Shown: positions 1-64,000 of the stretch, piece after piece | Layout: every line of letters begins with the position of its first letter | Numbering within the stretch: position 1 is the first letter of the stretch | DNA from: a virus | Reading direction: 5' to 3' (one strand) | Virus record (IMG/VR): IMGVR_UViG_3300030390_001877 | Location: 32,001-96,000 of that record | DNA length: 64,000 nucleotides | Program-made: the position numbers and the translations under genes | The notes under the pieces: model-generated | Told to the model about the DNA's origin: nothing | The model's database searches: none | The model's input: only the letters and a program-made list of their open reading frames with translations

Positions 1-284
1 GCATCTGATGTCTCTCGGAAATGAACTTCTCGTAAAGGTGCTCCGTTATGTAAACGAACAGCGTCTTGGAAACTAATATGCTTAGGGTAATATTTATATA
101 AATCAACTAACCCTTTAGGTGCGTAGAAACCTCCTAAACCTTTTACTTTGTTGGGAGAGAATAAGTAACCTAAGTGTGCCATAAACAACACTAAACTATC
201 TAGTTGAAGATTAATAGTGTGAATAGGGATCTCTCTCGCAGTAACTTCTTCTTTAAAACTTTGTGTATAAAATTCTTTGTTCAT
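1..284 (-). CDS. hypothetical protein, 3'-truncated by window edge
   Basis: ATG at 284 overlaps the stop of 281..514; frame is open to base 1 (MNKEFYTQSFKEEV...). Confidence 0.6.
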   Translation of the reverse strand, partial: MNKEFYTQSFKEEVTAREIPIHTINLQLDSLVLFMAHLGYLFSPNKVKGLGGFYAPKGLVDLYKYYPKHISFQDAVRLHNGAPLREVHFRETSD

Positions 285-514
285 AATAATTCCTTATTTA
301 ATAAGTGTAAGCTCATCATATCCCAGTTATAATCAAGAATCAACTTGTAAATCATATTTTCTGCAACAGAGTTATCTTCTTCATTCCAAAGTTCATGATA
401 TTTAGAAGAGTCTTTCATAAAACAACATAAGAAAGCTTGCCCAAGACGATAGCTCGCAGAAGGATACTTCTTGTAATAAAGATGTTTGAAATCAAAGTAT
501 GACATAGTTTTCAT
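281..514 (-). CDS. hypothetical protein
   Basis: 77 aa, translationally coupled to its neighbours. Confidence 0.7.
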   Translation of the reverse strand: MKTMSYFDFKHLYYKKYPSASYRLGQAFLCCFMKDSSKYHELWNEEDNSVAENMIYKLILDYNWDMMSLHLLNKELL

Positions 515-792
515 AACCCTTTCTCCTCACATAATTTCTCATACCAATTGTACACATCATTTAAGCAAAGGTAAATATCTGTTTCAGAATAATCTTCTAA
601 GAATTTAACTGTTACACGAAGTCTCCACCCTGACAAATGTACACGTTCTAGTTCATAGGGTTCTCTCGTCCAACCCCAATTACCTTGAATAATACTAGCC
701 TTGAAAGATTCCTCTTCTTGGAAGATACATTCTATAAGAGTTTTAGCTGTTTGTTGCATTGCAACGAATTCTTCTGATGTAATTGTTTTCAT
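511..792 (-). CDS. hypothetical protein
   Basis: 93 aa; AGGAG SD; downstream of a sigma70-like promoter. Confidence 0.75.
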   Translation of the reverse strand: MKTITSEEFVAMQQTAKTLIECIFQEEESFKASIIQGNWGWTREPYELERVHLSGWRLRVTVKFLEDYSETDIYLCLNDVYNWYEKLCEEKGL

Positions 793-819
793 AATCGTTC
801 TCCTGTTTCGATAAATATA

Positions 820-848
820 ATACTACCCGTAAGGTTATTTGTTGTCAA
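820..848 (-). promoter_or_regulatory. sigma70-like promoter
   Basis: TTGACA-N17-TAGTAT. Confidence 0.7.
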
Positions 849-1156
849 CCAGTACTTGTAAAAGAATTCCAAAACCTTTTACAAAAATCTAAATCTTCCT
901 TAGAATACCTTCTACTACTCCAGTCTAAAAACTCTTCACAAGATATTCTGTTTGTGAGGATCTGCTCTACAACATCCTCTACTGGACGGGAATGACACTT
1001 CTTACAAGGAACAAATCCTGTACCAGAGAAATACCCTCCGAAATGTTGTTCTCCTTTTAGAAAGGCTTCTACACAACAGTCTGGATACCCGTAATATTTA
1101 CCCCACATTCTCCATACGTGTAATGTTTCTTCTGGGATGTTATTTCTGCTTGGCAT
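845..1156 (-). CDS. hypothetical Cys-rich protein
   Basis: 103 aa with YGYPDCC and CKKCH motifs. Confidence 0.7.
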   Translation of the reverse strand: MPSRNNIPEETLHVWRMWGKYYGYPDCCVEAFLKGEQHFGGYFSGTGFVPCKKCHSRPVEDVVEQILTNRISCEEFLDWSSRRYSKEDLDFCKRFWNSFTSTG

Positions 1157-1168
1157 GTTACTCTCCTC

Positions 1169-1492
1169 TTAGTAAGGTGGTCTATCTTTAGGTGGCAAAT
1201 GTTTAATATGTTTCCATTTACAATGATGCTCTTGGTTTTTAGTATGGTCGTAAGGTTTGAAATGATTACCCTTTACAGTATCGAAACATTCTTTCCATCT
1301 TATAGGTTGGTTACAAGTTGAACAATTACCAAACCCTTTAAAACCGCAATCATGTTTATAATGAGGAGGGAAACCTTCTTCATAGTTCCACAACTCCCAT
1401 TTAGGGTTCTCTTTTATAGTAGATACATCTACCCACTTAACGTTACAACTTCCACAATACTTACAGCACGTACCCATTGTTACTCTCCTCAA
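1169..1492 (-). CDS. putative Zn-binding protein with two similar modules
   Basis: CKYCG...KW...HDC and CSTCN...RW...HHC. Confidence 0.6.
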   Translation of the reverse strand: MRRVTMGTCCKYCGSCNVKWVDVSTIKENPKWELWNYEEGFPPHYKHDCGFKGFGNCSTCNQPIRWKECFDTVKGNHFKPYDHTKNQEHHCKWKHIKHLPPKDRPPY

Positions 1493-1508
1493 AAATGAAT
1501 CTCACACA

Positions 1509-1536
1509 ATAATAACACCATTCTTAAAACAGTCAA
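1509..1536 (-). promoter_or_regulatory. sigma70-like promoter (divergent pair, leftward)
   Basis: TTGACT-N16-TATTAT with TGn extension. Confidence 0.55.
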
Positions 1537-1571
1537 CCTTTAAATAAGATTATTTCTATGAAAAGTTTTAT

Positions 1572-1600
1572 TTGACAAGGGAGGATTCTTTGTGTAGGAT
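1572..1600 (+). promoter_or_regulatory. sigma70-like promoter (divergent pair, rightward)
   Basis: TTGACA-N17-TAGGAT with TGn extension. Confidence 0.7.
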
Positions 1601-1629
1601 TGTTGGAAATTGATTAGAGGAGATACATT

Positions 1630-1883
1630 ATGGTAGAGTTTATTATTTGGTACGTGATGGGTTTGGTGGGCTGTTTGTTAACCGATTACGTAGAGTGTAA
1701 GATTGTGAATAGGGATTATGAAAAATATAAATACGATTCTAAAACAACTATAACTTATTTAGGAGGTGTACGCCCCCTGCTTACCTTGTATTAGTATTTT
1801 CTGTATTCGGAATAATAACTTTTGCAATCGGGTTGAATAGTATGTACAATTATTTGAAAGGTAACTATGGGGAATTTGAATGA
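1630..1883 (+). pseudogene. small membrane protein, apparently frameshifted
   Basis: ATG at 1630 with SD gives 54 aa. The -1 frame near the C5 run (~1773) encodes a hydrophobic helix ending at a TGA that overlaps the next ATG. Confidence 0.45.
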
Positions 1884-2122
1884 ACAAAGCACTTTTAATA
1901 GAACAAATAGCCCTTCAAGCGGGAATCTCTGTTGAAGAAGCAAACTTTGCTTTAGAAAAGTTTGAAGAAGCAATGAAATCTTTTGACGAAGGGAGATCTT
2001 CTTATGAACTATTAGTGGATAGTCTTTCAGAATACACTACACCAAAAGATGATCTACTTTACCAAGAGCCTTTGTGGGTGAGAGATCAACAGAATAAAAC
2101 TTTTAAGAGAGGTAAACAATAA
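1880..2122 (+). CDS. protein with HU/IHF-like N-terminal helices
   Basis: MNKALLIEQIALQAGISVEEANFALE resembles HU [26 protein letters not shown]; the beta-arm region is absent. Confidence 0.5.
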   Translation: MNKALLIEQIALQAGISVEEANFALEKFEEAMKSFDEGRSSYELLVDSLSEYTTPKDDLLYQEPLWVRDQQNKTFKRGKQ

Positions 2123-2466
2123 TGACAGATTCAACTTTTACAGAAAACACACTTGAACGAATTGCATCTTTGGAAGAAGAGAACCGTCTCTTAAGGAAAG
2201 CCCTCTCTTTGGAAGAGTCTTATTGTTCTCGTGCAGAACAAGAAAACTACGAGATATGGAAACTTTCCCATACAATGGGATTCTATAAAGAATTAGTGTC
2301 TGTTTTGGAGAAGGGTAGCAGTGAGAAAGATGTGAACCTTTTTATAGAGTATATGGGATCTGAGGGGTATGTAGGAGAGGATGAATACGATAAGGAAGGT
2401 CGTCGTAGCTTAGAGGAACACAAAGAGCGTCAAGAGGCTTACAATTCGTTTGAGGAGGACATGTGA
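2122..2466 (+). CDS. hypothetical coiled-coil protein
   Basis: 114 aa, acidic, heptad-like N-terminus. Confidence 0.7.
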   Translation: MTDSTFTENTLERIASLEEENRLLRKALSLEESYCSRAEQENYEIWKLSHTMGFYKELVSVLEKGSSEKDVNLFIEYMGSEGYVGEDEYDKEGRRSLEEHKERQEAYNSFEEDM

Positions 2467-2555
2467 TGGAAGAGTATACTGAGGAAAGTTTCAACTTGAC
2501 ATACCCAAAGTTTAAAATATTTTATAAAGTGTTACAAAACCAGCAACAGATGGAA
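2463..2555 (+). pseudogene. 5' part of a small ORF interrupted by the TnpB element
   Basis: Joining at the shared GGAA (2552-2555 / 3892-3895) restores ...QQQMERLILLR-stop followed by the AGGAGG SD of the next gene. Confidence 0.4.
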
Positions 2556-3893
2556 CATTTACATTTGTTTTCTGTGAAAACATGTTATATGTTAAAGAAG
2601 GATTTACTTAACCTAAAAGGAGGTTGTTATGTTTTTAGCCCATAAGGTCGAACTGAGGCCTTCTAAAGAACAACAAGAAAAATTACTACAATGGATTGGA
2701 ACAACCCGACATTGTTTTAATAATTTACTAAGTAACTTTTCTAAAGAAGGTGTTAAGTTTTCTAAGAAAACTGCTAGGGAATACCTTTATAACACGTTAC
2801 GTGTTGATAATGAATGGTATTCTGACATAAGTCAGGAAATCTTACGAGAAACTATCAATGATTTAGAAAACGCTTACAAACGTTTCTTTAAGAAACTTGG
2901 AGGTTATCCAAGATTCAAGAAACGTGGAAGTAAAGCTTCTTTCTCTGTAAGAGACAAGGCTAAGTTTAAAGTAGAAGGTAGAAATCTTTACTTAGAAAAG
3001 TTTAATAAAGGTAAAGAGGGTAAGCCTTTAAAGTTACGTGAGAAACTTCGTTTCGAAGGGACTCCTAAGCAGGTCACCATTTCTTTCCAGAATGGAAAGT
3101 GGTGGGCTTCTATCTTAGTGGAAGGTTGCTCCAATTATAAAGGTAGTTTTCCGCAAAGCGGGGAAGCAGGGATTGATTTAGGTATTAAAGATTTAGCTAC
3201 ATTGTCTGATGGAACTACGTTCCAAAAGAGTAATAAGCTAACATTAAGTTTAAAGAAGTTATCTAAACTTCAAAGAGTATTTTCTAAGAAGAAGAAAGGT
3301 TCTAATCGTAGAGCGAAAGCCAAGCTTTCGATTAGTAAGCTTCATTTTAGAATAAAGAAACAACGTGAAGCATTGCTTCACAACGTAAGCCATACTATTA
3401 CATCTAAATATAAAACAATCTGCTTAGAAGATTTGTCTATCTCGTCTATGACGAAAGGTAAGAATAAGTCATTAAACAGAATGATTTTAGATGTAGGTAT
3501 GTATGAGTTGCGTAGGCAACTAGAGTATAAATCTTTTCTGAGAGGTGTTGACATCCACTTCGTGGATAGGTATTATCCTTCAAGTAAACTACATTATGAG
3601 TGTGGCTTTAAGAATGACAACCTTAAATTAGGAGAATCTAATTGGAAGTGTGGTAACTGTGGTCAACAAGTTGACCGAGATTTAAATGCTTCCAAGAATA
3701 TCCTAAAAGAAGGGGTGAAACACTTACGTGTTTAAAGTATAAATTGTGGACGTAGTTCACGAGAGGAGACAGGTACAAGCTTCTCTATAATCCCTACGGA
3801 GTAGGAAATGTAATCCTTAATTTATTAAGTTGTTTCTGTTAATTACGTAGATAACCTAACGAATGTTTCATTCGTTGCGGTTTTATGTATCGG
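2552..3893 (+). mobile_element. non-autonomous IS607-like element (tnpB only)
   Basis: tnpB with no tnpA; GG(AA) at both inferred junctions; subterminal hairpin AACGAATG-TTT-CATTCGTT at 3858-3876; element ends in CGG. Confidence 0.65.
2629..3735 (+). CDS. tnpB: RNA-guided endonuclease TnpB (IS607-type)
   Basis: N-terminal AHKVELRP; RuvC I GIDLG, RuvC II CLEDL, RuvC III DRDLNAS; Zn ribbon HYECG...CGNCG. Confidence 0.95.
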   Translation: MFLAHKVELRPSKEQQEKLLQWIGTTRHCFNNLLSNFSKEGVKFSKKTAREYLYNTLRVDNEWYSDISQEILRETINDLENAYKRFFKKLGGYPRFKKRGSKASFSVRDKAKFKVEGRNLYLEKFNKGKEGKPLKLREKLRFEGTPKQVTISFQNGKWWASILVEGCSNYKGSFPQSGEAGIDLGIKDLATLSDGTTFQKSNKLTLSLKKLSKLQRVFSKKKKGSNRRAKAKLSISKLHFRIKKQREALLHNVSHTITSKYKTICLEDLSISSMTKGKNKSLNRMILDVGMYELRRQLEYKSFLRGVDIHFVDRYYPSSKLHYECGFKNDNLKLGESNWKCGNCGQQVDRDLNASKNILKEGVKHLRV

Positions 3894-3913
3894 AAAGATT
3901 GATTTTATTAAGA
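3736..3913 (+). ncRNA. putative TnpB omega-RNA (scaffold plus ~20-nt guide)
   Basis: About 160 nt non-coding, hairpin-containing tract after tnpB; the predicted guide is flank 3894-3913. The 5' end may lie inside tnpB. Confidence 0.55.
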
Positions 3914-3928
3914 TAAAGGAGGTTTGAG

Positions 3929-4537
3929 ATGAAGAGTTTTGAAGAAGATTTTTATACAGAGGATTATGATAAAGAGATGTTGGATTTTATCGAGGAGAAT
4001 TATTCTGTAGATAAGGTTAATGGTTGGGTTGTACAAGCCTCACTGATCCACCGTCACGGAGAGTTTTTCGTTTCAAGATACGATGGTAAAGATCGTGGTC
4101 TGGAACTCTTAACAAAAGAACAATTTAAGGAGAAGATTGGTATGACAGAAAATCTTACAAATAAGATTACTCCATCTGATGAGGGCGTGTTTACGAAAGA
4201 TATGCTTAAAGATGGTATGTTCGTTAAAATGAAGGGGAATATTTACATGGTGCTTGGGAAAGTATTATGTTCTTATGACCGTTATATTTTATTAGAAGAT
4301 TATGATGATGGTTTGAACGATAATGAAGAAGAAGTGTGGAATATCCAAGAAGTGTATATAGTAGAAGGAGAGGATAATATTGCGCCATTAAACTATTTCC
4401 TCAGCGGTAATGGTTTAAAATCTATCTGGAAACGTCCTCCAGAGAAAACCCTTGCACAAAAACACCTTGAGGAGAAGATTGCTATTACAAGAAAGCACCT
4501 TCTGGAATTAGAGAAACTTTTAGAGGAGAATTCTTAA
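3929..4537 (+). CDS. hypothetical protein
   Basis: 202 aa; AGGAGG SD. Confidence 0.75.
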   Translation: MKSFEEDFYTEDYDKEMLDFIEENYSVDKVNGWVVQASLIHRHGEFFVSRYDGKDRGLELLTKEQFKEKIGMTENLTNKITPSDEGVFTKDMLKDGMFVKMKGNIYMVLGKVLCSYDRYILLEDYDDGLNDNEEEVWNIQEVYIVEGEDNIAPLNYFLSGNGLKSIWKRPPEKTLAQKHLEEKIAITRKHLLELEKLLEENS

Positions 4538-4746
4538 TGACACACGCACACGTACAAAAATGTATTGAATCTGGAAAGATCGATTCTGCAACAAAATTAC
4601 ATGTTACCCAAGAATGTAGGCGTGTGATGGATACCTATGCTGATGAGATGAGAAGGCTTAAACTAGAGATGCTTGAGGTGGAACAGGGTATTTCTGATGC
4701 AAAGGAAACTTTAGAGAAGGTAGCTGATTTGGAGGTGGTGTTGTGA
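4537..4746 (+). CDS. hypothetical coiled-coil protein
   Basis: 69 aa, stop/start overlap. Confidence 0.65.
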   Translation: MTHAHVQKCIESGKIDSATKLHVTQECRRVMDTYADEMRRLKLEMLEVEQGISDAKETLEKVADLEVVL

Positions 4747-5096
4747 GTTTTGATTACGGATATACATGTTATTATATTGACAAAGATATAGACTCTTTCA
4801 AGGAAGCATCCTTCGAAACGTGTAAATGGTTTGTGGAAAGTATCTACTCTGATGAAGGGATTGATATTTCCAAGGAGGCTATTCTTGCGAAGAGTAAGGA
4901 GCTTTCTGGTGAGTTGTATTCTGACGCAGAAGATATCTTCGAGAACACACGTTCTCATAACGAGGATATGCGTGGGGCTGCTGACTCTCAGATAAGTGAT
5001 TTGAAAGGGGGTATAGAAGACTTGGAAGAGAGGTGTCATTTGTTGGAAGAGGAAGTGGCTGCTTTGGAGAAAGAACTTGAGAGGATGAGTGAATGA
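4743..5096 (+). CDS. hypothetical coiled-coil protein
   Basis: 117 aa, GTGA overlap with the previous gene. Confidence 0.7.
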   Translation: MSFDYGYTCYYIDKDIDSFKEASFETCKWFVESIYSDEGIDISKEAILAKSKELSGELYSDAEDIFENTRSHNEDMRGAADSQISDLKGGIEDLEERCHLLEEEVAALEKELERMSE

Positions 5097-5353
5097 ATAA
5101 ATTAGATTATGAAAAACTAGGTAACCTTATTATGGAGAATGGTCTTGAGGGTGGAATGGGTTTATTCTTTTCTTACGAAGGAGAAGAACACTTTGCAGAA
5201 CAGGTGGAACTTTTAGAATTAGATTTATTTGCATCAACGGAATGCTTAGAACATGTGATCAAGCGGTTAATGTATAAGTATTTACAAGAATGGGGTAAAC
5301 AAGATAAAATAGAGGAAATCTTTCAACCTATGGTGGATATTTGTGATGAGTAA
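5093..5353 (+). CDS. hypothetical protein
   Basis: 86 aa, ATGA overlap. Confidence 0.7.
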   Translation: MNKLDYEKLGNLIMENGLEGGMGLFFSYEGEEHFAEQVELLELDLFASTECLEHVIKRLMYKYLQEWGKQDKIEEIFQPMVDICDE

Positions 5354-6071
5354 GATTAAATACTACAACAACAATCCGTGTAAAATATTACGTGAGGTTG
5401 GAGAAGGTTTTTCTGAGGTGGTTGTATTTCCTCATGTACAAGATATAGAGTTACAAGGAAGTGAGTGGTGTACCGCTTGTCAAGTGGGTGGTATGGACGG
5501 AGCTTATCCTTCTCATGAATGTGAACCTTACCAAGAAGTGATTGACGTGGTTAATAGTTTGCGTGAAGAAGAGGGTGTAGTCATCATTGCTGATAATCGT
5601 CTTATCCAAGAGGAGATGGTTGAGTGGAAGGCTTGGAACTTGATTAAGAAACGTTGTGCAGAAATTACTGAATTACACAATGAAACTCGTAGGCAACGTA
5701 GTGACCTTCTTATAGAAACACACAGGTTACAAGAGAGTATTAAAACTTTACAAGAGGATGTCACTCTTTTAGAGGACACTAGAGAGAATATTCTTGTTAG
5801 GCTTAACGAGACTTTTGATAAATACGATACTATAAAAAGTGAACTTTCATCTGCACAAGATAAGCAAACTTCTGTGACGTTGGATTCTAATTTTAAAGTA
5901 GATTTATCTATAGATACGCTACGTAGTTTGATTGAATCAAGTATTAAATTGGAACAGCTTGAAAATGGTGGTGTGGATAATTGGGAATGGTACGGAGAGA
6001 GTGTTGATTGGGATAACCTTGATAATCTTGTAGATGAAGAATTGAAGAGTTATAAGGTGGAAATCTTATGA
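5343..6071 (+). CDS. hypothetical protein with long coiled coil
   Basis: 242 aa; central heptad region; C-terminal GVDNWEWY motif. Confidence 0.75.
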   Translation: MMSKIKYYNNNPCKILREVGEGFSEVVVFPHVQDIELQGSEWCTACQVGGMDGAYPSHECEPYQEVIDVVNSLREEEGVVIIADNRLIQEEMVEWKAWNLIKKRCAEITELHNETRRQRSDLLIETHRLQESIKTLQEDVTLLEDTRENILVRLNETFDKYDTIKSELSSAQDKQTSVTLDSNFKVDLSIDTLRSLIESSIKLEQLENGGVDNWEWYGESVDWDNLDNLVDEELKSYKVEIL

Positions 6072-6298
6072 GTGAAGAAGATATTATAAAGTTAATTAAA
6101 TCTACTATAAAGGAAAACCTTGAAGTAGATATTTATACTGAGAGTGCTAATACCATAGGTTCGAATGTTGTAGTGGAGTTAGCTTTTAAAGGAGAGGAGG
6201 AACCTTTTTATAGAAACATCTCTTACTTAACTGCGGACTACTCTGAGGAAGAGTGGATGGGCGATGTTAGTAAAGATGTTATCATAGAGATTTGTTAA
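6068..6298 (+). CDS. hypothetical protein
   Basis: 76 aa, coupled. Confidence 0.65.
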   Translation: MSEEDIIKLIKSTIKENLEVDIYTESANTIGSNVVVELAFKGEEEPFYRNISYLTADYSEEEWMGDVSKDVIIEIC

Positions 6299-6299
6299 T

Positions 6300-6614
6300 A
6301 TGAAAATAGCTTTAGATTACGATGAAACTTTTACAGCAGCACCTATCCTGTGGAAGATGTTTATTCAACTTGCAATACAATACGGGCACGATGTTAAGTT
6401 TGTAACATACAGAGATTCACGTTACAATAATGACGATATTTGTGCAGACGCTTATGATTGCAAGATAGATATTATTTTCACAAATGGTGTTCAGAAACAA
6501 CACGTTTACCAAGCGGATATCTGGATAGATGATTCTCCTGAGACAGTGGTATCTTATGAGAAGATGTTATCTATGTGTGAAGGGTGTGAATTGAGAGGAG
6601 ATACTGGTGAATAA
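6300..6614 (+). CDS. HAD-superfamily phosphatase / nucleotidase-like protein
   Basis: Motif I ALDYDET, motif II VT, motif IV WIDD. Confidence 0.8.
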   Translation: MKIALDYDETFTAAPILWKMFIQLAIQYGHDVKFVTYRDSRYNNDDICADAYDCKIDIIFTNGVQKQHVYQADIWIDDSPETVVSYEKMLSMCEGCELRGDTGE

Positions 6615-6903
6615 AACAATATACCGTTACACAGATGACTCTTGGATAGATGGACATGAAGACTGTTCTTGCTGCAGTGGGCTTCTTTTCGAAACATATA
6701 ATGCGGACGGATGGCCTCAGAATGGAAGTGCTTCTGATAAATGGGGACTTTATGTTGATGTGCTAGTTGCCCATAAAGCAAAAGAATTTGAAGAAGATTA
6801 TGTGGAGATGGGTAATTGGGCATACGGTCTCTATGAGGGATTAACCTTGGAAGAGTTGGCATCTTTGTGTGAGAGGTTGGGTGTAGTTTTGGAGGAGGTG
6901 TAG
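6607..6903 (+). CDS. hypothetical protein
   Basis: 98 aa with a CSCC motif. Confidence 0.7.
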   Translation: MNKTIYRYTDDSWIDGHEDCSCCSGLLFETYNADGWPQNGSASDKWGLYVDVLVAHKAKEFEEDYVEMGNWAYGLYEGLTLEELASLCERLGVVLEEV

Positions 6904-6904
6904 T

Positions 6905-7192
6905 TTGAGTGATGATTATAAAGTTGGCAGTTGTGTATGTTCTACTACAAATTTAACAGGATGTGGCATAGTTATTGCTATTAAAGAGAACTCTGAGGAT
7001 AAGAAAAATATTTTAGGAGAGTATCAATATCAAATTTTAACAGATTTTGGTAATATCATAAAACTTACTTATGAAGAGATTAATAATAACTATGAAGTAG
7101 TACGAGAAGATAATATCCGTGAAAGGTTTATTCGCCAAAAGGAATTACTTTTAGAGGCGGAAAATTACTTACATAAGTTGGATTTAATTTGA
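6905..7192 (+). CDS. hypothetical protein
   Basis: 95 aa, TTG start after GGAGG. Confidence 0.65.
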   Translation: MSDDYKVGSCVCSTTNLTGCGIVIAIKENSEDKKNILGEYQYQILTDFGNIIKLTYEEINNNYEVVREDNIRERFIRQKELLLEAENYLHKLDLI

Positions 7193-7202
7193 GGAGATTG
7201 AT

Positions 7203-10200
7203 TTGAGTGATGACGGTTTATTTATTGGAGAACACCAGTATTGTTTAGCTAAAGAGTTTCCTGTTAAATCAGATGGAACGCAGCGTAGGTCTTGCGGTTC
7301 AAGTGACGCATTAGCTATTTATGAACATACAACTGTAGATGGTGTTACTTGGTATGATGGTACGTGTTTCTCTTGTAAACAAAAGTTTGATAGAGAAGAA
7401 GTACACTCTAGTAGTTTGTCAGGTTTTTTAGGGGTAGGAGAAGGTACTCTAGATGTAGTAGATAAAAAGGAGTTTGAAAATAAAGCTACTAAGAAGAAAA
7501 AGATTACTCGTGAAGAAGTGCAAGATCTTTGGTTGCGTACTGGAGGCAGGGAAGGTAATTCTGGTAAAGGTTATCGTGGTTTAAGTGATTGGGTGCTTAA
7601 ATTTTATGGACACAGAGTTGAGTATGATAAGCAAGGGAAGGTAAGTTCAATATATTACCCAGAGACTTCATCAGAAGATGGTAAGCTTAATGGTTATAAA
7701 TCTAGACACTTACCTAAGAAATTTGGTATAGGTAATCTAGGTAAGACAGGGGTAGTAAATCAGCTATCAGGGCAGCATAAGTTCCCTAATGGTGGGAGGT
7801 ATGCGTTAATTGCCGCTGGAGAAGAAGATAAGTGTGCTGCACAAGATATGCTACGTGAATACCAAAAGATGAAAGGACAAGAAGATTATGATCCTTATGC
7901 TGTAGTATCCCCTACAACAGGAGAACCCTCCGCAGCTAAACAATGTAGGCAACAGTATGATTGGTTTGATAAGTTTGAAGTTATAATTATTGGTATGGAT
8001 TCTGATGAAGTAGGGGAAGAAGCAGCCTTAGAGATTGCAAAAGTCTTACCAAGAGATAAAGTTAGAATAGCTAGATGGTCAGGTAAAGATCCAAACCAAA
8101 TGTTACTTGATGGTAAAAAGAAACAATTCTGGAGTGATTTCTTTGGTGCTAAGGAAGTCGTAGATAGTGGGGTATATAACGCTAATGATGACATGGTACA
8201 AGATGTAATTGATGTACTGACTACTCCTAGGATACCTTTACCTCATTTTGCTAGTAAATTAGAAGCTATGACAAAAGGATCAGGTTTGTTTACTAGGTCT
8301 ATATACTCATTAATAGGGGATACATCTGTAGGGAAGTGTCACGGAAAAGGTACAACTATTTTGATGCATGACCTTACTACTAAGAAAGTAGAAGACGTGG
8401 AGATAGGTGATCTGTTAATGGGGGATGACGGAACTAAAAGGGAAGTCAAGAAAGTACATAAAGGTTTTGATACTTTATACAATATAGAGCAATGTGATGG
8501 GGTTAATTATACTGTAAACAGTAAACATACACTATCCCTTAGAACAGGTTTTGATACTGTAATTAAAGGGTCTGACAGAAATAAAAGTAGAAGGTGTGCT
8601 GTTGATTATAAAAAAGGGCAAATTGTTAATATAGATGTACAAGATTATATTAAACTTCCTGCTTTAGCTAAAAGGTCTTTGAAAGGGTATAAAGGTTCTA
8701 TCCAAGAAGGCATAACTAGTAATATTAAACACCCTTGGTTATTAGGTATGTGGTTAGGTGATGGGCACACTAACCAAGCGAGAATAACTTTAGCTAAAAG
8801 TAATGTTGAGATCATAGATAAAATTGAAGATATAGTAAGAGAAGAGGATTATTACATAACTGTACCTCCTTCTTGTGATAGAGATACTACTTACACTTAT
8901 AGTATTGGTGGAGGTTTTAGAACTTATCTTACAAAACACTCTTTGATAGGGTTTAAGCATATCCCTAAAGATTTACTTTTAGGTAGCAGAGAAGAAAGAT
9001 TGCAACTTTTAGCAGGTATTATAGACTCAGATGGGTATCTAAATAGTAATGGTTGTTCTTATGAAGTTACTCAAAAAAGTAAAAAGTTAGCAGAAGATAT
9101 ACAAACTTTATGCAGGACTTTAGGTTATCGTTGTAGTATTAATTTGAGCAAAAAGTCTTCACAAAATGGTACAGTAGGTGAGTACCACAGAATGTGTATT
9201 ACAGGTGCTATTCACGAGATACCAGTAATCTTGTCTTATAAAAAGGCAAAAACTCAATCTGATTTACGTAAAGACAACAACACAGCTATAAAAGTGTCTT
9301 GTTTAGGTGGAGGAGATTATTATGGTTTTGAGGTAGACGGTAATCATCTATATTGTTTAGAAGATTTTACAGTGACACATAATAGTACGCACATAGATGC
9401 ATGGATATTCCATTGGATGTTTAATGTACCAGACCATAAAGTAGGTATTGTGAGTGTAGAAGCCACTAAAGGCGAGTGGGTTGCTGGTATGTTGTCTACT
9501 TATCTAGAAAATAACCTTTGGTGGATTCCTGTAGATGAGATAGAAAGTTATATGAATACTCCAGAAGTAAAAGCTAGAATTAATAACTTCTTTTACAATG
9601 AATATGGAGAAAGTAGGTTCGCTATTGTTGATGATAGGGAAGGAACAGTAGAGTCTTTGCAGAAATGTATAGACAAACTTGAGAGGCAGTACGGTTGTAC
9701 TATTATAGTGAATGATGTACTTACAGATATACTTCGTGTTGTAGATAATGAAGCTCAAGCAAGACATTTCAACTGGCAAAGTAATTTCGTTAAGAATGGT
9801 GCTACTATTTTCAATATATTACACACTCGTAAGTCAGGTGATAATCGAGGAGGAAAACCTACTTTCCCTAATGAGTTTGATGCCTACGGTAATTCTATCT
9901 TCGTCCAGAAAGCAGCAGGTAACTTTGTAATAGCCCGTAATAAAGAAGCACCTAACGATGATACTATTGAACAAAACACTACCTACTTGAGAGTACCTAA
10001 ACTTAGAAAAGGTGTTACTGGTAGTGGTGGTGCTTGGTATTATGACGGGGAAACTAGGAAGGTTTATGATCGAGATACCTACTTTAAGGATAATCCTGAA
10101 AAACTACCAACAGGTTATGACTTATCTATAAGCAGTTTTGATAGAGCCTATTGGGAAGAAGGTGGGCGTGGTTGGGATGGTGTTTCTGATAATAAAGGAG

Positions 10201-10280
10201 GTTTCACTAAAAAAGCGGTTAAAGTTGAAAAGGTAGAAAAAGATTGGGAAATAGATGTTGGAGATGGTACTAAATTCTAG
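7203..10280 (+). CDS. T7 gp4-like primase-helicase, intein-containing (mature ~676 aa)
   Basis: N-terminal Zn-binding Cys pairs; TOPRIM AGEED...GMDSD; helicase Walker A GDTSVGK|ST split by an intein; SF4 motifs IIVND and ILHTRK. Confidence 0.93.
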   Translation: MSDDGLFIGEHQYCLAKEFPVKSDGTQRRSCGSSDALAIYEHTTVDGVTWYDGTCFSCKQKFDREEVHSSSLSGFLGVGEGTLDVVDKKEFENKATKKKKITREEVQDLWLRTGGREGNSGKGYRGLSDWVLKFYGHRVEYDKQGKVSSIYYPETSSEDGKLNGYKSRHLPKKFGIGNLGKTGVVNQLSGQHKFPNGGRYALIAAGEEDKCAAQDMLREYQKMKGQEDYDPYAVVSPTTGEPSAAKQCRQQYDWFDKFEVIIIGMDSDEVGEEAALEIAKVLPRDKVRIARWSGKDPNQMLLDGKKKQFWSDFFGAKEVVDSGVYNANDDMVQDVIDVLTTPRIPLPHFASKLEAMTKGSGLFTRSIYSLIGDTSVGKCHGKGTTILMHDLTTKKVEDVEIGDLLMGDDGTKREVKKVHKGFDTLYNIEQCDGVNYTVNSKHTLSLRTGFDTVIKGSDRNKSRRCAVDYKKGQIVNIDVQDYIKLPALAKRSLKGYKGSIQEGITSNIKHPWLLGMWLGDGHTNQARITLAKSNVEIIDKIEDIVREEDYYITVPPSCDRDTTYTYSIGGGFRTYLTKHSLIGFKHIPKDLLLGSREERLQLLAGIIDSDGYLNSNGCSYEVTQKSKKLAEDIQTLCRTLGYRCSINLSKKSSQNGTVGEYHRMCITGAIHEIPVILSYKKAKTQSDLRKDNNTAIKVSCLGGGDYYGFEVDGNHLYCLEDFTVTHNSTHIDAWIFHWMFNVPDHKVGIVSVEATKGEWVAGMLSTYLENNLWWIPVDEIESYMNTPEVKARINNFFYNEYGESRFAIVDDREGTVESLQKCIDKLERQYGCTIIVNDVLTDILRVVDNEAQARHFNWQSNFVKNGATIFNILHTRKSGDNRGGKPTFPNEFDAYGNSIFVQKAAGNFVIARNKEAPNDDTIEQNTTYLRVPKLRKGVTGSGGAWYYDGETRKVYDRDTYFKDNPEKLPTGYDLSISSFDRAYWEEGGRGWDGVSDNKGGFTKKAVKVEKVEKDWEIDVGDGTKF
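8337..9383 (+). mobile_element. intein with LAGLIDADG homing endonuclease (349 aa)
   Basis: Starts C-HGKGT, ends VTHN followed by +1 Ser; block B TVNSKH; DOD blocks LLGMWLGDG and LLAGIIDSDG; block F YYGFEVDGNHLY. Confidence 0.96.
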
Positions 10281-10324
10281 TACCTCTCTTTTAAGTTAAC
10301 TCTAATGAATTTATAGGAGAAATA

Positions 10325-12655
10325 ATGCAAGCAGAGTTTTTAAAAGATAAGAGTAAATTTACAAATAGGTTGCTGCATAGTGACGTGGAAGCTAGAGGCT
10401 TTATAGATATAGTTAATAAACCTGAAGATGTGTGGTGTTTGGTTTCAAGAGATGATGAAACTGATGAGGTATTTATATTCCACGACTACCCTGAGTACGA
10501 TAACGCAGAAGTATTCGACCAAGGAGAGAAACATATTATTCCTCCTAGAACAGGAACTCTCTTAGACGGAGTTAGGTTTTGGTATCTAGCAGGTAAGAAT
10601 GGTAGTAAGCTATCTGTGCATAACTGCTTCACCTATGATAAACCTTTAATAGAAAAGATCTGGCCTAAGTGTATTATTGATGATGATGTTTGGGTAGATA
10701 CTTTTATACAAAGTAAGATTCAATATTTTGACAGACCACAACGGAAAGGAGCTAAATCTCCTCACGGTTTGTTGAATTACTCTTTGATGGAAGGTAATAA
10801 GAAACCTGAAGTAGAAGACTTTAGTATTATGAATGCTTTTATGCTACATCGTTGTATAGTAGATACTAAGACTCAGAAGTTTGCACATAACTATCTTAAA
10901 AAAGAAAGAGATATGCTTTTGAGTAAGCTTGGTATTGACATGCAAGATGCTTATAAGATGGAGGTAGAGTATACAAAAACATGTTACGAGCAAGAACAGT
11001 ACGGAGCTAAGGTAGATGTACCACATATTAAAAAATGTATTGAATATCTTGATAAAACTACCGCAGATCTAGCAAAAGATATAACACCTAAACTCCCTCC
11101 TACTATTAAGGTAAGTGGTGGCAAAGTATCTCGTGTTGAGATGGCAGGTTTGTTTGGTTATGATACATCTGGTATGAAAGATGAGATGGAAATGGTTAAG
11201 AAAGATGGTGAAATGGTTTCCCAACCAGTTAAACCTTATTATAAACCTACCACTAATTTCCATACTATTAAAAAAGTTAATCAATATTCAGGTTTTAATA
11301 TTTCCTACGGGTACAGCCCTAAGTTTACTAAAAAGAATGACCTGACTAAATGGATTAAATCTCAACACCCCAAAGGTGACACTGCAAAAGTAAAAGAGTT
11401 ATCAGACTTCGTAAAAGAATGGGAGATTGATAAAAACATTGAAGAAACTAAACTTTTAAATAAAAACACTTGTGATTATTTTGAAGTAGAACCAGAAGAT
11501 ATAGATGTTATTGCTGGTGCTCACACTAAAATTAAGTTTGTTGAAAGCTCTTTGACCCAACATGAAGTGGTAAAAGGTTATCTGATAAAAGAAGGTATAA
11601 AATTCGCAGAAGAATGGAATCTTAAGAAGGATGGTGAAGGTCAGATCATAAAAGCTGAATTTGATACTGAAGTTAGGTATCCACCTAAAGCCAGAAGAGA
11701 TCAACAAATGGTGTTGAAGATTAAAAAGGGTGATGCATTAGTAACTTCCCCTAAGTTCGGGGAAAAAGAATATGCTCAATTAGAATCAGAAGATGGTAAG
11801 AATGTAGGTATGTACAACACTTTGGTACACCGTAGGCGTTACCTTGAGAACTACAAAGACCCAGAAAATAAAGGCTTACTTTCTTACGTAAGAGAAGATG
11901 GTAGGGTTGGTGCTGGTGTTAATAACTTCAACACTGCAACTGGGCGCGCATCACACAGAAAAATTGTAAATTTGCCTGCTGATGGTGCTGTATTTGGTAA
12001 AGAAATGCGACAATGTATTGTTGCTGATGAAGGAAAAGAGTTAGTCGGTATTGACCAAAAATCTAGCCAACTTTCTATATGCGCTTTTGTAACTAACAAT
12101 ACAGATTATTATGAGGCGGTTGCGACAGGGGTAGAATTCGAAAATGATGAAAATGGAAATCCTATTTTCCATGGTTCTAGTGCTCATTGTGTGAATTCAA
12201 GATATTTTAATTTGGTAACCAAAGAAGAATGGGCAGATGCAGTAAGAACACAAAACCCAGATTTGATACATGATATTGTACTCAGACGTAAAAAATCCAA
12301 AGGATTAAGTTTCGCTTCGTTATTTGGTTGTGGTCCTGCTAAGTTAGCTTTAATGGGTGGTTTTGAAGTATCAGAAGCTAAAACAAAACTGCAAGCCTTC
12401 TTAGATAATATGGGTTTATCTGAGGTAATAAAATTTCTAGAAGTATGTAGGGAGAAATACAAAAGAGGTAAAGGTTTTTATATACCAACAGGGTTTGGGT
12501 ATTGGGTTTATTGCGGAGGTGTACATAAATCAACCAACTACCTGATCCAGTCGCTAGAAGGAGTGGTGCAAAAGAAAGCAGTTGAAATAATGAAACAGAG
12601 GTTTATAGAAAAAGGTTATTGGGGAAAAAGCGTTAATAAAATACTTGATATGCAT
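10325..12655 (+). CDS. family A DNA polymerase, exon 1 (spliced product 844 aa)
   Basis: Exo I SDVE, Exo II HN..YD, Exo III HRC.VD; motif A IDQKSSQL; motif B RKKSKGLSFASLFG; ends at the H of motif C. Confidence 0.93.
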
Positions 12656-12961
12656 AAATATTGTGCCTTCTAACCGTGAGGTTAGTCGAATAACTCCGTT
12701 AATTACTGGAAACCTTAACTAGATTTGTTAATATTATCGTGAGATAAATTTAACATGTTTGTAGAAGGTGATCAGAAGCCACACTGTTCTTACAGTAGGT
12801 TCAGAGACTATCGAAAGCGTATGTATCAATGGAAGATACTATATACAGCAAGTAGAGTAGGGTTCAAGCGAATTCGAAAATGGAGCATCTTAGTTAAGAT
12901 GATTATATAGTCCGACTCTGTTAGAAATAACAGGAGATTTAGCGAGTCTCATAAGTAGGTG
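12656..12961 (+). mobile_element. group I intron, ORF-less (306 nt), in DNA polymerase motif C
   Basis: P1 GCAU/GUGC with U.G at the 5' splice site; P7 GAGACUA/UAGUCC; terminal G at 12961; splicing restores MH|DEVLL. Confidence 0.92.
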
Positions 12962-13165
12962 GATGAAGTATTATTAGAAGTAGATAAAGGTATGGGTGTT
13001 GAGGTAGGCAAAATCGCTTGTGAAGCTTACACTCAAGCTGGAGTGGAATTAAATAAATGGTATAAAGAAAATTTACATTTATATCCTGCAGGCGGTACAC
13101 CTAAGATTACCTGTGATTTTGCAGGAGGTTATGCTGTTGGGGTAGACTACGCAAGTTGCCATTGA
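12962..13165 (+). CDS. family A DNA polymerase, exon 2
   Basis: DEVLLEV...GVDYASCH, the typical PolA C-terminus. Confidence 0.92.
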   Translation, partial: DEVLLEVDKGMGVEVGKIACEAYTQAGVELNKWYKENLHLYPAGGTPKITCDFAGGYAVGVDYASCH

Positions 13166-13185
13166 TTTTTAATAAGGAGTATACT

Positions 13186-13992
13186 ATGAGAAAAAGAAAG
13201 TACGGAGAAGGTTACACAGCAATAGGTAATTATGGAGAATTTACAGTAATATCTTATTTGAATAAAAATGAAGTATTGATACGTTTCAATGAAACGGGTT
13301 ATGAAGTTTGGTGTGCATCTAATAATGTAGCTAAAGGTACAGTAAGAGATCCTTACTTTAAGTCTGTCTATGGGGTAGGTTATATAGGAGACACTGCAAC
13401 ATCTAATAGGGTAGGGGATAAAAATATACTTAAAACTTCTTACAATACTTGGCACGATATGCTAAGACGTTGTTACGCAAACAACGAAGGTAAAATGAAA
13501 ACATATGAGAATTGTGATGTGTGTGACGATTGGTTGTGTTATGCTACATATGAAAGGTGGTTTGATGATAACTATATTGAAGGTTTTCAGGTAGATAAAG
13601 ATTTCTTAAAATTAGGTAACAGAACATATTCTCCTGAAAATTGTGTTTTTCTTCCTAGAGAGATAAATGCTACTATAGGCTTTAAGACTAATAATACCAC
13701 CCGACAAGAGGATTACAAGGACTTACCAGTTGGAGTATCTTTTCATAAAAGAGATGAAGTATATACCGCTAGATGTTGGTGCGATGGAAAACTAAAATCT
13801 TTAGGTTACCACAAAACACCTGATTTAGCTTTTAGCTCTTATAAAAAATTCAAAGAAGATAAATTGAAAAGCTTAGCTGAGTTTTACTTTTCTGAAGGTA
13901 AGATTTGTCAAGAAGTTTACAATAATTTAAAAAATTATGTTGTATATCCAGAAGGTCATGCTTATTACCTGAAAAACTACAACATACAATAA
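13186..13992 (+). CDS. free-standing HNH (beta-beta-alpha-Me) homing endonuclease with AP2-like C-terminal domain
   Basis: W..MLRRCY; VDKD...N.TYSPENCVFLP.EIN; C-terminal GVSFHK...Y.AR...LGY; AAGGAG SD before ATG 13186. Confidence 0.85.
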   Translation: MRKRKYGEGYTAIGNYGEFTVISYLNKNEVLIRFNETGYEVWCASNNVAKGTVRDPYFKSVYGVGYIGDTATSNRVGDKNILKTSYNTWHDMLRRCYANNEGKMKTYENCDVCDDWLCYATYERWFDDNYIEGFQVDKDFLKLGNRTYSPENCVFLPREINATIGFKTNNTTRQEDYKDLPVGVSFHKRDEVYTARCWCDGKLKSLGYHKTPDLAFSSYKKFKEDKLKSLAEFYFSEGKICQEVYNNLKNYVVYPEGHAYYLKNYNIQ

Positions 13993-13993
13993 A

Positions 13994-14107
13994 CCCGCCC
14001 TCCCTACGAGGGCAACCCTCCCCAAAAAGAATACCTCTCCTAAAAGTATCCCCCCAAATAATCCCCTTTATTACAAAATTCCCCTTGACAAATAATACCC
14101 TCTCCCC
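13994..14107. repeat. C-tract cluster (G-tracts on minus strand)
   Basis: Ten runs of 3-6 C within 114 nt of an AT-rich genome. Confidence 0.7.
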
Positions 14108-14113
14108 TAATAT
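14085..14113 (+). promoter_or_regulatory. sigma70-like promoter
   Basis: TTGACA-N17-TAATAT. Confidence 0.75.
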
Positions 14114-14165
14114 CTCCTTATCGAAACAGAATGTTTCAAATTAAAAACTTTAGGAGAACTACCTT

Positions 14166-14465
14166 ATGAATAAATATTACGATAACCAAACTAACAACTT
14201 TCCAGAAGTATCTGACCCTCTTGAAGCAGTACATCTTATTCAAAAGGTGCTACCTTCCTTACAAAGAATTTCTTCTGCAATGTATACTCTAGGGTTGCCC
14301 GTTTCTGATGATCTAGATTCTATTTGTGCAGAGATAGAACATTTATCTAAACAAGCTGCAGATGGTATTTGCAGAGAGTCTACTGAAAGATTAAATGATA
14401 TTCAGGAAACTAACAGTAAGTTGATAGGTGCTTTGTTTCAAAATATCCTTGAGGAGGGTAAATAA
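14166..14465 (+). CDS. hypothetical protein
   Basis: 99 aa; AGGAG SD. Confidence 0.75.
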   Translation: MNKYYDNQTNNFPEVSDPLEAVHLIQKVLPSLQRISSAMYTLGLPVSDDLDSICAEIEHLSKQAADGICRESTERLNDIQETNSKLIGALFQNILEEGK

Positions 14466-14466
14466 T

Positions 14467-14784
14467 ATGAATTGCATTGTAATACCTATACAAACTTATC
14501 AATCCGAAGAGTATCAGGAACTCCTTCGTTCTATCGAACCTGAGAATTTATACGACCTGCGCGATAAACTGTCTGCAAAAGGATACGAAATACCTATACA
14601 CCAACCTACTGGATCAATCAGGAACACTCCTCCTATAAACTGGGAGCTTGCTAAACGTTCAGATTTAATACCTGTATACGATTACCAGACTGAGAAATAC
14701 CTTATTGTAAAGGATCGTTATGTAGGTAAATGTTGTTGGATGAATAAATCTGATTTTATTTTACTTTCTCAGAAAGGATCATAA
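14467..14784 (+). CDS. hypothetical protein
   Basis: ATG at 14467 after GAGGAGG is preferred to the longer ORF call. Confidence 0.65.
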   Translation: MNCIVIPIQTYQSEEYQELLRSIEPENLYDLRDKLSAKGYEIPIHQPTGSIRNTPPINWELAKRSDLIPVYDYQTEKYLIVKDRYVGKCCWMNKSDFILLSQKGS

Positions 14785-14787
14785 ATC

Positions 14788-14991
14788 ATGAAAGTACTAT
14801 TCCTTCTAAAAGGAAACACACCTCTTTACGAAAAGGTGCAATCTTACCACAAATGGAAATACTCTGGTAAAAGATACCTTGCTTGTATAAGTGTTATGTC
14901 AAATGGTAATTTGAAGGGGTTGTCTGTTGGAGAAGATAATGATTACTTCTTTGAATGGTTTTCTCCTAAGATGATTAATAATTTAAAATAA
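14788..14991 (+). CDS. hypothetical protein
   Basis: 67 aa, AAGGA SD. Confidence 0.65.
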   Translation: MKVLFLLKGNTPLYEKVQSYHKWKYSGKRYLACISVMSNGNLKGLSVGEDNDYFFEWFSPKMINNLK

Positions 14992-15003
14992 ATTAAAAAC
15001 CCC

Positions 15004-15081
15004 TTGACAACAACCACCCTTATGATAAGATTACCTTATATTAAAAGCTTAAAGAATACTATTTGGAGAATATTATTATGA
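15004..15081 (+). repeat. promoter-RBS cassette, copy 1
   Basis: TTGACAACAACCACCCTTATGATAAGATTACCTT (34 nt) and AATACTATTTGGAGAATATTATTATGA are identical to copy 2. Confidence 0.9.
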
Positions 15082-15344
15082 TTAAAACTAGAACATACGA
15101 CCAAACATCACAACGCTGTGCAATACTAGAATCTTTCGGGTTGAAAATACTCCACGAAGATAGTAGAGTTATTCACGAAAGTTTTCCTGAGATAGAGTTT
15201 GACTTTTCAAGTATTGACCTGACATCTGAGAAGGCTGCTCGTAATATAATGTGGTATATCATTCAAGTAACCAGTAGTGTAAGTCATTCCAAAGGAGAAG
15301 ATAATCTTCGTAAACAGTTTAATAATTTGTTGAAAGGAGAATAA
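15078..15344 (+). CDS. hypothetical protein
   Basis: ATG 15078 follows the cassette SD GGAG. Confidence 0.7.
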   Translation: MIKTRTYDQTSQRCAILESFGLKILHEDSRVIHESFPEIEFDFSSIDLTSEKAARNIMWYIIQVTSSVSHSKGEDNLRKQFNNLLKGE

Positions 15345-15346
15345 TT

Positions 15347-15553
15347 ATGTCAAAAGAATCTTTCGAAGTTTACACAATGCAATACCTAAAAGATCAAAAC
15401 TATAATGGATGTTGGAATCATATTGGGAATGGTAACACTCAAACCACGTTATATATTGAAAAGGATGGTGTAAATTTAGAATTAAATGATAAAGAGATTA
15501 ATAAAGTTTTAAAGAGTTTATCGGCTTTCAATCCTACTATTAGAGTATCTTAG
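15347..15553 (+). CDS. hypothetical protein
   Basis: 68 aa with SD. Confidence 0.65.
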   Translation: MSKESFEVYTMQYLKDQNYNGCWNHIGNGNTQTTLYIEKDGVNLELNDKEINKVLKSLSAFNPTIRVS

Positions 15554-15562
15554 GAGACTACC

Positions 15563-15964
15563 ATGCCAACATATATTATTAAATTCCCAGATCAGACACA
15601 CCTTACCAAGCCAGAACCTTGCTTATACGGTAACTATCTTTCTGATCATAAGTATAGTCAGTTTGATAGATCTATAGCTCAACAATTTACTTCCTTGGAA
15701 GATGCAACTATTGTAGCAGATATTGTTGGTGGTAAGGTTACTACGCTAGAGACATATGAAAAGTTCGAAGAAGGTAAAACTTACCTAACTATAGGTGGAG
15801 ATGAGTTCTTTGTAGAAGCTATTGTAGGTAACTGTGTACGTAATGAGAAAGGTAGCCATCGTTACAATAGACAAGACTCTATAGGTTGGTGTAATGGGCG
15901 TACTACAGGAAGTAAGTGGACTGAAAAATGTTTACGATACCCTCCAGAAGCGGTTGTAAAATAA
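15563..15964 (+). CDS. hypothetical protein
   Basis: 133 aa with SD. Confidence 0.7.
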   Translation: MPTYIIKFPDQTHLTKPEPCLYGNYLSDHKYSQFDRSIAQQFTSLEDATIVADIVGGKVTTLETYEKFEEGKTYLTIGGDEFFVEAIVGNCVRNEKGSHRYNRQDSIGWCNGRTTGSKWTEKCLRYPPEAVVK

Positions 15965-15987
15965 CTTAATTTATTTAAGTTTACCTA

Positions 15988-16057
15988 TTGACAACAACCA
16001 CCCTTATGATAAGATTACCTTGTCTTAAACAATACTATTTGGAGAATATTATTATGA
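15988..16057 (+). repeat. promoter-RBS cassette, copy 2
   Basis: Direct repeat of 15004-15081; TTGACA-N16-TAAGAT with TGn. Confidence 0.9.
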
Positions 16058-16458
16058 AACAATATATTATGATGAATAAAGAAAACAACAGAGTACTTCT
16101 AGAGTCTGATTCACTTTATAAACTCTTAAGTGGAGAGCTTGGTAATAAAGGTGTAGATAATTTTAAACCTCTCTTAGTCAAGAAAAGTTTTATAAACGTG
16201 ATCACTTCTTGGTGGAATAAATTGACTCTTACTCCTGTAAACTATTCCCTATTAGATTACGATTGGGTGGATGGTATGGTTACAGAATATGAATGGCTTT
16301 ATAGAAAGAGTACAGGGATTGTTTATAAAGTTTACAGTCCTACTTCAAAAGAGATAGTTCATAACCCTTTCATTAATATGTTTAGTCATGACGGAGAAGT
16401 TTGTATTAAGGGTATCGGTTTGTTACCTTACGAAGATTTTCTAGTTTTTAATTTTTAA
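16054..16458 (+). CDS. hypothetical protein
   Basis: True start is ATG 16054 after the cassette SD; the upstream ORF extension is promoter sequence. Confidence 0.7.
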   Translation: MKQYIMMNKENNRVLLESDSLYKLLSGELGNKGVDNFKPLLVKKSFINVITSWWNKLTLTPVNYSLLDYDWVDGMVTEYEWLYRKSTGIVYKVYSPTSKEIVHNPFINMFSHDGEVCIKGIGLLPYEDFLVFNF

Positions 16459-16470
16459 AGAGGAAGAGTC

Positions 16471-16749
16471 ATGTTTCAGCAATTACAAAGTAAGTACATC
16501 AAAGAGAATGGTAAATTTAAAGTAGTGTACTCTGTAAAAATTACCGACCCTTTTAAGAAGTTCTCCACAGATGAAATTGATTGGTATGAAGCAATAGGGT
16601 GCGGTTTTGAAAGAAGTATACCTCCTCTTGAAATAACTTCTGATGGGAAGGTAGCCTCTTGGGTAGAAGAATTAATATTACCTTCCAGTAAGGCTATACG
16701 TTACACTGAGTCACAATTAAATTTTATACTTCGTAATACAGTTTACTAG
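16471..16749 (+). CDS. hypothetical protein
   Basis: 92 aa with SD. Confidence 0.65.
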   Translation: MFQQLQSKYIKENGKFKVVYSVKITDPFKKFSTDEIDWYEAIGCGFERSIPPLEITSDGKVASWVEELILPSSKAIRYTESQLNFILRNTVY

Positions 16750-16758
16750 GAGAACAAC

Positions 16759-17043
16759 ATGAAAACACTTTTGGAATATATTAAACTTTACCCAGAATCA
16801 TTTATTGCAACAGCAACTAGACGTTCGCAAACAACACCTTCTCAGCAGAACCGTACTAATCATTTATTTTTGGCTGAGAGTATTTCTAGTAAAAAATGGG
16901 ATTATGTTGAGAGTATTATCACTATGCCAGAATATCAATCACCGTTAGACGGAGTAGTTGTTTGTTTAAATGATTTTAGTAATCTTCCTCACGATGTTTG
17001 TGTGGGTATATATGAGTCTTGGGTAGAGGGGTATATATTATGA
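16759..17043 (+). CDS. hypothetical protein
   Basis: 94 aa with AGGAG SD. Confidence 0.65.
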   Translation: MKTLLEYIKLYPESFIATATRRSQTTPSQQNRTNHLFLAESISSKKWDYVESIITMPEYQSPLDGVVVCLNDFSNLPHDVCVGIYESWVEGYIL

Positions 17044-17213
17044 AAATAGTAAACAGCTTTGATTGGGTTTTTGCTACACTAACAATCCTAATTGGAAGTT
17101 TTGTAATTATAGTAGGATCACTTCCTGCTGAATACCTATTTATACAATTAATGGTTGTACTTTTACAAACTTTTCGTGTAGGGTATACTTTCGCTAAAGA
17201 GGGTTTATTATGA
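17040..17213 (+). CDS. small membrane protein (2 TM)
   Basis: ATGA overlap; two hydrophobic stretches. Confidence 0.65.
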   Translation: MKIVNSFDWVFATLTILIGSFVIIVGSLPAEYLFIQLMVVLLQTFRVGYTFAKEGLL

Positions 17214-17506
17214 AAAACTATATTACAGAAGGTGAGGTTGATTCTTTAATATTAAGAAACATTTGGAAACAGGATAACTTTGCAATAAATTATAGCAATA
17301 ACGAAAACAAAACTTTAAATATGGTTGTTCCAAAAGAGAGACCTTCTTTTGTAAGTGGAACCTTTCATGTACATTACGGAGGAGAAAAGATCACTCTTCT
17401 GACAAAAGTAAAGAAAGGTTGTGGGAAAGGAAAGCCTCGTAAAGTTGTATTCTTTAAACAAAGGAACCTTTTTGAAAATTTAACTTGGAGGGAGAAATTA
17501 TTATGA
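17210..17506 (+). CDS. hypothetical protein
   Basis: 98 aa, coupled. Confidence 0.6.
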   Translation: MKNYITEGEVDSLILRNIWKQDNFAINYSNNENKTLNMVVPKERPSFVSGTFHVHYGGEKITLLTKVKKGCGKGKPRKVVFFKQRNLFENLTWREKLL

Positions 17507-18054
17507 AAATATTTAAACTTTTAACAACAGGTTGCTTAGTAGTAATGTTATCTGCTTGCAGGAACACTGTCTTGGATGAGAGTCTTGTTAATCAGAAGGA
17601 ATTAGCTATATTATCTTCTATCAATAAAAACATTTATAACTCTTGCAAGGCCTACCCTGTAAAAGTTGTGAAAGCTATTAACAAACGTATGTCAGCCCCT
17701 GTGGTGGAAGATTCTTTTAAAGATGTGGAATATCTTATTAAAGCTTTTGACGACTCCTTGTCTTGTATTAAAACTAAAACAACTCTGCAGGAACTATATT
17801 ACAAACTTTATAACGAGAAGTTATTCTCAGGTAAGGGTGTTGTTTTAGAAAGAGGCTCAACTCCGCAAGAACTTCTTACTGCAAAAGAGATAAGAGAGCT
17901 TACAGATACAGTTAAATCGTGTAATGTTGCTAAGGTAAAGGTAATTTCTTTACTTGACCAAAATAACCTTCTTACTGTAGAAGATAAAAATTCTATAGAA
18001 AAGCTTGTACTTCGTTGTGAAAGTGATAAACTTATACAAGAGTTAAATAATTAG
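17503..18054 (+). CDS. putative lipoprotein
   Basis: MKIFKLLTTGCLVVMLSAC signal peptide with lipobox LSAC. Confidence 0.75.
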   Translation: MKIFKLLTTGCLVVMLSACRNTVLDESLVNQKELAILSSINKNIYNSCKAYPVKVVKAINKRMSAPVVEDSFKDVEYLIKAFDDSLSCIKTKTTLQELYYKLYNEKLFSGKGVVLERGSTPQELLTAKEIRELTDTVKSCNVAKVKVISLLDQNNLLTVEDKNSIEKLVLRCESDKLIQELNN

Positions 18055-18064
18055 GAGAACTCTC

Positions 18065-18226
18065 ATGAAAACAGAACACGATTACAACAAAGCCTCTCAG
18101 GTAATAAAACTCCTCAACAAGAATAATCTGTTGAAAGAAAGATTTTCTGGGCAAGTTTTTGTTGACGATTATGAAAAGTTGTGGGATACTGTTTTCCAGA
18201 TAATTGATATTATAGAGGAGAAATGA
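18065..18226 (+). CDS. small hypothetical protein (53 aa, not in ORF track)
   Basis: AGGAG SD; stop overlaps the next ATG. Confidence 0.55.
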   Translation: MKTEHDYNKASQVIKLLNKNNLLKERFSGQVFVDDYEKLWDTVFQIIDIIEEK

Positions 18227-18420
18227 TTATGAATTGGAAACAACTTCAAAAGAAAGAAGACCTTCTCAGAGAGTTACACTGTCTCACAGAACAATCCATT
18301 CTCGCTGAAAAGGAAAACAACTTCTCAGAACAAGAACGTCTTGCAAATGAGATATCTATTCTGTTAAAGTATATCGATAAGCAAGAATGGACTTACACTT
18401 TAGAGGAGTTAGGTTTGTGA
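18223..18420 (+). CDS. hypothetical protein
   Basis: 65 aa, helical. Confidence 0.6.
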   Translation: MIMNWKQLQKKEDLLRELHCLTEQSILAEKENNFSEQERLANEISILLKYIDKQEWTYTLEELGL

Positions 18421-18605
18421 AAATAGGATTCTTATTAAAATGGTTATTGATATTCCTAGGAGTGATAATCTTGTTGACATTCGTCAAAGGGATTTTTATT
18501 ATAGGAATCATCACACTTCTGGTAATATTGTTCTTTTCTTTAAGGGATAATATTCGAAAAGGTGTCGATTATGTGAAGCGTAGTATTGGAAATATATTTA
18601 ATTAG
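18417..18605 (+). CDS. small membrane protein
   Basis: GTGA overlap; long hydrophobic segment. Confidence 0.65.
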   Translation: MKIGFLLKWLLIFLGVIILLTFVKGIFIIGIITLLVILFFSLRDNIRKGVDYVKRSIGNIFN

Positions 18606-18616
18606 GGGAGAGATTT

Positions 18617-19057
18617 ATGTTGGAACAAGTTAATATTGTGGAAGTAGTTTTAGTGGTTTGGGGATTGAATTTATTATTACCTTTTATTCTGGGAGCTACC
18701 ACTGGATTAGTTTTCTTCTGGAGTCGAGGAAAAGTTAACCTAGAGTTAGCCAGTGGTTATCAAGCTTTTAAATGGAGAAATGGTAAACACGACTGGGTAA
18801 ATGGAGAACCTCATTGTTGGATACCTAGATTTTTAATAGTAGAAGGTTTTCTTGGGTTATGTGCAGCCATCCTTCTTCTTTGCGCTGGTGTAGAAATTGC
18901 AATATTTGTAGGGGTAGTATCTTTGACCTTACTAGTCCCACGTTTCATCCTAGACTTATGCAAAGGATTAAAGATGAATCATAAAACAGGCAACTTAGAG
19001 GAAATCAATTCCCTAAAGAAACGTCTTGAAGACTTAGAATCTAAAGGAGATAAATAA
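18617..19057 (+). CDS. membrane protein with C-terminal coiled coil
   Basis: Three hydrophobic segments. Confidence 0.7.
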   Translation: MLEQVNIVEVVLVVWGLNLLLPFILGATTGLVFFWSRGKVNLELASGYQAFKWRNGKHDWVNGEPHCWIPRFLIVEGFLGLCAAILLLCAGVEIAIFVGVVSLTLLVPRFILDLCKGLKMNHKTGNLEEINSLKKRLEDLESKGDK

Positions 19058-19058
19058 T

Positions 19059-19591
19059 ATGTTACAACAAGTTTTATTCTGGGTAAGTTATGGACTTTTA
19101 ACAACAATTTGGTGGGGATGATTGTTTATTGGATGTTCCCTCTTATTGATAAATGGCTTGAGAGTGTAACAGATGGTGACCTGAAAAGTTTCCTCTGTGA
19201 AAAGTATCGTAACCCTTTCTTAAATAAGTTTGGTTTGATGGAGAAGACTGATCGTTGGGGTAATGTGGATTCTAGGGGTAAATGGAATTATATGTACGAA
19301 GAAGATTATTATCGTTGGAAGGCTGTTATTGTTTGGTGGGTAGCTTTGCTAGGGTTGTTTGTTAACCTTATATACTTTGTAGTTCGAAGTGTGAGTGTAT
19401 TTTTCGATAAAAAGAAAGTGTACACCTTACACGAGCTGACTACCAACATAGCAGAGTTTATCTCAACAGAACTAGCTTTCCCAATGATTATAGTTTTAGG
19501 AGCGATTCTTCTGAATACAACTCTTAAGAAGCTATACAAGTTTGGGAAGAAAGTGAAACCTTTAGTAGATAATATTAATAATCAGAAGTAA
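19059..19591 (+). pseudogene. membrane protein, possibly frameshifted near 19108
   Basis: The SD-led ATG at 19059 reads MLQQVLFWVSYGLLTTI and stops; one extra T fuses it to the 160-aa ORF 19109..19591. Confidence 0.45.
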
Positions 19592-19594
19592 CTA

Positions 19595-19622
19595 TTGACA
19601 AAAGTTTATATTCTGGTAAAAT
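19595..19622 (+). promoter_or_regulatory. sigma70-like promoter
   Basis: TTGACA-N16-TAAAAT with TGn. Confidence 0.75.
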
Positions 19623-19785
19623 AGATTTCACGAACATTAACGCTTCTGAAAGGAAGTTACTTTTGGCAGAGATGTCATTTCATCAGGGGATTGTTATTAG
19701 GACAGTCCTCTATTTTAAAGATAATAATATTAGAGATAATATAATTTGAAGATAACTATGCAAATATTCTTAAAGAGGAGAGCAT

Positions 19786-20985
19786 ATGACATTTAGTAAA
19801 AAAGCAGGCGCAGCACAACAGGGTAATAATCCAGTGACCAAAGAAGAACTTGACGCTAAGAGTGAATGGAATCAATATCAATTCAATACTTTCAAAGCTA
19901 AAGCAAAAGAACTTCCAAACGGCAAGACTCGCAAAGAAAAGAGTTTAATTGGTAGGGTTAATCTGGTTATGGATTTGGGTTTCCCTCCTTCTGCACCTAG
20001 CGAATGGGATACGAAGTGTGCGTTACCTTCTGGGGACGAGGAATACTCTCAGGAAGAGATTACCTACATGGAAAAGAATCCTACTCACGACTTTATCTGG
20101 ACAAAAGAGTATGATGAGAGTGTTAAGAAAAGTGTTACTGTACGTAAACAGACTTCACCTTCTTACCCAGCACAAGAGTACGGCGTGGCAGTAGACTTCC
20201 CTCAGATTATGTTGGACTACAGTAAGCACCCAGAAAGTACTTCTGGTAAAGAGGATTTACGTCCACTACGTATCAGCTTGAACGGTTCGTTCCATCAGAA
20301 GTTCTTCAAGACAATAGTGTTTGATGGTAGTTTTAAACCTGTTAGTAATAACAATCTTATCTACAAGATTTGTGCTGCAGCAGACCGCGAGAAAGAGTTG
20401 GTGGATAGTCAGTTTGATATCGCCACTGTAGCGGGTGCAACTTGTAACTTCACTGTACGTGCTGATCTTAACACTTCTGATGAAGGTATTACTTACGTCA
20501 ATTGGAACGCTTCAAAACCTGCTTCTGTAGAAGATATTGAAACTCCAGATGGTGAGTGGTCAGCAGAGGATCAGATTGAGAAAGCGTTCGAGGGTAAGAA
20601 TGTATCTGAGTTTGTAGGTATCCTATTGGACGGTCAGGACTACACAGACGAGATGTTATCTATGTTGGGTAATGACACCTTTGGTTACGTTAAGCACGCC
20701 TCAGAGAGTGCTACGTTTAAACTAGAAGGTATTTCTAAGAAGACAGGTAATGAATACTCGTTTGAGAAAGGTTTGGATTATGATACCACTGACTTCGCGA
20801 AAGCATGGAAAGCATTCCGTGAAAAGAATGGAGATTCTGTAGCAGATAAACCTTCTGTCCCTAAGAGCAACACACCTAACAGTGATAAAGTGGTAGAAAA
20901 GGCCGTTCCTGTTGAGAAGAAACCTACCCAAGAAGAGTTTGTTCCAGAGGAAGATTTCGACTTTAATGATGATGTGCCTTTCTGA
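19786..20985 (+). CDS. putative ssDNA-binding / annealing protein
   Basis: 399 aa with its own promoter; flexible linker and acidic C-terminal tail ending DFDFNDDVPF, as in SSB tails. Confidence 0.55.
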   Translation: MTFSKKAGAAQQGNNPVTKEELDAKSEWNQYQFNTFKAKAKELPNGKTRKEKSLIGRVNLVMDLGFPPSAPSEWDTKCALPSGDEEYSQEEITYMEKNPTHDFIWTKEYDESVKKSVTVRKQTSPSYPAQEYGVAVDFPQIMLDYSKHPESTSGKEDLRPLRISLNGSFHQKFFKTIVFDGSFKPVSNNNLIYKICAAADREKELVDSQFDIATVAGATCNFTVRADLNTSDEGITYVNWNASKPASVEDIETPDGEWSAEDQIEKAFEGKNVSEFVGILLDGQDYTDEMLSMLGNDTFGYVKHASESATFKLEGISKKTGNEYSFEKGLDYDTTDFAKAWKAFREKNGDSVADKPSVPKSNTPNSDKVVEKAVPVEKKPTQEEFVPEEDFDFNDDVPF

Positions 20986-21018
20986 TAAGTGATTGTTTTA
21001 TAAGAAGTTTTATAGATT

Positions 21019-21045
21019 ACCTCCTTAATTGGAGGTTTTCTTATT
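21019..21045 (+). terminator. intrinsic terminator
   Basis: ACCTCC-TTAATT-GGAGGT followed by TTTCTTATTT. Confidence 0.6.
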
Positions 21046-21062
21046 TCAGAAGGAGATGTACT

Positions 21063-22238
21063 TTGGGTGTAGTAACAATACACGAACACTTAGGTAAGAC
21101 TTACTTAAACAAACAAGGAAATACTCTCACTGTTGTTGGTTACGTTAAGAATGATACAGGTAGAGGTTATAAGTTAACAGTTACTTGTAGTAAATGTAGC
21201 GAAGATAAAGAATTGTTCCCTGACCCCTTCCCTATACTTTATAGTAAATTAAAAGCAGGAAGAAGTCCTTGCGGTTGTACTAGAATTATATACACAGAAG
21301 ATCAAATAAAAATATTAGCGAAAAGGAAAGCGAAGGAATTAGGGCACACCTTTTTAGGCTTCACCGATGAATTCGTAAGTAACAGAGTTACTGACCTTAT
21401 TATAAAATGCCCTCATGAAATTAAAGAAATTAATTGCCACCTCTACCTTAACTATAGTAAACACGGATGTAATAGTTGTGCTTCTGAGAGGGTATCTGAA
21501 AGCTATATCTCTAAGTATGAATACCCTTCGTGCGTGGAAGAAGTTAGATCTACTGAAGTAAAAGATTATGGAAGCAGGTATCATGAGTACAAGTGTTCAG
21601 TATGCTCTTATGATTGGTATGTTGTTAACGGTTTTTGTGATGGTTGGTTTAGTTTCAAGCCATGTAGGCTTAGTAAGGGAATCTTTACTTGTCGTTGTAA
21701 CTTAAATTATTTCCCAAAAGACTCTGATAGATATAATTTAGGAAGGGCAATCAAAAGTCGTCTGCCACATAAAAATATAAAAGTTTTAGACTTTAAGGGT
21801 GATAGGATACTTTTTGAATGTTCTTATCACGGAAAAGGTGATCAAAACTCCTCTAGTTGTTTTGAAGGGAGACTTCCTAAATGTTGTGTTAAGAATTCAT
21901 GGGGATATTACGAAGATAGAAAATATGATACAGATTACCTTTACTTCGTAAGTATGGAAGACATGGAGAACAATAAATACATAAAGATAGGAAGGTCTTT
22001 TAACCTTATGACCAGAATACAAGATTTAGAAGACGGTTATTTTGTTGACTTGCTTTATCTACTAGAATCTCCCCACAAGGATATATATAAGTATGAAAAA
22101 TTCTTCCATAAAGTTTTTCGCAAGTACCGAGAACAACCTCCTACTTATTTTAAAGGGGAAACTGAAGTTTTTAATTATACTGTATTAGGAGATAAGGATT
22201 TCAAATTACTTGTGTCAGATTTTATAGAAGGTTACTAA
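21063..22238 (+). CDS. Cys-rich putative homing endonuclease with C-terminal T5orf172/GIY-YIG-like domain
   Basis: Several CxxC/CxC modules; C-terminal YLYFV...YIKIGRS...RI..L...E..FH...ETE. Confidence 0.75.
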   Translation: MGVVTIHEHLGKTYLNKQGNTLTVVGYVKNDTGRGYKLTVTCSKCSEDKELFPDPFPILYSKLKAGRSPCGCTRIIYTEDQIKILAKRKAKELGHTFLGFTDEFVSNRVTDLIIKCPHEIKEINCHLYLNYSKHGCNSCASERVSESYISKYEYPSCVEEVRSTEVKDYGSRYHEYKCSVCSYDWYVVNGFCDGWFSFKPCRLSKGIFTCRCNLNYFPKDSDRYNLGRAIKSRLPHKNIKVLDFKGDRILFECSYHGKGDQNSSSCFEGRLPKCCVKNSWGYYEDRKYDTDYLYFVSMEDMENNKYIKIGRSFNLMTRIQDLEDGYFVDLLYLLESPHKDIYKYEKFFHKVFRKYREQPPTYFKGETEVFNYTVLGDKDFKLLVSDFIEGY

Positions 22239-22251
22239 ATAATTAGATAAC

Positions 22252-22289
22252 AAAAAGCCCGAACTTCAATTAAGAGGTTCGGGCTTTTT
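22252..22289. terminator. bidirectional intrinsic terminator
   Basis: AAAAAGCCCGAAC...GTTCGGGCTTTTT between convergent genes. Confidence 0.85.
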
Positions 22290-22315
22290 CACATTTATGC
22301 TTTATTAAAATACTT

Positions 22316-23167
22316 TTACGACCTATCCGTTAGAATATTAGCACATCTTCCTTGTCTGAATCCTTCCTTCTGAGTATATTCCCTCTCAAGAGTGTCCATC
22401 TCTACTCCAACAACACCCATCTCAATACCAGTATTTCCCATCTCATTTTCTGTAAGAGGAGTTATATCATAAGCATCAGTTAATTCAGGAAGAATACTAT
22501 TACCTAAAAGAGTATCTTCTGCAACATCTTCGAAATAATACTCTGAGGAAAAGTTACCTGCCATCTCTACAACAGACTCTCCCATCTCAGCGATACTATC
22601 CCCCATTTGATATTCTGTTGAAGGAGGATTACCAACAAAAACTCTATTAGCAAACGCCTCTGAAAGTCTACAAGGTCTCAAACAAACGTCATCTTCTACA
22701 ACAATAATACCGCCTGTACGAACACCTGCTGGGGTAACGTTATCCATTGTAGCAGGGATAGCTTTAGGAATATTAGTTCCGTTGGTTTCTAACACTGTAC
22801 AAGCAGGATAATGTTCCCAGTAGCGTACTTTTGTAGCTTTAGTTATTGTTTGAAGGAAACCGATTACATCCTCAGGAGTACCACTACCTGTATTACGAGA
22901 TATACCAAACCTGATAGCATCCCTGAACTCTTCATCATCTAACCCTAAACGAGACACCCCTAGCAAAGCACCTATGATATCAAGTTGATACCCGAAAGCA
23001 GTATTTAGTTCAGTAGAGAATTCTCCTAAGGCTTGTTGAGCTAAGTTTAGTTCTTCTACTTGATCAAGATATATTGATAAAAGTTTTATTAAGTTTTCAG
23101 AGTCACTAAACTGTACTGGAAGAAGATCTGTATAAGAAGAGAAGTCTCTTATCTGTAGTTCTGACAT
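22316..23167 (-). CDS. baseplate wedge protein (DUF2612-like)
   Basis: QLDIIGALLGVSR.GLDDEEFR..IR motif; follows baseplate J. Confidence 0.75.
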   Translation of the reverse strand: MSELQIRDFSSYTDLLPVQFSDSENLIKLLSIYLDQVEELNLAQQALGEFSTELNTAFGYQLDIIGALLGVSRLGLDDEEFRDAIRFGISRNTGSGTPEDVIGFLQTITKATKVRYWEHYPACTVLETNGTNIPKAIPATMDNVTPAGVRTGGIIVVEDDVCLRPCRLSEAFANRVFVGNPPSTEYQMGDSIAEMGESVVEMAGNFSSEYYFEDVAEDTLLGNSILPELTDAYDITPLTENEMGNTGIEMGVVGVEMDTLEREYTQKEGFRQGRCANILTDRS

Positions 23168-23175
23168 ATCTTCTC

Positions 23176-24633
23176 CTAGGTTATTGTGGAAACTGTTACT
23201 CTATCTAAAGAGAAGTTTGCTTCTTGTAAGCCGCTTATTCTAATAGGAGGGGAAGTTTTCAGCAATGGAGTAGGATCTTCTGGATTAACAGTACTCCCTA
23301 TAGTAACCACCACTTCTTCTAATCCTGTTATATTCTGGTACAAAGAAGCTTCTATTCTTCCTTGAATAACATCAACACCTACATCTAAACTATCTCCGTA
23401 AGCAACTACTTGTTCTGCTATAGCTATCTCTATATCTTCAGGAGAAAGTTCCTCCCCGTATAAAGAATACTGAACATTAGCATGGATATAAACATTGTTA
23501 ACTCTTGAGAAGCGAACTTCTTGATCCTCCCCTTGAGAATCCTTTACGGTATAACTACTATCACCTGAGGTCTTTATTCCAGCAGGTTTATTATCCCAAA
23601 TAGTGTTAGCTATAAGCTGAGAATCTCCCCCTTTAACAATGCACTTCAAACCCTTCTCATCAATACCTTGTACATTATTATACACTAGGGTATCATTCTC
23701 TATAACAATCGCTGTAGTGACTCCAGAGACTCTTAGAATAGCCGTTTTAATAGAATCTAAGGTAGCTTTACCAGTACTTCTACCTAACTTAACTCTTTCT
23801 CTTAGAACACCATCTGTCTCAACACCACTACCCCCTGTAATAGGCTCTCTGTTAGTTGCAGATAAGATAGTTGCATAATTAGGAAAGTTAACAACAGTGT
23901 TCTCTTGGAAAGAGTTATCTCCTAGTTCAGAGTAACGAACTTCTCCATAAGAAGTCATCTCAACTATAGAGAAGGGTTGTGCTGCTACTGTGTAAGCTAG
24001 TTTATCAGCTTGATCATCAGACACTATCTCTAAGAAAACTGTATCATCAATAACTTCAACAGTAGCAGTTACACCTAATGCTATATTACTGGTTATATAG
24101 TCTGCTAACTCTTGAACACCTGCTGTACTTGGATTAGTAGCGGTTGCTGTGAAAGCGTCTCCTTCTACAAGAAGATATGGTTGTTCTAAAGAAGGGTTAT
24201 TTAAAGGAGTAGATAATTTTATTCTTGTAAGAGAAGATGGTTTTATTACGATGATACTATCATTTGTAAAAACATTACCGTTGTTATCCGAGAATTCCTC
24301 TCCCTCAAGTATTGACGTTACACTATCGACTGTTATATACTCAAACCCTCTAGAATAACTTCCTGCTGAGCGAGTTATACCAAAGAAAGAAGCTAGGTTG
24401 TCCAGCCAGATACCTTCAGCTTTATCTAAATCAAACATTGTTTGTAGAGTTTGAGTGTTACTCCAAGATTGAGCTATTGGGAGAGTGATCAGGTTTGTTA
24501 TCAATTTTTCTACGGTGTCAGGGTAACGATCAATATCAATACCCAAATCTGTTTCGAAACGTTGCTTTATTTCAGCAAATATTTCTTCGTATCGTTTGGC
24601 TTTAAAACCCGTTGGGGTAACTCCATATGCCAT
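23176..24633 (-). CDS. baseplate J-like wedge protein
   Basis: YGVTPTGF N-terminus; GG...ETDGVLRER; AIWDNKPAGI. Confidence 0.88.
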   Translation of the reverse strand: MAYGVTPTGFKAKRYEEIFAEIKQRFETDLGIDIDRYPDTVEKLITNLITLPIAQSWSNTQTLQTMFDLDKAEGIWLDNLASFFGITRSAGSYSRGFEYITVDSVTSILEGEEFSDNNGNVFTNDSIIVIKPSSLTRIKLSTPLNNPSLEQPYLLVEGDAFTATATNPSTAGVQELADYITSNIALGVTATVEVIDDTVFLEIVSDDQADKLAYTVAAQPFSIVEMTSYGEVRYSELGDNSFQENTVVNFPNYATILSATNREPITGGSGVETDGVLRERVKLGRSTGKATLDSIKTAILRVSGVTTAIVIENDTLVYNNVQGIDEKGLKCIVKGGDSQLIANTIWDNKPAGIKTSGDSSYTVKDSQGEDQEVRFSRVNNVYIHANVQYSLYGEELSPEDIEIAIAEQVVAYGDSLDVGVDVIQGRIEASLYQNITGLEEVVVTIGSTVNPEDPTPLLKTSPPIRISGLQEANFSLDRVTVSTIT

Positions 24634-24634
24634 C

Positions 24635-24997
24635 TTAAATCTCCACTAAAATATTATTTATTATTTTTCCACTTTTCACTTTAACAGAGAATAAAACTTT
24701 CAACACTCTTTCTGGTGTAACAATACTTTCATAAGATAACAAACTTTGAACGTTCTCTGTTGCAAGTATTGTACTCTTTAAGTTGGCATCCGCAGCAGCT
24801 TTAGTATTTTTACCGAAGATTTCTTGAACATAAGGAACACCATAGTCAATATCTCGAAACCACTCTCCTTTAAAAACAAGGAGTCTTATTTTAATAAGTT
24901 GTACTGTTGCATCTTCTTCTGTTTCAAAAAGTGTTAATCCGTTATTTGAAATTTCTAAATCATGTGTTAAACTATTCAACACTATTCCTGTATCCAT
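24635..24997 (-). CDS. baseplate wedge / sheath-initiator-like protein
   Basis: IKIRLL.FKGEWF.D..YGVPY motif. Confidence 0.75.
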   Translation of the reverse strand: MDTGIVLNSLTHDLEISNNGLTLFETEEDATVQLIKIRLLVFKGEWFRDIDYGVPYVQEIFGKNTKAAADANLKSTILATENVQSLLSYESIVTPERVLKVLFSVKVKSGKIINNILVEI

Positions 24998-25176
24998 TAA
25001 GTTATCTCTCCTGTTGAAAGATTAACCTCTGCGGAAGTAGTGATATGTGTTATGATTGCTTCGGCAAAAGCAGTGTATGTGTCATCTGGGGATTTTTCCC
25101 CGTTCTGGTATGTGTCTCTAATAGCTTCCATATTAACTTTAATAATGTTGGCTAAGACTGTTGAGTCCATAGGCAT
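24997..25176 (-). CDS. small baseplate-region protein (59 aa, not in ORF track)
   Basis: MPMDSTVLANIIK...A.AIITHI; fills the gap, stop overlaps the next ATG. Confidence 0.6.
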   Translation of the reverse strand: MPMDSTVLANIIKVNMEAIRDTYQNGEKSPDDTYTAFAEAIITHITTSAEVNLSTGEIT

Positions 25177-25183
25177 ATGAATA

Positions 25184-25897
25184 TTATCCTTTTAATGTAT
25201 CGAGTCTTGACTTAAGAGATGCTATCTGAGAGGCATCGTTAAGAGGTTGAGGCCCGATCATTGTATTAGTTGTTGTGGAAGACAATACCCCCATTAGGTC
25301 ACTAATTAAGGATATCAACTCTTCTGAGGAATTCTGTATCTTTATTGTAGAAGCTGTTATGACTTCAATTTTACCGTTCGACAGTTGTTTAATCTCACTC
25401 CCAGATTCACTCTTTATAGAGATGCTTTTATCTGATCCAAGAGTGATTGAATTAAGTTTACCAGAAGCATCCTCGAAACGTATCTGTACGTCTTCTGTAG
25501 AGGCTTCTAAGGAGTTTCCTTTACTTCTTAACCCAACTATACCAACAGCATCGTTGTAGTCGTGATAACGTACTGTAGAAGGTATTCCTGCCTTACCAGT
25601 ATCCCATACCTCGTCAGTATCATTTTGGAAAAACAACACTAACACTTCATCATCTGGTTTTATTGGGAAGGTGATACACCCACCTCCTGAAGCAGGAAAC
25701 ACTATAGGTACGTGGTCTATATCTGGAAGAGGTTGGTTTGCTCCATCTGAGTAAGCTCTATAGACCAGAGGTGTTACTGTTGCCGTCTGTGTTGATGAAT
25801 CAAATGTTTTAATCTTTGCAAAGACACATGTATTAAGCTGAGTCTCGAAATTATCAACATAAGATTTTATTATAGACGGAAGATCCATTACTGGCAT
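25184..25897 (-). CDS. baseplate central spike (gpV/Gp138-like)
   Basis: OB-fold N-terminus, VFP.SGG..ITFPI..GDE-like motif and HDYND. Confidence 0.85.
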   Translation of the reverse strand: MPVMDLPSIIKSYVDNFETQLNTCVFAKIKTFDSSTQTATVTPLVYRAYSDGANQPLPDIDHVPIVFPASGGGCITFPIKPDDEVLVLFFQNDTDEVWDTGKAGIPSTVRYHDYNDAVGIVGLRSKGNSLEASTEDVQIRFEDASGKLNSITLGSDKSISIKSESGSEIKQLSNGKIEVITASTIKIQNSSEELISLISDLMGVLSSTTTNTMIGPQPLNDASQIASLKSRLDTLKG

Positions 25898-25978
25898 ATT
25901 ATACTCTCCTCCTGTTCATTATTCTTATTTGGTATGTTATATTATAGCCTGAAAACACATTTTAGTCAAAGTAGACAG

Positions 25979-26974
25979 TTAGCTAGAAACTTCTTTGCAC
26001 TCAATAACTGTTGTCCAACCACCATTCCTATAATCCAGCGTGTGAGATTTAGAAATAATCTTGTAGTTTCCTTGGTAAGTTCCATCCAAGATTTCAATAC
26101 GCTTATCTGTATCAAGCCTTCCATCTAAGAAGGTTGTTATCTTGACGCCTCTGTCACCTTTCCCAGTAGAAGTATTTCCTACTTGAGAACCTGTTCTTCT
26201 AATAGATTTAATCTGATCAGTAGTGAATTGATAAGATTCTATTGTACGGGTAAAACCTTTTGGATGAACAAACAATCTTCCGTTAGTGATGTAATTCACA
26301 TAACCTAAACTTTCACAAACATTATCCATTATTTGACGAAGAAACCCTACTGCTGAAAATCCTTTCTTTAATACTGTTTCTCTTGGTGTACGTAATTGAA
26401 CATATGTTTGTCTGAACTCAATAATACTTTCTAATTCAAGTTGTGCTGTTGGAATACCATTCCTTGCATACTCATTTGCTAAGTCAATAAGGACATCTGC
26501 GTAAGTAAGTCCTGCTGCAAACTTCTTAGCTATCCTAACAGCGTTTGTTGGAGTGTAACCCTCCTTGCATTTAAGAGTGGTTACTAAGTTTTCACCTTCT
26601 TTGTCAGTGGCGTATTCAAAAACTTGCCCAGAGAATATCATTGCAAGTTCATCATCTTGGGCATAGCCTGCTGATAATATAATGTAGTTATTCTCTTGAG
26701 ATATAATAGAAAGAGTTTCTTCTGAAAGGTTTAATATTTTAACAACACACCCTGCTTGACTACTACTTGAAGCACTCCCTGTGACAGTAGCCATCATCTG
26801 TAAATCAGTTATTTCAATAGCACTGCCATCTTCTAAACGATAATCTGTTACATATTCAGCTCTTTCTGTAACATTAATAGTGTCTAGATTAATAGTGGTA
26901 TCTTGTCCAGTGTAGATGATTGTTTTAGGTTTACCTATGATCAGGGAATATTTTCTATCGTAAAGTAAACTCAT
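25979..26974 (-). CDS. baseplate hub protein
   Basis: 331 aa; I.ILNLS, AGY, IFSG motifs; sits upstream of the spike. Confidence 0.75.
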   Translation of the reverse strand: MSLLYDRKYSLIIGKPKTIIYTGQDTTINLDTINVTERAEYVTDYRLEDGSAIEITDLQMMATVTGSASSSSQAGCVVKILNLSEETLSIISQENNYIILSAGYAQDDELAMIFSGQVFEYATDKEGENLVTTLKCKEGYTPTNAVRIAKKFAAGLTYADVLIDLANEYARNGIPTAQLELESIIEFRQTYVQLRTPRETVLKKGFSAVGFLRQIMDNVCESLGYVNYITNGRLFVHPKGFTRTIESYQFTTDQIKSIRRTGSQVGNTSTGKGDRGVKITTFLDGRLDTDKRIEILDGTYQGNYKIISKSHTLDYRNGGWTTVIECKEVSS

Positions 26975-26975
26975 A

Positions 26976-27344
26976 TTATTTTAATCCTTCTGAAACCATC
27001 TCTTCATTGGAGAAATACCACAGTTGAAACTGTTTCCCTGTCCCAAAGTTGTCTCTTTTTATAGCGGCTGTTGTATCCTTAACATTGATACACCAGATAT
27101 CCCCTCCTAAGAGTGTGTTTAAACTAAGGTAACGAGAGGTAAGATTCTGAATAGGAACCACTTTCACACCAGAAATAATATCGTTGAATTGGCGATCCTG
27201 TATATCAAGATACCAAGCCCCTTCTCCGTCCCTATTAACATCATCAGAAGAGTTATAAGCTATTGTAAGATTCAACACTGTACCGTTAAGTACAATTTCT
27301 TTTCCTTGATAAGCATTCTCATCTATTTTAATTTGTATTGCCAT
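26976..27344 (-). CDS. tail/baseplate protein
   Basis: Start re-called at MAIQIKID (27344); WYLDI motif; synteny. Confidence 0.65.
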   Translation of the reverse strand: MAIQIKIDENAYQGKEIVLNGTVLNLTIAYNSSDDVNRDGEGAWYLDIQDRQFNDIISGVKVVPIQNLTSRYLSLNTLLGGDIWCINVKDTTAAIKRDNFGTGKQFQLWYFSNEEMVSEGLK

Positions 27345-27909
27345 CTTCACTCTCTCCTGTAAAGTAACCAAAAACATTAGAGATACTTCTAGTAAGTTCC
27401 TCTCCTTCCACAACTTTAGTAGTTTGGTTACCAGAGTTCTTCTTACCAGCTAAGTCATCTGAAACAGATTCTTTAGGTTGAGGTATCTCTACTATACGTG
27501 CTCTATCTGAAATAAGTATTTCTTGCATTCTAAAAGAACATCCCCATCCAGATAATCCGTGAGATTTATTCTTAGTTATATCAAAAGACACCATTAAACA
27601 ATTAGGAATAATATTCAAACTATCAACATGAACATTTAAAAGCTGTTTACTTACCCTGAGTTGTCTGATATCCTCTATCCATTGGTCAACATCTTTCCTA
27701 CGGGATTCATCTTGCCCAATAACTTTTATATTAGTGATAACTCCTGTGAAAGTTACAACCCTAGGTTCAATAACAAAATTATCTGTGATAGACTTACCAC
27801 TTTCTACAGGAGATGTTGTTGCTCTGGCTGGTTCTGAAACAGTTATATCTGTAGTGGAAGATAACTCGTAAAAGTTACCCTCCTGATCTGTAAAGTAGAA
27901 CACACTCAT
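27328..27909 (-). CDS. tail tube initiator / Dit-like protein
   Basis: T.SPVE.G..ITDN....P motif immediately after the tape measure gene. Confidence 0.75.
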   Translation of the reverse strand: MSVFYFTDQEGNFYELSSTTDITVSEPARATTSPVESGKSITDNFVIEPRVVTFTGVITNIKVIGQDESRRKDVDQWIEDIRQLRVSKQLLNVHVDSLNIIPNCLMVSFDITKNKSHGLSGWGCSFRMQEILISDRARIVEIPQPKESVSDDLAGKKNSGNQTTKVVEGEELTRSISNVFGYFTGESEDGNTN

Positions 27910-27923
27910 TAAAAGTATCCTTA

Positions 27924-28889
27924 TTATTTAGTTGTGGATAATCCAGAGGTAGCCCCTACATATCCTATCAGTTGTTTCATCTCGTCTGCGGAAGAGTTGT
28001 TGAAAATATAGGTGTTTCCCCCTTGTTGTTGATTACTTGTAGAAGGATTACCATCAGAGAACATATAGTTATAAGCTCCTTTCAGAGTAGGATATGCTGT
28101 CAAGTTTAATAATGAAGCTGAGTCTCTTTGTGATGAGAGGATATTCCCTAAGAAAGAGTTTTCATCTAAACCAAATAATTGACTTGTTTTACCTGCTCTA
28201 AGCTTTCCTTCTTTATCCTGAGTAAACCCTGATGTGGTCATTTCCCTGAGGTTAACCTGCATACCTGCACTTTCTTCTATATTACCCACAATCTTATCCG
28301 AGAAAAGAGATACTAATTCTTCTGCTGCTGCTAAGGCTAGTGTGATTGGAAGGAATGCTTTTGCTAAAGCTGCGTTAGTGGATAAAGCTACTATACCCAT
28401 AGTCTTACCAAAGGCTAGAAGTTTACTTATCGCTAAAGCTCCGAACAATAGTTCAAAGTTATCAATAGCAACTTTAATCACAGGTTCTATAAGCTTTAAA
28501 GAATAAGCAATCCCATTAAATACTGCTCCGAATATTTTACCCATCTTCTCAAGTTGTGGTCCTGAGGTTTTGAGTATTTGTGAAATTGTTTTGTAAAGAT
28601 TAGATAATCCTTCTGAGAAACCTGATTTGAAGATAGTATCTCCTGCACGCTGGGTTTCTGTGATCATCTGACCTTCTGTAACACGTAATCCTTGAAGAGC
28701 CTTATCGAAAGCGCCACCTTCTAGAGCTGCCTTTTTTAGTTCGGCGGCTACTTTAGGTAATACTTCTGAGGAAACAAGTTGACCCTGCTCCATCATCTTG
28801 AATAATTCTGCTTCTGAGACGTTTAGTGCTCTGCTGAACACCTGAACTGCACCTGGAAGGCTATCACCTAGCTGATTTTTGAGTTCCTC
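27924..28889 (-). CDS. tape measure protein, exon 3
   Basis: Begins EELKNQLGDSLPGA (tape measure domain motif). Confidence 0.92.
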   Translation of the reverse strand, partial: EELKNQLGDSLPGAVQVFSRALNVSEAELFKMMEQGQLVSSEVLPKVAAELKKAALEGGAFDKALQGLRVTEGQMITETQRAGDTIFKSGFSEGLSNLYKTISQILKTSGPQLEKMGKIFGAVFNGIAYSLKLIEPVIKVAIDNFELLFGALAISKLLAFGKTMGIVALSTNAALAKAFLPITLALAAAEELVSLFSDKIVGNIEESAGMQVNLREMTTSGFTQDKEGKLRAGKTSQLFGLDENSFLGNILSSQRDSASLLNLTAYPTLKGAYNYMFSDGNPSTSNQQQGGNTYIFNNSSADEMKQLIGYVGATSGLSTTK

Positions 28890-29828
28890 CAGTAAAGCTA
28901 ATAAAATCAATAACTTAGCTAAACACCTACACCTTCTCAGGGTAGCCTGATCATATCATAACCCTCGCCATTCTACGTTAGGGTTCCTGCCTTTTCTTCC
29001 TCTAAGAGGTTCTACTCTACTAACTTACCAAAGGTAGTCTACGCTACCTTATCCGCTTTCGATGATCGATGATCGTGAATCTACTTCTTACGTTTATTTA
29101 CTGTTATACTATATTGTTCCCATATGTGTTTCCAAGCATGTCCTGCACGTATCTTAGTGGCTTGCTGTCTACTGATTTCGTACTTTTCAACAGCTTCTTT
29201 AGGCATCATACCTTTCTCAAAATCTTTACAAACTTTGTGTACTAAATCTTCTGTTAAAACACTTCTACCATTCAAAGTACCTTTTAGTGCTGGTGTATTA
29301 CCGACTCTCCAAGACTCTTTAGTGTTGTGTTCGTGCGTACACCATTCCAGATTAGAGTAGTGGTTATTAGTCTTATCATGGTCAATATGATTAACACAAA
29401 CAACATAAGGGTAGTTTTCTGAACATAACTTTTTCAATTCTTCCGAAGGCTCTTCTAAAAAATACATTGCTACTAATCTGTGGACTTTTCTAGCAAATGT
29501 CTTACCATCTTTCTTAAATTGTACTTGGTAGTAACCCTGTTTATTTACAGGTACGTATTTCTTAGTTTTGGTTTTAATGTTCCTTATTAAACCTTCACAG
29601 TTTATTTCATACTTAGGAAATTCTTCTATAACTTTAAACATAAATATAACCCTTATTCTATTAAAAGGTTATTGTAGATCATTCGAGGCTGATTGTCAAT
29701 ATTTTCAGAATTTTTAGGGTTCGCTACTATGTCACCATGTAGTATCCTATCTGAAATCTAACTTGAGTTCCCAGCAGTTAAACAGGTTATTCGATAACAG
29801 TTTCCTGTTAAAGGGCCAAAGAACTTTT
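28890..29828 (-). mobile_element. group I intron (939 nt) encoding an HNH endonuclease
   Basis: P1 GGCU/GGCC; P10 GAGGAACU/AGUUCUUU; P7 variant GAUCA/UGAUC; terminal G at 28890; restores KVMA|EEL. Confidence 0.9.
29081..29641 (-). CDS. intron-encoded HNH homing endonuclease (I-HmuI-like)
   Basis: NUMOD4-like N-terminus; VHRLVA; VNHIDHDKTNNHYSNLEW. Confidence 0.9.
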   Translation of the reverse strand: MFKVIEEFPKYEINCEGLIRNIKTKTKKYVPVNKQGYYQVQFKKDGKTFARKVHRLVAMYFLEEPSEELKKLCSENYPYVVCVNHIDHDKTNNHYSNLEWCTHEHNTKESWRVGNTPALKGTLNGRSVLTEDLVHKVCKDFEKGMMPKEAVEKYEISRQQATKIRAGHAWKHIWEQYSITVNKRKK

Positions 29829-29853
29829 AGCCATTACCTTCCCTTTTGACATC
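29829..29853 (-). CDS. tape measure protein, exon 2 (25-nt micro-exon)
   Basis: G ATG TCA AAA GGG AAG GTA ATG GCT completes ALIQM-MSKGKVMA-EEL. Confidence 0.9.
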
Positions 29854-30148
29854 CAATCTCTTCGAGTAAGTACGTTAACCCTTACTCCGCAAGTTCCTTA
29901 TTGCAGCTCTATATCACTATAGAAGTTGAGACTATATCTTCACCCTTACCGTTACGTATTAGGGGTTGTGCGCTTCCACTCACTTGAGTGTACAGGTTTC
30001 ATAATCCCAGAAGGATCGTTTACCTTAGTCGTTACACCTTGATAAGAATTACTTCCTACCCTTGGCTCGGTATTGTCTACTTGAGAGTTCCACCGAATTC
30101 ACACAATTTGTTCATGCTTATTACTAAGCAGCCAGACAATAATCGTCT
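29854..30148 (-). mobile_element. group I intron, ORF-less (295 nt)
   Basis: P1 CCAGAU/GUCUGG; P7 ACGACUA/UAGUCU; terminal G at 29854. Confidence 0.92.
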
Positions 30149-31317
30149 ATCTGGATCAAAGCTTTCTGACTTCGCTTCATGCTTTCGTCATCTACTTTCA
30201 ATGATGTACCAAACATACTCAATCCTGTGAATATATCTTCTTGCTGATCTTGAGAAATCTTACCTTTTGCAGCAAATTTGAACTTTACCCAAGCATCAGT
30301 TGTATCTTTTAAACTAAGTCCCATCTTATCAACAATACTATTGATAAAAAGCATATCTGTTGCTGCGGCATCAGCACTACCAGCAGCAGCTAGCATAGAT
30401 GCATCGATCCCTTGAAATGTCTGCCCAACACGTTTAATAGCAACAGTCCCTTCAAACAAAGCAAACAAACTTGCATAAGAACGGATCATATTACGAGTAG
30501 AGTCATTTAATCCTCCCTGAACAACATTCAATCCCATCATATTACGTTTTAAAGATTTAGTCTCTCTGTTAACAGATCTCATCTCAGAAGCTAGACGAGT
30601 CATTGCAGCAGTGTCACCTACTCTAACAGCATCTCCAAATCTTTTATCATAAGAAGACATATCCTTTCCAGAAGATTTCATGTTCTGATAATAAGCTGTA
30701 CTTTGGAAACGTGCTATCTTGTTTGCAAAAGCTTGTTGACGTTTAGTAGCAGCCTTGGCAAGCTTATCCTGCTGTGCGTAGAAGTCTTTCATCTTCTTGA
30801 GTTCTTCATCTTGGGCAGTCATCTTCTTGACGTGTTGCTTCATGAAAGCATTATTAACTTCTTCACTAGAAGATTTTATTTTAGCATTATTCCTAAGTTT
30901 TATTTTAAGAAGATCTTGCTCTCGTTTGTTTTCCTTTTTAAAACGTTCTTCTACATTAGCTTTTAAAGCAGCTTCCACCCTATTAAAGTCCGATACCTTA
31001 GCAGAAGCTACATCCCTCCCAGCTTGCTTACTTTGCTTGTAAACTTTTAACCTTTCTTGTAAAGATTTCCTGCCGTTAGAAATTTCCTTATCTCTCGCAG
31101 CTTTGTCTTCTTTAATACGTTTGTTGATGATGTACTTTTGGTAATTAGCCGTCCCTTTAAGATCTTTCCTTTTAGACCTCTCAATCTTACCAGACCTTTT
31201 TACAGCCCTCATCCCCATGGAATCCAGCATCTTATCGATTTCTTTAGCTTGTTTACCAACTCCTTTAGTATTCAAGTCTATATCAATAAAAAACTGTTCA
31301 ATCATATTATCTGCCAT
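30149..31317 (-). CDS. tape measure protein, exon 1 (spliced product 719 aa)
   Basis: Helical, Lys/Ala-rich; ends inside the tape measure domain (RSQKALIQ). Confidence 0.92.
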
Positions 31318-31359
31318 AAAATGTTCCTCTTATCAGATAATCTTTCTAAAAGAGCCTGA

Positions 31360-31656
31360 TTATTTAGGCTCATTATCTTTGTAACTTGCCATAGAATAAT
31401 CTACATCAAGATACATCTCTTCTTCAAAATATAAAAACTCCTCTACAGAATATTTCTCTAACAAAGTGTGATAAGGAATACCGTAATTCTTAAAAGTATA
31501 CTTACCAACAGCTCTCCATTTCAATTCTATAGGATTATCTTTGAGTGAGTAGCTTTCTTCCCTAGCTCTATCTACTCTTCTTCTATATCTGTCCTTCCCA
31601 TCATTTTGTGGAATCCATCCGTCACTGATTGGAAGATATCGCTTTCTGTAAAAAAA
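31360..31656 (-). CDS. tail assembly chaperone -1 frameshift extension (gpGT-like, 227 aa total)
   Basis: Slippery U-UUU-UUU at 31656-31650; the -1 frame is open to a stop at 31360 just before the tape measure gene. Confidence 0.75.
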   Translation of the reverse strand, partial: FFYRKRYLPISDGWIPQNDGKDRYRRRVDRAREESYSLKDNPIELKWRAVGKYTFKNYGIPYHTLLEKYSVEEFLYFEEEMYLDVDYSMASYKDNEPK

Positions 31657-32042
31657 CCTTTGAAGTTTACCTCCAATGCAAACATGATTAATGTCTGGTA
31701 AGAGTGAATACTTCCTGCAAAATCTCTCTCTACATCTAAAGGTTGTCCATCTACTTGAGCACCTACTAACATTTCATCAATAAGAGCCTCCATATCTGGT
31801 GTACGTAATTTGCTTGAAACAATCGTAAGTATTTCTCGGAAAGTATTTTGTTTCTCAAACATTATAGCTTCATCAACATTACGTGAATCAATAACTTCAC
31901 CAAAGATAGGACCAACCATTTCTAAAAGAAGTGTCCATCCTCTCCAACCAGCTTTTACACCTAGAGGTTTTATTGTGAAGGTTTTATTGTTGATGATTTT
32001 ATCGTGTTGTTTGAAGTATGCACCCATATCGAAATCTGACAT
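31572..32042 (-). CDS. tail assembly chaperone
   Basis: Between tail tube and tape measure genes; ends ...FALEVNFKGFF. Confidence 0.85.
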   Translation of the reverse strand: MSDFDMGAYFKQHDKIINNKTFTIKPLGVKAGWRGWTLLLEMVGPIFGEVIDSRNVDEAIMFEKQNTFREILTIVSSKLRTPDMEALIDEMLVGAQVDGQPLDVERDFAGSIHSYQTLIMFALEVNFKGFFTESDIFQSVTDGFHKMMGRTDIEEE

Positions 32043-32071
32043 TTATTTTCTCTCTCTTAAAATTCTTAAAC

Positions 32072-32096
32072 AAAAAAGGGGAGCAAAAGCTCCCCT
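32072..32096 (-). terminator. intrinsic terminator after tail tube gene
   Basis: GGGGAGC-TTTT-GCTCCCC-TTTTTT. Confidence 0.85.
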
Positions 32097-32108
32097 ATTA
32101 AAATGGTA

Positions 32109-32597
32109 TTATCGGTTAGCAGTGTTATTCTTCAGAGTATTAACAAACGCTAATGCCTCTGCTGCTTCTGTAGTTGCTTTACCAGTTACGTCTGGAGCAA
32201 ACTGCATATTGGTTACAAAGAATGCCCATGTACGGCTACCTGCGTCTGTAGATAAATCTTGTGAAGCTGGTACATCTAAGTAACAATTCTTTTGATACGT
32301 CAATACCCCAGAAGATTTCTCTGAGATAACAATATCAAAATAGATAACATCACCTGTGCGATCTTGCTCTGCTTGTAAAGCAGCCATTGCTCGGTTAACA
32401 GGGGCGTTTTGTTGAATAACTTCCAACTCAAGCATACCTGATTTATCTGCTGAAACTGTAATACCGTGGTAACCATCTGCAGAAGTGTTTCTTGTAGTGT
32501 TAGCCTCATTTCGGCTTAAGCTGATACTTTCCCAACCGTCTACATTAATACCTGCTAATGAGATGTCTGTATCAAGCTTACTATAACTTTTGAACAT
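32109..32597 (-). CDS. tail tube protein
   Basis: 162 aa after the sheath gene; SADG.......D.SG motif (DUF3277-like). Confidence 0.85.
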   Translation of the reverse strand: MFKSYSKLDTDISLAGINVDGWESISLSRNEANTTRNTSADGYHGITVSADKSGMLELEVIQQNAPVNRAMAALQAEQDRTGDVIYFDIVISEKSSGVLTYQKNCYLDVPASQDLSTDAGSRTWAFFVTNMQFAPDVTGKATTEAAEALAFVNTLKNNTANR

Positions 32598-32607
32598 TAT
32601 TTAATCC

Positions 32608-33969
32608 TTATTCGTAGCTTAATGTACCAGTGATCTCAACCATGTGGATTGCATTGGTGAGGGTGGCTTTGAAAGAAATTTGACGGAAAGTACGAGCAGC
32701 TTTATCAGCAAGAGGTACTTCTGAAACATCAGGAACAAATATTTCAAAATCATCATTGATGAAATTGTGTGTACCATCAGGTGTATAGTTTGTAAGGGTA
32801 GCTTGTAAAATACTCTTAACTTGGTTGATACCTTTGTTATTAAATGCTACTTTACCCGTCTTCTGATTGATCAGGAATGTGTTGAAATCCGCTTCAATAT
32901 CTACTTGCAGATTATCACGACCAACAATATTATCTAACCATTCACCAGAAGCTACTTTACCAACAACACCGATAATAGGATCACTACCTGCATCACTACC
33001 TACTCTTGCAAAGAAGTCTGCGTTTACAAGTTTAAGTTTATTCTGTTGAGTACTTGTGAGAGGTTTACCTACAGCATTCAATGACGCTGGTACAGCAGCT
33101 ACTCTACGATTACCATAAGTGATACTTCCTGTTACAGCAAAAGCAGCTTCTGCTAAACGTGCAACCTCTGGGAAAGACTCTTTAGCCTCTTGGTGATAGA
33201 TACCCATTGTACGGAAGAAGTTACCATCTTTTAAGTCTACTAGTGTTCCTGTTTGTACAGCATCGAAAACAGTTGTCTCATCAATAGAAGTAGCATATAC
33301 TTTAAGCTTAGCCTCAATTTCAGTTGCCATATCTGTTACGAATGTGTTAGACTTCTCTTGAGCTGTTACATAATAGAAGTCTTCTGTTTCTGCTTCGATA
33401 GCTGCTAATACGTCTGCTGCTGATTCTGTACTTGTACCAAAAGTTTCATCCATCCCAACTATGTTAGAAACAGTAAACCATTTACCAGAAGTAGATGATA
33501 AAACTAAGGTTGCATCAACACCAACACCAACTACAGTAGTAGTGATGACCGCTGCAATATCTGTATCAGCATCAATCAACACTTTCATTGCATCTAGGAT
33601 TGTTTGTGCAGTAGGAGTTGCTCCTGCTGTAACACTGAACGTTGCTGAAACTGCATCTTCTGCTGCAATAGTTACAGAATACTCTTTAGCTTCCACTGCA
33701 TCTTCAGGTGTAAGAATTGAATCAACAATTTGACGACCGATTAAAATTTCTTGTGGAGCGGGTGTTTGTGAAAAAGCACCTAGTCCCGCTTTATAAACTG
33801 GATGGGTAGTGGCGATACCATCTTCAACCATTGCTTTAGTACTACCATATGAACGAACTCTTTCTGGAAAGAAATTGTGTTGTCCAATAAATAGAATAGT
33901 ACCAAAACCTTGGCGTGATACAATTGCTGTATCTAAGGCAATATTGGCTATTGCTAAATTAACTGACAT
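32608..33969 (-). CDS. tail sheath protein (DUF3383-like)
   Basis: 453 aa; SQTPAP..ILIGR; SGEWLDNIVGRD; AIHMVEI.G. Confidence 0.9.
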   Translation of the reverse strand: MSVNLAIANIALDTAIVSRQGFGTILFIGQHNFFPERVRSYGSTKAMVEDGIATTHPVYKAGLGAFSQTPAPQEILIGRQIVDSILTPEDAVEAKEYSVTIAAEDAVSATFSVTAGATPTAQTILDAMKVLIDADTDIAAVITTTVVGVGVDATLVLSSTSGKWFTVSNIVGMDETFGTSTESAADVLAAIEAETEDFYYVTAQEKSNTFVTDMATEIEAKLKVYATSIDETTVFDAVQTGTLVDLKDGNFFRTMGIYHQEAKESFPEVARLAEAAFAVTGSITYGNRRVAAVPASLNAVGKPLTSTQQNKLKLVNADFFARVGSDAGSDPIIGVVGKVASGEWLDNIVGRDNLQVDIEADFNTFLINQKTGKVAFNNKGINQVKSILQATLTNYTPDGTHNFINDDFEIFVPDVSEVPLADKAARTFRQISFKATLTNAIHMVEITGTLSYE

Positions 33970-33997
33970 TATTAGTGTCTCCTAATATTAGGGTTTA

Positions 33998-34687
33998 TTA
34001 TTGTTCGCTAGGAGCGATTACGTTAACGTGTAGATCTTGTTCTGGTGTATCTGAACCTTCTAAGAAGAGTCCTCCTTGAACACCGTTCACAGGATTTTCT
34101 GTATCCATCTCAATTTTATCGAAATATTGTGCTTTATCAGCTTTAACGTCAATAGTGTCGATTGTTGCCAAGACTAGATTAAATTCATTTGTTTCTAAGT
34201 ATTTATCATTCATTGAAAAGTTTGAAGGGATGATATCTGATTTATCCAGCACTCTTGCTGTGGTATTGACTGTTGTTCCAGTGTTAGCATTCTGTGCATA
34301 CAGAGTATCTATCATATCCCGCACTTCATCTACTACCATTAACATGTGTGTCTTGTTAACAACATAGTCACTAGAAGCACCACTTGTCCCATAAAACTTT
34401 ATTTGGAGGATAACCTTCTTATGCGCTACATAAACATAGTTACCTTCGTCATCAAAGAACCTGTCTGTGAGGTCAACTCCATCGGGGACAGTTCTGATAT
34501 AATCAACTAAACAATAAGGGTAATCTGGGATAGGAGGATTCTTACCTCCCTGAGAGTAAACTCTTGCTGGGAATATACTTGGACGAGTTGTACCACCTGC
34601 TCCTGCAGACTGAGATACTTCATCCCCAATAAACTCTTTTAAGGTGTCTATGACAGCGTTCTCAAGAGCTTTAGTATCTATACTCAT
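33998..34687 (-). CDS. tail completion / terminator protein
   Basis: PDYPYC motif; directly upstream of the sheath gene. Confidence 0.7.
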   Translation of the reverse strand: MSIDTKALENAVIDTLKEFIGDEVSQSAGAGGTTRPSIFPARVYSQGGKNPPIPDYPYCLVDYIRTVPDGVDLTDRFFDDEGNYVYVAHKKVILQIKFYGTSGASSDYVVNKTHMLMVVDEVRDMIDTLYAQNANTGTTVNTTARVLDKSDIIPSNFSMNDKYLETNEFNLVLATIDTIDVKADKAQYFDKIEMDTENPVNGVQGGLFLEGSDTPEQDLHVNVIAPSEQ

Positions 34688-35079
34688 GTAGTCTTATCCT
34701 TTTGGTAGAACAGCCCCAGCATATGATTCATATCAAGCATACGTCCATTTGCAGACTGTCCCGTCCAATCTTGTAAATCTATGCATTTGTAACGACTACC
34801 TCTGTATTCAATCTCATCAGCTACAATAGAAAGTCTATCATCCTCTGCACGTATCTCATCACCAGTGTTCCCTTGAATATAAACTTCTATTGCAGAGGTA
34901 GCTCTAAAACCAGCTTCTGTTAGAAAGTTATTGACACCTTCTCGATAAGGTTGTATATTTCCTTTATAAGGTATCTCTACCTCACCACCGTCTACATACT
35001 CATTAGAATCTGTCCAATACCCAGCAGTAGGTCGGAAGATAGTTATATCTTTATCGAAGAGTCTATTTCTTCTAGCCAT
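34684..35079 (-). CDS. head-tail adaptor / head closure protein
   Basis: GNIQP and AD.IEY.G..Y....QDW motifs; synteny. Confidence 0.7.
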   Translation of the reverse strand: MARRNRLFDKDITIFRPTAGYWTDSNEYVDGGEVEIPYKGNIQPYREGVNNFLTEAGFRATSAIEVYIQGNTGDEIRAEDDRLSIVADEIEYRGSRYKCIDLQDWTGQSANGRMLDMNHMLGLFYQKDKTT

Positions 35080-35081
35080 AT

Positions 35082-35567
35082 TTAACCCTCCGATTTAACT
35101 TTGTAATTGAATGATGTTTTGTATGCGAAGGCATCTTTAAGAAAACCTTCATCTATAAGAGGTGTCGGATTAGCAGTTGTTGTTAAGAGTGCAGTATTAC
35201 CAAAAACACTTTTACCATCTTGGCGATACTTCTTACCTATATCATCTAAAAGGTTTTCTAAAGTGTAAGAAGTTTTTATTTGTACGTAACTTTTTAAAAG
35301 ACTCTTGAAAAACTTAGCTTGAGCAGGATAACCTCCTACAACAGGTTTCATATGTTTAAATATATCTCTTGATGGGAATGGTAATCCGAACTCATGAGCA
35401 TTTGCATGAATATAAGCTAAACTTGCATAAGGCATGTCTGCTGTAGGATGTAAACCTTGTTCTTTGAAGTAACCTATTTTAGCAGATTGATTGTTGAGGG
35501 ATTTCAACTTTGCAACAAGTGCTGGAAGCTTACTCTTTTGCTTGTTCCGTCTGACAGTCATCTTCAT
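35082..35567 (-). CDS. neck / virion morphogenesis protein
   Basis: Start re-called at MKMTVRR; A..H...FG....P.R and PLIDEG.L motifs. Confidence 0.7.
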   Translation of the reverse strand: MKMTVRRNKQKSKLPALVAKLKSLNNQSAKIGYFKEQGLHPTADMPYASLAYIHANAHEFGLPFPSRDIFKHMKPVVGGYPAQAKFFKSLLKSYVQIKTSYTLENLLDDIGKKYRQDGKSVFGNTALLTTTANPTPLIDEGFLKDAFAYKTSFNYKVKSEG

Positions 35568-35694
35568 CTGAGAGAGTCTCCTCTTTCTTCTTTGGAGATG
35601 TTTTCTTTTTCCGAGGAGACGTTTCTTTCTTGACAGTTTCATCTTTTATGATTATGTCTCCTTCGGGAAAGTGTTTTGTAACTTTTACTTTCAT
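35530..35694 (-). CDS. small charged protein (54 aa, not in ORF track)
   Basis: MKVKVTKHFPEGD...; AAGGA SD; directly downstream of a promoter. Confidence 0.55.
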   Translation of the reverse strand: MKVKVTKHFPEGDIIIKDETVKKETSPRKKKTSPKKKEETLSDEDDCQTEQAKE

Positions 35695-35720
35695 TAGTAA
35701 TTCCTTTATAGTATCCTTTA

Positions 35721-35749
35721 ATTATAAGGTATTTATGGGGAATTGTCAA
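35721..35749 (-). promoter_or_regulatory. sigma70-like promoter for neck/tail genes
   Basis: TTGACA-N17-TATAAT, perfect consensus. Confidence 0.85.
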
Positions 35750-35754
35750 CTTAA

Positions 35755-37002
35755 CTACTTCTCACTTACCGCCAGATAAGAGTCTGTTTCTGCTGTTAAG
35801 TTAGAACTGTCACTATTATTAGCTATTTGAAGAAACACATAATCATTTATATTCAGTTTAGCAGAGGTTAGTATATTAAAGAAAGCTACATCCCTAGCAC
35901 CTACTAGAGAGTTTACTTGTCTTCTCTGCGATACAATATCTACAAAGGTATTAGCACTGTCATCCCATTTTACCACTTTGAGGGTTAATTGATTATTAGA
36001 AGGACCATCTACAATAGCATCCACATAAATATCAAAATCACGCGGGTTATTACCTAGATTCCTTATTTGACCATTAGAGGGTTCATCACAATGTTGAAAA
36101 TCAGATTGAGTAAATACCCCTGCTAAGTTTTCGAAAGTATTAACACTATTAATTACAGTGGTAGCCTCTGAAGTGATAGCTAATTTACCACCAACAAAGG
36201 TATTAGTTATCCCCTCGCACTTTGTAAAAGAACTCGCTAAATCTTCATTACTGATATTAGGAGTTATATTTGTATCCTCTGGATTAGATAATCCATCACG
36301 GGTTATGATCGCCCCTGAGAGTTGCAGTGTAGAAGGGTTTATAAAATTAGAACTAGAAAAATCTAATAGAGCTGCGCTAGTAGGTAAGTCTACGTTTAAG
36401 TTAGTCCTAAACCTAGAAGCCATAGTAAAACCTACCCCTGCTTTAAATAGTGGTTCTGTCATACCAGCGTCAAGGTTACGTACAATAGATATGTCGAAGA
36501 AAAACCCACCTAACCACTCTCCCGTCAAAGTTAAAGAAGGTCTACCTCCAAAACGTCCAGTACCTACTTCCAACCCTTGACGGTAATTATCTATTTCCCC
36601 TAGGCTACTGCAATCATTGTAGTTTATCTTATAGAATTCAAAAGCATCAAACCCAGTGGCACTTTTTAAGTCGTACACTTTCGAGTTTGATCCTGTAACT
36701 TCTATAGCGTAGTCCGACCCTAAAACATTCCCACTACCTTCCAGAGGTGATGTGAACATAGTATAATTACTTTCACTAGATATTAATTTAGAGGTGTCAA
36801 AAGTATAACCGAGTAGATTAAGACCTCCTGAGGGAACTTCTATACTTTGTGTTCCCATGTCTATGATACCATCTATTAAGTAACTAACTGTGCTATCTAA
36901 AGTGCCTGCTAAATCAGAAGGAGATTCTACACGTTTTAGTTTATTGAAGGATTCCCCTCCACTACCACTACTAGAAACAATATCTTTAAATGAGATGCCC
37001 AT
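35755..37002 (-). CDS. putative virion appendage / structural protein
   Basis: 415 aa, Gly/Ser/Asn/Thr-rich beta-type sequence inside the head-neck module. Confidence 0.5.
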   Translation of the reverse strand: MGISFKDIVSSSGSGGESFNKLKRVESPSDLAGTLDSTVSYLIDGIIDMGTQSIEVPSGGLNLLGYTFDTSKLISSESNYTMFTSPLEGSGNVLGSDYAIEVTGSNSKVYDLKSATGFDAFEFYKINYNDCSSLGEIDNYRQGLEVGTGRFGGRPSLTLTGEWLGGFFFDISIVRNLDAGMTEPLFKAGVGFTMASRFRTNLNVDLPTSAALLDFSSSNFINPSTLQLSGAIITRDGLSNPEDTNITPNISNEDLASSFTKCEGITNTFVGGKLAITSEATTVINSVNTFENLAGVFTQSDFQHCDEPSNGQIRNLGNNPRDFDIYVDAIVDGPSNNQLTLKVVKWDDSANTFVDIVSQRRQVNSLVGARDVAFFNILTSAKLNINDYVFLQIANNSDSSNLTAETDSYLAVSEK

Positions 37003-37003
37003 A

Positions 37004-37297
37004 TTAAAAAGTTCCTATTGCTAAAGTTGATGAACTATCTTCTTTAACGCACTTAACCCAGATTTCTAAACTACCTTCAAGTATTCTTGGCGTACTATTC
37101 GATTCAGTTAGATCTGTTATCACAAAACCTGCAGTAGATGTTGCATCTGGTTTGGTAGAAGATTCTTGTATGCGAATACCTTGTACACCTTTGTTCTGTA
37201 ATTCTAGAGCTGTACCTACGGGTATTGGTGGTGTTGAGGCTGCGTTAAGAGAGATATAATCCTCCCCTGTCACCACTAAGTCATTTAATGTTGCCAT
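37004..37297 (-). CDS. putative structural protein
   Basis: 97 aa, beta-rich. Confidence 0.5.
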   Translation of the reverse strand: MATLNDLVVTGEDYISLNAASTPPIPVGTALELQNKGVQGIRIQESSTKPDATSTAGFVITDLTESNSTPRILEGSLEIWVKCVKEDSSSTLAIGTF

Positions 37298-37323
37298 TAT
37301 GATATTTTCCTATTTTAAAGTTA

Positions 37324-37890
37324 TTACCAGTTTTTCAAATAAATACTTTGATTATAAATGTTTACGTTATCGCCTACCGCTGTTAGGTAAATCTCAACCC
37401 CGTTATCAATACTATTTTGATCAAGGTAAAAGTCTAGATTATTGACCACCCTCTGAGGGGCTGTGCCTTTTACAAGAGGTTTAGAATCTCGGTAGATAGT
37501 TAAATAGTTTGGTATAGTTAAACTAACTTCTATAGCAACACCAGTGGCGTTTGAGGTTGCTTCTGCTACAAACTGTAATCTCACAGAACAGTTGCCAAAG
37601 ATATTCTCTTTGTAAGAGTTGACACGTTGAAAAGTCGTATCCCAAATAGGATATTTTGTAGCACCTATCTGAGGTTGACGTTCAAAGTTAGCGAAGAGGA
37701 GCGGTGTATTGAAAGTTACTTTTTGAGCAACACCTTCTAAGAGAGTTAATTTATTAAGGGGTGTGTATAAACTGTCTTGAAAGTTTTCCCATCCTGCTAG
37801 TTCGAAGTTGGAGAGGGCTGTTGCGTGTACTGATCGTCCTGTTTGATTATCGATTACTTTATTATTAAGTAAATTTGTATTAGTAGACAT
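37324..37890 (-). CDS. putative structural protein
   Basis: 188 aa, jelly-roll-like composition. Confidence 0.5.
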   Translation of the reverse strand: MSTNTNLLNNKVIDNQTGRSVHATALSNFELAGWENFQDSLYTPLNKLTLLEGVAQKVTFNTPLLFANFERQPQIGATKYPIWDTTFQRVNSYKENIFGNCSVRLQFVAEATSNATGVAIEVSLTIPNYLTIYRDSKPLVKGTAPQRVVNNLDFYLDQNSIDNGVEIYLTAVGDNVNIYNQSIYLKNW

Positions 37891-37900
37891 AAAGATTCCT

Positions 37901-38401
37901 TTAAAATTTGAAACCTACATAAGATTTGTCTTTTCTTTCGTCTGGCGTTCTCGGACTATAAGGAGATTTATCTTTGTAAGCTGTGTTACTATCTGGATTA
38001 TTTCGGATTCTCTCTACCTCTGAAACACTTGTACCATTTATAATAAAACCTGACTTAGGTGATTTCTTTAAAACATCTCTGCAAGATGGTAACGCTGCTG
38101 TAGGGTTATCTAAGAAAATATCATAAGCATTCTCCCAATCAACACCCTTGTTATAATTATTAGCGGAGACAGTAACCCCACCTATCTTTTCACTATAACT
38201 ACCTCCACCACTACCATCTACAGCAGAGGATTTTATTAACCATTCATACAAACTTGCAATAGTATTGTATATAGCCAAACAAGTGTTATCTGGGTAAACA
38301 ATTAACCATTCTGTTAGGTAGTGGTTAATAACGTTCTCAGGAATATCCCCTGACTCTAACCCCATTGCGAATAGTATTTTTGTTATTAATTCTTCGTTCA
38401 T
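37901..38401 (-). CDS. head-tail connector protein
   Basis: EKIGGVTVS motif; follows the major capsid gene. Confidence 0.7.
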   Translation of the reverse strand: MNEELITKILFAMGLESGDIPENVINHYLTEWLIVYPDNTCLAIYNTIASLYEWLIKSSAVDGSGGGSYSEKIGGVTVSANNYNKGVDWENAYDIFLDNPTAALPSCRDVLKKSPKSGFIINGTSVSEVERIRNNPDSNTAYKDKSPYSPRTPDERKDKSYVGFKF

Positions 38402-38428
38402 TTAGGTGTTCCTTTTTATTCAGGCAAT

Positions 38429-38460
38429 AAAAAAGCCCCACCCGAAAGTGGGTAGGGCTT
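38429..38460 (-). terminator. intrinsic terminator after major capsid gene
   Basis: AAGCCCTACCCAC-TTTCG-GGTGGGGCTTTTTT. Confidence 0.85.
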
Positions 38461-38481
38461 AATATTATTACTTACACCATA

Positions 38482-39528
38482 TTAAGTAAGTTGGATAATT
38501 GCTTCTGGTTTAGTTGCAAAATATAGCTTTTTAGCTTGAATCTCAAGAGTATGAGATTCATCATCATCAGAAGTACGTTCGAAAGCAAACATCTCTTGTC
38601 CGCCTTTATTAGCGTAAGAAAGTTTTGAAGCTGGTCCGAAGTAACCGCGAAGAAGATCACGGCCACCACGAGGTAATGCGATACCTTGACCTGCACCTAG
38701 TACTGTAACCTCTGTACCATCTGCTTCTAGGAAAGTAGGGTTATACGCTAAGAAACGTACACCACGATGTTCGAAGAAGTCTGTAACACCCCAAGAGTAG
38801 TATGCACTTAGGTCGTCACGAAGAAGTTGCTTACCAGAGTTTTGGTATTGGTTGTAAACTTCACGGAATTTAGGGTTAGCAATGATTTCGTCAAATAGAG
38901 CGTAATCTAACCAGAAGTCAACACCTTGGATAGCTGCACCAGATTTAATACCACCAGAGATTTTACGTTTAACTTCTGCAATTTTAGCATCTAAGTCTAC
39001 AGAAGCATTACCAGTGTCTAAGTCTACAGTGTAATCCGCAGCTTTATTAAGGCTATATACTGAATACATATCTGTAGCACCTGCAACAGCACCTGTAGGT
39101 AGATCACCTTTCATAGCTTTGAAACGTAAGTATTCATCACGTTGGTCATGTGCTAGACGTAAGTCTTCAAGCTTAGTAGAACGTACATTAGCAAGAGTTT
39201 CAGCAGAATCTGCTTCACCAGCCATACGTTGACCTTGGATATCATATACGTCAATATAATCCATCTCTTTGTAGAACTTCAACAGCATTGCATATTGGTC
39301 TACTTCACGGTCTTTACCAACGCCGTGTACTTTAGACTGAGCACCACCTTCTGACATCATATTAATTTGATTTTTAATACGGTCAAAGATGATAGAATCT
39401 TGAGAAGTAGTAGTAGTGTTGAATAAGCCTTGTGAGCGGATAAAACCAAACTGGTTATCAATAACGTTTACGGCGTTAGTCCAGTCGATAATACCATTAA
39501 TGTTTGAAGGATCGTGAGTTAATGCCAT
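38482..39528 (-). CDS. major capsid protein (gpE/HK97 fold)
   Basis: 348 aa after protease and decoration genes; E.LR..A.KG; FGPA.K..YAN motif. Confidence 0.9.
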   Translation of the reverse strand: MALTHDPSNINGIIDWTNAVNVIDNQFGFIRSQGLFNTTTTSQDSIIFDRIKNQINMMSEGGAQSKVHGVGKDREVDQYAMLLKFYKEMDYIDVYDIQGQRMAGEADSAETLANVRSTKLEDLRLAHDQRDEYLRFKAMKGDLPTGAVAGATDMYSVYSLNKAADYTVDLDTGNASVDLDAKIAEVKRKISGGIKSGAAIQGVDFWLDYALFDEIIANPKFREVYNQYQNSGKQLLRDDLSAYYSWGVTDFFEHRGVRFLAYNPTFLEADGTEVTVLGAGQGIALPRGGRDLLRGYFGPASKLSYANKGGQEMFAFERTSDDDESHTLEIQAKKLYFATKPEAIIQLT

Positions 39529-39544
39529 TTTTTATTATTCCTTA

Positions 39545-39949
39545 TTATACTTGAGCTAATACTTGGATACCAGCATTAGCTAGTAATGCATCGTACACTG
39601 CTTGTTTCTCTACATCTGTATCTACATCAGTAGCGAAAGATAGTGATTTATCTGCCACTTGAGAAGGACCAGCCATTAATACTGTCATTTCAAAGTCACC
39701 ACCAACAGTAGTGTCGTCGTTAGCTAGAGTGTCGATTAAAACAGCATTAGCATTAGCAGTTGTTGCAACAGCAACTAGAATGTACTTACCAGCAACAGAA
39801 GTTGATTCTAATACAGCACCAATTTCCAAACCCTCTGCAGGAACAGTTACAACCACTTTACGGCGTGTATAACCTGTTGCAGGAGCGTATTCATGTTTAA
39901 GAACGTCACCAACTTTAGTAGGACGACTTGCAATAAGACCTGTAGCCAT
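39545..39949 (-). CDS. head decoration protein
   Basis: 134 aa, gpD-like position; GDVLKHE...GYTR. Confidence 0.85.
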   Translation of the reverse strand: MATGLIASRPTKVGDVLKHEYAPATGYTRRKVVVTVPAEGLEIGAVLESTSVAGKYILVAVATTANANAVLIDTLANDDTTVGGDFEMTVLMAGPSQVADKSLSFATDVDTDVEKQAVYDALLANAGIQVLAQV

Positions 39950-39973
39950 TATTATTTTTCCTTATTTATTTTA

Positions 39974-41431
39974 TTAAGAGTTTTTCTTGTGACGAGCTAA
40001 TAACTTTGCCATAACAGCGTCTTGGTCTTTAGCAGTACTTGTTGGTTCAACTTCTGCTTCTGCATCAGCACCAATTTCTTCACCAAAAGAAGTTTTAAGT
40101 TCTTCTACTTTAGTGTTCATTTCTGCTTGCAATGCTTCTTTTTCTGAGTTAAACTCTTCCATCTTAGTAGATAAAGTTTTCTCTAATTCAGATACACTTG
40201 CAGATGCTTGCGAGATTAAACCGCTAACTAATTCTTTGTGAACTGTATCAACGTTAGAAGCTAGTAAGAATTCTAAAACATCTTCTTGAGAATCTTTAAG
40301 GAAAGCATGTTTCGATAATTCTTTATTAAGAGACTCTTTGTGAGCTAATGCTTCTTTCTTTTCGTACTCTGCAACTTTACTAGCTAATAGTTCTTTTTCT
40401 TCTTTCTCAGCTTGTAAACTTGCTAATACTTCTTCTTGTGCAGCTAACTTAGCTTGTAATGCGCTAAGTTCTGTCTGGTCAACTGTAGGAGTTGCCTGAG
40501 CTTCTTTAGACATAGATTGTTCCTCTGTTGTCATATTTAAAGTTTCAACTCCTGACGGAGAATTACTATTTTTACCTTTCGGCTTTATTCCCAAGTATTC
40601 TTGGAATTCATCTTCTTCCATTATCTTATCGATAAAACCAATCGCTAAAGCCTTTTCAGCTTTCATAACCTTAGCTTGGGTATCAATAACAGTCTGAACG
40701 TCAATGTTTCTCATAGATGCAACGTGGGAAGTAAATTTTTCATAAAGTGTATCTACACTCTCTTGGATATCTGAAAGGAAACCTTCTCGGAAAGAACCAT
40801 CCTTATCATAAGGAACCTTCTCACTACCTGCTGTAATGAATGTTCTCTCAAAGCCTTCCTTTTCTAGGTGCTTACTGTCATTCATAAGAGAAACAACAAC
40901 ACCAACACTACCTACCTCTGCTTCAGGATTAACAACTATCTCGTGACAAGCACTTAATAAACCGTAACCTGCGCTGGCAGCCATACCATCCACGTATCCA
41001 ATCATCTTGATATTATTCTTATCTGCCAATTCACGGAGTTTATTAGCAGAGTACATCATACGGTAGGCTTGCCCGCCACCTGAATTGACTTTCATAAGAA
41101 CAGTAGAAACACCTTTTTCAACAAGTTCTTCCATATCTTCGATTAAACCTACGTAGCTGCAACCGCCGCACATAGCTTCCCAACCTGTTTTCTTATAAGT
41201 AGTAGGACCTTCTACACGAAGGGTTCCTATACCGTTAGATAACAAAGTAGTTTCTTCATCAGATATGAAATCATCTTGGTCATCATCAAAGAAAGCTTCT
41301 TTTGCGTATGAGTGTAGTAATTCTCTGTTATCAAGAACTTCTGCAATCTCACGAGCTTTTTCTTCGATGATGAATTGAGGTTTTTCTAGGAGTGATTTAG
41401 ATAGACGAGGAAGTTTATGTTTCTTAGACAT
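39974..41431 (-). CDS. S49 prohead protease with C-terminal scaffold
   Basis: NSGGG, GMAASAGY, GSVGV, TAG..K motifs; coiled-coil C-terminal half. Confidence 0.92.
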   Translation of the reverse strand: MSKKHKLPRLSKSLLEKPQFIIEEKAREIAEVLDNRELLHSYAKEAFFDDDQDDFISDEETTLLSNGIGTLRVEGPTTYKKTGWEAMCGGCSYVGLIEDMEELVEKGVSTVLMKVNSGGGQAYRMMYSANKLRELADKNNIKMIGYVDGMAASAGYGLLSACHEIVVNPEAEVGSVGVVVSLMNDSKHLEKEGFERTFITAGSEKVPYDKDGSFREGFLSDIQESVDTLYEKFTSHVASMRNIDVQTVIDTQAKVMKAEKALAIGFIDKIMEEDEFQEYLGIKPKGKNSNSPSGVETLNMTTEEQSMSKEAQATPTVDQTELSALQAKLAAQEEVLASLQAEKEEKELLASKVAEYEKKEALAHKESLNKELSKHAFLKDSQEDVLEFLLASNVDTVHKELVSGLISQASASVSELEKTLSTKMEEFNSEKEALQAEMNTKVEELKTSFGEEIGADAEAEVEPTSTAKDQDAVMAKLLARHKKNS

Positions 41432-41462
41432 ATTCTTTCCTTCTTTCCATACTATATGTTAT

Positions 41463-41490
41463 ATTATAACACGTTTTTAAAATTATGCAA
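41463..41490 (-). promoter_or_regulatory. sigma70-like promoter for head genes
   Basis: TTGCAT-N16-TATAAT with TGn. Confidence 0.7.
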
Positions 41491-41493
41491 CCC

Positions 41494-43035
41494 TTACGCA
41501 TTTTCTGTATTTGTTGCACTATTTGAACCGCCTTGCTGGGAATTTCCAGTTCCACTAGATCCAAGCCCCTCTCCTGATTTTGAGTCTCCTTTGTCACCCA
41601 TTTCTAAGTATTCAAGGAGTTCTTCTTGAGAAAGATCTTCCATATGTTCTGTATCGAATCCCATCATTTCGTGCATACGAATAATATTTTCTTTTGTAAG
41701 AGCAATACCTTTAACAGACTTACCACGCTGGATAAGTTTACCTGCTTCATCATAACTAATCTTATCGATATCACCAGCTACAATTCTAGGCATATCCTCT
41801 GGAGATAGGTTAAAGTCGTTCATAACGTTAATTAACTCTGGGATGAGGTCTTTGTTCAATACATCTTCGATGACTTTGATATCAGACTTAATGTAGTGCA
41901 TGTGAATAGCGTTCTTAACTTCTGCACTGTTGTAACTAACACTACCTTCACCTGTGAGTGTATGTCCTGCACCCCATATATCAAATATAGCCTTCCTACG
42001 CTTCTGTATCATCTCCATAGGGTTGAACTGCCTACCACCACCCTCTAGGCCAACTAACCTTGTAGAGTACTCAGGAACAGTACTAGAACCCTCTTGCAAG
42101 TCACTTGGACGGATGATTGAACTTTGGTCACCATTGTGGATGTTAGCTGCTTGAGATATTAATGACTGAACCATATAATACTCATCACTAGTTGGGTCAG
42201 AAGCCGCCTTATCAAGTATATCACTTGGAATAGCTAACTCTATTATACCAGCTAAATCTTTACTAGCGCCATTAACTTCTAAGTCTTCTAATAGGATCTT
42301 TTCTTTCCAAGCTTTATAGCATGCTTTAAGAAGAGGATTACCAAAAGGTGTACTGTCAGTAGCGTTCTCTCCAAACAACATAAACTTCTTACGGGGGATA
42401 CGTTTATAACCTTCACCTGTTAAGTCTGTCGGAGAGATGAAAAAGTTATTAGAGGTTTTATTTTGAAAGAATTGATTATCTTGGCGTAAAGCAATAATAC
42501 GCCTACCACCTGCATAAATTTCAAAAGGAGTAGACTTATCTAAACTTAGTTGAGGTCTGTTGGCTATATCACTAACACGATACATACCTTCCCACTCACC
42601 TCTCTCAACTTTCCTATAAACCTTCTCTGCAATACTAAAACCTTTCTCCTTAAAAGTTTCTATATTACGTATAACCTGCATGTAAGTATTACTGTCTAGA
42701 GTATTTAAACTCCATTGCAAGAACCTAGCAGCTTTTACACTATCAGGGTTGTTCTTATTATATTTAATTTTCTGATTAGCGAATGCCGACTCTATCAAAT
42801 TATAAGTTAATTTAATAACAGTAGCTATTGCATCGTCATTTTTCATAGCCTCGAAAGTTTTCATACTCTGAGGCCATTGTAGCTCGTAAGGTTGTAATCT
42901 ATTAACAATATCTTGGTAAAAAGCAATACCAGATGTACCTACACCTCTTCGTGGAGTAACAGGTTTCTTAGGAGAAGTATCACTACCTTCATTGTTATTT
43001 ACATTCCCACGAGAAGCGTTTCTTTTCTTAGCCAA
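41494..43035 (-). CDS. portal protein
   Basis: 513 aa; GFSIAEKVYR, RPQLSL, PFG.PLL..CY.AWKEK; between terL and protease. Confidence 0.9.
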   Translation of the reverse strand: MAKKRNASRGNVNNNEGSDTSPKKPVTPRRGVGTSGIAFYQDIVNRLQPYELQWPQSMKTFEAMKNDDAIATVIKLTYNLIESAFANQKIKYNKNNPDSVKAARFLQWSLNTLDSNTYMQVIRNIETFKEKGFSIAEKVYRKVERGEWEGMYRVSDIANRPQLSLDKSTPFEIYAGGRRIIALRQDNQFFQNKTSNNFFISPTDLTGEGYKRIPRKKFMLFGENATDSTPFGNPLLKACYKAWKEKILLEDLEVNGASKDLAGIIELAIPSDILDKAASDPTSDEYYMVQSLISQAANIHNGDQSSIIRPSDLQEGSSTVPEYSTRLVGLEGGGRQFNPMEMIQKRRKAIFDIWGAGHTLTGEGSVSYNSAEVKNAIHMHYIKSDIKVIEDVLNKDLIPELINVMNDFNLSPEDMPRIVAGDIDKISYDEAGKLIQRGKSVKGIALTKENIIRMHEMMGFDTEHMEDLSQEELLEYLEMGDKGDSKSGEGLGSSGTGNSQQGGSNSATNTENA

Positions 43036-43061
43036 GATAACATCTCCTTACAGTGTACGTT

Positions 43062-43619
43062 CTAAGATAAAGCTTCTTTCAACTCTTTAATCATGTTGGG
43101 GAATGACTTAGTTTTAGTAAGTTCAACACCATAGTTTTCAGAACAATAATCTTTTAAAGCAGACTTACTTCCTGACTTATCATCTTCATTATAAAGAGAG
43201 TTCAGGTAATCATAATCCACTTCTGGAACAGCATCTTCTAAAACTTCTTCTGGAGATACATCCTCTTCTAGGACTACCTCTGCTGATACTACTTCTTCAA
43301 CAAGAACCTTGACAGGTGTTTCCAATTCCAAAGGATCTTTCAGATAAAGATAATAACTTGAAAGGTTGACATGACTTTTAGAAAGATCTACACTTACACC
43401 ATATTCTTCTTCTAAGGTACTGAATAAGTTGTACCAAGCGTGATACTGCTTAAAAGATTTATCTTCGTGTTGAATAACATATTGTGGTGAGAAAAGTGTT
43501 TTATTTACATCGATTGTATTTTTTGTTTGAAGAAGTGCTAAAGTTTTGATAAACTCGTGATAAGAATAACAAGATACTTTATATAAGTCTTCATCATAAA
43601 AATAGGGTTGTTTTTCCAT
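43062..43619 (-). CDS. hypothetical protein with acidic linker and small C-terminal helical domain
   Basis: 185 aa; own promoter. Confidence 0.7.
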   Translation of the reverse strand: MEKQPYFYDEDLYKVSCYSYHEFIKTLALLQTKNTIDVNKTLFSPQYVIQHEDKSFKQYHAWYNLFSTLEEEYGVSVDLSKSHVNLSSYYLYLKDPLELETPVKVLVEEVVSAEVVLEEDVSPEEVLEDAVPEVDYDYLNSLYNEDDKSGSKSALKDYCSENYGVELTKTKSFPNMIKELKEALS

Positions 43620-43689
43620 AAGGATTCCTATTATAAAAGAGAGATGCCTGAATAGACACCTCTGAATGATTTTCCATACTATAGATAGT

Positions 43690-43718
43690 ATTCTACCACA
43701 GTTTTATACTTTTGGCAA
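43690..43718 (-). promoter_or_regulatory. sigma70-like promoter
   Basis: TTGCCA-N17-TAGAAT with TGn. Confidence 0.7.
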
Positions 43719-43728
43719 GAGTCCTCTT

Positions 43729-44871
43729 TTAAAACAAACGTTTTGAAGATTGTTTGCCCATAGAGGATTTCATCTTAGAGTATTGTGTGTTGCCCGAGGA
43801 TAATTGTGGGATGGCTACTGCTTTGTGGATTTTGGAAGCGCTGAGGTAATTAAAAGCTGAAGCTACTGTATCTCCGAAATCATCCTTTTTAGTTGTAGTG
43901 GATCTTTCTCCATCAAAACCTTCAAGTTGTTTCATTATGTAATTATAAGTTTTCTCTGAGAAAGTATTCTTAGCTATTTTAATAAGTCCATTCTCTGCTG
44001 CTGTTGCGAAGGGGAGAAATTTAGTTAGCTTATTTTTATTGATAGGGCAAGGGTCTTTCTTGAAAATAAAACCGTGTTCATTGAAGAATTTAGCTTGTTG
44101 ATTCCAAAGAGATTTTCCTGCGGCAGCAGGGTCCTGAGGCGCTACGATGTAAACTTCATCACCGTCATACTCTGCCTGTTTAATCATTGTATTATCCCTA
44201 TCACCAGACCTCTTATATATCGCCCCTTGTATATCATCTACTTCATCGTAAAAATCTTCATGATATTCACCTGCTAAAACATAATAACCGTCATGAGTCT
44301 TATACATCTTGATACAAGTTGTTGGATCAGGGTTTTTCTGCGAAGTTGTCCTTTCGGAAGCCCCGAAATCGTAAGCCCTAACAGCAAAAGCTTTAGAAGG
44401 TATCTTATCTATTTCCTGTAACCACTCCCTCTTAAAATACTTAGTCCCGAAAGCCATTTCAGCCCAACAACCGTGTAGTAGTTGTGCCCTGTCAATATCA
44501 TTAAGACCTTCTAAGAATGCGAGGTAGGATGGATTAATTTCCATCATGATCGGATTGTCGTATATAGTACCACTAACAAAAGAAAAGGATAGTATCTTAC
44601 CTTCCCATCTTTCCTTAGGAATTTCCAATCTAGTACCTAACTCTTCTCGTGAATTACCCCATATATACTCACCTGCTTCTTGTACAAAGTATCTGACTAC
44701 TCCATCTTTTTCTGGGTCAGGAAAACCTTCATCATCTAAGTACCATGAGATCATATCCTTTATCTCGTGCGAAGGAGAAGGGTTACAACTTATTACCATT
44801 CTTGAGAAGTGTTTAGAAGGGGATCTTAGTCGGGACATGAAGTACTCTATCTGTTCCCATTCGAATTGTGT
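43729..44871 (-). CDS. terL: terminase large subunit, exon 3
   Basis: Begins TQFEWEQIEY; coupling motif SCNP; nuclease motifs RAYDFG and KDDFGD. Confidence 0.92.
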   Translation of the reverse strand, partial: TQFEWEQIEYFMSRLRSPSKHFSRMVISCNPSPSHEIKDMISWYLDDEGFPDPEKDGVVRYFVQEAGEYIWGNSREELGTRLEIPKERWEGKILSFSFVSGTIYDNPIMMEINPSYLAFLEGLNDIDRAQLLHGCWAEMAFGTKYFKREWLQEIDKIPSKAFAVRAYDFGASERTTSQKNPDPTTCIKMYKTHDGYYVLAGEYHEDFYDEVDDIQGAIYKRSGDRDNTMIKQAEYDGDEVYIVAPQDPAAAGKSLWNQQAKFFNEHGFIFKKDPCPINKNKLTKFLPFATAAENGLIKIAKNTFSEKTYNYIMKQLEGFDGERSTTTKKDDFGDTVASAFNYLSASKIHKAVAIPQLSSGNTQYSKMKSSMGKQSSKRLF

Positions 44872-45156
44872 CTATTGTTGTTCAAAGAAGTTCGTTACTC
44901 TTCTTCCGTCTATAAAGACTGCCTTATATCACTATAAGAGTTCAGACTATATCATCATCTACGTGAGATGCTGTGCGCTTCCACCCACTTAGGTGTACAG
45001 GTTTCATAATCCTTTCTAAAGGATCGTTTACCTTAGTCGTTGCACCTTCAAACTGATTACTCAGTAAGCTTGGCTCAGAATTGTCTTTCGTAAAAGAGTT
45101 TCTCTGAATTCACACAGTTATCGATATGTATCGCTACATAAAGGGGCACACTGTTT
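44872..45156 (-). mobile_element. group I intron, ORF-less (285 nt), after terL Walker B
   Basis: P1 GGGU/GCCC; P10 ACAC/GUGU; P7 ACGACUA/UAGUCU; terminal G at 44872; restores IDEG|TQF. Confidence 0.92.
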
Positions 45157-45459
45157 ACCCTCATCTATACCAACAAATGTAAACTCTTGTCCCTGAGCAT
45201 CCATCTTTGACCTAGCTACGTTCTCTGCTTGCTGGTATTTTATTTTAGCACCATTAGGAAATACTACTTCCATCTTATGATCTCTTATTGCCTTAGGTTC
45301 AGAACCTTTAGGCATCTGTTCGTAAATTGCTCTGGCGTTAGGCCAAAGTCCCCCTAATAACTGCGGGTTTGTTCTACGGTACATGATGCAGTTTGTCTTA
45401 CCGTCATCTAAAAGCATTAGAGGGAGGTGATTTAGTATGGTACTTTTCCCAGATCCTGC
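45157..45459 (-). CDS. terL: terminase large subunit, exon 2
   Basis: AGSGKS ... FVGIDEG (Walker A 3' half to Walker B), 101 codons. Confidence 0.92.
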
Positions 45460-45708
45460 CAATAAATCTCTCTGGGACAGTTTCGAGTTCGTTACACTCT
45501 TCCACAGTTTCCTGTGTTGTCGGATCATATCTTCTACTTATAAAAGTAGCCCTACGTTTCGAATTCACTTGAATCCTACTCTCAAAATGAGATGACCTCT
45601 ACACCCATGAATTTAATCATTCGGCTCGGTATTGGCATATGATATAACATATCACTTAGCTTCCACCGAATTAGCAGGGGAGTTTATGGTGTGACCACAG
45701 GAATTTTA
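45460..45708 (-). mobile_element. group I intron, ORF-less (249 nt), in terL Walker A
   Basis: P1 GGCU/GGUC; P10 GCAGGA/UCCUGU; P7 variant GAGGUCA/UGAUCC; terminal G at 45460; restores IGGA|AGSGKS. Confidence 0.9.
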
Positions 45709-45816
45709 AGCCCCACCTATTACTAGTATTTGAGTATCAGAAGCTCTTTTCAACATAAGAGCTTGCTTCTTACTTGCAGGAGAGAAAAAGGGTTTCTTTC
45801 CTTTCTGTTTTGTCAT
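45709..45816 (-). CDS. terL: terminase large subunit, exon 1 (spliced product 517 aa)
   Basis: MTKQKGKKPFFSPASKKQ...ILVIGGA, 36 codons; ATG overlaps the HNH stop; missed by the ORF track. Confidence 0.9.
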
Positions 45817-46622
45817 TTTATAAAATCCTCGTGTTTTTCTTTAAATATTTTCAATGCTTCAGGTTGTCTACTGCCTTTGCAAAATCTGCTTATCATAGAT
45901 TCTGCTATACCTCGTTCAGATGAAATAAATTTCAAAGATTTTTTGTTTATTAATCTATCTTCTATAATATCAACAACATCATGTAGACCTAGTTTAGTTG
46001 TAGGATGTTTTCTTTTTATGAAATCTCCTTTCTTGAAACCTGTTATACTAGATAACCTTCTACCTGACAACCCATCCCATAGTGTATCTGGACTGGATAC
46101 AGTTAAGCCTAGATTTTCACATATACATTTATACTCTAATCCTGCATTAAAAAGAAATCCTACATATTTCCATTCATACTTGGTAAGGGAACTCAAGGTC
46201 TTCTCTTTTCCATAACTTTCTGCATAATATTTTATAGTATTAAACTCTGAGGTAACCCACTGTAAATTGTACCACATATTATTATCTTTTGTATTATCTA
46301 TATGGTCTATTACTAAACAAGAATTTTCATCAGGAGTGTCCACTAAAAAATGTAAAGCTACTAACCTGTGTACCCTCCTGTGTTTGTATTCCCTATTGCC
46401 ATGGGACATAGCTACCTCTTTATAACCATCCTTATCTGTTTTAGGTTTAAGTATACGTTCTCTTACTTTCTTAACACCTTCTATTCTATGGCGATTAACC
46501 CAAGGAGTCTCTCTTTTCAAACTCTTAACTCTTCCATAATTACTTATCTGATATTTACCTTCAAAGTCTTGGATATCTTTCCATTCTTCCTTAACAGGGA
46601 ATGCTATGTTATTCCAAATCAT
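45813..46622 (-). CDS. free-standing NUMOD4-HNH homing endonuclease
   Basis: EEWKDI..FEGKYQISNYGRVKS; VHRLVA; IDHIDN...NN...NLQW. Confidence 0.9.
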   Translation of the reverse strand: MIWNNIAFPVKEEWKDIQDFEGKYQISNYGRVKSLKRETPWVNRHRIEGVKKVRERILKPKTDKDGYKEVAMSHGNREYKHRRVHRLVALHFLVDTPDENSCLVIDHIDNTKDNNMWYNLQWVTSEFNTIKYYAESYGKEKTLSSLTKYEWKYVGFLFNAGLEYKCICENLGLTVSSPDTLWDGLSGRRLSSITGFKKGDFIKRKHPTTKLGLHDVVDIIEDRLINKKSLKFISSERGIAESMISRFCKGSRQPEALKIFKEKHEDFIK

Positions 46623-46788
46623 ATTATAAATTCCTCACATTATAATCTCCTTCCTCAAATTAATAAAAAGGAAAAGAACCTATCTGAGGAATACTATAGA
46701 TTCTCTTTTTCCACTCTCAGAAACCCTGTGATCAGCAGATGTCTCTCTTAGAAAGCGTCCTTCTCGAATTATCACTAATTCATCACAT

Positions 46789-46817
46789 ATCTTACCACAA
46801 AGAACACCCTCTGTCAA
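46789..46817 (-). promoter_or_regulatory. sigma70-like promoter upstream of HNH-terL
   Basis: TTGACA-N17-TAAGAT with TGn. Confidence 0.75.
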
Positions 46818-47026
46818 GAATAGACTTCCTCATCAGAATGCTTCTCATAAAGAACACCAAGATCTTCCAGAAGTTCTTTCTCTAAAGGAGACATATAGTC
46901 ATCTCCAACACTGCCTCTCACTACCTCAAGACTCTCTATAAAACGTTCAACCTCCTTCCAAGTAGCCCTCTTCCCAACAGCACTATCTTCATAACGACAT
47001 TTGTTTCTCTTAAAAATTTTATTCAC
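46814..47026 (-). CDS. hypothetical protein
   Basis: 70 aa, GTG start with SD. Confidence 0.55.
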   Translation of the reverse strand: MNKIFKRNKCRYEDSAVGKRATWKEVERFIESLEVVRGSVGDDYMSPLEKELLEDLGVLYEKHSDEEVYS

Positions 47027-47051
47027 AGCACACTCTCCTCTCTAAAACTCT

Positions 47052-47426
47052 TCAACTCTTCAACTTTCTACGAACATTCTTCTCAGCAGTACTACTCTTT
47101 GTATGGAAATTCTTTGTAGAAAGTTCTATATCTCTAGGGACATACACCCCTTCTACCATGATCATTTTTGGAAGTGTGTTTTCGTAATGATCCTTGTAAT
47201 CTCGGAATCCTTTACCATACTCACTTTCTTGCCCAAGACCATTTACCAGAATAATGAAATCTTTATAACCGTAATCTTTTAAATAAGATTCTGCTTCCAT
47301 AAAACCTTCATACCAAGAATCCCTCATCTCCCAAATTTTAACTCTAATAAAATCTATAACCACTATTATAAGGGAAATACTCGACACAATAACAATCACA
47401 CATACTAAGATTTGCATACCTAACAT
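47052..47426 (-). CDS. membrane-anchored hypothetical protein
   Basis: N-terminal TM helix. Confidence 0.65.
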   Translation of the reverse strand: MLGMQILVCVIVIVSSISLIIVVIDFIRVKIWEMRDSWYEGFMEAESYLKDYGYKDFIILVNGLGQESEYGKGFRDYKDHYENTLPKMIMVEGVYVPRDIELSTKNFHTKSSTAEKNVRRKLKS

Positions 47427-47453
47427 ATCACTCTCCTCAAATAAAACACTAAA

Positions 47454-47888
47454 TCAAACTCTCCACTTATAAAAGCAACCCTTCCATAAGCATCGCATCT
47501 TTACCCAAGAATAATACACACACTTTTTCCAGAAGTCAACCTTTGAATCAGATAATATTTTCCAATAGATTCTATGTATAGAAGGTTTATCGTATGCAAA
47601 GATTGTATGGTTCAAACGATACATCTGCCTGAGAACGTCTAACACTAACGAAGCAAGATATGTTTCGCTGTCACCAGCAGGAGTTACATTACTGCATAAA
47701 GTAAGTCCCTTATTCCAACAATACCCTTTAGAAACATATAAACTTCCATCAGGAGATAACCTTGCTAGGATCATTCTTCTTCCTTTACAGGATAAGGTAT
47801 ACTCTTTTCCAGAATACTCTGGAAGATGAAAGAACATTTCTTCTGAGGTGGTACTGTCATACTTCATAAGAGCGCTATCATATTTCAT
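47454..47888 (-). CDS. DUF1353-like protein (degenerate)
   Basis: VSKGYCW...TP...ASLVLD.LRQM resembles the GY.WDG...ASLVHD.LYQ pattern. Confidence 0.5.
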   Translation of the reverse strand: MKYDSALMKYDSTTSEEMFFHLPEYSGKEYTLSCKGRRMILARLSPDGSLYVSKGYCWNKGLTLCSNVTPAGDSETYLASLVLDVLRQMYRLNHTIFAYDKPSIHRIYWKILSDSKVDFWKKCVYYSWVKMRCLWKGCFYKWRV

Positions 47889-47925
47889 AAGAAGGTTTTC
47901 CTTTGTATCGGATTATTTATAAACT

Positions 47926-47953
47926 ATTATAAACTTGTTTAAGGGGTTGTCAA
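47926..47953 (-). promoter_or_regulatory. sigma70-like promoter
   Basis: TTGACA-N16-TATAAT. Confidence 0.75.
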
Positions 47954-47965
47954 ATTTCAGGCAAG

Positions 47966-48003
47966 AAAAAAGCCCTACGGCTACAATGAGCTTTCGGGCT
48001 TTG
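47966..48003 (-). terminator. intrinsic terminator
   Basis: AAAGCCC...GGGCTTTTTT. Confidence 0.65.
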
Positions 48004-48180
48004 AGGAGAGAGGAATGTTCACAAGGAGGGAGAGTGTGTGAGAAAGGTATTCCTCTTATGAGAGTTGTAATTTAATAATTACTATTGTTATGAAATGTGT
48101 GTTTATTTACAAACAGTAACTAGAAATGGTTACTTTTGGGAATGTAACTCTTATTGGTTACATAAATTCTTATGTAAAAC

Positions 48181-48729
48181 TTAGTTTAATTGAGACGGAT
48201 CTTCTTCCCAATCTGTATCTATAAGGTCTGCTGTTGAAAAAGCTTCTTCTTCCTCAGCACCACCTCCACCTTCTGCAAGAGCTTTCTTTGCTTCACGAGC
48301 TTCTTTCTTGAGGTATTTCTCGTACTCTGCAAGTTCTCGGATACGTTGCTCATTATTTTTTAGTACAGATTGAGATACACTGATTATTGTGTTTTCTTTA
48401 TACTTGTCAGGTTGATAAGCGTGTTCATATTGTTCAATCAAGAAAGGATTGTCTTTCCCCTCTGGTTGACTGAAATCAAACTTAGGATTCTCAACCCAAA
48501 CCTTTTCAGCTTTACCTTTATTCTTAGGGTTCATAACTTTATGACAATCATGCAACAACCATTTAAGTAAGTCAACAGCCTTATCAACATCCTTAGCCAT
48601 ATTCTTCTGGCTCTTATTCCATGCATTGATATGGTTGTTTGTCGCCTCTGTTGCGGTGCTGGGACGGCCATTCTCTATAGGAATAGGATCTGGAGCTAAT
48701 TTAATCTGAGGTTTATTGCCTTGTGCCAT
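48181..48729 (-). CDS. candidate terminase small subunit
   Basis: 182 aa, N-terminal GRP, helical core, acidic tail; ~2.4 kb upstream of terL. Weak positional call. Confidence 0.35.
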   Translation of the reverse strand: MAQGNKPQIKLAPDPIPIENGRPSTATEATNNHINAWNKSQKNMAKDVDKAVDLLKWLLHDCHKVMNPKNKGKAEKVWVENPKFDFSQPEGKDNPFLIEQYEHAYQPDKYKENTIISVSQSVLKNNEQRIRELAEYEKYLKKEAREAKKALAEGGGGAEEEEAFSTADLIDTDWEEDPSQLN

Positions 48730-48740
48730 AGTGTACTTCC

Positions 48741-49031
48741 TTAATAAATATCATTTTCTAAATCAGGAATGTCCAATCCAAGATCATATATATCCAGATA
48801 TTCTTCTTGCTCATCTTCCACGTTTACAAAATATTCGTTATCGAAGTATTGCACTCCTGAAGCAGCTATACACTTTGAACAGAGGTCTTCTTCTACGATA
48901 GGATAATCTGGGTTGCTACCATCTAAGGTGATCCAAGTCTTTTTAGAAGGGTCCGATTTATGTTGAGTGAGCACTCTTTTGAACATTCTTGTTGGGGCTA
49001 ACATGCCTCCACAGTTTGAGCGACAATGCAT
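48741..49031 (-). CDS. Zn-binding hypothetical protein
   Basis: CRSNC...CSKC. Confidence 0.65.
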   Translation of the reverse strand: MHCRSNCGGMLAPTRMFKRVLTQHKSDPSKKTWITLDGSNPDYPIVEEDLCSKCIAASGVQYFDNEYFVNVEDEQEEYLDIYDLGLDIPDLENDIY

Positions 49032-49242
49032 ATGTCTCTCCTTAAAATTTGTTATTGTTATTATAATTGTTGCTGAAAGAAGGTGTAAAAATACCTGCTA
49101 TTAGAGGTGATAACTTTACAATGTAATCCTTCCCAGCAGTAAAATCAATTAAGAAAAGGCTCTCTTATGAGAAAGAACCTTTGAGGAGAATGCCACCTTT
49201 CAGCAGCTATTATGAATTTTCTTAATTGATCTATTTGTAATA

Positions 49243-49271
49243 ATTATACTCTCTTGAAGTGTGTTTGTCAA
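49243..49271 (-). promoter_or_regulatory. sigma70-like promoter
   Basis: TTGACA-N17-TATAAT. Confidence 0.85.
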
Positions 49272-49363
49272 ATGTTATAACATCATCAACAATTCCTTGT
49301 GTCATTACCCTACTAAAGAGTATCCCCTGTAGAAGCACGTTTGTCAATGAATTCTTTTAAAAT

Positions 49364-49741
49364 TTAGTAATAACTATCTTTATCATTCATGTCTACAAAG
49401 TAAACTGCTTCTGAATACCAACCGTTGCTTTCACCATTCCATCTAATAGTGACACTACTTTTGAAAGTATCAATAACGTAGAATGTCCAAGTGCCACTCT
49501 CATCAATGCAATCTTCCATCTCACCAGACTCTTCTGAAGCACGTTCTACTTTCTGACCAACTAATTCTTGCAGATCACCACAAATATCTTCTATATAAAC
49601 TTGTTCACAACAATCTTGAGGGTGGTACATTTTATACTTACCACCACACGTTGTTTCAAAGCTAATAAAATCATCACCATCATCTTTGCTAAGCTCTACC
49701 TTGGAGATAATCTTACCTACTAAAATTTCTATTTCACTCAT
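49364..49741 (-). CDS. hypothetical protein (acidic, phage-type)
   Basis: YHPQDCCE and WNGESNGWYS motifs. Confidence 0.75.
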   Translation of the reverse strand: MSEIEILVGKIISKVELSKDDGDDFISFETTCGGKYKMYHPQDCCEQVYIEDICGDLQELVGQKVERASEESGEMEDCIDESGTWTFYVIDTFKSSVTIRWNGESNGWYSEAVYFVDMNDKDSYY

Positions 49742-49943
49742 ATATTCTCTCCTCTTTTAAAAATAAATAACCCTATCCAAGCAGCGAAACTTGTGAGAGG
49801 CGGGTTAATTCTCTCATAAAGACACCTTGCTCATAAGAACAACGGTTTCCTAAGGTATTTTGTTGAAGCTTCAGGGCTGTTACGAATCTAACGTAATCCA
49901 TAAGAACCTAAGTCACCTTATGAAGCACCACTTCATATTTCAA

Positions 49944-49972
49944 AGTATATACCCTTTCTTAGAGTTTGTCAA
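49944..49972 (-). promoter_or_regulatory. sigma70-like promoter
   Basis: TTGACA-N17-TATACT. Confidence 0.8.
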
Positions 49973-49998
49973 CCTTTTTAAAACTAACACTCCTGAGC

Positions 49999-50886
49999 TT
50001 AAACTCCCTCTCCAGAAAGTAATCCCTTCACATAAGCAAGCTCGTCAGGGTTTCTCCATTGCAAAGTATTTACTGCCCACTGTACATAACCTCTGTCAGA
50101 AACAACACTCTCTTTCCAGCTACCTCCTTTCAGCTTACCAAACCCTACCACATCAAGTTGCTCTTCTTTCAAATAAGAGTACTCTTCTAAAAGTGTTTCT
50201 AGATAAGAAAGTTCCTCTTCTGAAAGGTCTGTGTTGTTGAAAGTGTATTCTACATAATCATAATCTTCAAGGATAATATCTTTCCAAGAGGTTCCTCTTT
50301 CATACTTCTTGCCTCCTTTACAGACAGTTGGATCATATAACAAGGTGTACGCTTCGTCAATAGTTAATTCGTTTTGAATAAGCATATGTTCTAAGACGAG
50401 TCCTGTTATAAAACAATCATATAGCGCAGAGTGCCAGTTCCCTTCAAAAGACTTCACTCTTTCATCTTGATCCAATCCAAACGTGTAGAAGAGGACACCC
50501 AGTTTATGAGAAGCCACTGTTCCTTTAGGGTATAACATTCTTGCAAGTTTTAATGTGCATAAACGTTTAATCCCTTCTGGAAAATAACTCTCTGGAAGAA
50601 CAGCTTCTTCATAGGAAAGATTATGAGCAACAACATAATCACTTTCAGCAAGAGAACACTTTGGTAACACAGCCTCTAACAGAGGCTTCCCTTTCACCAT
50701 ATCTTCTGTTATGTGATGAACGTTCATTGCTTCAAAGTCAATCTTCTGTTGCGGATCAACTACCTCCGAGTAAGACTCTTCTAAAACGAGATTGCTTCCA
50801 GAAGTTGTAAACTTTGCAATACCCATTTCGCAAATATTACCTTTCATAGATGCTGTTTCTGTGTCGATTATTGATATTTTATTCAT
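49999..50886 (-). CDS. DEDDh 3'-5' exonuclease (ExoX / DnaQ-like)
   Basis: IDTET, AHN..YE, HSALYD; duplicated C-terminal GK..G..W.D...D..YV motif. Confidence 0.9.
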   Translation of the reverse strand: MNKISIIDTETASMKGNICEMGIAKFTTSGSNLVLEESYSEVVDPQQKIDFEAMNVHHITEDMVKGKPLLEAVLPKCSLAESDYVVAHNLSYEEAVLPESYFPEGIKRLCTLKLARMLYPKGTVASHKLGVLFYTFGLDQDERVKSFEGNWHSALYDCFITGLVLEHMLIQNELTIDEAYTLLYDPTVCKGGKKYERGTSWKDIILEDYDYVEYTFNNTDLSEEELSYLETLLEEYSYLKEEQLDVVGFGKLKGGSWKESVVSDRGYVQWAVNTLQWRNPDELAYVKGLLSGEGV

Positions 50887-51292
50887 TTAAAAGTTCCTTC
50901 TTCAAATCATCAGTTAACTCAACAATTAATTCCTCTACTTCACCTACTTCAAAGAATTTAGGTTCAATATTGTGCAGCTTAGCCCAATCGCAAATAACCC
51001 TTTCTAGATCATCCTTCTGTTCCTCAGTAACATCATCAAGATAACCTTCTGCAAATTCATGATCATCATAAGCCCATTCTGAAATACTGTCAAGGATACT
51101 GCTAACATTAACATATCTACTAAAATCTACTTTGTTAACAACACCTTTGTATAAAGTGAGACTACTTGAATCTAATATTTCCGACACTTCCATATCACTT
51201 ACAAGTTGTAATAACACTTCTTCAAGAGATTCTTCTGCATGAGTCCAATCATCTTCCGAGGTGTTGTATATAATAGTTTTATCTTTAATCAT
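50879..51292 (-). CDS. hypothetical protein
   Basis: 137 aa, acidic, coupled. Confidence 0.7.
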   Translation of the reverse strand: MIKDKTIIYNTSEDDWTHAEESLEEVLLQLVSDMEVSEILDSSSLTLYKGVVNKVDFSRYVNVSSILDSISEWAYDDHEFAEGYLDDVTEEQKDDLERVICDWAKLHNIEPKFFEVGEVEELIVELTDDLKKELLNE

Positions 51293-51696
51293 AGCTTACT
51301 CTCCTCAATATCAGCCATCTTGTCAGTAAGATTACCTAGTAGCTGCTGCACCTTCTTGCGATCCTTTAAAGATTCGTTCCTGTATTCGAAATAATCATCT
51401 ATCTGATTAACAAAATTTCTATATGCCCAACGGTAACGTTCTTCTTTACGTGTACTTTCTAGAAGCTCGTCATATGTAGGACAGACTGCATACTTGTTAC
51501 AAGAGTCACCTTTCTCGCCATGAGTATATCTCACAGGTAATCCACAATTACATTTTAATTCTTTAAAAGAAACAACCCCTTCTCTAACCAATTCCTCTAA
51601 CAGATTCTCACTATCTTTTAAGTTGAATTCTTCTGTTGTACATAACACGTTGGAAATATTATTATGTATTAGTTTAATGCAATCTTGTTTATTCAT
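51289..51696 (-). CDS. hypothetical protein
   Basis: 135 aa with a CNC..HG...C...C cluster. Confidence 0.7.
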   Translation of the reverse strand: MNKQDCIKLIHNNISNVLCTTEEFNLKDSENLLEELVREGVVSFKELKCNCGLPVRYTHGEKGDSCNKYAVCPTYDELLESTRKEERYRWAYRNFVNQIDDYFEYRNESLKDRKKVQQLLGNLTDKMADIEESKL

Positions 51697-51706
51697 CCGT
51701 TTTCTC

Positions 51707-52117
51707 CTAATAATTAAACACTTTTACATGCTTATCTAATTTTGTCATATAGTCTATCATATCTTTAGTTCCTTTAGAAACACTATTCCAAAATGCTATA
51801 AGATGTGTCCCTGTACCACCCATTTCATGATTCCGATCTATACCTGCTTTAGCGTTGTATTCTTTTCCAAACTTATTGACTTTTATGACAGCATCTGGTT
51901 TTGAAATGTCATCCCAGTCGGGTATAAAGTATTCTATCTTAACCCCTTCGTGTTTGTGTAACTCATACCACTTCTCTCCACAAGTATCTCCTCCTAAAGC
52001 TTTACCACATATGATAGTGATATTTTCTTTAGGGGTGTTTCTTGTCATGTGGTCTATACACTTAAAACCATACTCGAAGTTTTTAAAGTCTCTACCTCCT
52101 GCTACTATCAGTCTCAT
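51707..52117 (-). CDS. SLOG-family (YspA/DUF2493-like) protein
   Basis: LIVAGGRDF; ICGKALGGD; AG..RN.EM; AFW...SKGT.DMI. Confidence 0.85.
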   Translation of the reverse strand: MRLIVAGGRDFKNFEYGFKCIDHMTRNTPKENITIICGKALGGDTCGEKWYELHKHEGVKIEYFIPDWDDISKPDAVIKVNKFGKEYNAKAGIDRNHEMGGTGTHLIAFWNSVSKGTKDMIDYMTKLDKHVKVFNY

Positions 52118-53532
52118 TATAGTATCCCTTTCTCAGATAACCACTCTATTGCCTTCGTATGAGGTTTAATATGCGATTTAATATTTGTATGTTGTAAAGG
52201 GTATTTCAGGTGTATGAGGTCAACACTTGTAAAACGACTTAAAGCTACATAAGCACTATTAACACCCCAATCATTATCTTCATCTGTCATATCAAAACCC
52301 TTATAACTAATGTCTACAACAGCAGGAACATCAAGAGTACGACCTTGCATACGATGTATGCTAAAAGCTGCGGCTACTTTAACAGGGAGACAAACTGCCC
52401 TACCAATAACCTTACTATCTAATATAGCTTTCTCTACACCATCTTCTCCCTTTTCTGTAGATAAGAAAGATTCTCTTTGTTCAAACTCGAACATATCTAC
52501 GAAGTGTGTTTCACCTACAGAAGGAAAATGTATAAAAACCCCATCACTTAAACATTCCTCTACATAACCAAAACTTCCGTTACTGTAATCATCTGTATTA
52601 ACCAAGGTGATTACAGGAAGACCTTTCTTCAAAATAAGATTCTCATCAACAGGACAATCTTTCATATTAAATTCTCCTGTAATCTTAGCTTTATATGAGA
52701 AAGGGGGCTCTGGGTTACTACGTACTGCCATAGCGTTTGCTTCATCCACACGTTTATTAGTTGTAGTTACTAAAGGTAACCCCTCTGGTAATGCCCAAGA
52801 GTGACGTCTATTAATCCACTTAATACAGTTAGGGTAACGCTCTTCTTGTCCATAACGCATTACATTCAAGCACTCTTGGAATGTCTTTTCCGAAGTACGT
52901 AAAGGTTTAGTAAAATTATGGACTATGAAATCTAACTTCTTAAAAGGTTTACTTTCAAAAAGAAGATGGCTTCCATATTTACTGTTCAAATAATTCTTAT
53001 CTTGTTGATTTAAAACAGGGAGTAATTGAAGAAAATCTCCCTGCAAGATAAGTTTTATATTACGTTTCTTACGTTTACCTTTGATAGGTTTATTAAATCT
53101 TTCTAATCGCAACCTGATTAATTCAAGCTGATCTGGATTTAACATACCACACTCTTCAACTACAACATACTCGACAAGATCTGTTGGTGCGAATAATCCT
53201 GTACAATAAGGTTTAACTTTAGAAACATCCTTATCTTTAAACATACCTAAGCTTAAAGAGAAAACCCTGTGAGCTGTTCCATCCCCTCCTTTATTATTAA
53301 ATAGTATAGAGTTAGCGATACCTGTTGTCGCACAGATGATTAACTTATCTTTTAAATATGCTTTCAAAGCTTCTAAGGTTACACTCTTACCAAAACCAGC
53401 AGGGGAAAGATTGATTACATGTCCTTTATCCTTATCAACACAATCTCTCACATAATCTTTCTGCTCTTCTGTGAGGGGATATTTACCGTCATGTAAATAC
53501 CCTTCTAAGAACTCTTCTAAACCTTCACTCAA
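52117..53532 (-). CDS. Pif1/RecD-like SF1B DNA helicase
   Basis: Walker A SPAGFGKS; TGIA; VVEEC.M; GDFLQL.PV; SIHRMQGRT; YVALSR. Start re-called at TTG 53532. Confidence 0.9.
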   Translation of the reverse strand: MSEGLEEFLEGYLHDGKYPLTEEQKDYVRDCVDKDKGHVINLSPAGFGKSVTLEALKAYLKDKLIICATTGIANSILFNNKGGDGTAHRVFSLSLGMFKDKDVSKVKPYCTGLFAPTDLVEYVVVEECGMLNPDQLELIRLRLERFNKPIKGKRKKRNIKLILQGDFLQLLPVLNQQDKNYLNSKYGSHLLFESKPFKKLDFIVHNFTKPLRTSEKTFQECLNVMRYGQEERYPNCIKWINRRHSWALPEGLPLVTTTNKRVDEANAMAVRSNPEPPFSYKAKITGEFNMKDCPVDENLILKKGLPVITLVNTDDYSNGSFGYVEECLSDGVFIHFPSVGETHFVDMFEFEQRESFLSTEKGEDGVEKAILDSKVIGRAVCLPVKVAAAFSIHRMQGRTLDVPAVVDISYKGFDMTDEDNDWGVNSAYVALSRFTSVDLIHLKYPLQHTNIKSHIKPHTKAIEWLSEKGIL

Positions 53533-53753
53533 ATCTTCTCCTCCAAACGTTTCAAATGTTCTAAATAACTCTCTGCTCCAGAAAACCACTCTCTATCAAA
53601 AGTATATTCATCAGAAAACTCTCCTGAATAATATAACTCCCACTCAAGGGTTTTTATTCCAGAAGGATCATCTTCAAAGAATGTACCTTTTTCAATATAT
53701 TCTTCTGCCCATAATAATCCTTCCATCCAAGGTGATTTTCTCATCAATCCCAT
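53529..53753 (-). CDS. hypothetical protein
   Basis: 74 aa, coupled. Confidence 0.6.
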   Translation of the reverse strand: MGLMRKSPWMEGLLWAEEYIEKGTFFEDDPSGIKTLEWELYYSGEFSDEYTFDREWFSGAESYLEHLKRLEEKI

Positions 53754-54304
53754 CCTCTTAAACGTTTAATCTCACTCAAACTAATAGGTTTGTAATCAAT
53801 GTTCTCACACGATACACAGAAGTAACGTTGATCAATAAGAGAAGTTACAATATTACCTTTTCGATCTTCTATATCATCGCTAACCTGTTTATCATGTAAA
53901 TGCCCATGAATGCAATTCCCTCGGTAGAGTTCGTAATCTGGAACAGGTACATGTGTTAACCACAGTCCAAACTTCTTCAATACTCCGAATACATTTACAT
54001 TCTTAAATTGTAATGCATATCGTGGGAGTCCTGAATGACAATGGTTACCTAAAACTAGGTTAACTTGCTGATATTTAAGTCGATACTCTTCTAATCTCCA
54101 AAATTCCCTTGTCTTAAAGAAACTATCCCCTAGTATCCACAATGTTTTCTGACGGTTACCTTCTTCTAAAATGTTGTTGTGAATATAGTTATTGTGATCC
54201 TCGTCTGAACTAAACTGTTCTCTGAATTTATCAGAAATACCGTTGTGTCCGAAATGAGTATCCGCAATAAATGCATGCCTTTCTTCTGAAATTAAATCAC
54301 TCAT
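53744..54304 (-). CDS. calcineurin-like metallophosphoesterase
   Basis: IADTHFGH, ILGD, LGNH, TH.P, IHGHLH. Confidence 0.9.
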   Translation of the reverse strand: MSDLISEERHAFIADTHFGHNGISDKFREQFSSDEDHNNYIHNNILEEGNRQKTLWILGDSFFKTREFWRLEEYRLKYQQVNLVLGNHCHSGLPRYALQFKNVNVFGVLKKFGLWLTHVPVPDYELYRGNCIHGHLHDKQVSDDIEDRKGNIVTSLIDQRYFCVSCENIDYKPISLSEIKRLRGWD

Positions 54305-54843
54305 AAATCCTCCCTCCAAACTAATTCACCTTTCGCAATAGATTCTAACAATCCACGGAATTCATAACTTCTACATAGGCTATCTACATAAACACGGCAA
54401 TTCTCTCCACGAATATATTTCCCATCAATATACTTGTTAGCATCATCCATTGTCAAGAAAATATTATGTGTTTCCCAGCGAGGGTTCCCGTGTAGGTAGC
54501 TCCATCCTCCGTGAGGATCTATTTGTTCAAGGGTTTGGTACGCATCGTATAAATTCGTATGACACTCTAAGAAATCTTTCTTAGAAAGGCAGTATGTATT
54601 TTTAAACAAATATCTCCACTCTTCTTCATCATAATCATCTACAAATTCTTCTACGCTATCATAACCACTTTCATCACAAGAATTGTAAAGCTGATGTAAC
54701 TCTGCATATTCTTCTTCGTAACCCCAATCAACCTTCTTAGCTTGAACTAAGTATATAGGAGCTGCTGTACAAAGATTATCTTCGTGAAGAATATGATGTT
54801 TGTGTAAGCGTGTTTGTAACTTTTCATAAGACTCTTTATTCAT
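54301..54843 (-). CDS. hypothetical protein
   Basis: 180 aa; TAAPIY motif. Confidence 0.7.
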   Translation of the reverse strand: MNKESYEKLQTRLHKHHILHEDNLCTAAPIYLVQAKKVDWGYEEEYAELHQLYNSCDESGYDSVEEFVDDYDEEEWRYLFKNTYCLSKKDFLECHTNLYDAYQTLEQIDPHGGWSYLHGNPRWETHNIFLTMDDANKYIDGKYIRGENCRVYVDSLCRSYEFRGLLESIAKGELVWREDL

Positions 54844-54846
54844 AAT

Positions 54847-55095
54847 CTACTCTCCTGTAAATAACCATTTCAAATCCAACCATTCAAAGGTTAACTCTCC
54901 GAATATAAAACTTGATAACAAAGCTGTTACCATAAATAGCACCCAACCTGCAATAAGATATACAGATTCTAAGCCGCCTCTATCTTTGTGTATACTGTAA
55001 ACACCAACCCCATATAAAGCAACAATACCCCACCAAGGAGCATGTACTCCAACTAGCCAACCTATTAAAATTATGAATATAGAAGGTAAAATCAT
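54847..55095 (-). CDS. membrane protein
   Basis: Three hydrophobic segments. Confidence 0.7.
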   Translation of the reverse strand: MILPSIFIILIGWLVGVHAPWWGIVALYGVGVYSIHKDRGGLESVYLIAGWVLFMVTALLSSFIFGELTFEWLDLKWLFTGE

Positions 55096-55364
55096 TCTTC
55101 TATCCCCTCTTTAATAGATTCATCTATATTATTCCAAAATTTCTGTCCTTGGGGTGTGTATACCCATACAAAAGCATTAACTAAACAATCATCCCAATCC
55201 CAAGACCACCCTTTATCTACCTCATACCCCCTATAAGCCTTTGTAAGCTCTTCTAAAGCAGCTACCTTCCCTATCACACTAGATACTTCTTTAAATAGTG
55301 CTGTGTTGTTTATAAGTGCCTTATTTTCGATATTTGATTCTTGTTTCATGTTAGCTCCTTCCAA
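55092..55364 (-). CDS. hypothetical protein
   Basis: F.W..TPQG..FW motif. Confidence 0.65.
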   Translation of the reverse strand: MEGANMKQESNIENKALINNTALFKEVSSVIGKVAALEELTKAYRGYEVDKGWSWDWDDCLVNAFVWVYTPQGQKFWNNIDESIKEGIEE

Positions 55365-55657
55365 ACAGTAGACACCACTTCAACAGATTCACATTTCACC
55401 CAACCATAATTATCTTCTAAACGACATTTATAACTATCGTAAGAATTATCTCCTTCAAACTCTTGCATCCAATAACCTACTAAATCTTCATCTACTTCAC
55501 AGATGTCTTCTTTTTCAAGATTGTAATACTTTGCGTTAGGTGAAACCTTTATAATATATCTTGTTTGCGCTATACCTTTTCGTAAGTTTACAAAAGTTGC
55601 TTCAACGTACTCTGCACACTCTAACATTTGGTGTAATTGTTGTTTATTAAAAATCAT
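55346..55657 (-). CDS. hypothetical protein
   Basis: 103 aa. Confidence 0.65.
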   Translation of the reverse strand: MIFNKQQLHQMLECAEYVEATFVNLRKGIAQTRYIIKVSPNAKYYNLEKEDICEVDEDLVGYWMQEFEGDNSYDSYKCRLEDNYGWVKCESVEVVSTVWKELT

Positions 55658-55829
55658 TCAATTTCTCCTCGTATAATTCAATAAAATCTTTCCAGCACAT
55701 AACACCTTTCCCACCAAACTCGTTTAAGTAAGTGACAACTCCTGCTACACGATTACCTTCCTTGTCAACAGAATCTTCTTTTAAAGAGAGAACTGTTACT
55801 TGTTGGAGAATTTTTCTTTTGTAAATCAT
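55647..55829 (-). CDS. hypothetical protein
   Basis: 60 aa, coupled. Confidence 0.6.
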   Translation of the reverse strand: MIYKRKILQQVTVLSLKEDSVDKEGNRVAGVVTYLNEFGGKGVMCWKDFIELYEEKLNDF

Positions 55830-56188
55830 AATTCGTTCTCCATTAAAAGTTTCATTGCTAAAGGTATTAATCTCTCTTCATCTTGAGGTAAGAAACCTTT
55901 CAAATCATAATCACCTGCATAAACAATCCACGTTGATAAAAGTTTTTCTTCGTTTTCCCAAGATTTTATTTCTGCAGTGTTTCCTTTGAAGAAGAATCTA
56001 ACTGTTGGGTTCATGTGATCATTTTCTTCATCGTTGTCTAACATTTCACATAAAACTAACTCATCTTCTTTACGAACACCTAATTTATACAGACTGCACT
56101 CTTTCTTACAACCCCACACTTCTGCAAAGAACTTGTGACCATTAGGTAGGTGTCTAAGATTTGCGTCAAACATATTCATTCTCCTCAA
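55826..56188 (-). CDS. hypothetical protein
   Basis: 120 aa downstream of a promoter. Confidence 0.65.
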   Translation of the reverse strand: MRRMNMFDANLRHLPNGHKFFAEVWGCKKECSLYKLGVRKEDELVLCEMLDNDEENDHMNPTVRFFFKGNTAEIKSWENEEKLLSTWIVYAGDYDLKGFLPQDEERLIPLAMKLLMENEL

Positions 56189-56245
56189 AATATTAACTCA
56201 ACAAAAAGAACCTTTCAGAAACGAAAAATCCCTCCAATAGATATG

Positions 56246-56274
56246 AGTCTACGGGAAGGATTATTTGTTGTCAA
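56246..56274 (-). promoter_or_regulatory. sigma70-like promoter
   Basis: TTGACA-N17-TAGACT; first 14 nt identical to promoter 820-848. Confidence 0.7.
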
Positions 56275-56303
56275 GGGTAACTTAAATAAATTAATTAATT
56301 TGT

Positions 56304-56765
56304 TTAATCTCTAAAACCTATCAGGTCAGTACCATCATAAATATTACTATCATTGAAACGTTGAGCTTCCGAGATAAACTCTCTATCCTCAAAAGCTTCT
56401 CTCATTTTTCTAACAATAATACGTTTAACATCTCTGTGAAGATTTATAATCTTATCCCCCTCCTTGATTGAGTTGTCAGAGTAGTCCTCTGCATAAAGAG
56501 ATACTTTATCCATGTGTATATTCTTATATTTTGCTTCAAGAGAACCATCTTTTTCTATAAAGTTACCTATCACACCTTTGATAAGTGTTTCAATTGCACT
56601 TACTAGTATATTAACTTGAACTGAACCGTCATCAAGATACTCTATTGTTGATGCTGGAAACATATCGTACCAATCCCCTTTTAAGAAGTGATCTGGGTCT
56701 TGTCTTACTAGGCATTCTAAAATGTAAGTGCTTTCTTTACAAAACACTTCATTACGTATTTTCAT
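56304..56765 (-). CDS. hypothetical protein
   Basis: 153 aa with AAGGA SD. Confidence 0.7.
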   Translation of the reverse strand: MKIRNEVFCKESTYILECLVRQDPDHFLKGDWYDMFPASTIEYLDDGSVQVNILVSAIETLIKGVIGNFIEKDGSLEAKYKNIHMDKVSLYAEDYSDNSIKEGDKIINLHRDVKRIIVRKMREAFEDREFISEAQRFNDSNIYDGTDLIGFRD

Positions 56766-56813
56766 ATAATTATCCTTAGTGTTAAATTGTTACTTGTAAA
56801 TAAAACCATATTC

Positions 56814-58106
56814 CTAAAATTCAATCTTGTAGTGAAAGTTATCTGTGTTACCAAAAGTTTCTACCCAAGATTTCCTCATTATGCTTATTAACTCTGCTTG
56901 ATTACTCTTTTCCACAATAAAACTGTCGTGGTAACCTAGCGCAACAAAACCTTTATTCATAGAATGAACTAAAACTTTCTCACAAATATCAGAATCTAGG
57001 TTTTGAAGTATTTTGTAATTGTAACTTCCTTTACCAAAAAACTTAAGCTCCTTATTGTACTCTAAGAGTTTATCCACTACATGTTCACAGTTCATTTTTG
57101 TAATCCCTAAACCTTCTAGGAAATCTTCATCACCACTTTTAACTATATTATACAAAGCTAGTTTGGCGTTCCTATTACTAACACAATTTATAATACACAT
57201 CAAAGCTAGTTTACAGAAACCTCTTAGATTTTTCTTACCTTTAAGTAATTCGCTTAGTTCAGAATCATACATAGAGTAGGGGTCTTTGCCGCCTAAGTCC
57301 ACTCCTTGTAGCGTGCCTATGATATTAGTGTGTAAAGCTACTAAATCAACTTCTGTAACCTTATTACCGCTTATTTCTATAGTCTTTCTTAATTCTTTTC
57401 TGGCTGTCTGGAAAGATCCCACTTCATACCATCTACCACAACCAAACAAATCATCCATATAAACTCTTTTATAGAATAATTTATGCTCTTTTCCGTCTAT
57501 AGTGATTACAAACTTGTCTATAAAGTTGTTATACCTTTTAACCACCTCCCTTCTAAGCTTAACCATCTTAAACTTAGTAAGCTTTTCGTATTTATGTCTA
57601 ACTTTGTTTACTTTATAACAAACCTCTATCTCTGGTGAATCTGATCTTGGGTCTTTTGTGAGGTTTAAGATTTTATCGTCTACTAAAGATAGTAAACTTT
57701 CAGAAAATATGACTCTAGAAGATATATTAACATCCTCTTTCATATCTTTATAACCTAGGTATGTTGTAAGGAATCCATCTTCGTCTAATGTATCTACCAA
57801 TTCGCACATTCTATCTTTGTTTAACTTAAGTTTACTCTTATTAATCTTGTTAAACTTAGTGTAAGATTCCCATCTCCTAGGAAACCAAACACCTTGTTTA
57901 TTAATCTTTTTGGCTTTAGCAATACATATAGCCAACATATACATCTCATTTTCAAACTTTTTCAATGGTAGTTGTGACAGATCAGCTATAGCTCCTACAA
58001 CTTTGTTAAGGTAGTTAGCTTTGTAGGGTGTGTAATATAAATTACCTACCGTGTTTATCAGTACCCAAGACCTCTCTTCTTTCTTTAATTCCTTTAGTGT
58101 TAACAT
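56814..58106 (-). CDS. minimal family A / T7-RNAP-fold polymerase-like protein
   Basis: GRWY; motif A EVDLVALH; motif B RGFCKLALMCIIN; motif C YHDSFIV; no exonuclease domain; possible N-terminal winged helix. Confidence 0.6.
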   Translation of the reverse strand: MLTLKELKKEERSWVLINTVGNLYYTPYKANYLNKVVGAIADLSQLPLKKFENEMYMLAICIAKAKKINKQGVWFPRRWESYTKFNKINKSKLKLNKDRMCELVDTLDEDGFLTTYLGYKDMKEDVNISSRVIFSESLLSLVDDKILNLTKDPRSDSPEIEVCYKVNKVRHKYEKLTKFKMVKLRREVVKRYNNFIDKFVITIDGKEHKLFYKRVYMDDLFGCGRWYEVGSFQTARKELRKTIEISGNKVTEVDLVALHTNIIGTLQGVDLGGKDPYSMYDSELSELLKGKKNLRGFCKLALMCIINCVSNRNAKLALYNIVKSGDEDFLEGLGITKMNCEHVVDKLLEYNKELKFFGKGSYNYKILQNLDSDICEKVLVHSMNKGFVALGYHDSFIVEKSNQAELISIMRKSWVETFGNTDNFHYKIEF

Positions 58107-58260
58107 TGTTTTGTTGATCTCCGTAGTAATAACTGTAAATATCAATGTCGTTTATTTTGATGTAGTCTATACACTTTATAACATATAAAGCTACACTTAA
58201 TTTACCTCGTACCTTAGATATATGATTTAATAAAGGTTGGGGTATATGTAAATTTATCAT
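58042..58260 (-). CDS. small RHH-like DNA-binding protein (tentative)
   Basis: INLHIP strand followed by two helices; overlaps the start of the next gene. Confidence 0.35.
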   Translation of the reverse strand: MINLHIPQPLLNHISKVRGKLSVALYVIKCIDYIKINDIDIYSYYYGDQQNNVNTKGIKERREVLGTDKHGR

Positions 58261-58376
58261 AGGATTCCTTAGTAATAATATAATACTTATAAGAAGTAAG
58301 TAACCAACTCGGAAGAAATAGGTTAGACAAACCCTTACACCTCGGGACTTACAAGAGATATGACCCCCCTAATTTA

Positions 58377-58616
58377 CTATTCTGGAAAATCATCAAAATT
58401 GCTTGTTATTTCCCCTACAATAAGACCTACTTTAACTCCGAATACGTGAAGCAAAACCTCCTCTATCTTCTCTATAGAGACACCATGATCTCCTTTCAGT
58501 ATTATAGATAATTGTTTTCTGGTTATTCCTCCTGCAGAGCATATATCATTATAACTAAAACCTGACTCATCTTTCTGATCTTTCATAATTTGGGACAAAT
58601 GCTTTCTTAAGCTCAA
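58377..58616 (-). CDS. XRE-family HTH protein
   Basis: SGFSYNDIC..GGITRKQLS.IL.G....SIEKIEEVL. Confidence 0.75.
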   Translation of the reverse strand: MSLRKHLSQIMKDQKDESGFSYNDICSAGGITRKQLSIILKGDHGVSIEKIEEVLLHVFGVKVGLIVGEITSNFDDFPE

Positions 58617-58639
58617 ATTTAATCCTCCTGTAAAACTAT

Positions 58640-58668
58640 ATTATATCACATAGTATACTTATTGTAAA
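58640..58668 (-). promoter_or_regulatory. sigma70-like promoter
   Basis: TTTACA-N17-TATAAT with TGn. Confidence 0.75.
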
Positions 58669-58729
58669 CCACTTCACCCTACATTACGTATACTTGTTGC
58701 ATCTTCCTGTAGTATAAATATATCACTCC

Positions 58730-59128
58730 TCACAACCTAAAACACTTATCAACAACAGCATCCAATGCAGTAGTAGCCTTCCACTCAGAGTACCACCAAT
58801 AATAAAAGCTATGTCCTTCAGAGTTCTTCCCTCCAACATAATTGTACGCACCTCTTACTTCCTTGTGAATATTAGCTCTCACTTCTTCTGCAAGGAATTT
58901 CCTATTCTCCTCACCAACCATATTCAATGTTAAAAGATTCCACCCATTACAAGGTATTTTCTGAGAGTAACCTTCCACAACAACAGATGCCACCTCCAAA
59001 GCAGATTGCTTCTCCTCTTTAGAAAGAGATACAGCGTTCAAGCCAAACCCTAAAGCAACAATCACCCCTAAAGATAACACCCCTTTAAAATGTTTCTTGT
59101 TAAGCTTAAAATTCGATAAATTCATCAC
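58730..59128 (-). CDS. membrane-anchored hypothetical protein
   Basis: N-terminal TM/signal segment. Confidence 0.65.
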   Translation of the reverse strand: MMNLSNFKLNKKHFKGVLSLGVIVALGFGLNAVSLSKEEKQSALEVASVVVEGYSQKIPCNGWNLLTLNMVGEENRKFLAEEVRANIHKEVRGAYNYVGGKNSEGHSFYYWWYSEWKATTALDAVVDKCFRL

Positions 59129-59528
59129 ATGACACTCCTCTTCGTTGTAACACTTCTACTAAAGGGGTTATTTCCCGCTTGTAGTCCTCTGTGTGACGTT
59201 TTCTAATCTCTTTGATACGAGATATCACCTTCTCAGAAACAACGTCTTGTAGCTCTGCTACGGAAGGATTCTCCTGTTGATACAAGTATTCTTTACAAGC
59301 AAGGAATTCTTCTTTGGGGTAACATTTACCCAGATACTCTAATCCCTCAGCAGGTAAGAAGTTCTCGGGAATATACCCGTTCTCATGGTCAAACAACCCC
59401 TCTGGGTAAAAATCAAAATAACTGTCTTTAAAAACAATCTCGCCGTCAGCATCATAAGAAACCCCAGTTACTCCCTCAGGCCATTCCTCAACATGCTTAC
59501 AAATATAAATCAAATCTTTATTAAACAT
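59106..59528 (-). CDS. hypothetical protein
   Basis: 140 aa. Confidence 0.7.
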   Translation of the reverse strand: MFNKDLIYICKHVEEWPEGVTGVSYDADGEIVFKDSYFDFYPEGLFDHENGYIPENFLPAEGLEYLGKCYPKEEFLACKEYLYQQENPSVAELQDVVSEKVISRIKEIRKRHTEDYKREITPLVEVLQRRGVSCDEFIEF

Positions 59529-59946
59529 TCACCATCTCCTTAATCTGTTTCTTTAAATCTGCACACATTGTAATCAACTGTTTCTCTTTGTCAAGAAGTA
59601 TTTCACGAACATTATTATTTTCTTCAGGTGTTGTCACTCTAAAAGACCTCACTTCCAGCCAGTAACCCTCTTCCTCTCGATTACTCTTATGAACAACATC
59701 ATACCACATATCTTCTTTTATGAAGGTGTTGTAGTTAACCATAGGGTGTATACCTTCCACTAACTGGACAAGGTGTTTGTTAAGCTCGAATATATCTATC
59801 CCAAGATGTATTTCCACTACAAGAACAGAACTACCGTCTGAATAGTCTCCCTCAGATATAATCAATAATTCCCGTTGTACCTTTTCTAGTTCATATTCCT
59901 GATCCTTGAGGGATCTTGTTAAGTCATATAACTTTTGAGTGTTCAT
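59521..59946 (-). CDS. hypothetical protein
   Basis: 141 aa with AGGAG SD. Confidence 0.7.
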   Translation of the reverse strand: MNTQKLYDLTRSLKDQEYELEKVQRELLIISEGDYSDGSSVLVVEIHLGIDIFELNKHLVQLVEGIHPMVNYNTFIKEDMWYDVVHKSNREEEGYWLEVRSFRVTTPEENNNVREILLDKEKQLITMCADLKKQIKEMVNV

Positions 59947-59976
59947 ATTATTCTCCTAAATAATTAACGTTCAATA

Positions 59977-60043
59977 AGAATACATCTTCTAAATTACAGT
60001 GTCAACCTCTAATATTGATTATTTTTAGGTAAGGTGTTATAAT
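59977..60043. promoter_or_regulatory. back-to-back divergent sigma70-like promoters
   Basis: Minus: TTGACA(60005-60000)-N17-TATTCT. Plus: TTGATT(60015)-N17-TATAAT(60038-60043). Confidence 0.75.
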
Positions 60044-60110
60044 ATTTACTTGCAGAGGGTTATCTATAACTTCTGTTATACCCACAAACTTTTATAAGGA
60101 ATATTTATAA

Positions 60111-60467
60111 ATGTCTCCTGAAGTGTTGGTGGTTTTGTTCAAGTATGGATGGATACCTGTCTCAGGGTGGTTTCTTTGGTTAAAGCAACAAGATAAGATC
60201 AAACTAGACAACACATACACTAAAGAAGAAACTAAAGAACAGATCAAGTCACATATAGATCCTCTTAAGACTTCTCATGAACTAAAACACCAAAATCTAG
60301 AAGAAAAACTAAACTCTATTCAAAGTATGTTGACTATATTAAACAGTCAACGTCAAGAAGATAAAGAAAAGAGTGATGCAAAAGACGCAGCTTTATTAGA
60401 AGTGTTATCTAAGATGCAAACTAGTATAGCTGTAATAGAATCTAAAATCGACAAAAAGGAAAAATGA
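60111..60467 (+). CDS. membrane-anchored coiled-coil protein, lysis-cassette associated
   Basis: N-terminal TM then coiled coil; first gene of the holin-containing unit. Confidence 0.55.
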   Translation: MSPEVLVVLFKYGWIPVSGWFLWLKQQDKIKLDNTYTKEETKEQIKSHIDPLKTSHELKHQNLEEKLNSIQSMLTILNSQRQEDKEKSDAKDAALLEVLSKMQTSIAVIESKIDKKEK

Positions 60468-60543
60468 TAATGCCTAACGACCTAACTCCTCCAGATAAAA
60501 AAGATAAACCAAAAACACCGCCAGATAAACAAGAGTAAGCTTC

Positions 60544-61026
60544 GTGACCATCAGTTACATGCTGCAGGTGGTAGATTATTATGATGTTGTGTTCTTTGCA
60601 GTTATATTTCTACAAGAACACATAAAAGATTTTATCTCTACTGTAGTATGTTTCCTGATGAGTTATACAAGCATGTTACTGATACCTTTCATAATGATAA
60701 ACTACGGGTATGACTTCTACTCCTCTGCAATGTTCTATGAAGCGATATTCTTCTTCCTGTCTGTATTCTTAATAGGAAGTAAAGTTGGAGTGATTCTTTG
60801 CATAACAACTTTTACGGGATTTTTTATAAACTTTGTGGGTTATATGACCCCTACTGGAGATTTCTATATCTGGTACAGAGACTCTTATGGGTTATTGAAC
60901 GTTATTATGTTCGAAATATTAGTTTGGTCATGTATAGTAAACTCAAGATTAAAACCTTTTATAGATAAAATAAACCTGAAAATAACAAACTATTTAGAAA
61001 ATAAATCGAGGAGAAAAGAATGTTAA
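60544..61026 (+). CDS. multi-pass membrane protein
   Basis: About five hydrophobic segments. Confidence 0.7.
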   Translation: MTISYMLQVVDYYDVVFFAVIFLQEHIKDFISTVVCFLMSYTSMLLIPFIMINYGYDFYSSAMFYEAIFFFLSVFLIGSKVGVILCITTFTGFFINFVGYMTPTGDFYIWYRDSYGLLNVIMFEILVWSCIVNSRLKPFIDKINLKITNYLENKSRRKEC

Positions 61027-61484
61027 CCCTTTTACAAGGTGTCCTTACAGCAGGAATACCTTTTTTGAAACAATGGTGGGTTGGTAAGCAAGAAGAAGCT
61101 AAAAGGAAGCTGGAGATTAAGCAGCAAGTTGTTGCTACCAAACAACAAATACTTCTAGAAACAGCTAAATCTTCTATCACAAACACCTCCGAAAGAATTA
61201 AACAAATGGCAAATAGTTTTAAAGATGAGTTTACAATGATCGTAATCTTCTGGCCTTTTGTGACATCAATTATATCCCCTTATATAGATTTATACTTCGC
61301 TTTGAAAACAAGCTCTTATCAACAAGGTATGTTGGCAGAGGCATCTTTAGCAGCAATACAATCTTTAAATCAGTTCCCTTTGTGGTACACATTGATCGTA
61401 ATCCTGATGATATTATATTCTTGGGGAGCTTCTAAGGAAGTAATTGAGAAGTTTTTTGATATGTTTAATTTTAGGAAGAAATAA
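61020..61484 (+). CDS. holin (GTA 3TM-like)
   Basis: SFKDEF...I..WP and FP.WY..IV.......WG motifs. Confidence 0.75.
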   Translation: MLTLLQGVLTAGIPFLKQWWVGKQEEAKRKLEIKQQVVATKQQILLETAKSSITNTSERIKQMANSFKDEFTMIVIFWPFVTSIISPYIDLYFALKTSSYQQGMLAEASLAAIQSLNQFPLWYTLIVILMILYSWGASKEVIEKFFDMFNFRKK

Positions 61485-61493
61485 GGAACAGTA

Positions 61494-62357
61494 ATGGCAT
61501 CGTCCGAAGAATTAGAGAGTATCGAGTGGGCTTCTACACTTGAATACGATAACACAGTAGATGAAGCAAATAGAACAAATATAATACCTGAAATAAAAAC
61601 AAGCGGATTAAAAGATAACCAACCTCTCCCCCGACAATGGCTTAATCAGCAATTCTATAATATTTGGCAAGTATGTCTATCCTTTCAATCAGACTTTGAT
61701 GCTTTGGAGATTGATTTATCTGACTTACAATCGCAAATAGATGCTAACAAAGATTCTATTACTACGAACAAATCCGAACAAAATGTTGTTAATAATGATT
61801 TACAATCTCAGATAGACGCTTTGGAATTAATTATTCTTGAGAAGATTTTCTCTGTCGGTAGTACTTGGAATACTAAAACAGAAGAAGACCCTGCCGTTAG
61901 GTTTGGTTTCGGGACTTGGGTGAAGCTGGATGGAAGATTTATAGCAGGTAGTAGTGAAACTGACGCTGCATTCCAACCTCTAGGAGCTTTAGGTGGTAAT
62001 AAGAATCACACCCATACAGACAATTTCTCTGTAGCCTCTCATACATTGACAGAAGCAGAAGTACCTACTTATGTCCATAATCATGAATTCAGAGATAGAT
62101 ATCATGCAGAAGATAGTACATCCTCTGATATGGTACAAGCTACTAATAAAGAAAATATGCCAGCAGGTTACAACGGTAACGCAGGTAGTGGGGTTAGTGA
62201 TTTAGACAATAACCAATGGTTATATTATGATACTAACACAGAAAATGCTACTTTTGGCGGGGGTGGTGGTCACTCGCACGTGTTAAATGGTAATATCGAT
62301 TCTGCAAGTAACCTACCTCCTTATGCAGTTTTCCACGTTTGGGAGCGTATATCTTAA
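61494..62357 (+). CDS. baseplate / tail fibre attachment protein (gp10 C-terminal-like)
   Basis: PRQWLN N-terminal motif; IF.VGS...P..RFGFGTW..L.GRFIAG; C-terminal NLPPY....WER. Confidence 0.75.
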   Translation: MASSEELESIEWASTLEYDNTVDEANRTNIIPEIKTSGLKDNQPLPRQWLNQQFYNIWQVCLSFQSDFDALEIDLSDLQSQIDANKDSITTNKSEQNVVNNDLQSQIDALELIILEKIFSVGSTWNTKTEEDPAVRFGFGTWVKLDGRFIAGSSETDAAFQPLGALGGNKNHTHTDNFSVASHTLTEAEVPTYVHNHEFRDRYHAEDSTSSDMVQATNKENMPAGYNGNAGSGVSDLDNNQWLYYDTNTENATFGGGGGHSHVLNGNIDSASNLPPYAVFHVWERIS

Positions 62358-62406
62358 TGGGTAAAATTATTAGAAGAATTTATAACAACAACAAAGGAAT
62401 TTTAAG

Positions 62407-64000
62407 ATGTCAATAATTTTAAGTGATGTTTATACAGGAAGGGTTGATACGACAGACCCTAATTATCCAAACGGTAAACCTCGTAACAAAGTGGGTGCTG
62501 TAGATGGGACAGGTACTCCTTATGAAGAGAAATACTTTCAGGATATAAGTGGTGCTTTCCAAGCTTTACTTGTCGAAGGAGGTATTACTGCATCAGGTAA
62601 CCCTGATAACGCTAATGTTTCTGATATACGTGATGCTATCCTGAAGATGATCCGAAAACCCTTAGTTTTGAAGGTGTTTCAATCCCCTACAGATGGTTTG
62701 ACGGAGATTAACACGCGCACCTTGCTTGGTGGTGAGGTGTATGAAATACGAAAAGTTAGTGATAACAGCTTTGCTACTATTTACAGTGATAAAGAGGGTT
62801 TAAACCCAATCACACAAGACGGCACGAGTAATGTTTCAGGTAGTGATGGGGTTGTTGAGTTTTATATTGCCGATGGGGATTATTACGTTGACGTTGGAGT
62901 TGTTTCAAAATCTTTTAGTGTTGGTCACGCTTCGGACTTGTCCTCTATTTATATATTTAATACTGTTGAAGGTTTTAAATCCAGCAAGATTGAATTTCCA
63001 GACGGTAAAACTATTCACATAAAAGAGCGTGATTCTGATTTCATCAAGATAACAGGAACCTCTACAGCTAACAATTTTAGCGTAATTGCTAGTAACGAAA
63101 TAGACCAGAGTGTAGAGTATGTACCAAATTTAGGGGTAGCTAGTGTTTACGGTTTAGGCGCTACAGCAGCGGCAGCTAATTTTGCTCAATCTAATTACAG
63201 CGCCATAGATTTTGGTAATTACGAGTACACTACAACCGAAAAAATATCAATATCGAATGGGGTAGCTATCCACTCTCAGGGCGCTAAGATTTTGAAAAAT
63301 TATGACGGTATAGGCATTGAGTTTACCAATCAATCTGCAACAGTAGATGTATTTGGTCGATTGGATGTCATAGGTTTTGGTGATTTTGCGGGTAATGGTT
63401 TGGTTGAGTCAGTATCTCCACTAGCTCACGGCATAAGCATAAAAAGTAGTCGCGTAAGAGTTCATGGGGCACTTTGGTCGTATAATCATGTGGGTGATGC
63501 TGTTAACTTTGACTCTGATAACCACGGCAACTCAAACAAGTCTGACTTTAATGAGTTGAGAGGGAACTCATCAAACGGGTATGGTATACGGTGTACAGGA
63601 ACGAGTGATGATACGTCCGTTTGGCGTATTGGTTTTTACGCACAGGGAAACTTTAAATCGGGCTTTTCCACATCATCTGATTTTATGGGGCGCAACTGGA
63701 ATGGTTTAATTTATAGTGAAAGCAATTGCAACGACACAACATCTACAGAGGTGGACATTGAAAAGTTGCGCGAGTCTGACTTGGTGATATATGCAGAAGC
63801 AGGTGTTGGTTCTTTGGAGGTTATGCTGGGTGAAAACACCAGTAACTTAGAGATTACAAGTCTGCGGTCTAATCTTGATAGTGACAACTCTCTGGCTCAA
63901 AATAACAGATGGAAAAGAGGCTCGCTAGCTGTTAACCCAGGGGTTTCTGGTGGTTCTAGAGTTGGTGAGGTGGGTGGTTTTAAGTTCGGAAGAGCTAGGG
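62407..64000 (+). CDS. tail fibre / tailspike (beta-helix receptor-binding protein), 3'-truncated
   Basis: ATG 62407, open to the window end (absent from the ORF track); N-terminal anchor DPNYP.GK.RN...DGTG; Gly/Asn/Ser-rich beta-helix-like body. Confidence 0.85.
   Translation, partial: MSIILSDVYTGRVDTTDPNYPNGKPRNKVGAVDGTGTPYEEKYFQDISGAFQALLVEGGITASGNPDNANVSDIRDAILKMIRKPLVLKVFQSPTDGLTEINTRTLLGGEVYEIRKVSDNSFATIYSDKEGLNPITQDGTSNVSGSDGVVEFYIADGDYYVDVGVVSKSFSVGHASDLSSIYIFNTVEGFKSSKIEFPDGKTIHIKERDSDFIKITGTSTANNFSVIASNEIDQSVEYVPNLGVASVYGLGATAAAANFAQSNYSAIDFGNYEYTTTEKISISNGVAIHSQGAKILKNYDGIGIEFTNQSATVDVFGRLDVIGFGDFAGNGLVESVSPLAHGISIKSSRVRVHGALWSYNHVGDAVNFDSDNHGNSNKSDFNELRGNSSNGYGIRCTGTSDDTSVWRIGFYAQGNFKSGFSTSSDFMGRNWNGLIYSESNCNDTTSTEVDIEKLRESDLVIYAEAGVGSLEVMLGENTSNLEITSLRSNLDSDNSLAQNNRWKRGSLAVNPGVSGGSRVGEVGGFKFGRAR

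Follow-up and report, generated by a model that had tools for sequence, protein, structure and literature searches.

The tape-measure gene of an uncultured marine phage very probably contains two mobile group I introns, independent of each other, that lie 25 nt apart and that, to judge from their sequences, are selfish rather than regulatory elements. The gene lies on the minus strand of a 64,000-nt stretch of DNA (the window) taken from a 132-kb marine phage record that is complete and bears terminal repeats (IMG/VR).

A tape-measure gene in three exons

The gene and its interruptions comprise the following features:
31317–30149, minus strand: tape-measure exon 1, 1169 nt, an ORF encoding residues 1–389 and two bases of the Met390 codon, with TMP_3 positions 5–99
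30148–29854, minus strand: intron 1, 295 nt, group I, without an ORF, matched by Rfam RF00028
29853–29829, minus strand: micro-exon, 25 nt, giving the third base of the Met390 codon and then MSKGKVMA
29828–28890, minus strand: intron 2, 939 nt, group I, with an HNH gene in the P6a hairpin loop
29670–29087, minus strand: HNH cassette, a 584-nt insertion delimited by alignment against the ORF-less intron 2 of J2-1, HM1, H101 and PH357
29641–29081, minus strand: HNH homing-endonuclease gene within intron 2, 186 aa, matched by phrog_59
28889–27924, minus strand: tape-measure exon 3, 966 nt, an ORF encoding residues 399–719 and the stop, with TMP_3 positions 109–163

Joined, the three exons form a single 2160-nt frame that encodes 719 aa plus a stop and includes ALIQMMSKGKVMAEELKNQLGD, and the spliced protein aligns without gaps at both junctions to six uninterrupted homologues. 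Gene model and alignment agree with the initial annotation, which had proposed a 719-aa product encoded by three exons, one of them a 25-nt micro-exon, and a tandem pair of group I introns. In the spliced mRNA the junctions would read cagat/gatgtc and atggct/gaggaa, corresponding to the peptides ALIQMMSK and VMAEELK, and at 0.15 nm per residue the predicted tail length is about 108 nm. The Pfam domain TMP_3 (PF20155), carried by the uninterrupted homologues P0001–P0006, is divided between the two large fragments in complementary portions; scored singly, the fragments reach 31 and 25.4 bits, each below the 41-bit cut-off. The micro-exon supplies the part of the profile that is absent between them, and both introns lie in the most conserved motif of the domain. 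The local gene order (sheath, tube, chaperone, tape measure) is as in annotated relatives.

The end of exon 1 is set by the U.G pair of the intron 1 P1 helix and by the intron-1-less allele of the relative PH357, which reads atccagat/gatgtc uninterrupted. In-frame stops lie eight codons beyond the 5' splice site of intron 1 (30126–30124) and seven codons beyond that of intron 2. By the predicted reading frame, the full-length tape measure requires removal of both introns. Skipping of the micro-exon is predicted to give a protein ending ...ALIQMRNSKIS-stop; our translation reproduced the skipped form given earlier (QMRNSKIS-stop, ~397 aa).

The fragments appear as separate genes in the output of gene finders and in GenBank entries for relatives, and the second fragment is covered by a TTG-initiated ORF, as would be expected if the RNA stayed unspliced and a 397-aa and a roughly 320-aa fragment, of about 44 and 35 kDa, were translated separately and assembled non-covalently. 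We regard such a gene in pieces as extremely unlikely: the break would fall in the middle of TMP_3, nine conserved residues would be lost with the micro-exon, and the TTG listed as the start of the exon 3 ORF, at 28910, is within intron 2, in conserved structured RNA. Moreover, each of the two interruptions can be recognised as a group I intron that obeys splice-site rules, and the homologous gene of Vibrio phage ICP1 is spliced in vivo.

Two predicted group I ribozymes and an HNH cassette

Intron 1 was matched over the whole of Rfam model RF00028 (model positions 1–253, window positions 30158–29907) at 70 bits, where the gathering score is 50 (E 1e-15). Its P1 pairs exon CCAGAU (30154–30149) with GUCUGG (30137–30132), including the wobble U30149.G30137, and its terminal base is G29854. 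Two hairpins lie 3' of P9, in sequence that the Rfam model, ending at 29907, does not reach. The P10 of this intron is weak, with 4 bp, of which two are G.U. Intron 1 is 87–89% identical to its copies in J2-1, H101 and L005, and compensatory changes occur in 23 of the 81 pairs of the consensus fold, pairs of the 3' hairpins among them. Both terL and a DNA polymerase gene of the genome contain further group I introns, and over 205 nt intron 1 shares 76% identity with a terL intron.

Intron 2 of the window gave no whole-intron match to RF00028 up to E 10 when the whole region was searched with Rfam, and its 3' half alone reached 8.6 bits (E 8). It was missed because the 584-nt cassette splits the core, so its group I assignment rests on orthology to ORF-less copies of the same intron, which score 64.2 bits (J2-1, HM1) and 54.5 bits (H101) against RF00028; in the J2-1 copy, P1–P9 are all assigned. 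With the cassette removed (MAFFT alignment), intron 2 is 86–91% identical to the ORF-less copies (90.7% to J2-1), and compensatory changes occur in 29 of the 81 pairs of their consensus fold. Each covariation alignment held five related sequences, and the covariation counts for both introns are therefore supportive and not statistical proof. The intron 2 P1 pairs GGCU plus AAA (29832–29826) with UUUGGCC (29820–29814), including U29829.G29817, the terminal base is G28890, and P10 is an 8-bp helix of AGUUCUUU (29825–29818) with GAGGAACU (28889–28882).

The intron 2 ORF matches phrog_59 (E 9e-38) and intron 1 has none, in line with the earlier statement that an HNH gene is present in one intron and no ORF in the other. 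The protein includes the stretch NHIDHDKTNNHYSNLEW...HEHN, scores 24.5 bits against Pfam HNH_3, slightly below the 24.8 cut-off, and shares ~30% identity with the HNH proteins that introns of J2-1, H101 and ICP1 encode. The stop codon of the gene falls in the 3' strand of P6a. Across phages, endonuclease genes occupy different introns of the cluster.

It is highly improbable that either intron, or both, has lost the ability to splice through decay, leaving a metagenomic genome with a dead tape-measure gene. Decay would suit an uncultured record, the 584-nt insertion in intron 2 and the weak P10 of intron 1. However, the genome is complete with its terminal repeats, and as the record is uncultured we take viability of the phage from this completeness. 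The core helices are all intact in both introns, the changes in them being compensatory rather than disruptive, and the insertion lies in the terminal loop of P6a, a usual location of intron ORFs. The same two introns, separated by the same 25-nt exon, are found in the cultured relatives J2-1, HM1 and H101.

Under the favoured reading of two active selfish introns, a single pre-mRNA would be transcribed, and each intron would fold as its own ribozyme and excise itself by two transesterifications. The 719-aa tape measure would come solely from mRNA that has lost both introns, and ribosomes entering an unspliced intron would stop after 7–8 codons. The putative HNH enzyme, encoded in the P6a loop, probably drives the spread of intron 2 during co-infection, along with adjoining DNA that takes in intron 1, to alleles that lack introns; co-conversion of both introns by a single HNH enzyme is plausible. 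The arrangement is most readily explained by selfish elements accumulating on a conserved target sequence, and a regulatory device is disfavoured. For this phage we infer from sequence that the introns splice in vivo, that the endonuclease is active and that homing takes place.

Intron content varies, the peptide does not

Introns 1 and 2 are separable elements, since they are found apart in nature. PH357 lacks intron 1 and has intron 2, and the IMG/VR contigs L005 and L006 have intron 1, lack intron 2 and read atggcagaagag uninterrupted. A search for RNA data covering this stretch gave no RNA run; the four runs returned are metagenome contigs, probably DNA. Among these, intron 1 is absent from one relative, in which the equivalent of 29853 abuts exon-1-like sequence directly and intron 2 is present, and another relative holds intron 2 in an ORF-less form. 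Both predicted splice junctions are fixed by these natural intron-minus alleles. Synonymous codon choice follows the presence of intron 2: the codon before its site is GCT in all six carriers and GCA or GCG in all three non-carriers.

Across relatives, at least eight insertion sites fall within ~72 coding bases, and genes hold from zero to five introns while the encoded peptide stays constant. H101 is at the upper end, with five introns in the motif region and inferred exons of 25, 8, 11 and 20 nt. For H101 introns C and D, an exon model based on the Rfam P1 placement, giving EELLANLGD, was dropped after comparison with L005, which leads to an 11-nt exon and EELKNQLGD. Few genomes underlie this map of sites, because a search of IMG/VR with exon 3 returned eight loci only. 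When tape-measure genes in 1165 phage records were compared with an uninterrupted homologue, most of those listed aligned unbroken across the motif; interruption is therefore confined to certain lineages.

Variable intron content around a constant peptide is what selfish turnover would produce, and it does not fit a conserved device. It bears on whether the double intron could be a regulator, with the order or efficiency of splicing setting the amount or timing of the tape measure, or with skipping yielding a useful truncated 397-aa protein. Skipping would indeed yield a defined truncated product, but close relatives vary freely in intron number and site with the same peptide, and PH357, with one intron, and the P0001 phage, with none, make the same protein. 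Nor is an order imposed by the micro-exon: the intron 1 P10 takes its bases 1–4 and the intron 2 P1 its bases 22–25, at opposite ends, and the two ribozymes are not rivals for bases because they use different ones. We therefore consider regulation very unlikely. The initial annotation had inferred that tail assembly depends on ordered double splicing, which nothing calls for given these distinct bases, and that this could set tape-measure dose or timing, which is speculation that nothing supports.

Comparison with other phage introns and significance

Among phage group I introns, the T4 td intron with I-TevI and the introns in SPO1/SP82 DNA polymerase genes, with HNH enzymes of the I-HmuI type, have their endonuclease gene in a peripheral loop. 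The arrangement here is alike, and the enzyme is again an HNH protein. A further likeness is the presence of extra helices (P7.1/P7.2) between P7 and P3, which are a feature of subgroup IA and would make that subgroup a candidate here. The host genes differ, being of DNA metabolism there and of virion structure here.

Vibrio phage ICP1 offers the closest known system: its homologous tape-measure gene has four exons and three introns, and splicing of that gene was demonstrated by RNA-seq, RT-PCR and Sanger sequencing, in a study that also noted that the tape-measure gene is frequently interrupted (Barth et al. 2023, PMC10448857). The two tape-measure proteins are homologous (about 30% identity), and both genes hold multiple tandem introns in the same conserved motif. 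We mapped the first ICP1 intron to the site of intron 2, after ATGGCT, with 80% identity over 109 nt. Both phages have an HNH_3-type endonuclease in one intron (~30% identical to each other), in ICP1 in the middle intron and here in intron 2, and in both terL is split by introns and adjoined by a free-standing endonuclease gene. Unlike the present phage, ICP1 has an empty site 1 and introns at two other sites, and its micro-exons are inferred to measure 8 and 16 nt; its splicing is experimental, whereas the present phage is known from sequence.

Tape-measure genes of Bacillus cereus-group prophages contain group I introns, IVS1–3, at three positions (Tourasse and Kolsto 2008, PMC2504315). As here, there are several tape-measure intron positions and presence varies among strains, but these are temperate phages of Gram-positive hosts with another, longer tape measure (over 1200 aa), and their introns are not crowded in one motif (PMC2504315). 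The earlier supposition that no case had been described in a tape measure gene is refuted by this work and by that on ICP1 (PMC2504315, PMC10448857). Staphylococcus phage Twort orf142, as summarized in a later paper, contains three group I introns and undergoes exon skipping (Landthaler and Shub 1999, cited in PMC11878797). From that summary it resembles the present gene as a tail gene with closely spaced group I introns, short internal exons and possible exon skipping; it differs in being an unrelated gene (tail tube) of an unrelated host lineage, and splicing and skipping are demonstrated there and predicted here.

A further reading, which we hold to be unlikely, is that the ~72-nt stretch encoding ALIQMMSKGKVMAEELKNQLGDSLPG is a landing pad shared by marine Pseudoalteromonas/Vibrio myophages, on which independent group I introns accumulate and swap endonuclease genes. 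On this view the two-intron gene would represent the process at an early or a reduced stage, and splicing kinetics could limit tape-measure supply measurably. Neighbouring ribozymes in the densest members such as H101 would share 8 exon bases for P10 and P1, and they would therefore have a fixed splicing order.

Returning to two independent selfish introns, the gene is tidy but ordinary, because its ICP1 homologue is split likewise and spliced. By itself it opens no new question, and it adds one more data point to the ICP1 pattern, in which a conserved TMP_3 motif draws mobile introns and homing endonucleases. The introns appear to be gained and lost while the encoded peptide is constant. The pattern also creates an annotation problem, as the GenBank records of J2-1, H101, PH357 and ICP1 give a truncated tape measure and 'hypothetical proteins'. 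Because gene finders miss the 25-nt exon, tail-length predictions and protein catalogues are wrong for this phage group.

Splice junctions of the interrupted tape-measure gene

The coding parts of the gene and the nuclease ORF lie on the minus strand:

31317-30124, minus: tape-measure first ORF, 397 aa (ORF list)
29853-29829, minus: micro-exon (read from sequence)
29641-29081, minus: HNH ORF, 186 aa (ORF list)
28910-27924, minus: tape-measure third ORF, 328 aa, TTG-initiated (ORF list)

Pfam divided TMP_3 between two ORFs, with profile positions 5-99 matching the end of the first, positions 109-163 the start of the third, and about nine positions absent; the two ORFs thus carry one tape-measure domain in two pieces. 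Rfam identified a complete group I intron (intron 1) at 30158-29907 (70 bits, E 1e-15). Exon 1 ends in ...ATCCAGAU at 30149, and P1 pairs CCAGAU with GUCUGG (30137-30132), so that the exon finishes on a U in a U.G pair. The 3' end of intron 1, ...GAGAUUG, falls at 29854. The Rfam model stops 53 nt short of it, and the remaining stretch folds into two additional hairpins, one with compensatory changes. Intron 2 runs from 29828 to ...UUACUG at 28890. Its P1 pairs GGCU plus AAA with UUUGGCC, including U29829.G29817, and the initial bases of exon 3, GAGGAACU, form an 8-bp helix with its guide AGUUCUUU.

Joined, the three exons form a 2160-nt frame encoding 719 aa plus a stop. The exons, introns, splice sites and product proposed in the initial annotation were all reproduced from sequence, as was its prediction for omission of the micro-exon: joining exons 1 and 3 gives ...QMRNSKIS-stop. 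In each intron an in-frame stop follows the 5' splice site by 7-8 codons, which would keep ribosomes out of the ribozyme core.

The spliced product aligned without gaps over both junctions with six uninterrupted homologues (P0001-P0006, 696-854 aa, all with PF20155; for example P0001, ALSQMMSKDKVMAEELKMQLGD). Pseudoalteromonas phage PH357 reads atccagatgatgtcgaaaggg without a break, so intron 1 is absent there precisely at the predicted site, and a metagenome contig with intron 2 and the HNH gene joins 29853 directly to exon-1-like sequence, without intron 1. Two IMG/VR contigs, L005 and L006, read atggcagaagag uninterrupted and thus lack intron 2. Since sliding either insertion by one base alters the joined sequence, both junctions are fixed to the nucleotide. 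The gene model holds at single-base resolution.

Group I assignment of intron 2

Intron 2 of the window gave no Rfam match, and its 3' half alone scored 8.6 bits, because a 584-nt cassette (29670-29087) with the HNH gene interrupts it. Cassette-free versions occupy the identical site in the related phages J2-1, HM1, H101 and PH357, with 90.7%, 91.0%, 85.8% and 82.6% identity, respectively, to the window intron minus its cassette. Against RF00028, the Rfam group I family, these versions scored 64.2 bits (J2-1 and HM1) and 54.5 bits (H101). In the Rfam alignment, helices P1 through P9 were assigned, P7 and P3' were separated by a large insertion (P7.1/P7.2), and the cassette fell in the loop that caps the P6/P6a hairpin. 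Compensatory changes occur at 29/81 pairs of the intron 2 consensus fold (ORF-less copies plus the intron at that site in Vibrio phage ICP1) and at 23/81 pairs of the intron 1 fold. By its profile matches (phrog_59, E 9e-38; Pfam HNH_3, 24.5 bits, slightly below the cut-off), the ORF inside intron 2 is an HNH endonuclease.

Intron occupancy among relatives

We mapped introns in relatives by requiring that the 5' exon end in U, the intron end in G and the conserved peptide be restored. All 17 introns mapped obey the U and G rules, and every model restores the motif. These maps are read from sequence, with experimental support confined to ICP1.

Intron occupancy of the tape-measure gene (sites 0, 1, 2, C, D, G, F, E)
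Window: 1, 2 (HNH)
PH357: 2
J2-1: 1, 2, E (HNH)
HM1: 1 (different HNH-type ORF), 2, F
L005 / L006: 1, C (249-aa ORF), F
H101: 1, 2, C, D, E (HNH); exons 25, 8, 11, 20 nt
ICP1: 2, C (HNH), G
L007: D
L008 / L009 / L011: C
L010: 0, about 8 nt upstream of site 1
L012, P0001-P0006: none

Comparing the region around window 29829-30149 with L001-L014 thus gives at least eight distinct sites in a stretch of about 72 coding bases in the TMP_3 motif. The window, J2-1, HM1, H101 and L005 share an identical ALIQMMSKGKVMAEELKNQLGDSLPGAVQ peptide, from which PH357 departs at one residue. Most tape-measure genes listed in a survey of 1165 phage records aligned across the motif uninterrupted. The codon before site 2 is GCT in 6/6 intron 2 carriers and GCA or GCG in 3/3 non-carriers; before site F it is CCT in both carriers and CCA, CCG or CCC in non-carriers. 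At both sites the preceding codon has T as its third base in carriers, against A, G or C in genomes lacking the intron, a synonymous choice that follows occupancy as the U.G requirement predicts.

H101 (L003, NC_029094) apparently carries five tandem group I introns at 2857-5346, in a tape-measure gene annotated in GenBank as fragments only:

2857-3141: inferred intron
3167-3493: inferred intron
3502-3863: inferred intron
3875-4279: inferred intron
4300-5346: inferred intron, with HNH gene

Splicing with inferred exons of 25, 8, 11 and 20 nt restores EELKNQLGDSLPG exactly; the 8-nt exon would have two roles, pairing in P10 with one intron and supplying the P1 strand for the intron that follows. 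HM1 (L002) has at 2830-3686 an intron 1 with a 176-aa ORF in its P5 region (Pfam HNH_5 and HNH; PHROG 'endonuclease VII'), whereas intron 1 of the window is empty and an HNH_3-type gene sits in intron 2; the contrast looks like endonuclease turnover inside one intron cluster. For window positions 28507-30417, wastewater-labelled contigs from metagenome runs X1-X4 contain close relatives: one, described above, carries intron 2 and its HNH gene and lacks intron 1, and another, 9 kb long, combines intron 1 with an ORF-less intron 2 and, farther downstream, an extra 1352 nt inserted in exon 3. The relative L010, a 142-kb IMG/VR contig, has another strong group I intron (150-438, 89.9 bits), located some 4 kb upstream of the tape-measure gene.

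Mobility, regulation and precedents

Further group I introns lie elsewhere in the window:

44922-45166, minus: group I intron, terL region, 90.5 bits
45501-45768, minus: group I intron, terL region, 40.1 bits
45813-46622: HNH-like ORF adjoining the terL introns
10325-12673: family A DNA polymerase ORF, preceding the fifth intron
12646-12934, plus: fifth group I intron, 53.7 bits, whole-genome search

The 44922-45166 intron is 76% identical to tape-measure intron 1 over 205 nt, evidence that these introns have spread within the genome. Scanning the window at the gathering threshold did not recover the fifth intron. A 68-aa open frame at 12959-13165, starting with VDEVLLEV, resembles the C-terminus of the polymerase, which would probably place this intron near motif C.

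We consider it very probable that the tape-measure introns are two selfish, separately acquired elements in a conserved target, and that the tape measure depends on splicing of both. The 25-nt spacing makes it plausible that the intron 2 HNH enzyme co-mobilises intron 1, although the two introns are also found separately from each other among relatives. At the DNA level, the window and J2-1 are about 50% identical across most of the gene, a figure that rises to 91% immediately upstream of the introns; this fits segment exchange by gene conversion, and is only suggestive given that the same segment encodes the conserved domain.

The initial annotation read the arrangement as ordered double splicing that could regulate the tape measure. 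Nothing imposes an order, because the intron 1 P10 (weak, 4 bp) uses micro-exon bases 1-4 and the intron 2 P1 uses bases 22-25, at separate ends. Intron content varies freely among close relatives with the same peptide, which argues against a conserved regulatory role and leaves regulation speculative. Exon skipping has been described for Twort orf142 and the SIOphi DNA polymerase gene, and micro-exon skipping would be possible in principle here.

The architecture stands, and the suggestion that no tape-measure intron had been described does not. Bacillus cereus-group prophages have group I introns at three tape-measure gene positions (PMC2504315). More directly relevant is ICP1: RNA-seq, RT-PCR and Sanger sequencing resolved its tape-measure transcript into four exons and three introns, in work that also states that this gene is frequently interrupted (Barth et al. 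2023, PMC10448857). The middle intron is the usual home of an HNH-3 endonuclease gene, in one isolate introns 1 and 3 hold different endonuclease genes, and terL is likewise spliced and adjoins a free-standing endonuclease gene (PMC10448857). The genome of the window matches ICP1 in its terL introns and neighbouring HNH gene. The ICP1 tape measure is homologous to the window protein. By our mapping, ICP1_2006_E has the order first intron, 8-nt exon, HNH intron, 16-nt exon, third intron; its first intron would follow ATGGCT, the site of window intron 2, and the 5' half is 80% identical to that intron over 109 nt. The nearest precedent is a homologous locus, and the two-intron tape-measure gene is a modest addition to a known phenomenon.

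Follow-up and report, generated by a model that had tools for sequence, protein, structure and literature searches.

A phage large terminase gene with two predicted group I introns behind a free-standing I-HmuI-type HNH endonuclease gene

The closest described counterpart of the locus reported here is that of the cholera (Vibrio) phage ICP1, in which a free-standing T5orf172 nuclease gene (gp131) is followed by exon 1 of the large terminase gene terL (gp130), an intron, and gp129 (Barth, Dunham and Seed 2023, PMC10448857). The authors demonstrated with RNA-seq and RT-PCR that the ICP1 terL transcript is spliced, and they discuss this layout as collaborative homing. As far as PMC10448857 and PMC3984707 describe the earlier collaborative-homing systems, these follow the same proposed logic, in which the nuclease acts at the site where the intron inserts; their host gene and nuclease family differ from those found here, where there are also two introns, and their cleavage sites were mapped experimentally, whereas the target of our nuclease is inferred from sequence. 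Other terL genes split by group I introns, up to three per gene, are known from Pectobacterium phage CB7 (PMC7344957), for which splicing was demonstrated by RT-PCR, and from Bastillevirinae (PMC11878797). In CB7, the HNH gene lies inside the intron, unlike the free-standing gene upstream of terL described below. The pairing of an ORF-less intron with an upstream free-standing nuclease is not described in PMC7344957 or PMC11878797.

We analyzed a stretch of 64,000 nt (here called the window) from a marine phage with a 132-kb genome, in which an HNH gene, three terL exons, and two introns all lie on the minus strand (Table 1). The locus resembles that of ICP1 in its homologous intron, which is 75% identical in nucleotides and inserted at the identical GGA|AG.GKS position (bars mark insertion sites), in its short exon 1 (102 nt in ICP1), and in the 4-nt overlap between the nuclease gene and terL, where the HNH stop codon (TGA, 45815-45813) and the terL start codon (ATG, 45816-45814) together read ATGA. 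It differs from ICP1 in that the nuclease is an I-HmuI-like HNH protein rather than a T5orf172/CapR protein, in that a second intron is present at Walker B, and in that the TerL proteins are only about 30% identical. The window's locus is a further example of the layout known from ICP1, and not a new kind of system; no new mechanism is proposed. With it, the small number of candidate systems for collaborative homing gains a case of the HNH type.

Table 1. Features of the HNH-terL locus (coordinates are those of the window).
Feature	Coordinates	Strand	Description	Basis
Sigma-70-like promoter match	46789..46817	-	TTGACA-17-TAAGAT with TG; within the 191-nt gap that precedes the HNH gene	Consensus scan
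NUMOD4-HNH gene, free-standing	46622..45813	-	269 aa	Pfam NUMOD4 (2.1e-17) and HNH_3 (3.2e-6); PHROG HNH families
GAGGA Shine-Dalgarno of terL	45826..45830	-	9 nt upstream of the terL ATG and still within the HNH ORF, at its 3' end	Read from sequence
terL exon 1	45816..45709	-	108 nt, 36 aa; ends ...ILVIGGA	ORF list and sequence
Intron 1 (predicted)	45708..45460	-	249 nt; group I, ORF-less; in Walker A (P-loop) codons, GGA|AGSGKS	
terL exon 2	45459..45157	-	303 nt, 101 aa; AGSGKS...FVGIDEG	Pfam Terminase_6N, positions 7-104; alignment
Intron 2 (predicted)	45156..44872	-	285 nt; group I, ORF-less; just past the Walker B Asp-Glu, IDEG|TQ	
terL exon 3	44871..43729	-	1143 nt, 380 aa	Pfam Terminase_6N, 111-214, and Terminase_6C

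Joining the three exons gave a TerL of 517 aa with no internal stops. The joined protein was colinear and gap-free across both junctions when aligned with the uninterrupted TerLs of Vibrio phages RYC and eugene and of Cronobacter phage PBES02, which bears out the exon lengths and the restored Walker motifs proposed in an earlier reading of the sequence alone (the sequence-only reading). Exon 1 is homologous to the N-termini of uninterrupted TerLs, and exon 3, for which tblastn matched 1311 phage records, supplies the remaining part of the ATPase and the RNaseH-like nuclease domain. Upon joining, Walker A (GAAGSGKS), Walker B (FVGIDEG), and a C-terminal Terminase_6C domain stand in one polypeptide. 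An in-frame ATG at 45528 only adds a spurious 23-aa extension to exon 2. Gene callers misread such a gene, listing an orphan ORF of 36 aa and giving TerL a false N-terminus. We consider it probable that TerL is obtained solely from spliced mRNA; an essential packaging motor would then rely on two predicted ribozymes.

A megablast search of the whole locus against phage records returned short intron pieces and no longer match; the relatives discussed below were found through more sensitive blastn and protein searches. Four DNA metagenome runs gave weak joints only: one contig jumps over 45454-45715 on a side of 30 nt that is 88% alike, and two more could not be interpreted. These contig joints are of no use as evidence of intron-less or HNH-less alleles.

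Do the intervening sequences have the structure of group I introns? Intron 2 matched the Rfam model RF00028 over its full length with 90.5 bits (E = 7.2e-22), above the gathering cut-off of 50 bits; intron 1 scored below this threshold, with 40.1 bits (E = 1.9e-8, local search). In both cases the 5' exon ends in U, a U.G pair stands at the 5' splice site in P1, the intron ends in G, and a P10 is formed with the 3' exon. The P1 and P10 that the sequence-only reading had noticed in both introns could be read from the sequence as GGGU/GCCC and GUGU/ACAC, respectively, in intron 2 (with its terminal G) and as GGUGGGGCU/GGUCACACC (8 of 9 pairs, with the U.G at the splice site) and UCCUGU/GCAGGA in intron 1. 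Neither intron held an endonuclease-like ORF in the ORF list, as had also been claimed.

The alignment of intron 1 (11 homologues) revealed that 94.1% of cells were paired, versus ∼37% in a control in which the partners were slid. Compensatory changes on both sides were observed in 23 of 53 pairs, including pairs of P1, P10, and the P7 pseudoknot. One exon-guide pair of P1 was G-C in 6 homologues, A-U in 4, and U-A in 1, and one P10 pair was A-U in 9 and U-A in 2, so that each of these two helices contains a compensatory pair. The covariation spans P1, P10, and P3-P9, with the core helices and the P3/P7 pseudoknot among them. Rfam's own alignment of intron 1, which places P1 inside exon 1, was rejected; the covariation favors the other P1/P10. 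Because the covariation is strong and the homologous ICP1 intron splices, we regard intron 1 as a real group I ribozyme despite its subthreshold Rfam score, and its splicing is predicted. If the intervening sequences were instead left unspliced, terL would be a pseudogene or would be expressed in pieces. The Rfam score of intron 1 agrees with such a reading, but the covariation backs a full ribozyme fold including the pairing with the exons, the exon frames are intact, and the ICP1 homologue splices; moreover, a 36-aa exon ending within the P-loop would not be expected to work alone. We rejected this reading on the covariation, the intact frames, and ICP1 splicing, and its probability is negligible.

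The gene upstream of terL is predicted to encode a homing endonuclease of the I-HmuI type whose active site is intact. Residues 13-189 of the HNH protein match I-HmuI (PDB 1u3e; E = 1.3e-18), an intron-encoded HNH nickase of Bacillus phage SPO1, with which it shares a NUMOD4-like N-terminus, the D-H...N...N residues, and a helical DNA-binding tail. I-HmuI sits in a DNA polymerase intron, whereas the window's HNH gene is free-standing beside terL and its product is about 95 aa longer. In an alignment of the 16-member clade, the catalytic residues H107, N119, and N128 were invariant and D106 was at least 90% conserved; the C-terminal DNA-binding half was also conserved across the clade. The end of the gene lies 108 nt from intron 1, so that a free-standing endonuclease gene stands next to an ORF-less intron; this distance and the overlap with the terL start codon had been reported correctly before.

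To what extent is this HNH gene tied to terL? In our sample of loci, much of which was retrieved by homology to the HNH or an intron and is not phylogenetically independent, the HNH gene was directly 5' of terL in 12 of the 12 contexts examined, and the P-loop codons were interrupted in 10 of these 12 (at GGA|A in 5, GGAA|G in 2, and G....G|KS in 2 by introns, and by a probable 146-aa mini-intein in 1). Both counts are as predicted by a collaborative-homing link between the HNH and intron 1. The two loci with an uninterrupted P-loop despite the HNH gene, those of Vibrio phage 184E37.1 and L037, belong to one lineage with TerLs 86% identical. Among loci retrieved through TerL only, those with an upstream nuclease tended to have an intron in the P-loop as well (counts 7/2/0/3; one-sided Fisher P = 0.045, uncorrected for phylogeny). 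TerL identity to the window ranged from 29% to about 72% among the HNH-bearing phages, and HNH identity, at 48 to 65%, did not track it (Spearman rho = -0.18, n = 11). These data therefore indicate horizontal movement of the HNH gene to one conserved locus. Its distribution is sporadic at a fixed site, as in a mobile element, and other nucleases fill the slot in relatives.

A different role for the HNH protein would be that of a packaging cofactor of the terminase, as for HK97 gp74, rather than a mobile element. The position directly upstream of terL fits this role, and the precedent is discussed in PMC10448857. However, a protein of 269 aa with NUMOD4, HNH_3, and a long DNA-binding tail is I-HmuI-like, and does not resemble the gp74-type packaging HNH, which is small and is co-conserved with the terminase of cos phages; other nuclease families, or nothing, take its place in close relatives, and HNH similarity does not follow TerL similarity. 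The genome of the window's phage also ends in direct terminal repeats, not in cos ends. We rejected this reading, which appears very unlikely. Proteins of ∼400 aa encoded upstream of terL in relatives were considered as a conserved small terminase and rejected in their turn, as they carry T5orf172/MUG113, CapR, or zinc-finger domains; they are absent from the window's phage.

Taken with the exon structure, these results are probably best explained by a three-exon terL with two self-splicing introns, by an HNH clade specialized on the 5' end of terL, and by collaborative homing of the HNH with intron 1, as has been proposed in ICP1 for the homologous terL intron and the T5orf172 gene next to it (PMC10448857). 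During co-infection, a phage whose P-loop codons carry no insertion would have its terL nicked or cut by the HNH, within these codons or close to them. Repair would use the donor genome as template and would copy the HNH gene and in most cases intron 1 next to it; intron 1 would split the target and so protect the donor from its own HNH. This homing mechanism is the most likely one, with the HNH target placed by inference. I-HmuI-family enzymes are nickases and are able to cut intron-containing alleles too, and immunity from the intron is therefore not obligatory.

The sequence-only reading had proposed a collaborative homing unit, which finds partial support in the constant position of the HNH genes and in the frequent P-loop interruptions; this support does not extend to intron 1 being inherited strictly together with the HNH. 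Relatives of intron 1 also occur beside T5orf172-family nuclease genes (in ICP1 and others) and, in Barba phages, with no recognizable nuclease adjoining. Between the window and L023, an ICP1-like phage, the introns are 96.5% identical, the HNH genes 72% (DNA), and the TerLs 30%. This discordance indicates that intron and HNH did not last move as a single unit.

These same data bear on a second explanation, in which selfish elements simply gather at the 5' end of terL as a hot spot, the HNH homes to an intergenic or start-codon site by cutting away from the intron 1 site, and the introns parasitize conserved ATPase motifs as unrelated elements, possibly ORF-less through nuclease turnover, an alternative put forward by Barth et al. 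(PMC10448857). Independent co-localization of this kind would account for the discordant divergence of intron and HNH, for the HNH-bearing loci that lack a P-loop insertion, and for the introns found at many other terL positions with no adjoining nuclease. It is also in keeping with the slot before terL being shared by three mutually unrelated nuclease types (HNH, T5orf172/CapR, and GIY-YIG), with RYC and eugene carrying a non-HNH nuclease before an uninterrupted terL. However, the interruption of 10 of the 12 HNH loci within the same ≤27 nt, by different introns or an intein, is hard to reconcile with P-loop DNA being irrelevant to the enzyme, and conservation of the DNA-binding half of the HNH extends over phages in which the P-loop is the only nearby DNA that is strongly conserved. 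We consider independent co-localization rather unlikely, and retain collaborative homing of the HNH with intron 1 as the probable reading.

Intron 2 appears, from its distribution, to be inherited independently of the HNH. Its relatives are present at other terL sites and in the tape-measure gene of the same phage. A Walker B intron is missing from several HNH-bearing relatives (including L020, L022, L023, L025, and L036) and is present in HNH-less ones (qdvp001 and L010); in relatives it is inserted at D|E, 6 nt from the EG|T position of the window's intron 2. The earlier claim that the HNH drags both ribozymes along is not supported by these observations; intron 2 would be a separate passenger from a related intron family, untied to the HNH.

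A companion claim, that translation of the HNH gates terminase expression, found no support beyond the ATGA overlap; terL has its own Shine-Dalgarno. The overlap may permit co-transcription and possibly coupled translation. Nuclease stop and terL start overlapped or were spaced by ≤9 nt in 17 of 17 loci checked, and we think it likely that this tight arrangement reflects conserved packing wherever a nuclease gene is docked at terL. Promoter-consensus matches in the region were no more frequent than in shuffled sequence, and the Sigma-70-like match upstream of the HNH gene is weak evidence. The full model, in which a single HNH mobilizes both introns as a unit and its translation gates TerL synthesis, can draw on the ATGA overlap, on the tight spacing across loci, and on the position of intron 2 ∼550 nt downstream of the intron 1 insertion site, a distance within the co-conversion tract lengths reported for T4 homing. 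The patchy and shifted occurrence of the Walker B intron and the Shine-Dalgarno of terL argue against it; a phage would also hardly make a motor protein that it needs in quantity conditional on translating a selfish nuclease. In this combined form, the model is improbable.

At least five different insertions were found within the same ≤27 nt of terL: group I introns at GG|A, GGA|A, GGAA|G, and G....G|KS, and a mini-intein at GGSAG|S. One tentative interpretation is that the TerL P-loop codons are a shared battleground, on which the insertions act as interchangeable immunity devices against unrelated nucleases docked at the terL start codon, and that introns might cross between phages at 30% TerL identity through little more than a P1/P10 match. 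If this were true, the way in which nucleases and introns first combine could be tested directly on the natural variants of the locus (nuclease with intron, either of the two alone, and intein). The set comprises one nuclease clade with three intron positions, an intein, or no insertion, along with the same intron beside other nucleases and a near-identical intron in a distant phage; it could be used to test the protection that introns give against neighboring nucleases and the origin of composite mobile introns. Several GenBank records of Vibrio phages start within the intron.

Are the two interruptions of the large terminase gene (terL) genuine introns? Joining the three exons by script gave a 517-amino-acid (aa) protein without internal stop in which ...ILVIGGA|AGSGKS... 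(Walker A, or P-loop) and ...FVGIDEG|TQFEWEQ... (Walker B) were restored, and it aligned gap-free over both junctions with three uninterrupted TerLs, from Vibrio phages RYC and eugene and Cronobacter phage PBES02. Exons 2 and 3 encode consecutive Terminase_6N segments, followed by Terminase_6C (Pfam). For both introns, the 5' exon ends in U and the intron in G. Intron 2 matched the Rfam group I family RF00028 over the full model (90.5 bits), with P1 (GGGU/GCCC) and P10 (GUGU/ACAC) read from the sequence. Because intron 1 scored only 40.1 bits, below the 50-bit cut-off, its covariation was tested separately by aligning 11 homologues with 12-nt exon flanks and scoring a hand-drawn structure of P1, P10, and P3-P9. 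P1 is GGUGGGGCU/GGUCACACC, with U.G at the splice site, and P10 (UCCUGU/GCAGGA) follows directly. Our alignment revealed that 94.1% of cells were paired, compared to ∼37% with partners shifted by 1 to 3 columns; both sides changed in 23 of 53 pairs, and none of 500 shuffles reached the observed pairing or covariation score. The wobble exon base of the second Gly codon covaried with the internal guide (G-C in 6 homologues, A-U in 4, U-A in 1), and one P10 pair, which involves base 3 of the first codon in exon 2, alternated between A-U and U-A. This covariation, which includes exon bases, argues that intron 1 is a genuine group I ribozyme recognizing its terL exons. No endonuclease ORF was found in either intron among the window ORFs. 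The nuclease stop and the terL start share ATGA. The sequence-only reading, which had described this exon structure, two ORF-less introns with P1 and P10, and a nuclease stop overlapping the terL start, was correct in every observational detail, and the introns are almost certainly real and splice.

Features of the window and state of the terL P-loop at loci carrying the HNH gene
Feature	Coordinates or loci	Strand	Length or detail
NUMOD4-HNH ORF	46622..45813	minus	269 aa
terL exon 1	45816..45709	minus	108 nt
Intron 1	45708..45460	minus	249 nt
terL exon 2	45459..45157	minus	303 nt
Intron 2	45156..44872	minus	285 nt
terL exon 3	44871..43729	minus	1143 nt
Three small ORFs	46623-48180	minus	144, 124, 70 aa
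Conserved gene	48729..48181	minus	182 aa
Split tape-measure gene	27924-31317	minus	TMP_3 halves 30124..31317 and 27924..28910
Tape-measure group I intron	30158..29907		RF00028, 70 bits
HNH_3 ORF	29641..29081		between tape-measure halves
Family-A DNA polymerase ORF	10325..12673
Fourth group I intron	~12646-12934 (G000 44646-44934)	plus	RF00028, 53.7 bits
P-loop intron at GGA|A	window, L020, L023, L028, L036
P-loop intron at GGAA|G	L026, L038
P-loop intron at G....G|KS	L022, L025		5-bp P10 CUUUU/AAAAG
P-loop in-frame insertion, GGSAG|C...TGN|SGKS	L035:4294-4830 (metagenome contig JAANSU013408470.1), 3' of HNH homologue		146 aa, Cys to Asn then Ser
P-loop uninterrupted	Vibrio phage 184E37.1, L037		one lineage, TerL 86% identical

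The virus record holding this DNA, from marine metagenomes, is 132,129 bp with direct terminal repeats, and the window covers its bases 32001-96000. Its TerL shares 50 to 60% identity with the TerLs of Vibrio phage qdvp001, Shewanella phage 1/4, Pseudoalteromonas phage PH357, and Certrevirus phages. When intron 1 was the query, a sensitive DNA search matched 221 phage records, every Vibrio cholerae ICP1 genome among them (75% identity). The ICP1 match begins right after the 102-nt ORF gp130, which has a 4-nt overlap with the stop of gp131 (T5orf172/CapR "endonuclease"), and stops before gp129 (terminase); the splice site, GGA|AGGGKS, is at the same position as that of intron 1. Splicing of the ICP1 terL transcript was demonstrated by RNA-seq and RT-PCR (Barth, Dunham and Seed, PMC10448857), and the adjacent free-standing nuclease was discussed there as collaborative homing, with nuclease turnover offered as an alternative. 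We therefore rank the window locus among known systems rather than as a new type. Certrevirus CB7 has a terL intron with the HNH inside it (RT-PCR; PMC7344957), and Bastillevirinae terL carries up to three introns per gene (PMC11878797). Many deposited Vibrio phage genomes, among them GenBank OZ195714 (F100), OZ196312 (K470), and MG592529 (1.161.O), begin at an intron-internal "terL" ATG, so that exon 1 and the nuclease gene are displaced to the opposite end; these records give TerL a false N terminus. The equivalent false start in the window is the ATG at 45528.

We then asked about the HNH gene directly 5' of terL. Its product is a homologue of I-HmuI, the intron nickase of SPO1 (PDB 1u3e, E 1.3e-18). 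Across 16 aligned clade members, no substitution occurred at the catalytic His, at either Asn, or over much of the C-terminal DNA-binding half, and the Asp before the catalytic His was ≥90% conserved. About 30 database proteins were 46 to 66% identical over 78 to 99% of its length, most over >90%. In all 12 genomic contexts (the window and 11 further loci), the gene lay immediately 5' of terL, beside TerLs ranging from 29% to ∼72% identical to that of the window and not tracked by HNH identity (rho −0.18). The best match, at locus L023 (65% aa), neighbors an ICP1-like TerL only 30% identical to the window's. This pattern marks a mobile gene landing repeatedly at one conserved locus, not a packaging factor passed on by vertical descent. 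The HNH is very likely a mobile, terL-directed homing endonuclease. Between it and the conserved 182-aa gene, which has homologues at loci L009 and L010, lie three small ORFs without a family match; in relatives the corresponding interval holds a T5orf172-family gene instead.

Does HNH translation gate terminase expression, as had been proposed? At each of 17 loci examined, irrespective of nuclease family, nuclease stop and terL start overlapped or lay ≤9 nt apart, and terL has its own Shine-Dalgarno signal (GAGGA), placed 9 nt before the ATG. Gating is therefore unsupported.

The proposal that this one HNH mobilizes both ribozymes fared unevenly: the P-loop codons were interrupted in 10 of 12 HNH-bearing loci, but intron 2 was decoupled from the nuclease, and intron 1 also occurred with other nucleases or none. 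Intron 1 adjoins T5orf172-family genes in ICP1, qdvp001, L009, L010, and PH357, and its relatives in Barba phages adjoin no recognizable nuclease. Intron 1 was 96.5% identical over 231 nt to L023:1502-1740, the identity setting in precisely at the 5' splice site and fading over the last ∼18 nt; the HNH genes were 72% identical, and the exons shared only the last 9 to 12 nt and first 5 nt. The intron's last transfer was therefore later than that of the HNH and independent of it, via very short flanking homology. In qdvp001, a frame-keeping junction would give the P-loop intron (L005:2640-2897) a terminal A in place of the usual G; the junction may be shifted, or the sequence may contain an error. 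Several HNH-bearing relatives lacked intron 2, among them L020, L022, L023, L025, and L036, and a Walker B intron was present in HNH-less qdvp001 and L010. The Walker B intron of relatives sits at D|E, 6 nt 5' of the EG|T position in the window; cores related to intron 2 occur at another terL site in phages VnaP and R16F and in the window phage's own tape-measure gene. The mechanism most consistent with these data, which we hold as somewhat probable, is that the HNH and intron 1 would form a collaborative homing pair, with intron 2 a passenger independent of the HNH.

Further work is best directed at the comparative picture, in which the P-loop is a hot spot for multiple elements. The 146-aa insertion at L035 is a probable mini-intein, judged from its terminal residues; it had no Pfam intein match. 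A fourth P-loop intron position, GG|A, is used in Barba phages and L011. Among loci retrieved through TerL alone, seven had both an upstream nuclease gene and a P-loop intron, two the nuclease only, none the intron only, and three neither (one-sided Fisher P = 0.045, uncorrected for relatedness). We favor, short of proof, the reading that P-loop DNA would be what the nucleases attack and that insertion would protect it; the chances that the HNH target overlaps the intron-1 site are about even. In this phage group, terL is an intron hot spot (R16F, VnaP, L013, L026, and L028), split into five pieces in Vibrio phage R16F (L007) and four in VnaP (L008). Insertion positions number at least five in the P-loop and three around Walker B, with others near residues 160, 242, 270, and 386 of window TerL.

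The window tape-measure gene is also split, with a group I intron and an HNH_3 ORF at the break, paralleling the ICP1 tape-measure introns. The family-A DNA polymerase ORF ends at a fourth group I intron, and the gene probably continues in 13156..13992.

Follow-up and report, generated by a model that had tools for sequence, protein, structure and literature searches.

The gene at positions 56814-58106 (minus strand) of the window, the 64,000-nucleotide stretch of a 132-kb marine phage genome analysed here, encodes a 430-residue polymerase of the TV-Pol type that has an N-terminal domain. The TV-Pol core has an intact two-aspartate active site, an arginine hairpin and an RxxxK helix, and the product is very probably an active polymerase. 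The family is known already but is uncharacterised in this form, and 56814-58106 is a new member. TV-Pols represent a minimal catalytic core thought to be ancestral to both the PolA DNA polymerases and the T7-type RNA polymerases. The family was defined from sequence analysis (Iyer, Abhiman and Aravind 2008, PMC2579912), and that paper describes proteins of 400-600 aa with an RRM-like palm that bears two conserved metal-binding aspartates, fingers that contain a conserved aspartate as well as an RxxxK helix, and a thumb built around two antiparallel helices, a nuclease domain being neither fused nor linked. It places TV-Pol genes in RM-rich islands, next to a D5-like helicase or to a lambda-type integrase, a gamma-delta resolvase or an RNase-H-fold transposase, defines the TV-Pols that have an N-terminal domain by their integrase/resolvase element context, and describes a TV-Pol element inside Microcystis phage Ma-LMM01 (PMC2579912).

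The open reading frame at the locus, 56814..58145 (minus strand), opens with TTG. The gene start was set to the ATG at 58106 because homologs (427-440 aa) begin at that position. The original prediction had assigned GRWY, motif A, motif B and HDSF to a protein of about 430 aa, and all of these motifs were found and their coordinates verified (all on the minus strand). GRWY (residues 224-227, 57426..57437) lies in a beta-hairpin formed by strands 212-217 and 223-228 of the AlphaFold2 (AF2) model, with G224-R225 invariant in 89/89 homologs and in 74/74 bacterial homologs. Motif A, EVDLVALH (residues 252-259, 57330..57353), contains the catalytic D254, found in 89/89 homologs, and has His259 where PolA has its steric-gate Glu; 79/89 homologs and 56/74 bacterial homologs likewise have His there. 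The T7 records show D475...E480 (T7 DNAP) and D537...G542 (T7 RNAP) at motif A. Motif B, the O-helix RGFCKLALMCIIN (residues 295-307, 57186..57224), contains R295-x3-K299, M303 at K+4 and N307 at K+8. The 89-homolog alignment shows no variation at the R and K, either Met or Leu at K+4 and, at K+8, Asn in 58 sequences, Phe in 16 and Tyr in 14. The T7 RNAP residues are R627, K631, M635 and Y639; the conserved Tyr common to PolA and T7 RNAP is replaced by Asn in the phage protein.

The helix preceding motif C carries QNLDS (Q368, D371, S372; 56991..57005), of which 86 of the 89 homologs share the Q, 86 the D and 80 the S. We take this helix to be equivalent to the PolA QGTAAD helix; the T7 RNAP record has HSQDG at 784-788. 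Motif C, HDSF (residues 393-396, 56919..56930), provides the catalytic D394 within a hairpin of the model (390-392 / 395-399). Its H and D are invariant, and its Ser is present in 80/89 homologs and in all 74 bacterial ones. Nine positions (G224, R225, R240, D254, Y277, R295, K299, H393 and D394) are invariant across 89 diverse homologs, and the same nine are conserved in 71-74 of the 74 bacterial homologs. The family comprises 1839 cluster representatives (50% identity; E<=1e-3). The His/QxxDS/HDS combination, seen in the phage protein and in 74 bacterial elements, is the canonical TV-Pol state.

The AF2 model of the polymerase (pLDDT 96, pTM 0.91) consists of two parts. Residues 151-430 plus the stop codon (56814..57656) form the catalytic core, a palm and fingers folded as in A-superfamily polymerases. 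D254 lies at the end of strand 248-255 and D394 in the 390-399 hairpin, in a palm that superposes on those of PolA and T7 RNAP (Z 15-13), and R295 and K299 are on helix 291-307. The Foldseek comparison with PolA that had been suggested together with the original prediction gave family A DNAPs from E 6e-6 in the PDB (PolA probability 1.00), and the model indeed has a palm bearing both aspartates. In VIA each of the 21 best matches (Z 15.0-7.0) was either a family A DNAP or a T7-like RNAP, among them apPol (15.0), Klenow (13.7), yeast mtRNAP (13.5), T7 RNAP (12.9) and N4 RNAP II (7.6). Matches to DNAPs extended over residues ~155-430 (Z 15.0-12.4, rmsd 4.4-5.5 A), whereas 253 residues aligned to T7 RNAP at 3.6 A and 236 to yeast mtRNAP at 3.7 A. 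By these models, likeness to DNAPs versus RNAPs is a tie: the DNAPs score Z 15.0-12.4 against 13.5 and 12.9, and the RNAPs have the lower rmsd. Matches in BFVD were phage homologs, two of which carry the annotation 'DNA polymerase'. The earlier suggestion that motifs B and C are nearer to T7 RNAP than to PolA therefore stands only in part. The quoted strings RSVTKRSVM and IHDSF are present on the T7 record, but the structures tie, and HDS and Met/Leu at K+4 are the TV-Pol norm.

The structural matches begin at about residue 151 and span only the polymerase domain of their targets, in agreement with the prediction of a minimal core having neither exonuclease nor promoter-specificity domains. 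In the model, a single long helix (182-196) and short strands lie between the winged helix and the arginine hairpin, and the thumb looks reduced to that helix. Residues 1-150 (57657..58106) constitute the N-terminal domain (pLDDT 96.3 in an AF2 model of these residues), with a winged-helix core at ~40-145. Winged-helix domains make up most of its top 50 structural matches, at modest scores (Z 6.0-4.2), and include VC1899, Zbeta, CodY, Fur/PerR, MarR, PadR, CRP and Cdc6/ORC. The N-terminal winged helix, put forward earlier as a possibility, is thus borne out by the model and by these modest matches.

As a single sequence the protein had no match in Pfam, NCBIfam or the PDB sequences, nor did its 89-sequence profile match any PDB sequence. 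Pfam DNA_pol_A (PF00476) did not match the protein, and a six-frame search of the genome with that model found only the canonical PolA; RNA_pol (PF00940) matched neither the protein nor the genome, nor the control genomes. RNA_pol gave weak matches in two of 89 family members (best E 0.0046), and DNA_pol_A was absent from the 25 families listed. In hhalign the family profile had no significant match to single sequences of T7 RNAP (E 0.33), T7 DNAP (0.49) or the phage's own PolA (0.12). The short alignments fell on motif C for T7 DNAP and on motif A for the phage's PolA.

A profile of the family of a 506-aa Ma-LMM01 ORF, which we assume to be the TV-Pol-like protein named by Iyer et al., matched the polymerase profile at E 8e-5 (probability 61%, 83 columns), with the alignment spanning the arginine hairpin, motif A and the O-helix; the single-sequence comparison of the Ma-LMM01 ORF gave E 0.0015. 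Homologs were found in at least 193 of the scanned species genomes and in hundreds of marine phages. At 80 bacterial homolog loci two integrase families occurred in 20 and 19 loci, a resolvase in 11 and an rve transposase in four, with type I/III RM systems and GmrSD as cargo. We assign the protein to the TV-Pols because its bacterial homologs adjoin integrases and resolvases in restriction-rich islands, the published context of the family (Iyer 2008). The residue set, the Ma-LMM01 profile match and this context together uphold the TV-Pol assignment of the original prediction. The protein itself has the arginine hairpin, two-aspartate palm, RxxxK fingers helix, 430-aa length and lack of a nuclease domain expected of the family, and D371 (86/89) and D275 (58/89) are candidates for the conserved fingers aspartate. 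Ten longer relatives (521-562 aa) have extensions in which no Pfam domain was found, and a search for longer fused forms of the polymerase returned none, which is weak evidence. In the phage, neither a recombinase nor a D5 helicase is encoded in the 4 kb flanking each side of the cassette to which the gene belongs.

The original prediction of a phage that already has a full PolA and a primase was correct: the canonical PolA is at 10325-12673 of the window and a DnaG-type primase/helicase at 7203-10280. The description of the gene as a second A-family polymerase was not, as the genome has a second TV-Pol paralog beyond the window limits and 56814-58106 is the third A-superfamily polymerase gene. 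That paralog carries Glu, QxxGA and HDD where the product of 56814-58106 has His, QxxDS and HDS. The marine myovirus group contains 81 records of the 56814-58106 copy and 204 of the other paralog. Compared with phage HM1, the 56814-58106 protein is 34% identical and the paralog 82%. These values had suggested a hypervariable cassette, a reading that was dropped because identity to the HM1 counterpart is similarly low for the Dda-like helicase (35%), and HM1 has nothing that matches the major head protein. A value of 34% is therefore normal for this pair of phages, the paralog at 82% is the exception, and the phage is not closely related to Qingdaovirus.

The polymerase gene is the last of a conserved early three-gene cassette. 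A predicted sigma-70-type promoter (58640..58668, minus strand; TTTACA-17 nt-TATAAT with TG, 11/12 matches in a consensus scan) precedes a gene encoding a 79-aa XRE/Cro-C1-type HTH protein (58377..58616, minus strand; PHROG 8994, E 4e-10; weak Pfam HTH_26/HTH_3 matches). A profile of six orthologs of this protein matched SinR, C.BclI, CI, HigA and HipB (E about 1e-3 to 0.3), and XRE-type proteins made up most of its 45 matches. An ORF of 70-94 aa occupies the HTH position in 9/10 relatives (relative L036 has ORFs of 74 and 50 aa instead); five of these ORFs were aligned and are orthologs, three of them with weak Pfam HTH_3 matches. Following a non-coding gap is a 72-aa ORF (58042..58260, minus strand; PHROG 31326, E 7e-14) that shares 65 nt with the beginning of the polymerase gene, in the +1 frame. 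Its orthologs (61-67 aa) are present in 10/10 relatives, always overlapping the polymerase gene by 35-68 nt, and this overlap suggests that the pair is probably translated coupled. The small protein has no match in Pfam, NCBIfam or the PDB sequences. Its pattern of a strand, a PLLxxI helix and a G-x-x-S-R helix, within the consensus M-L-N-[LI]-x-[LI]-P-x-P-L-L-x-x-I-D-x-x-R-G-x-x-S-R conserved in 8-10 orthologs, points to a putative ribbon-helix-helix (RHH) fold. The predicted layout of promoter, XRE HTH gene, gap of about 115 nt, RHH-like gene and polymerase gene was as claimed, and the order of XRE-HTH, 80-170-nt gap, RHH-like ORF and overlapping (+1) polymerase gene is conserved in 10/10 relatives examined.

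As in the present phage, the cassette lies near the tail-gene/early-operon junction in relatives L024-L028 and L034, and both here and in vB_PsaM_M1 the polymerase gene is near the head of the early operon at a divergent junction. A UvrD helicase gene is immediately 3' of the cassette in L025/L026, where an anti-Gabija Gad2-family gene is within the same gene run; a UvsW-type helicase gene is upstream in L011/L013, and the order in L009 is integrase, small ORF, polymerase. Our phage has a Dda-like helicase gene 3.2 kb downstream of the cassette, the cassette itself having none.

The 116-nt gap (58261..58376, minus strand) is probably the regulatory region of the small ORF-polymerase pair. Although its length is kept at 80-170 nt in relatives, its sequence is not conserved among them, and we found no stable RNA fold (z +1.78), Rfam match or terminator in it. 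It contains the palindrome CTTATAAG and the 13-mer ATAAGTATTATAT (58278..58290, minus strand), a low-confidence candidate operator that has a near-twin, ATAAGTATACTAT, inside the promoter spacer at 58650-58662. Note that the pattern ATAAGTATWMTAT has only two zero-mismatch matches in the 64 kb, both of which are its source sites, and thus the statistics are circular. Near the cassette there was neither an iteron array nor a tandem repeat, only short two-copy repeats, and no marked AT-rich block, the lowest GC content (24-26%) being in 58100-58299. The idea of a replicon-like unit or origin, drawn from the original prediction, thus found no support in iterons, an AT block, or a fold, Rfam match or sequence conservation of the gap. 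No recurrent phage-specific promoter emerged when 80 intergenic regions were surveyed by k-mers; the commonest motifs were sigma-70-like TTGACA and extended -10 elements.

We give something close to an even chance to the view that the polymerase serves in priming or initiating DNA replication. It would start nucleic-acid chains de novo as a primase-polymerase, its start sites would be chosen via the winged-helix domain, and the chains would feed the phage's own PolA/helicase replisome. The HTH and RHH-like proteins would hold its expression down, much as a CopG-type repressor acts on a plasmid Rep gene. Consistent with such a role are the polymerase fold, the conserved active site and the TV-Pol membership, as well as the winged-helix domain, the confirmed HTH and the retention of the cassette in 10/10 relatives, some with replication-type neighbours (UvrD in L025/L026, UvsW-type in L011/L013, integrase in L009). 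There is also a precedent. CcPol-MP of SCCmec, an A-family polymerase acting as a primase, uses dNTPs and has been demonstrated to prime de novo (PMC7581432), so that the statement that TV-Pols are bioinformatic predictions only is outdated in part. Besides CcPol, no TV-Pol had been biochemically characterised as of 2020 (PMC7581432), and our literature searches found none since. However, another primase seems redundant in a phage with a DnaG-type primase/helicase and PolA, the polymerase has neither a fused nor a strictly linked helicase, and the surroundings of the cassette lack origin-like iterons or an AT block. Moreover, the RHH fold rests on a pattern, and regulation by the HTH and RHH proteins is putative.

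The main rival is that the protein is a minimal DNA-dependent RNA polymerase, like N4 RNAP II or a cut-down T7 RNAP, made early and acting at sites that its winged helix recognises, to transcribe some of the phage genes or yield an origin transcript. We consider this unlikely. The lower rmsd to the RNAPs than to the DNAPs, the T7-like HDS, the K+4 Met resembling M635, the likeness of QxxDS to HSQDG, the weak RNA_pol matches in two family members and the location near the early-operon head all favour it, as do the lack of Glu at the PolA steric-gate position and the DNAP-like Glu, QxxGA and HDD of the second paralog. In contrast, the DNAP Z scores are equal or higher, the NTP-selecting Tyr (T7 Y639) is Asn here, and the core, at 280 residues, has no counterpart of the N-terminal domain, specificity loop or intercalating hairpin of such enzymes. 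The 80 intergenic regions gave no recurrent phage-specific promoter, and His, HDS and QxxDS are the norm for bacterial TV-Pols in integrase/resolvase elements, where a replicase fits better. A related and similarly doubtful proposal is that the His sugar gate, QxxDS and HDS mark an NTP user, a site-specific RNA or primer polymerase of ~430 aa guided by its winged helix, whose paralog with the DNAP states would extend with dNTPs. The paralog would then have reverted at the three positions to DNAP states (Glu, QxxGA, HDD), and the two proteins would make up a self-contained minimal initiation system switched on by the HTH/RHH circuit.

Other explanations seem less probable still. The cassette could be the replication module of a selfish TV-Pol element that serves its own propagation within the phage genome, as proposed for Ma-LMM01, where Iyer et al. 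describe such an element. Bacterial homologs in integrative elements with integrases, resolvases and transposases, and a cassette having its own promoter and regulators, are in line with that reading. We nevertheless judge it quite improbable, as the 4 kb to either side contain no recombinase gene, neither terminal repeats nor target duplications were found, most relatives examined have the cassette near the same tail/early-operon junction, and the family is widespread in the marine myovirus group (the 81 and 204 records above). Equally improbable in our estimate is an active polymerase with another job, such as lesion bypass or gap filling, template-independent tailing, or synthesis of an anti-defence nucleic-acid product. 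The early location among small genes without known function, the anti-Gabija gene in the same run in L025/L026, and unusual O-helix residues (Asn at K+8) that could relax template or substrate rules would fit, but strict conservation of the template-contacting arginine hairpin and the minor-groove Gln argues for templated synthesis, and no link to defence or anti-defence genes is conserved across relatives. Finally, a dead polymerase fold reused as a DNA-binding regulator would fit the winged helix and the seemingly very reduced thumb. We regard it as very improbable indeed, given that both metal-binding Asp residues, RxxxK, the arginine hairpin and HD are invariant or nearly so in a family of 1839 cluster representatives.

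As an experimental system the phage has the advantage that its two diverged paralogs differ at three positions, those most often linked with sugar selection, and that its regulatory cassette is compact and amenable to EMSA. Genetic work could use cultured relatives, namely Pseudoalteromonas phages J2-1 and HM1 and Vibrio phage 11895-B1. If the NTP-using proposal were true, the protein would be the smallest known chain-starting member of the T7-RNAP/PolA superfamily, and a 430-aa enzyme that starts de novo would attract evolutionary biologists as well as enzyme engineers. Should it do no more than extend primers, it would be an accessory polymerase of an ordinary kind.

PolA DNA polymerases are defined by a steric-gate Glu, an O-helix Tyr and an HDE motif C. 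Family A DNAPs (Klenow, Bst, Taq, apicoplast Pol) are the best structural matches of the phage protein, and the motif A pattern D-[YF]-S-x-[LI]-x resembles their DYSQIE, but the protein has His for the Glu, Asn for the Tyr and HDS for HDE, a thumb that looks much reduced and no exonuclease domain. With the T7-like RNAPs it shares the palm-fingers fold, HDS at motif C, Met at K+4 and the absence of a sugar-gate Glu. In contrast, T7 RNAP has 883 aa rather than 430 and Tyr639 in place of the Asn, and the promoter-specificity loop, intercalating hairpin and N-terminal domain of these enzymes are absent from the core of ~280 residues. In operons of the pMV158 copG-repB type a small RHH repressor gene lies directly upstream of, and is co-expressed with, the replication initiator gene. 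The phage cassette is analogous in layout only; a polymerase replaces the HUH Rep, and no antisense RNA or origin repeats were found.

[quoted passage not shown] Iyer 2008 placed CcPol-MP among the TV-Pols (PMC2579912), although CcPol is nearer to canonical PolA (CHEAP cluster) and is without the TV-Pol N-terminal domain (PMC10061031, PMC10201439). CcPol keeps three exonuclease helices, whereas the phage polymerase has no exonuclease domain. The CcPol partner MP is encoded downstream and has an OB fold, whereas the small gene here is upstream and has an RHH-type pattern that is not beta-rich; a helicase gene follows in the SCCmec operon and none is in the phage cassette. Relative to the TV-Pols of Iyer 2008, the present protein comes from a large lytic-type myovirus with two diverged paralogs and no recombinase or D5-like helicase nearby, and the HTH / RHH-like / polymerase cassette is not described in that paper. 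The N-terminal domain, predicted there to be all-helical, is modelled here as helices plus a winged helix, and the two antiparallel helices of the thumb in the TV-Pol definition apparently correspond to one long helix in our model. The length range of 400-600 aa, the absence of a nuclease domain, the arginine hairpin, the two catalytic aspartates and the RxxxK helix are shared with those TV-Pols, and the D-x4-H motif A and K-x7-N helix with the Ma-LMM01 protein.

The 430-aa protein is an intact and strongly constrained TV-Pol polymerase with a winged-helix domain; its gene is part of a conserved cassette with regulators that heads an early operon. The gene is on the minus strand of a virus record of 132,129 bp with direct terminal repeats (bases 32001-96000 form the window). 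The longest open reading frame, 56814-58145, has a TTG start. As homologs, both close and distant, are 427-440 aa long and align from the ATG at 58106, the gene was assigned to 56814-58106. The motifs of the original prediction were all found in their expected places, GRWY at residues 224-227, EVDLVALH (motif A) at 252-259, RGFCKLALMCIIN (motif B) at 295-307 and HDSF (motif C) at 393-396, and are conserved in homologs. An exhaustive HMMER search gave a family of 1839 cluster representatives (E<=1e-3). Alignment of 89 diverse members showed G224, R225, R240, D254, Y277, R295, K299, H393 and D394 to be invariant and E252, L367, Q368 and D371 nearly so, and the same positions are conserved in 71-74 of 74 homologs from bacterial genomes. 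The protein belongs to phrog_4756 ("unknown function", E 9e-91) in PHROGs; Pfam, NCBIfam and PDB sequence searches, including those with the family profile, gave no match.

With the alignment of 89 sequences as input, AlphaFold2 predicted the structure at very high confidence (pLDDT 96.0, pTM 0.91). The top Foldseek matches in the PDB were only family A DNA polymerases, those of the apicoplast, Bst, Taq and Pol theta (E from 6e-6, probability 1.00). A second comparison used an aligner independent of Foldseek, and its first 21 matches were all A-superfamily polymerases, with unrelated folds appearing from Z ~6 down. In the model D254 lies at the end of a palm strand and H393-D394 in the motif-C hairpin, their canonical positions, so at the level of topology the predicted structure has the palm with two aspartates on which the original prediction had staked its polymerase assignment. 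The possible N-terminal winged helix also gained support at the fold level. Residues 1-150 modelled alone again gave a pLDDT of 96, and their top 50 structural matches were mostly winged-helix proteins (VC1899, Zbeta, CodY, Fur/PerR, MarR, PadR, CRP and Cdc6/ORC), with modest Z scores of 6.0-4.2.

The main rival explanation is a minimal RNA polymerase. Motifs B and C were said to resemble T7 RNAP more than PolA, and their states are indeed T7-like: T7 RNAP has R627-K631-M635 and H811-D-S-F, whereas T7 DNAP has HDE. However, the same states are the norm of the whole family, which weakens the likeness: Ser follows HD in 80 of the 89 members and in 74/74 bacterial homologs, and the position four residues after K299 is Met or Leu. 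It is weakened further because the residue eight positions after K299, Tyr in both PolA and T7 RNAP, is Asn here (N in 58, F in 16 and Y in 14 of the 89), and because the residue five positions after D254, which aligns with the PolA steric-gate Glu, is His in 79/89, neither the Glu of DNA polymerases nor the Gly of T7 RNAP. Pfam searches over the 89 members returned two weak RNA_pol matches only. Comparison of the modelled structure with DNA and RNA polymerases is a tie. Residues ~151-430 align by the independent aligner with apicoplast Pol (Z 15.0), Aquifex Pol I (14.0), Pol nu (13.9) and Klenow (13.7), and with yeast mitochondrial RNAP (Z 13.5, rmsd 3.7 A) and T7 RNAP (Z 12.9, rmsd 3.6 A over 253 residues); N4 RNAP II scored Z 7.6. 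A k-mer survey of 80 intergenic regions found sigma-70-like elements only. Absence of a phage-specific promoter family from this survey argues against a general transcription role for the protein and leaves room for a narrow one.

The same phage encodes a second TV-Pol of 429 aa outside the window (genome C1:21551-22828 (-); L002:1495-2784), 27% identical to the window copy over the core and lacking the HTH/RHH cassette. At the signature positions this paralog has DNA polymerase-like states (Glu five residues after the motif A Asp, QNVGA of the QxxGA type, and HDD), in contrast to the His, QxxDS and HDS of the window copy and of 74 bacterial TV-Pols. The residues hint that the two paralogs may differ in substrate preference. 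Note that the second paralog is 82% identical to its counterpart in Pseudoalteromonas phage HM1. We considered the phage as a close Qingdaovirus relative with a hypervariable cassette and rejected this, since the Dda-like helicases of this phage and HM1 share only 35% identity and no match to the major head protein was found in HM1. The 34% identity to HM1 that had suggested such a cassette is therefore usual for this pair of phages, and the 82% of the paralog is the odd value, which suggests that the paralog may be a recently exchanged module.

Upstream of the polymerase gene, all on the minus strand, are a strong sigma-70-type promoter (TTTACA-17-TATAAT with TG, 58668-58640), a 79-aa gene (58377-58616), a gap of 116 nt (58261-58376) and a 72-aa open reading frame (58042-58260) that overlaps the polymerase gene by 65 nt (58042-58106). 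GC content falls to 24-26% in 58100-58299. The predicted order of HTH gene, ~115-nt gap and RHH-like gene ahead of the polymerase is kept in all ten relatives examined (30-45% identical: Pseudoalteromonas phage J2-1, Vibrio phage 11895-B1 and eight metagenomic contigs), as a 70-94-aa frame, a gap of ~80-170 nt, a 61-67-aa frame and the polymerase. The exception is locus L036, which has frames of 74 and 50 aa at the first position. In 10/10 the small frame runs 35-68 nt into the polymerase gene, and in every case it lies in the +1 frame (loci L003, L005, L024, L025, L027 and L034-L037). The overlap points to translational coupling; a +1 frameshift fusion is conceivable, though nothing suggests it. 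The 79-aa protein is an XRE/Cro-C1 HTH protein, its ortholog profile matching SinR, C.BclI, CI, HigA and HipB. The 72-aa protein belongs to a conserved family (phrog_31326, E 7e-14); its pattern of a strand, a PLLxxI helix and a G-x-x-S-R helix reads like a ribbon-helix-helix protein, and database searches gave no match confirming this assignment. No stable RNA fold (z +1.78), Rfam family or terminator was found in the gap, and its sequence is not conserved among the relatives; the simplest reading is that of a regulatory spacer. A 13-mer common to the upstream promoter spacer and the gap, and the GTATAC repeats that surround the promoter, can be called candidate operators only. Two copies of AAGTATAC, 35 bp apart at 58653-58699 (-), form a 15-nt inverted repeat around and inside the HTH-gene promoter and are possible operator sites; this 8-mer is not enriched in the window (7 found versus 3.9 expected).

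The cassette block lies 1.5-3 kb from a divergent junction at ~60.05 kb, where an early-looking operon runs leftward and tail genes rightward. The proposal of a replicon-like unit fared less well and gained nothing beyond its analogy of layout: no iteron array or tandem repeat was found near the cassette, no helicase is fused to the polymerase, and a search for longer fused forms found none. Downstream neighbors of the polymerase vary among relatives, and distant relatives have a UvsW-type helicase or an integrase upstream. In one relative (L025:6334-11117 and L026) a UvrD-family helicase gene comes immediately after the cassette, with a gene of the Gad2 family (anti-Gabija) farther along. In the window, a 191-aa frame (53744-54319 (-)) located between the cassette and the gene of the Dda-like helicase has the calcineurin-like metallophosphoesterase motifs HFGH, GDSFF, GNHC and GHLH, as read by eye. 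Two other replication genes of the window may be interrupted. In the region 10325-13165 (+), the canonical PolA frame ends ...ILDMH plus five residues at 12673, and the remainder of motif C (DEVLLEV...) is encoded in a different frame at ~12959-13165, just ahead of an HNH endonuclease gene (13156-13992). An intervening sequence of ~290 nt probably splits the polymerase gene at H|DE. Residues ~371-729 of the 1025-aa primase/helicase (7203-10280 (+), phrog_239) match families labelled "terminase large subunit", and this segment may be an intein or homing-endonuclease insert shared with terminase genes.

As described by Iyer, Abhiman and Aravind, TV-Pols are proteins of 400-600 aa without a nuclease whose defining parts are a thumb, a hairpin bearing an invariant Arg, an RRM palm that carries two Asp residues and fingers with RxxxK plus Asp (PMC2579912). 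They are linked to D5-like helicases or, in a subset with an extra N-terminal domain, to lambda-type integrases, resolvases or transposases in RM-rich islands (PMC2579912). The window protein has all of the catalytic features and only its thumb looks reduced. Microcystis phage Ma-LMM01 is a source named for TV-Pols (PMC2579912), and our family profile matches its TV-Pol-like ORF family over a stretch that begins at the Arg hairpin, spans motif A and reaches the O-helix (E 8e-5, probability 61%), the D-x4-H and K-x7-N signatures being common to both. A survey of one genome per prokaryote species gave 193 relatives, most of them in Rhodobacterales, Rhizobiales, other Proteobacteria and Lentisphaerae, a range of taxa close to the published one (PMC2579912). 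Recurrent neighbors at the 80 loci kept were two integrase families (20/80 and 19/80), resolvases (11/80) and rve transposases (4/80), with type III RM, type I RM and GmrSD as cargo. Defence genes (type III RM Mod/Res, type I HsdM, GmrSD) recur beside the polymerase in these bacterial loci (L040-L119), which are integrative elements of Alpha-, Gamma- and Deltaproteobacteria and Lentisphaerae. The neighborhood is the published TV-Pol element context, and the window protein was therefore classed as a TV-Pol of the N-terminal-domain type.

We propose that the protein would initiate chains as a primase-polymerase, that the winged helix would give it its choice of site and that the HTH and RHH-like proteins would limit its expression. 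Besides the minimal RNA polymerase, the lesser rivals to this primase-polymerase are a selfish-element replicase, a polymerase with another job and a dead enzyme. Knowledge of the family goes back to 2008, and some homologs are already annotated as PolA-like: those of phages vB_PsaM_M1 and Rheinheimera Barba31A are called "DNA polymerase", and ESM Atlas neighbors have been named automatically, for example as "putative DNA polymerase family A". Added here are the winged-helix assignment of the N-terminal domain, the conserved cassette of three genes and its +1 overlap, a pair of paralogs in one phage whose signature residues contrast, and the link of marine-phage proteins to the TV-Pols of bacterial integrative elements. 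Chain initiation, which we infer for the window protein, is predicted for TV-Pols and has been demonstrated for the related primase-polymerase CcPol-MP (PMC7581432).
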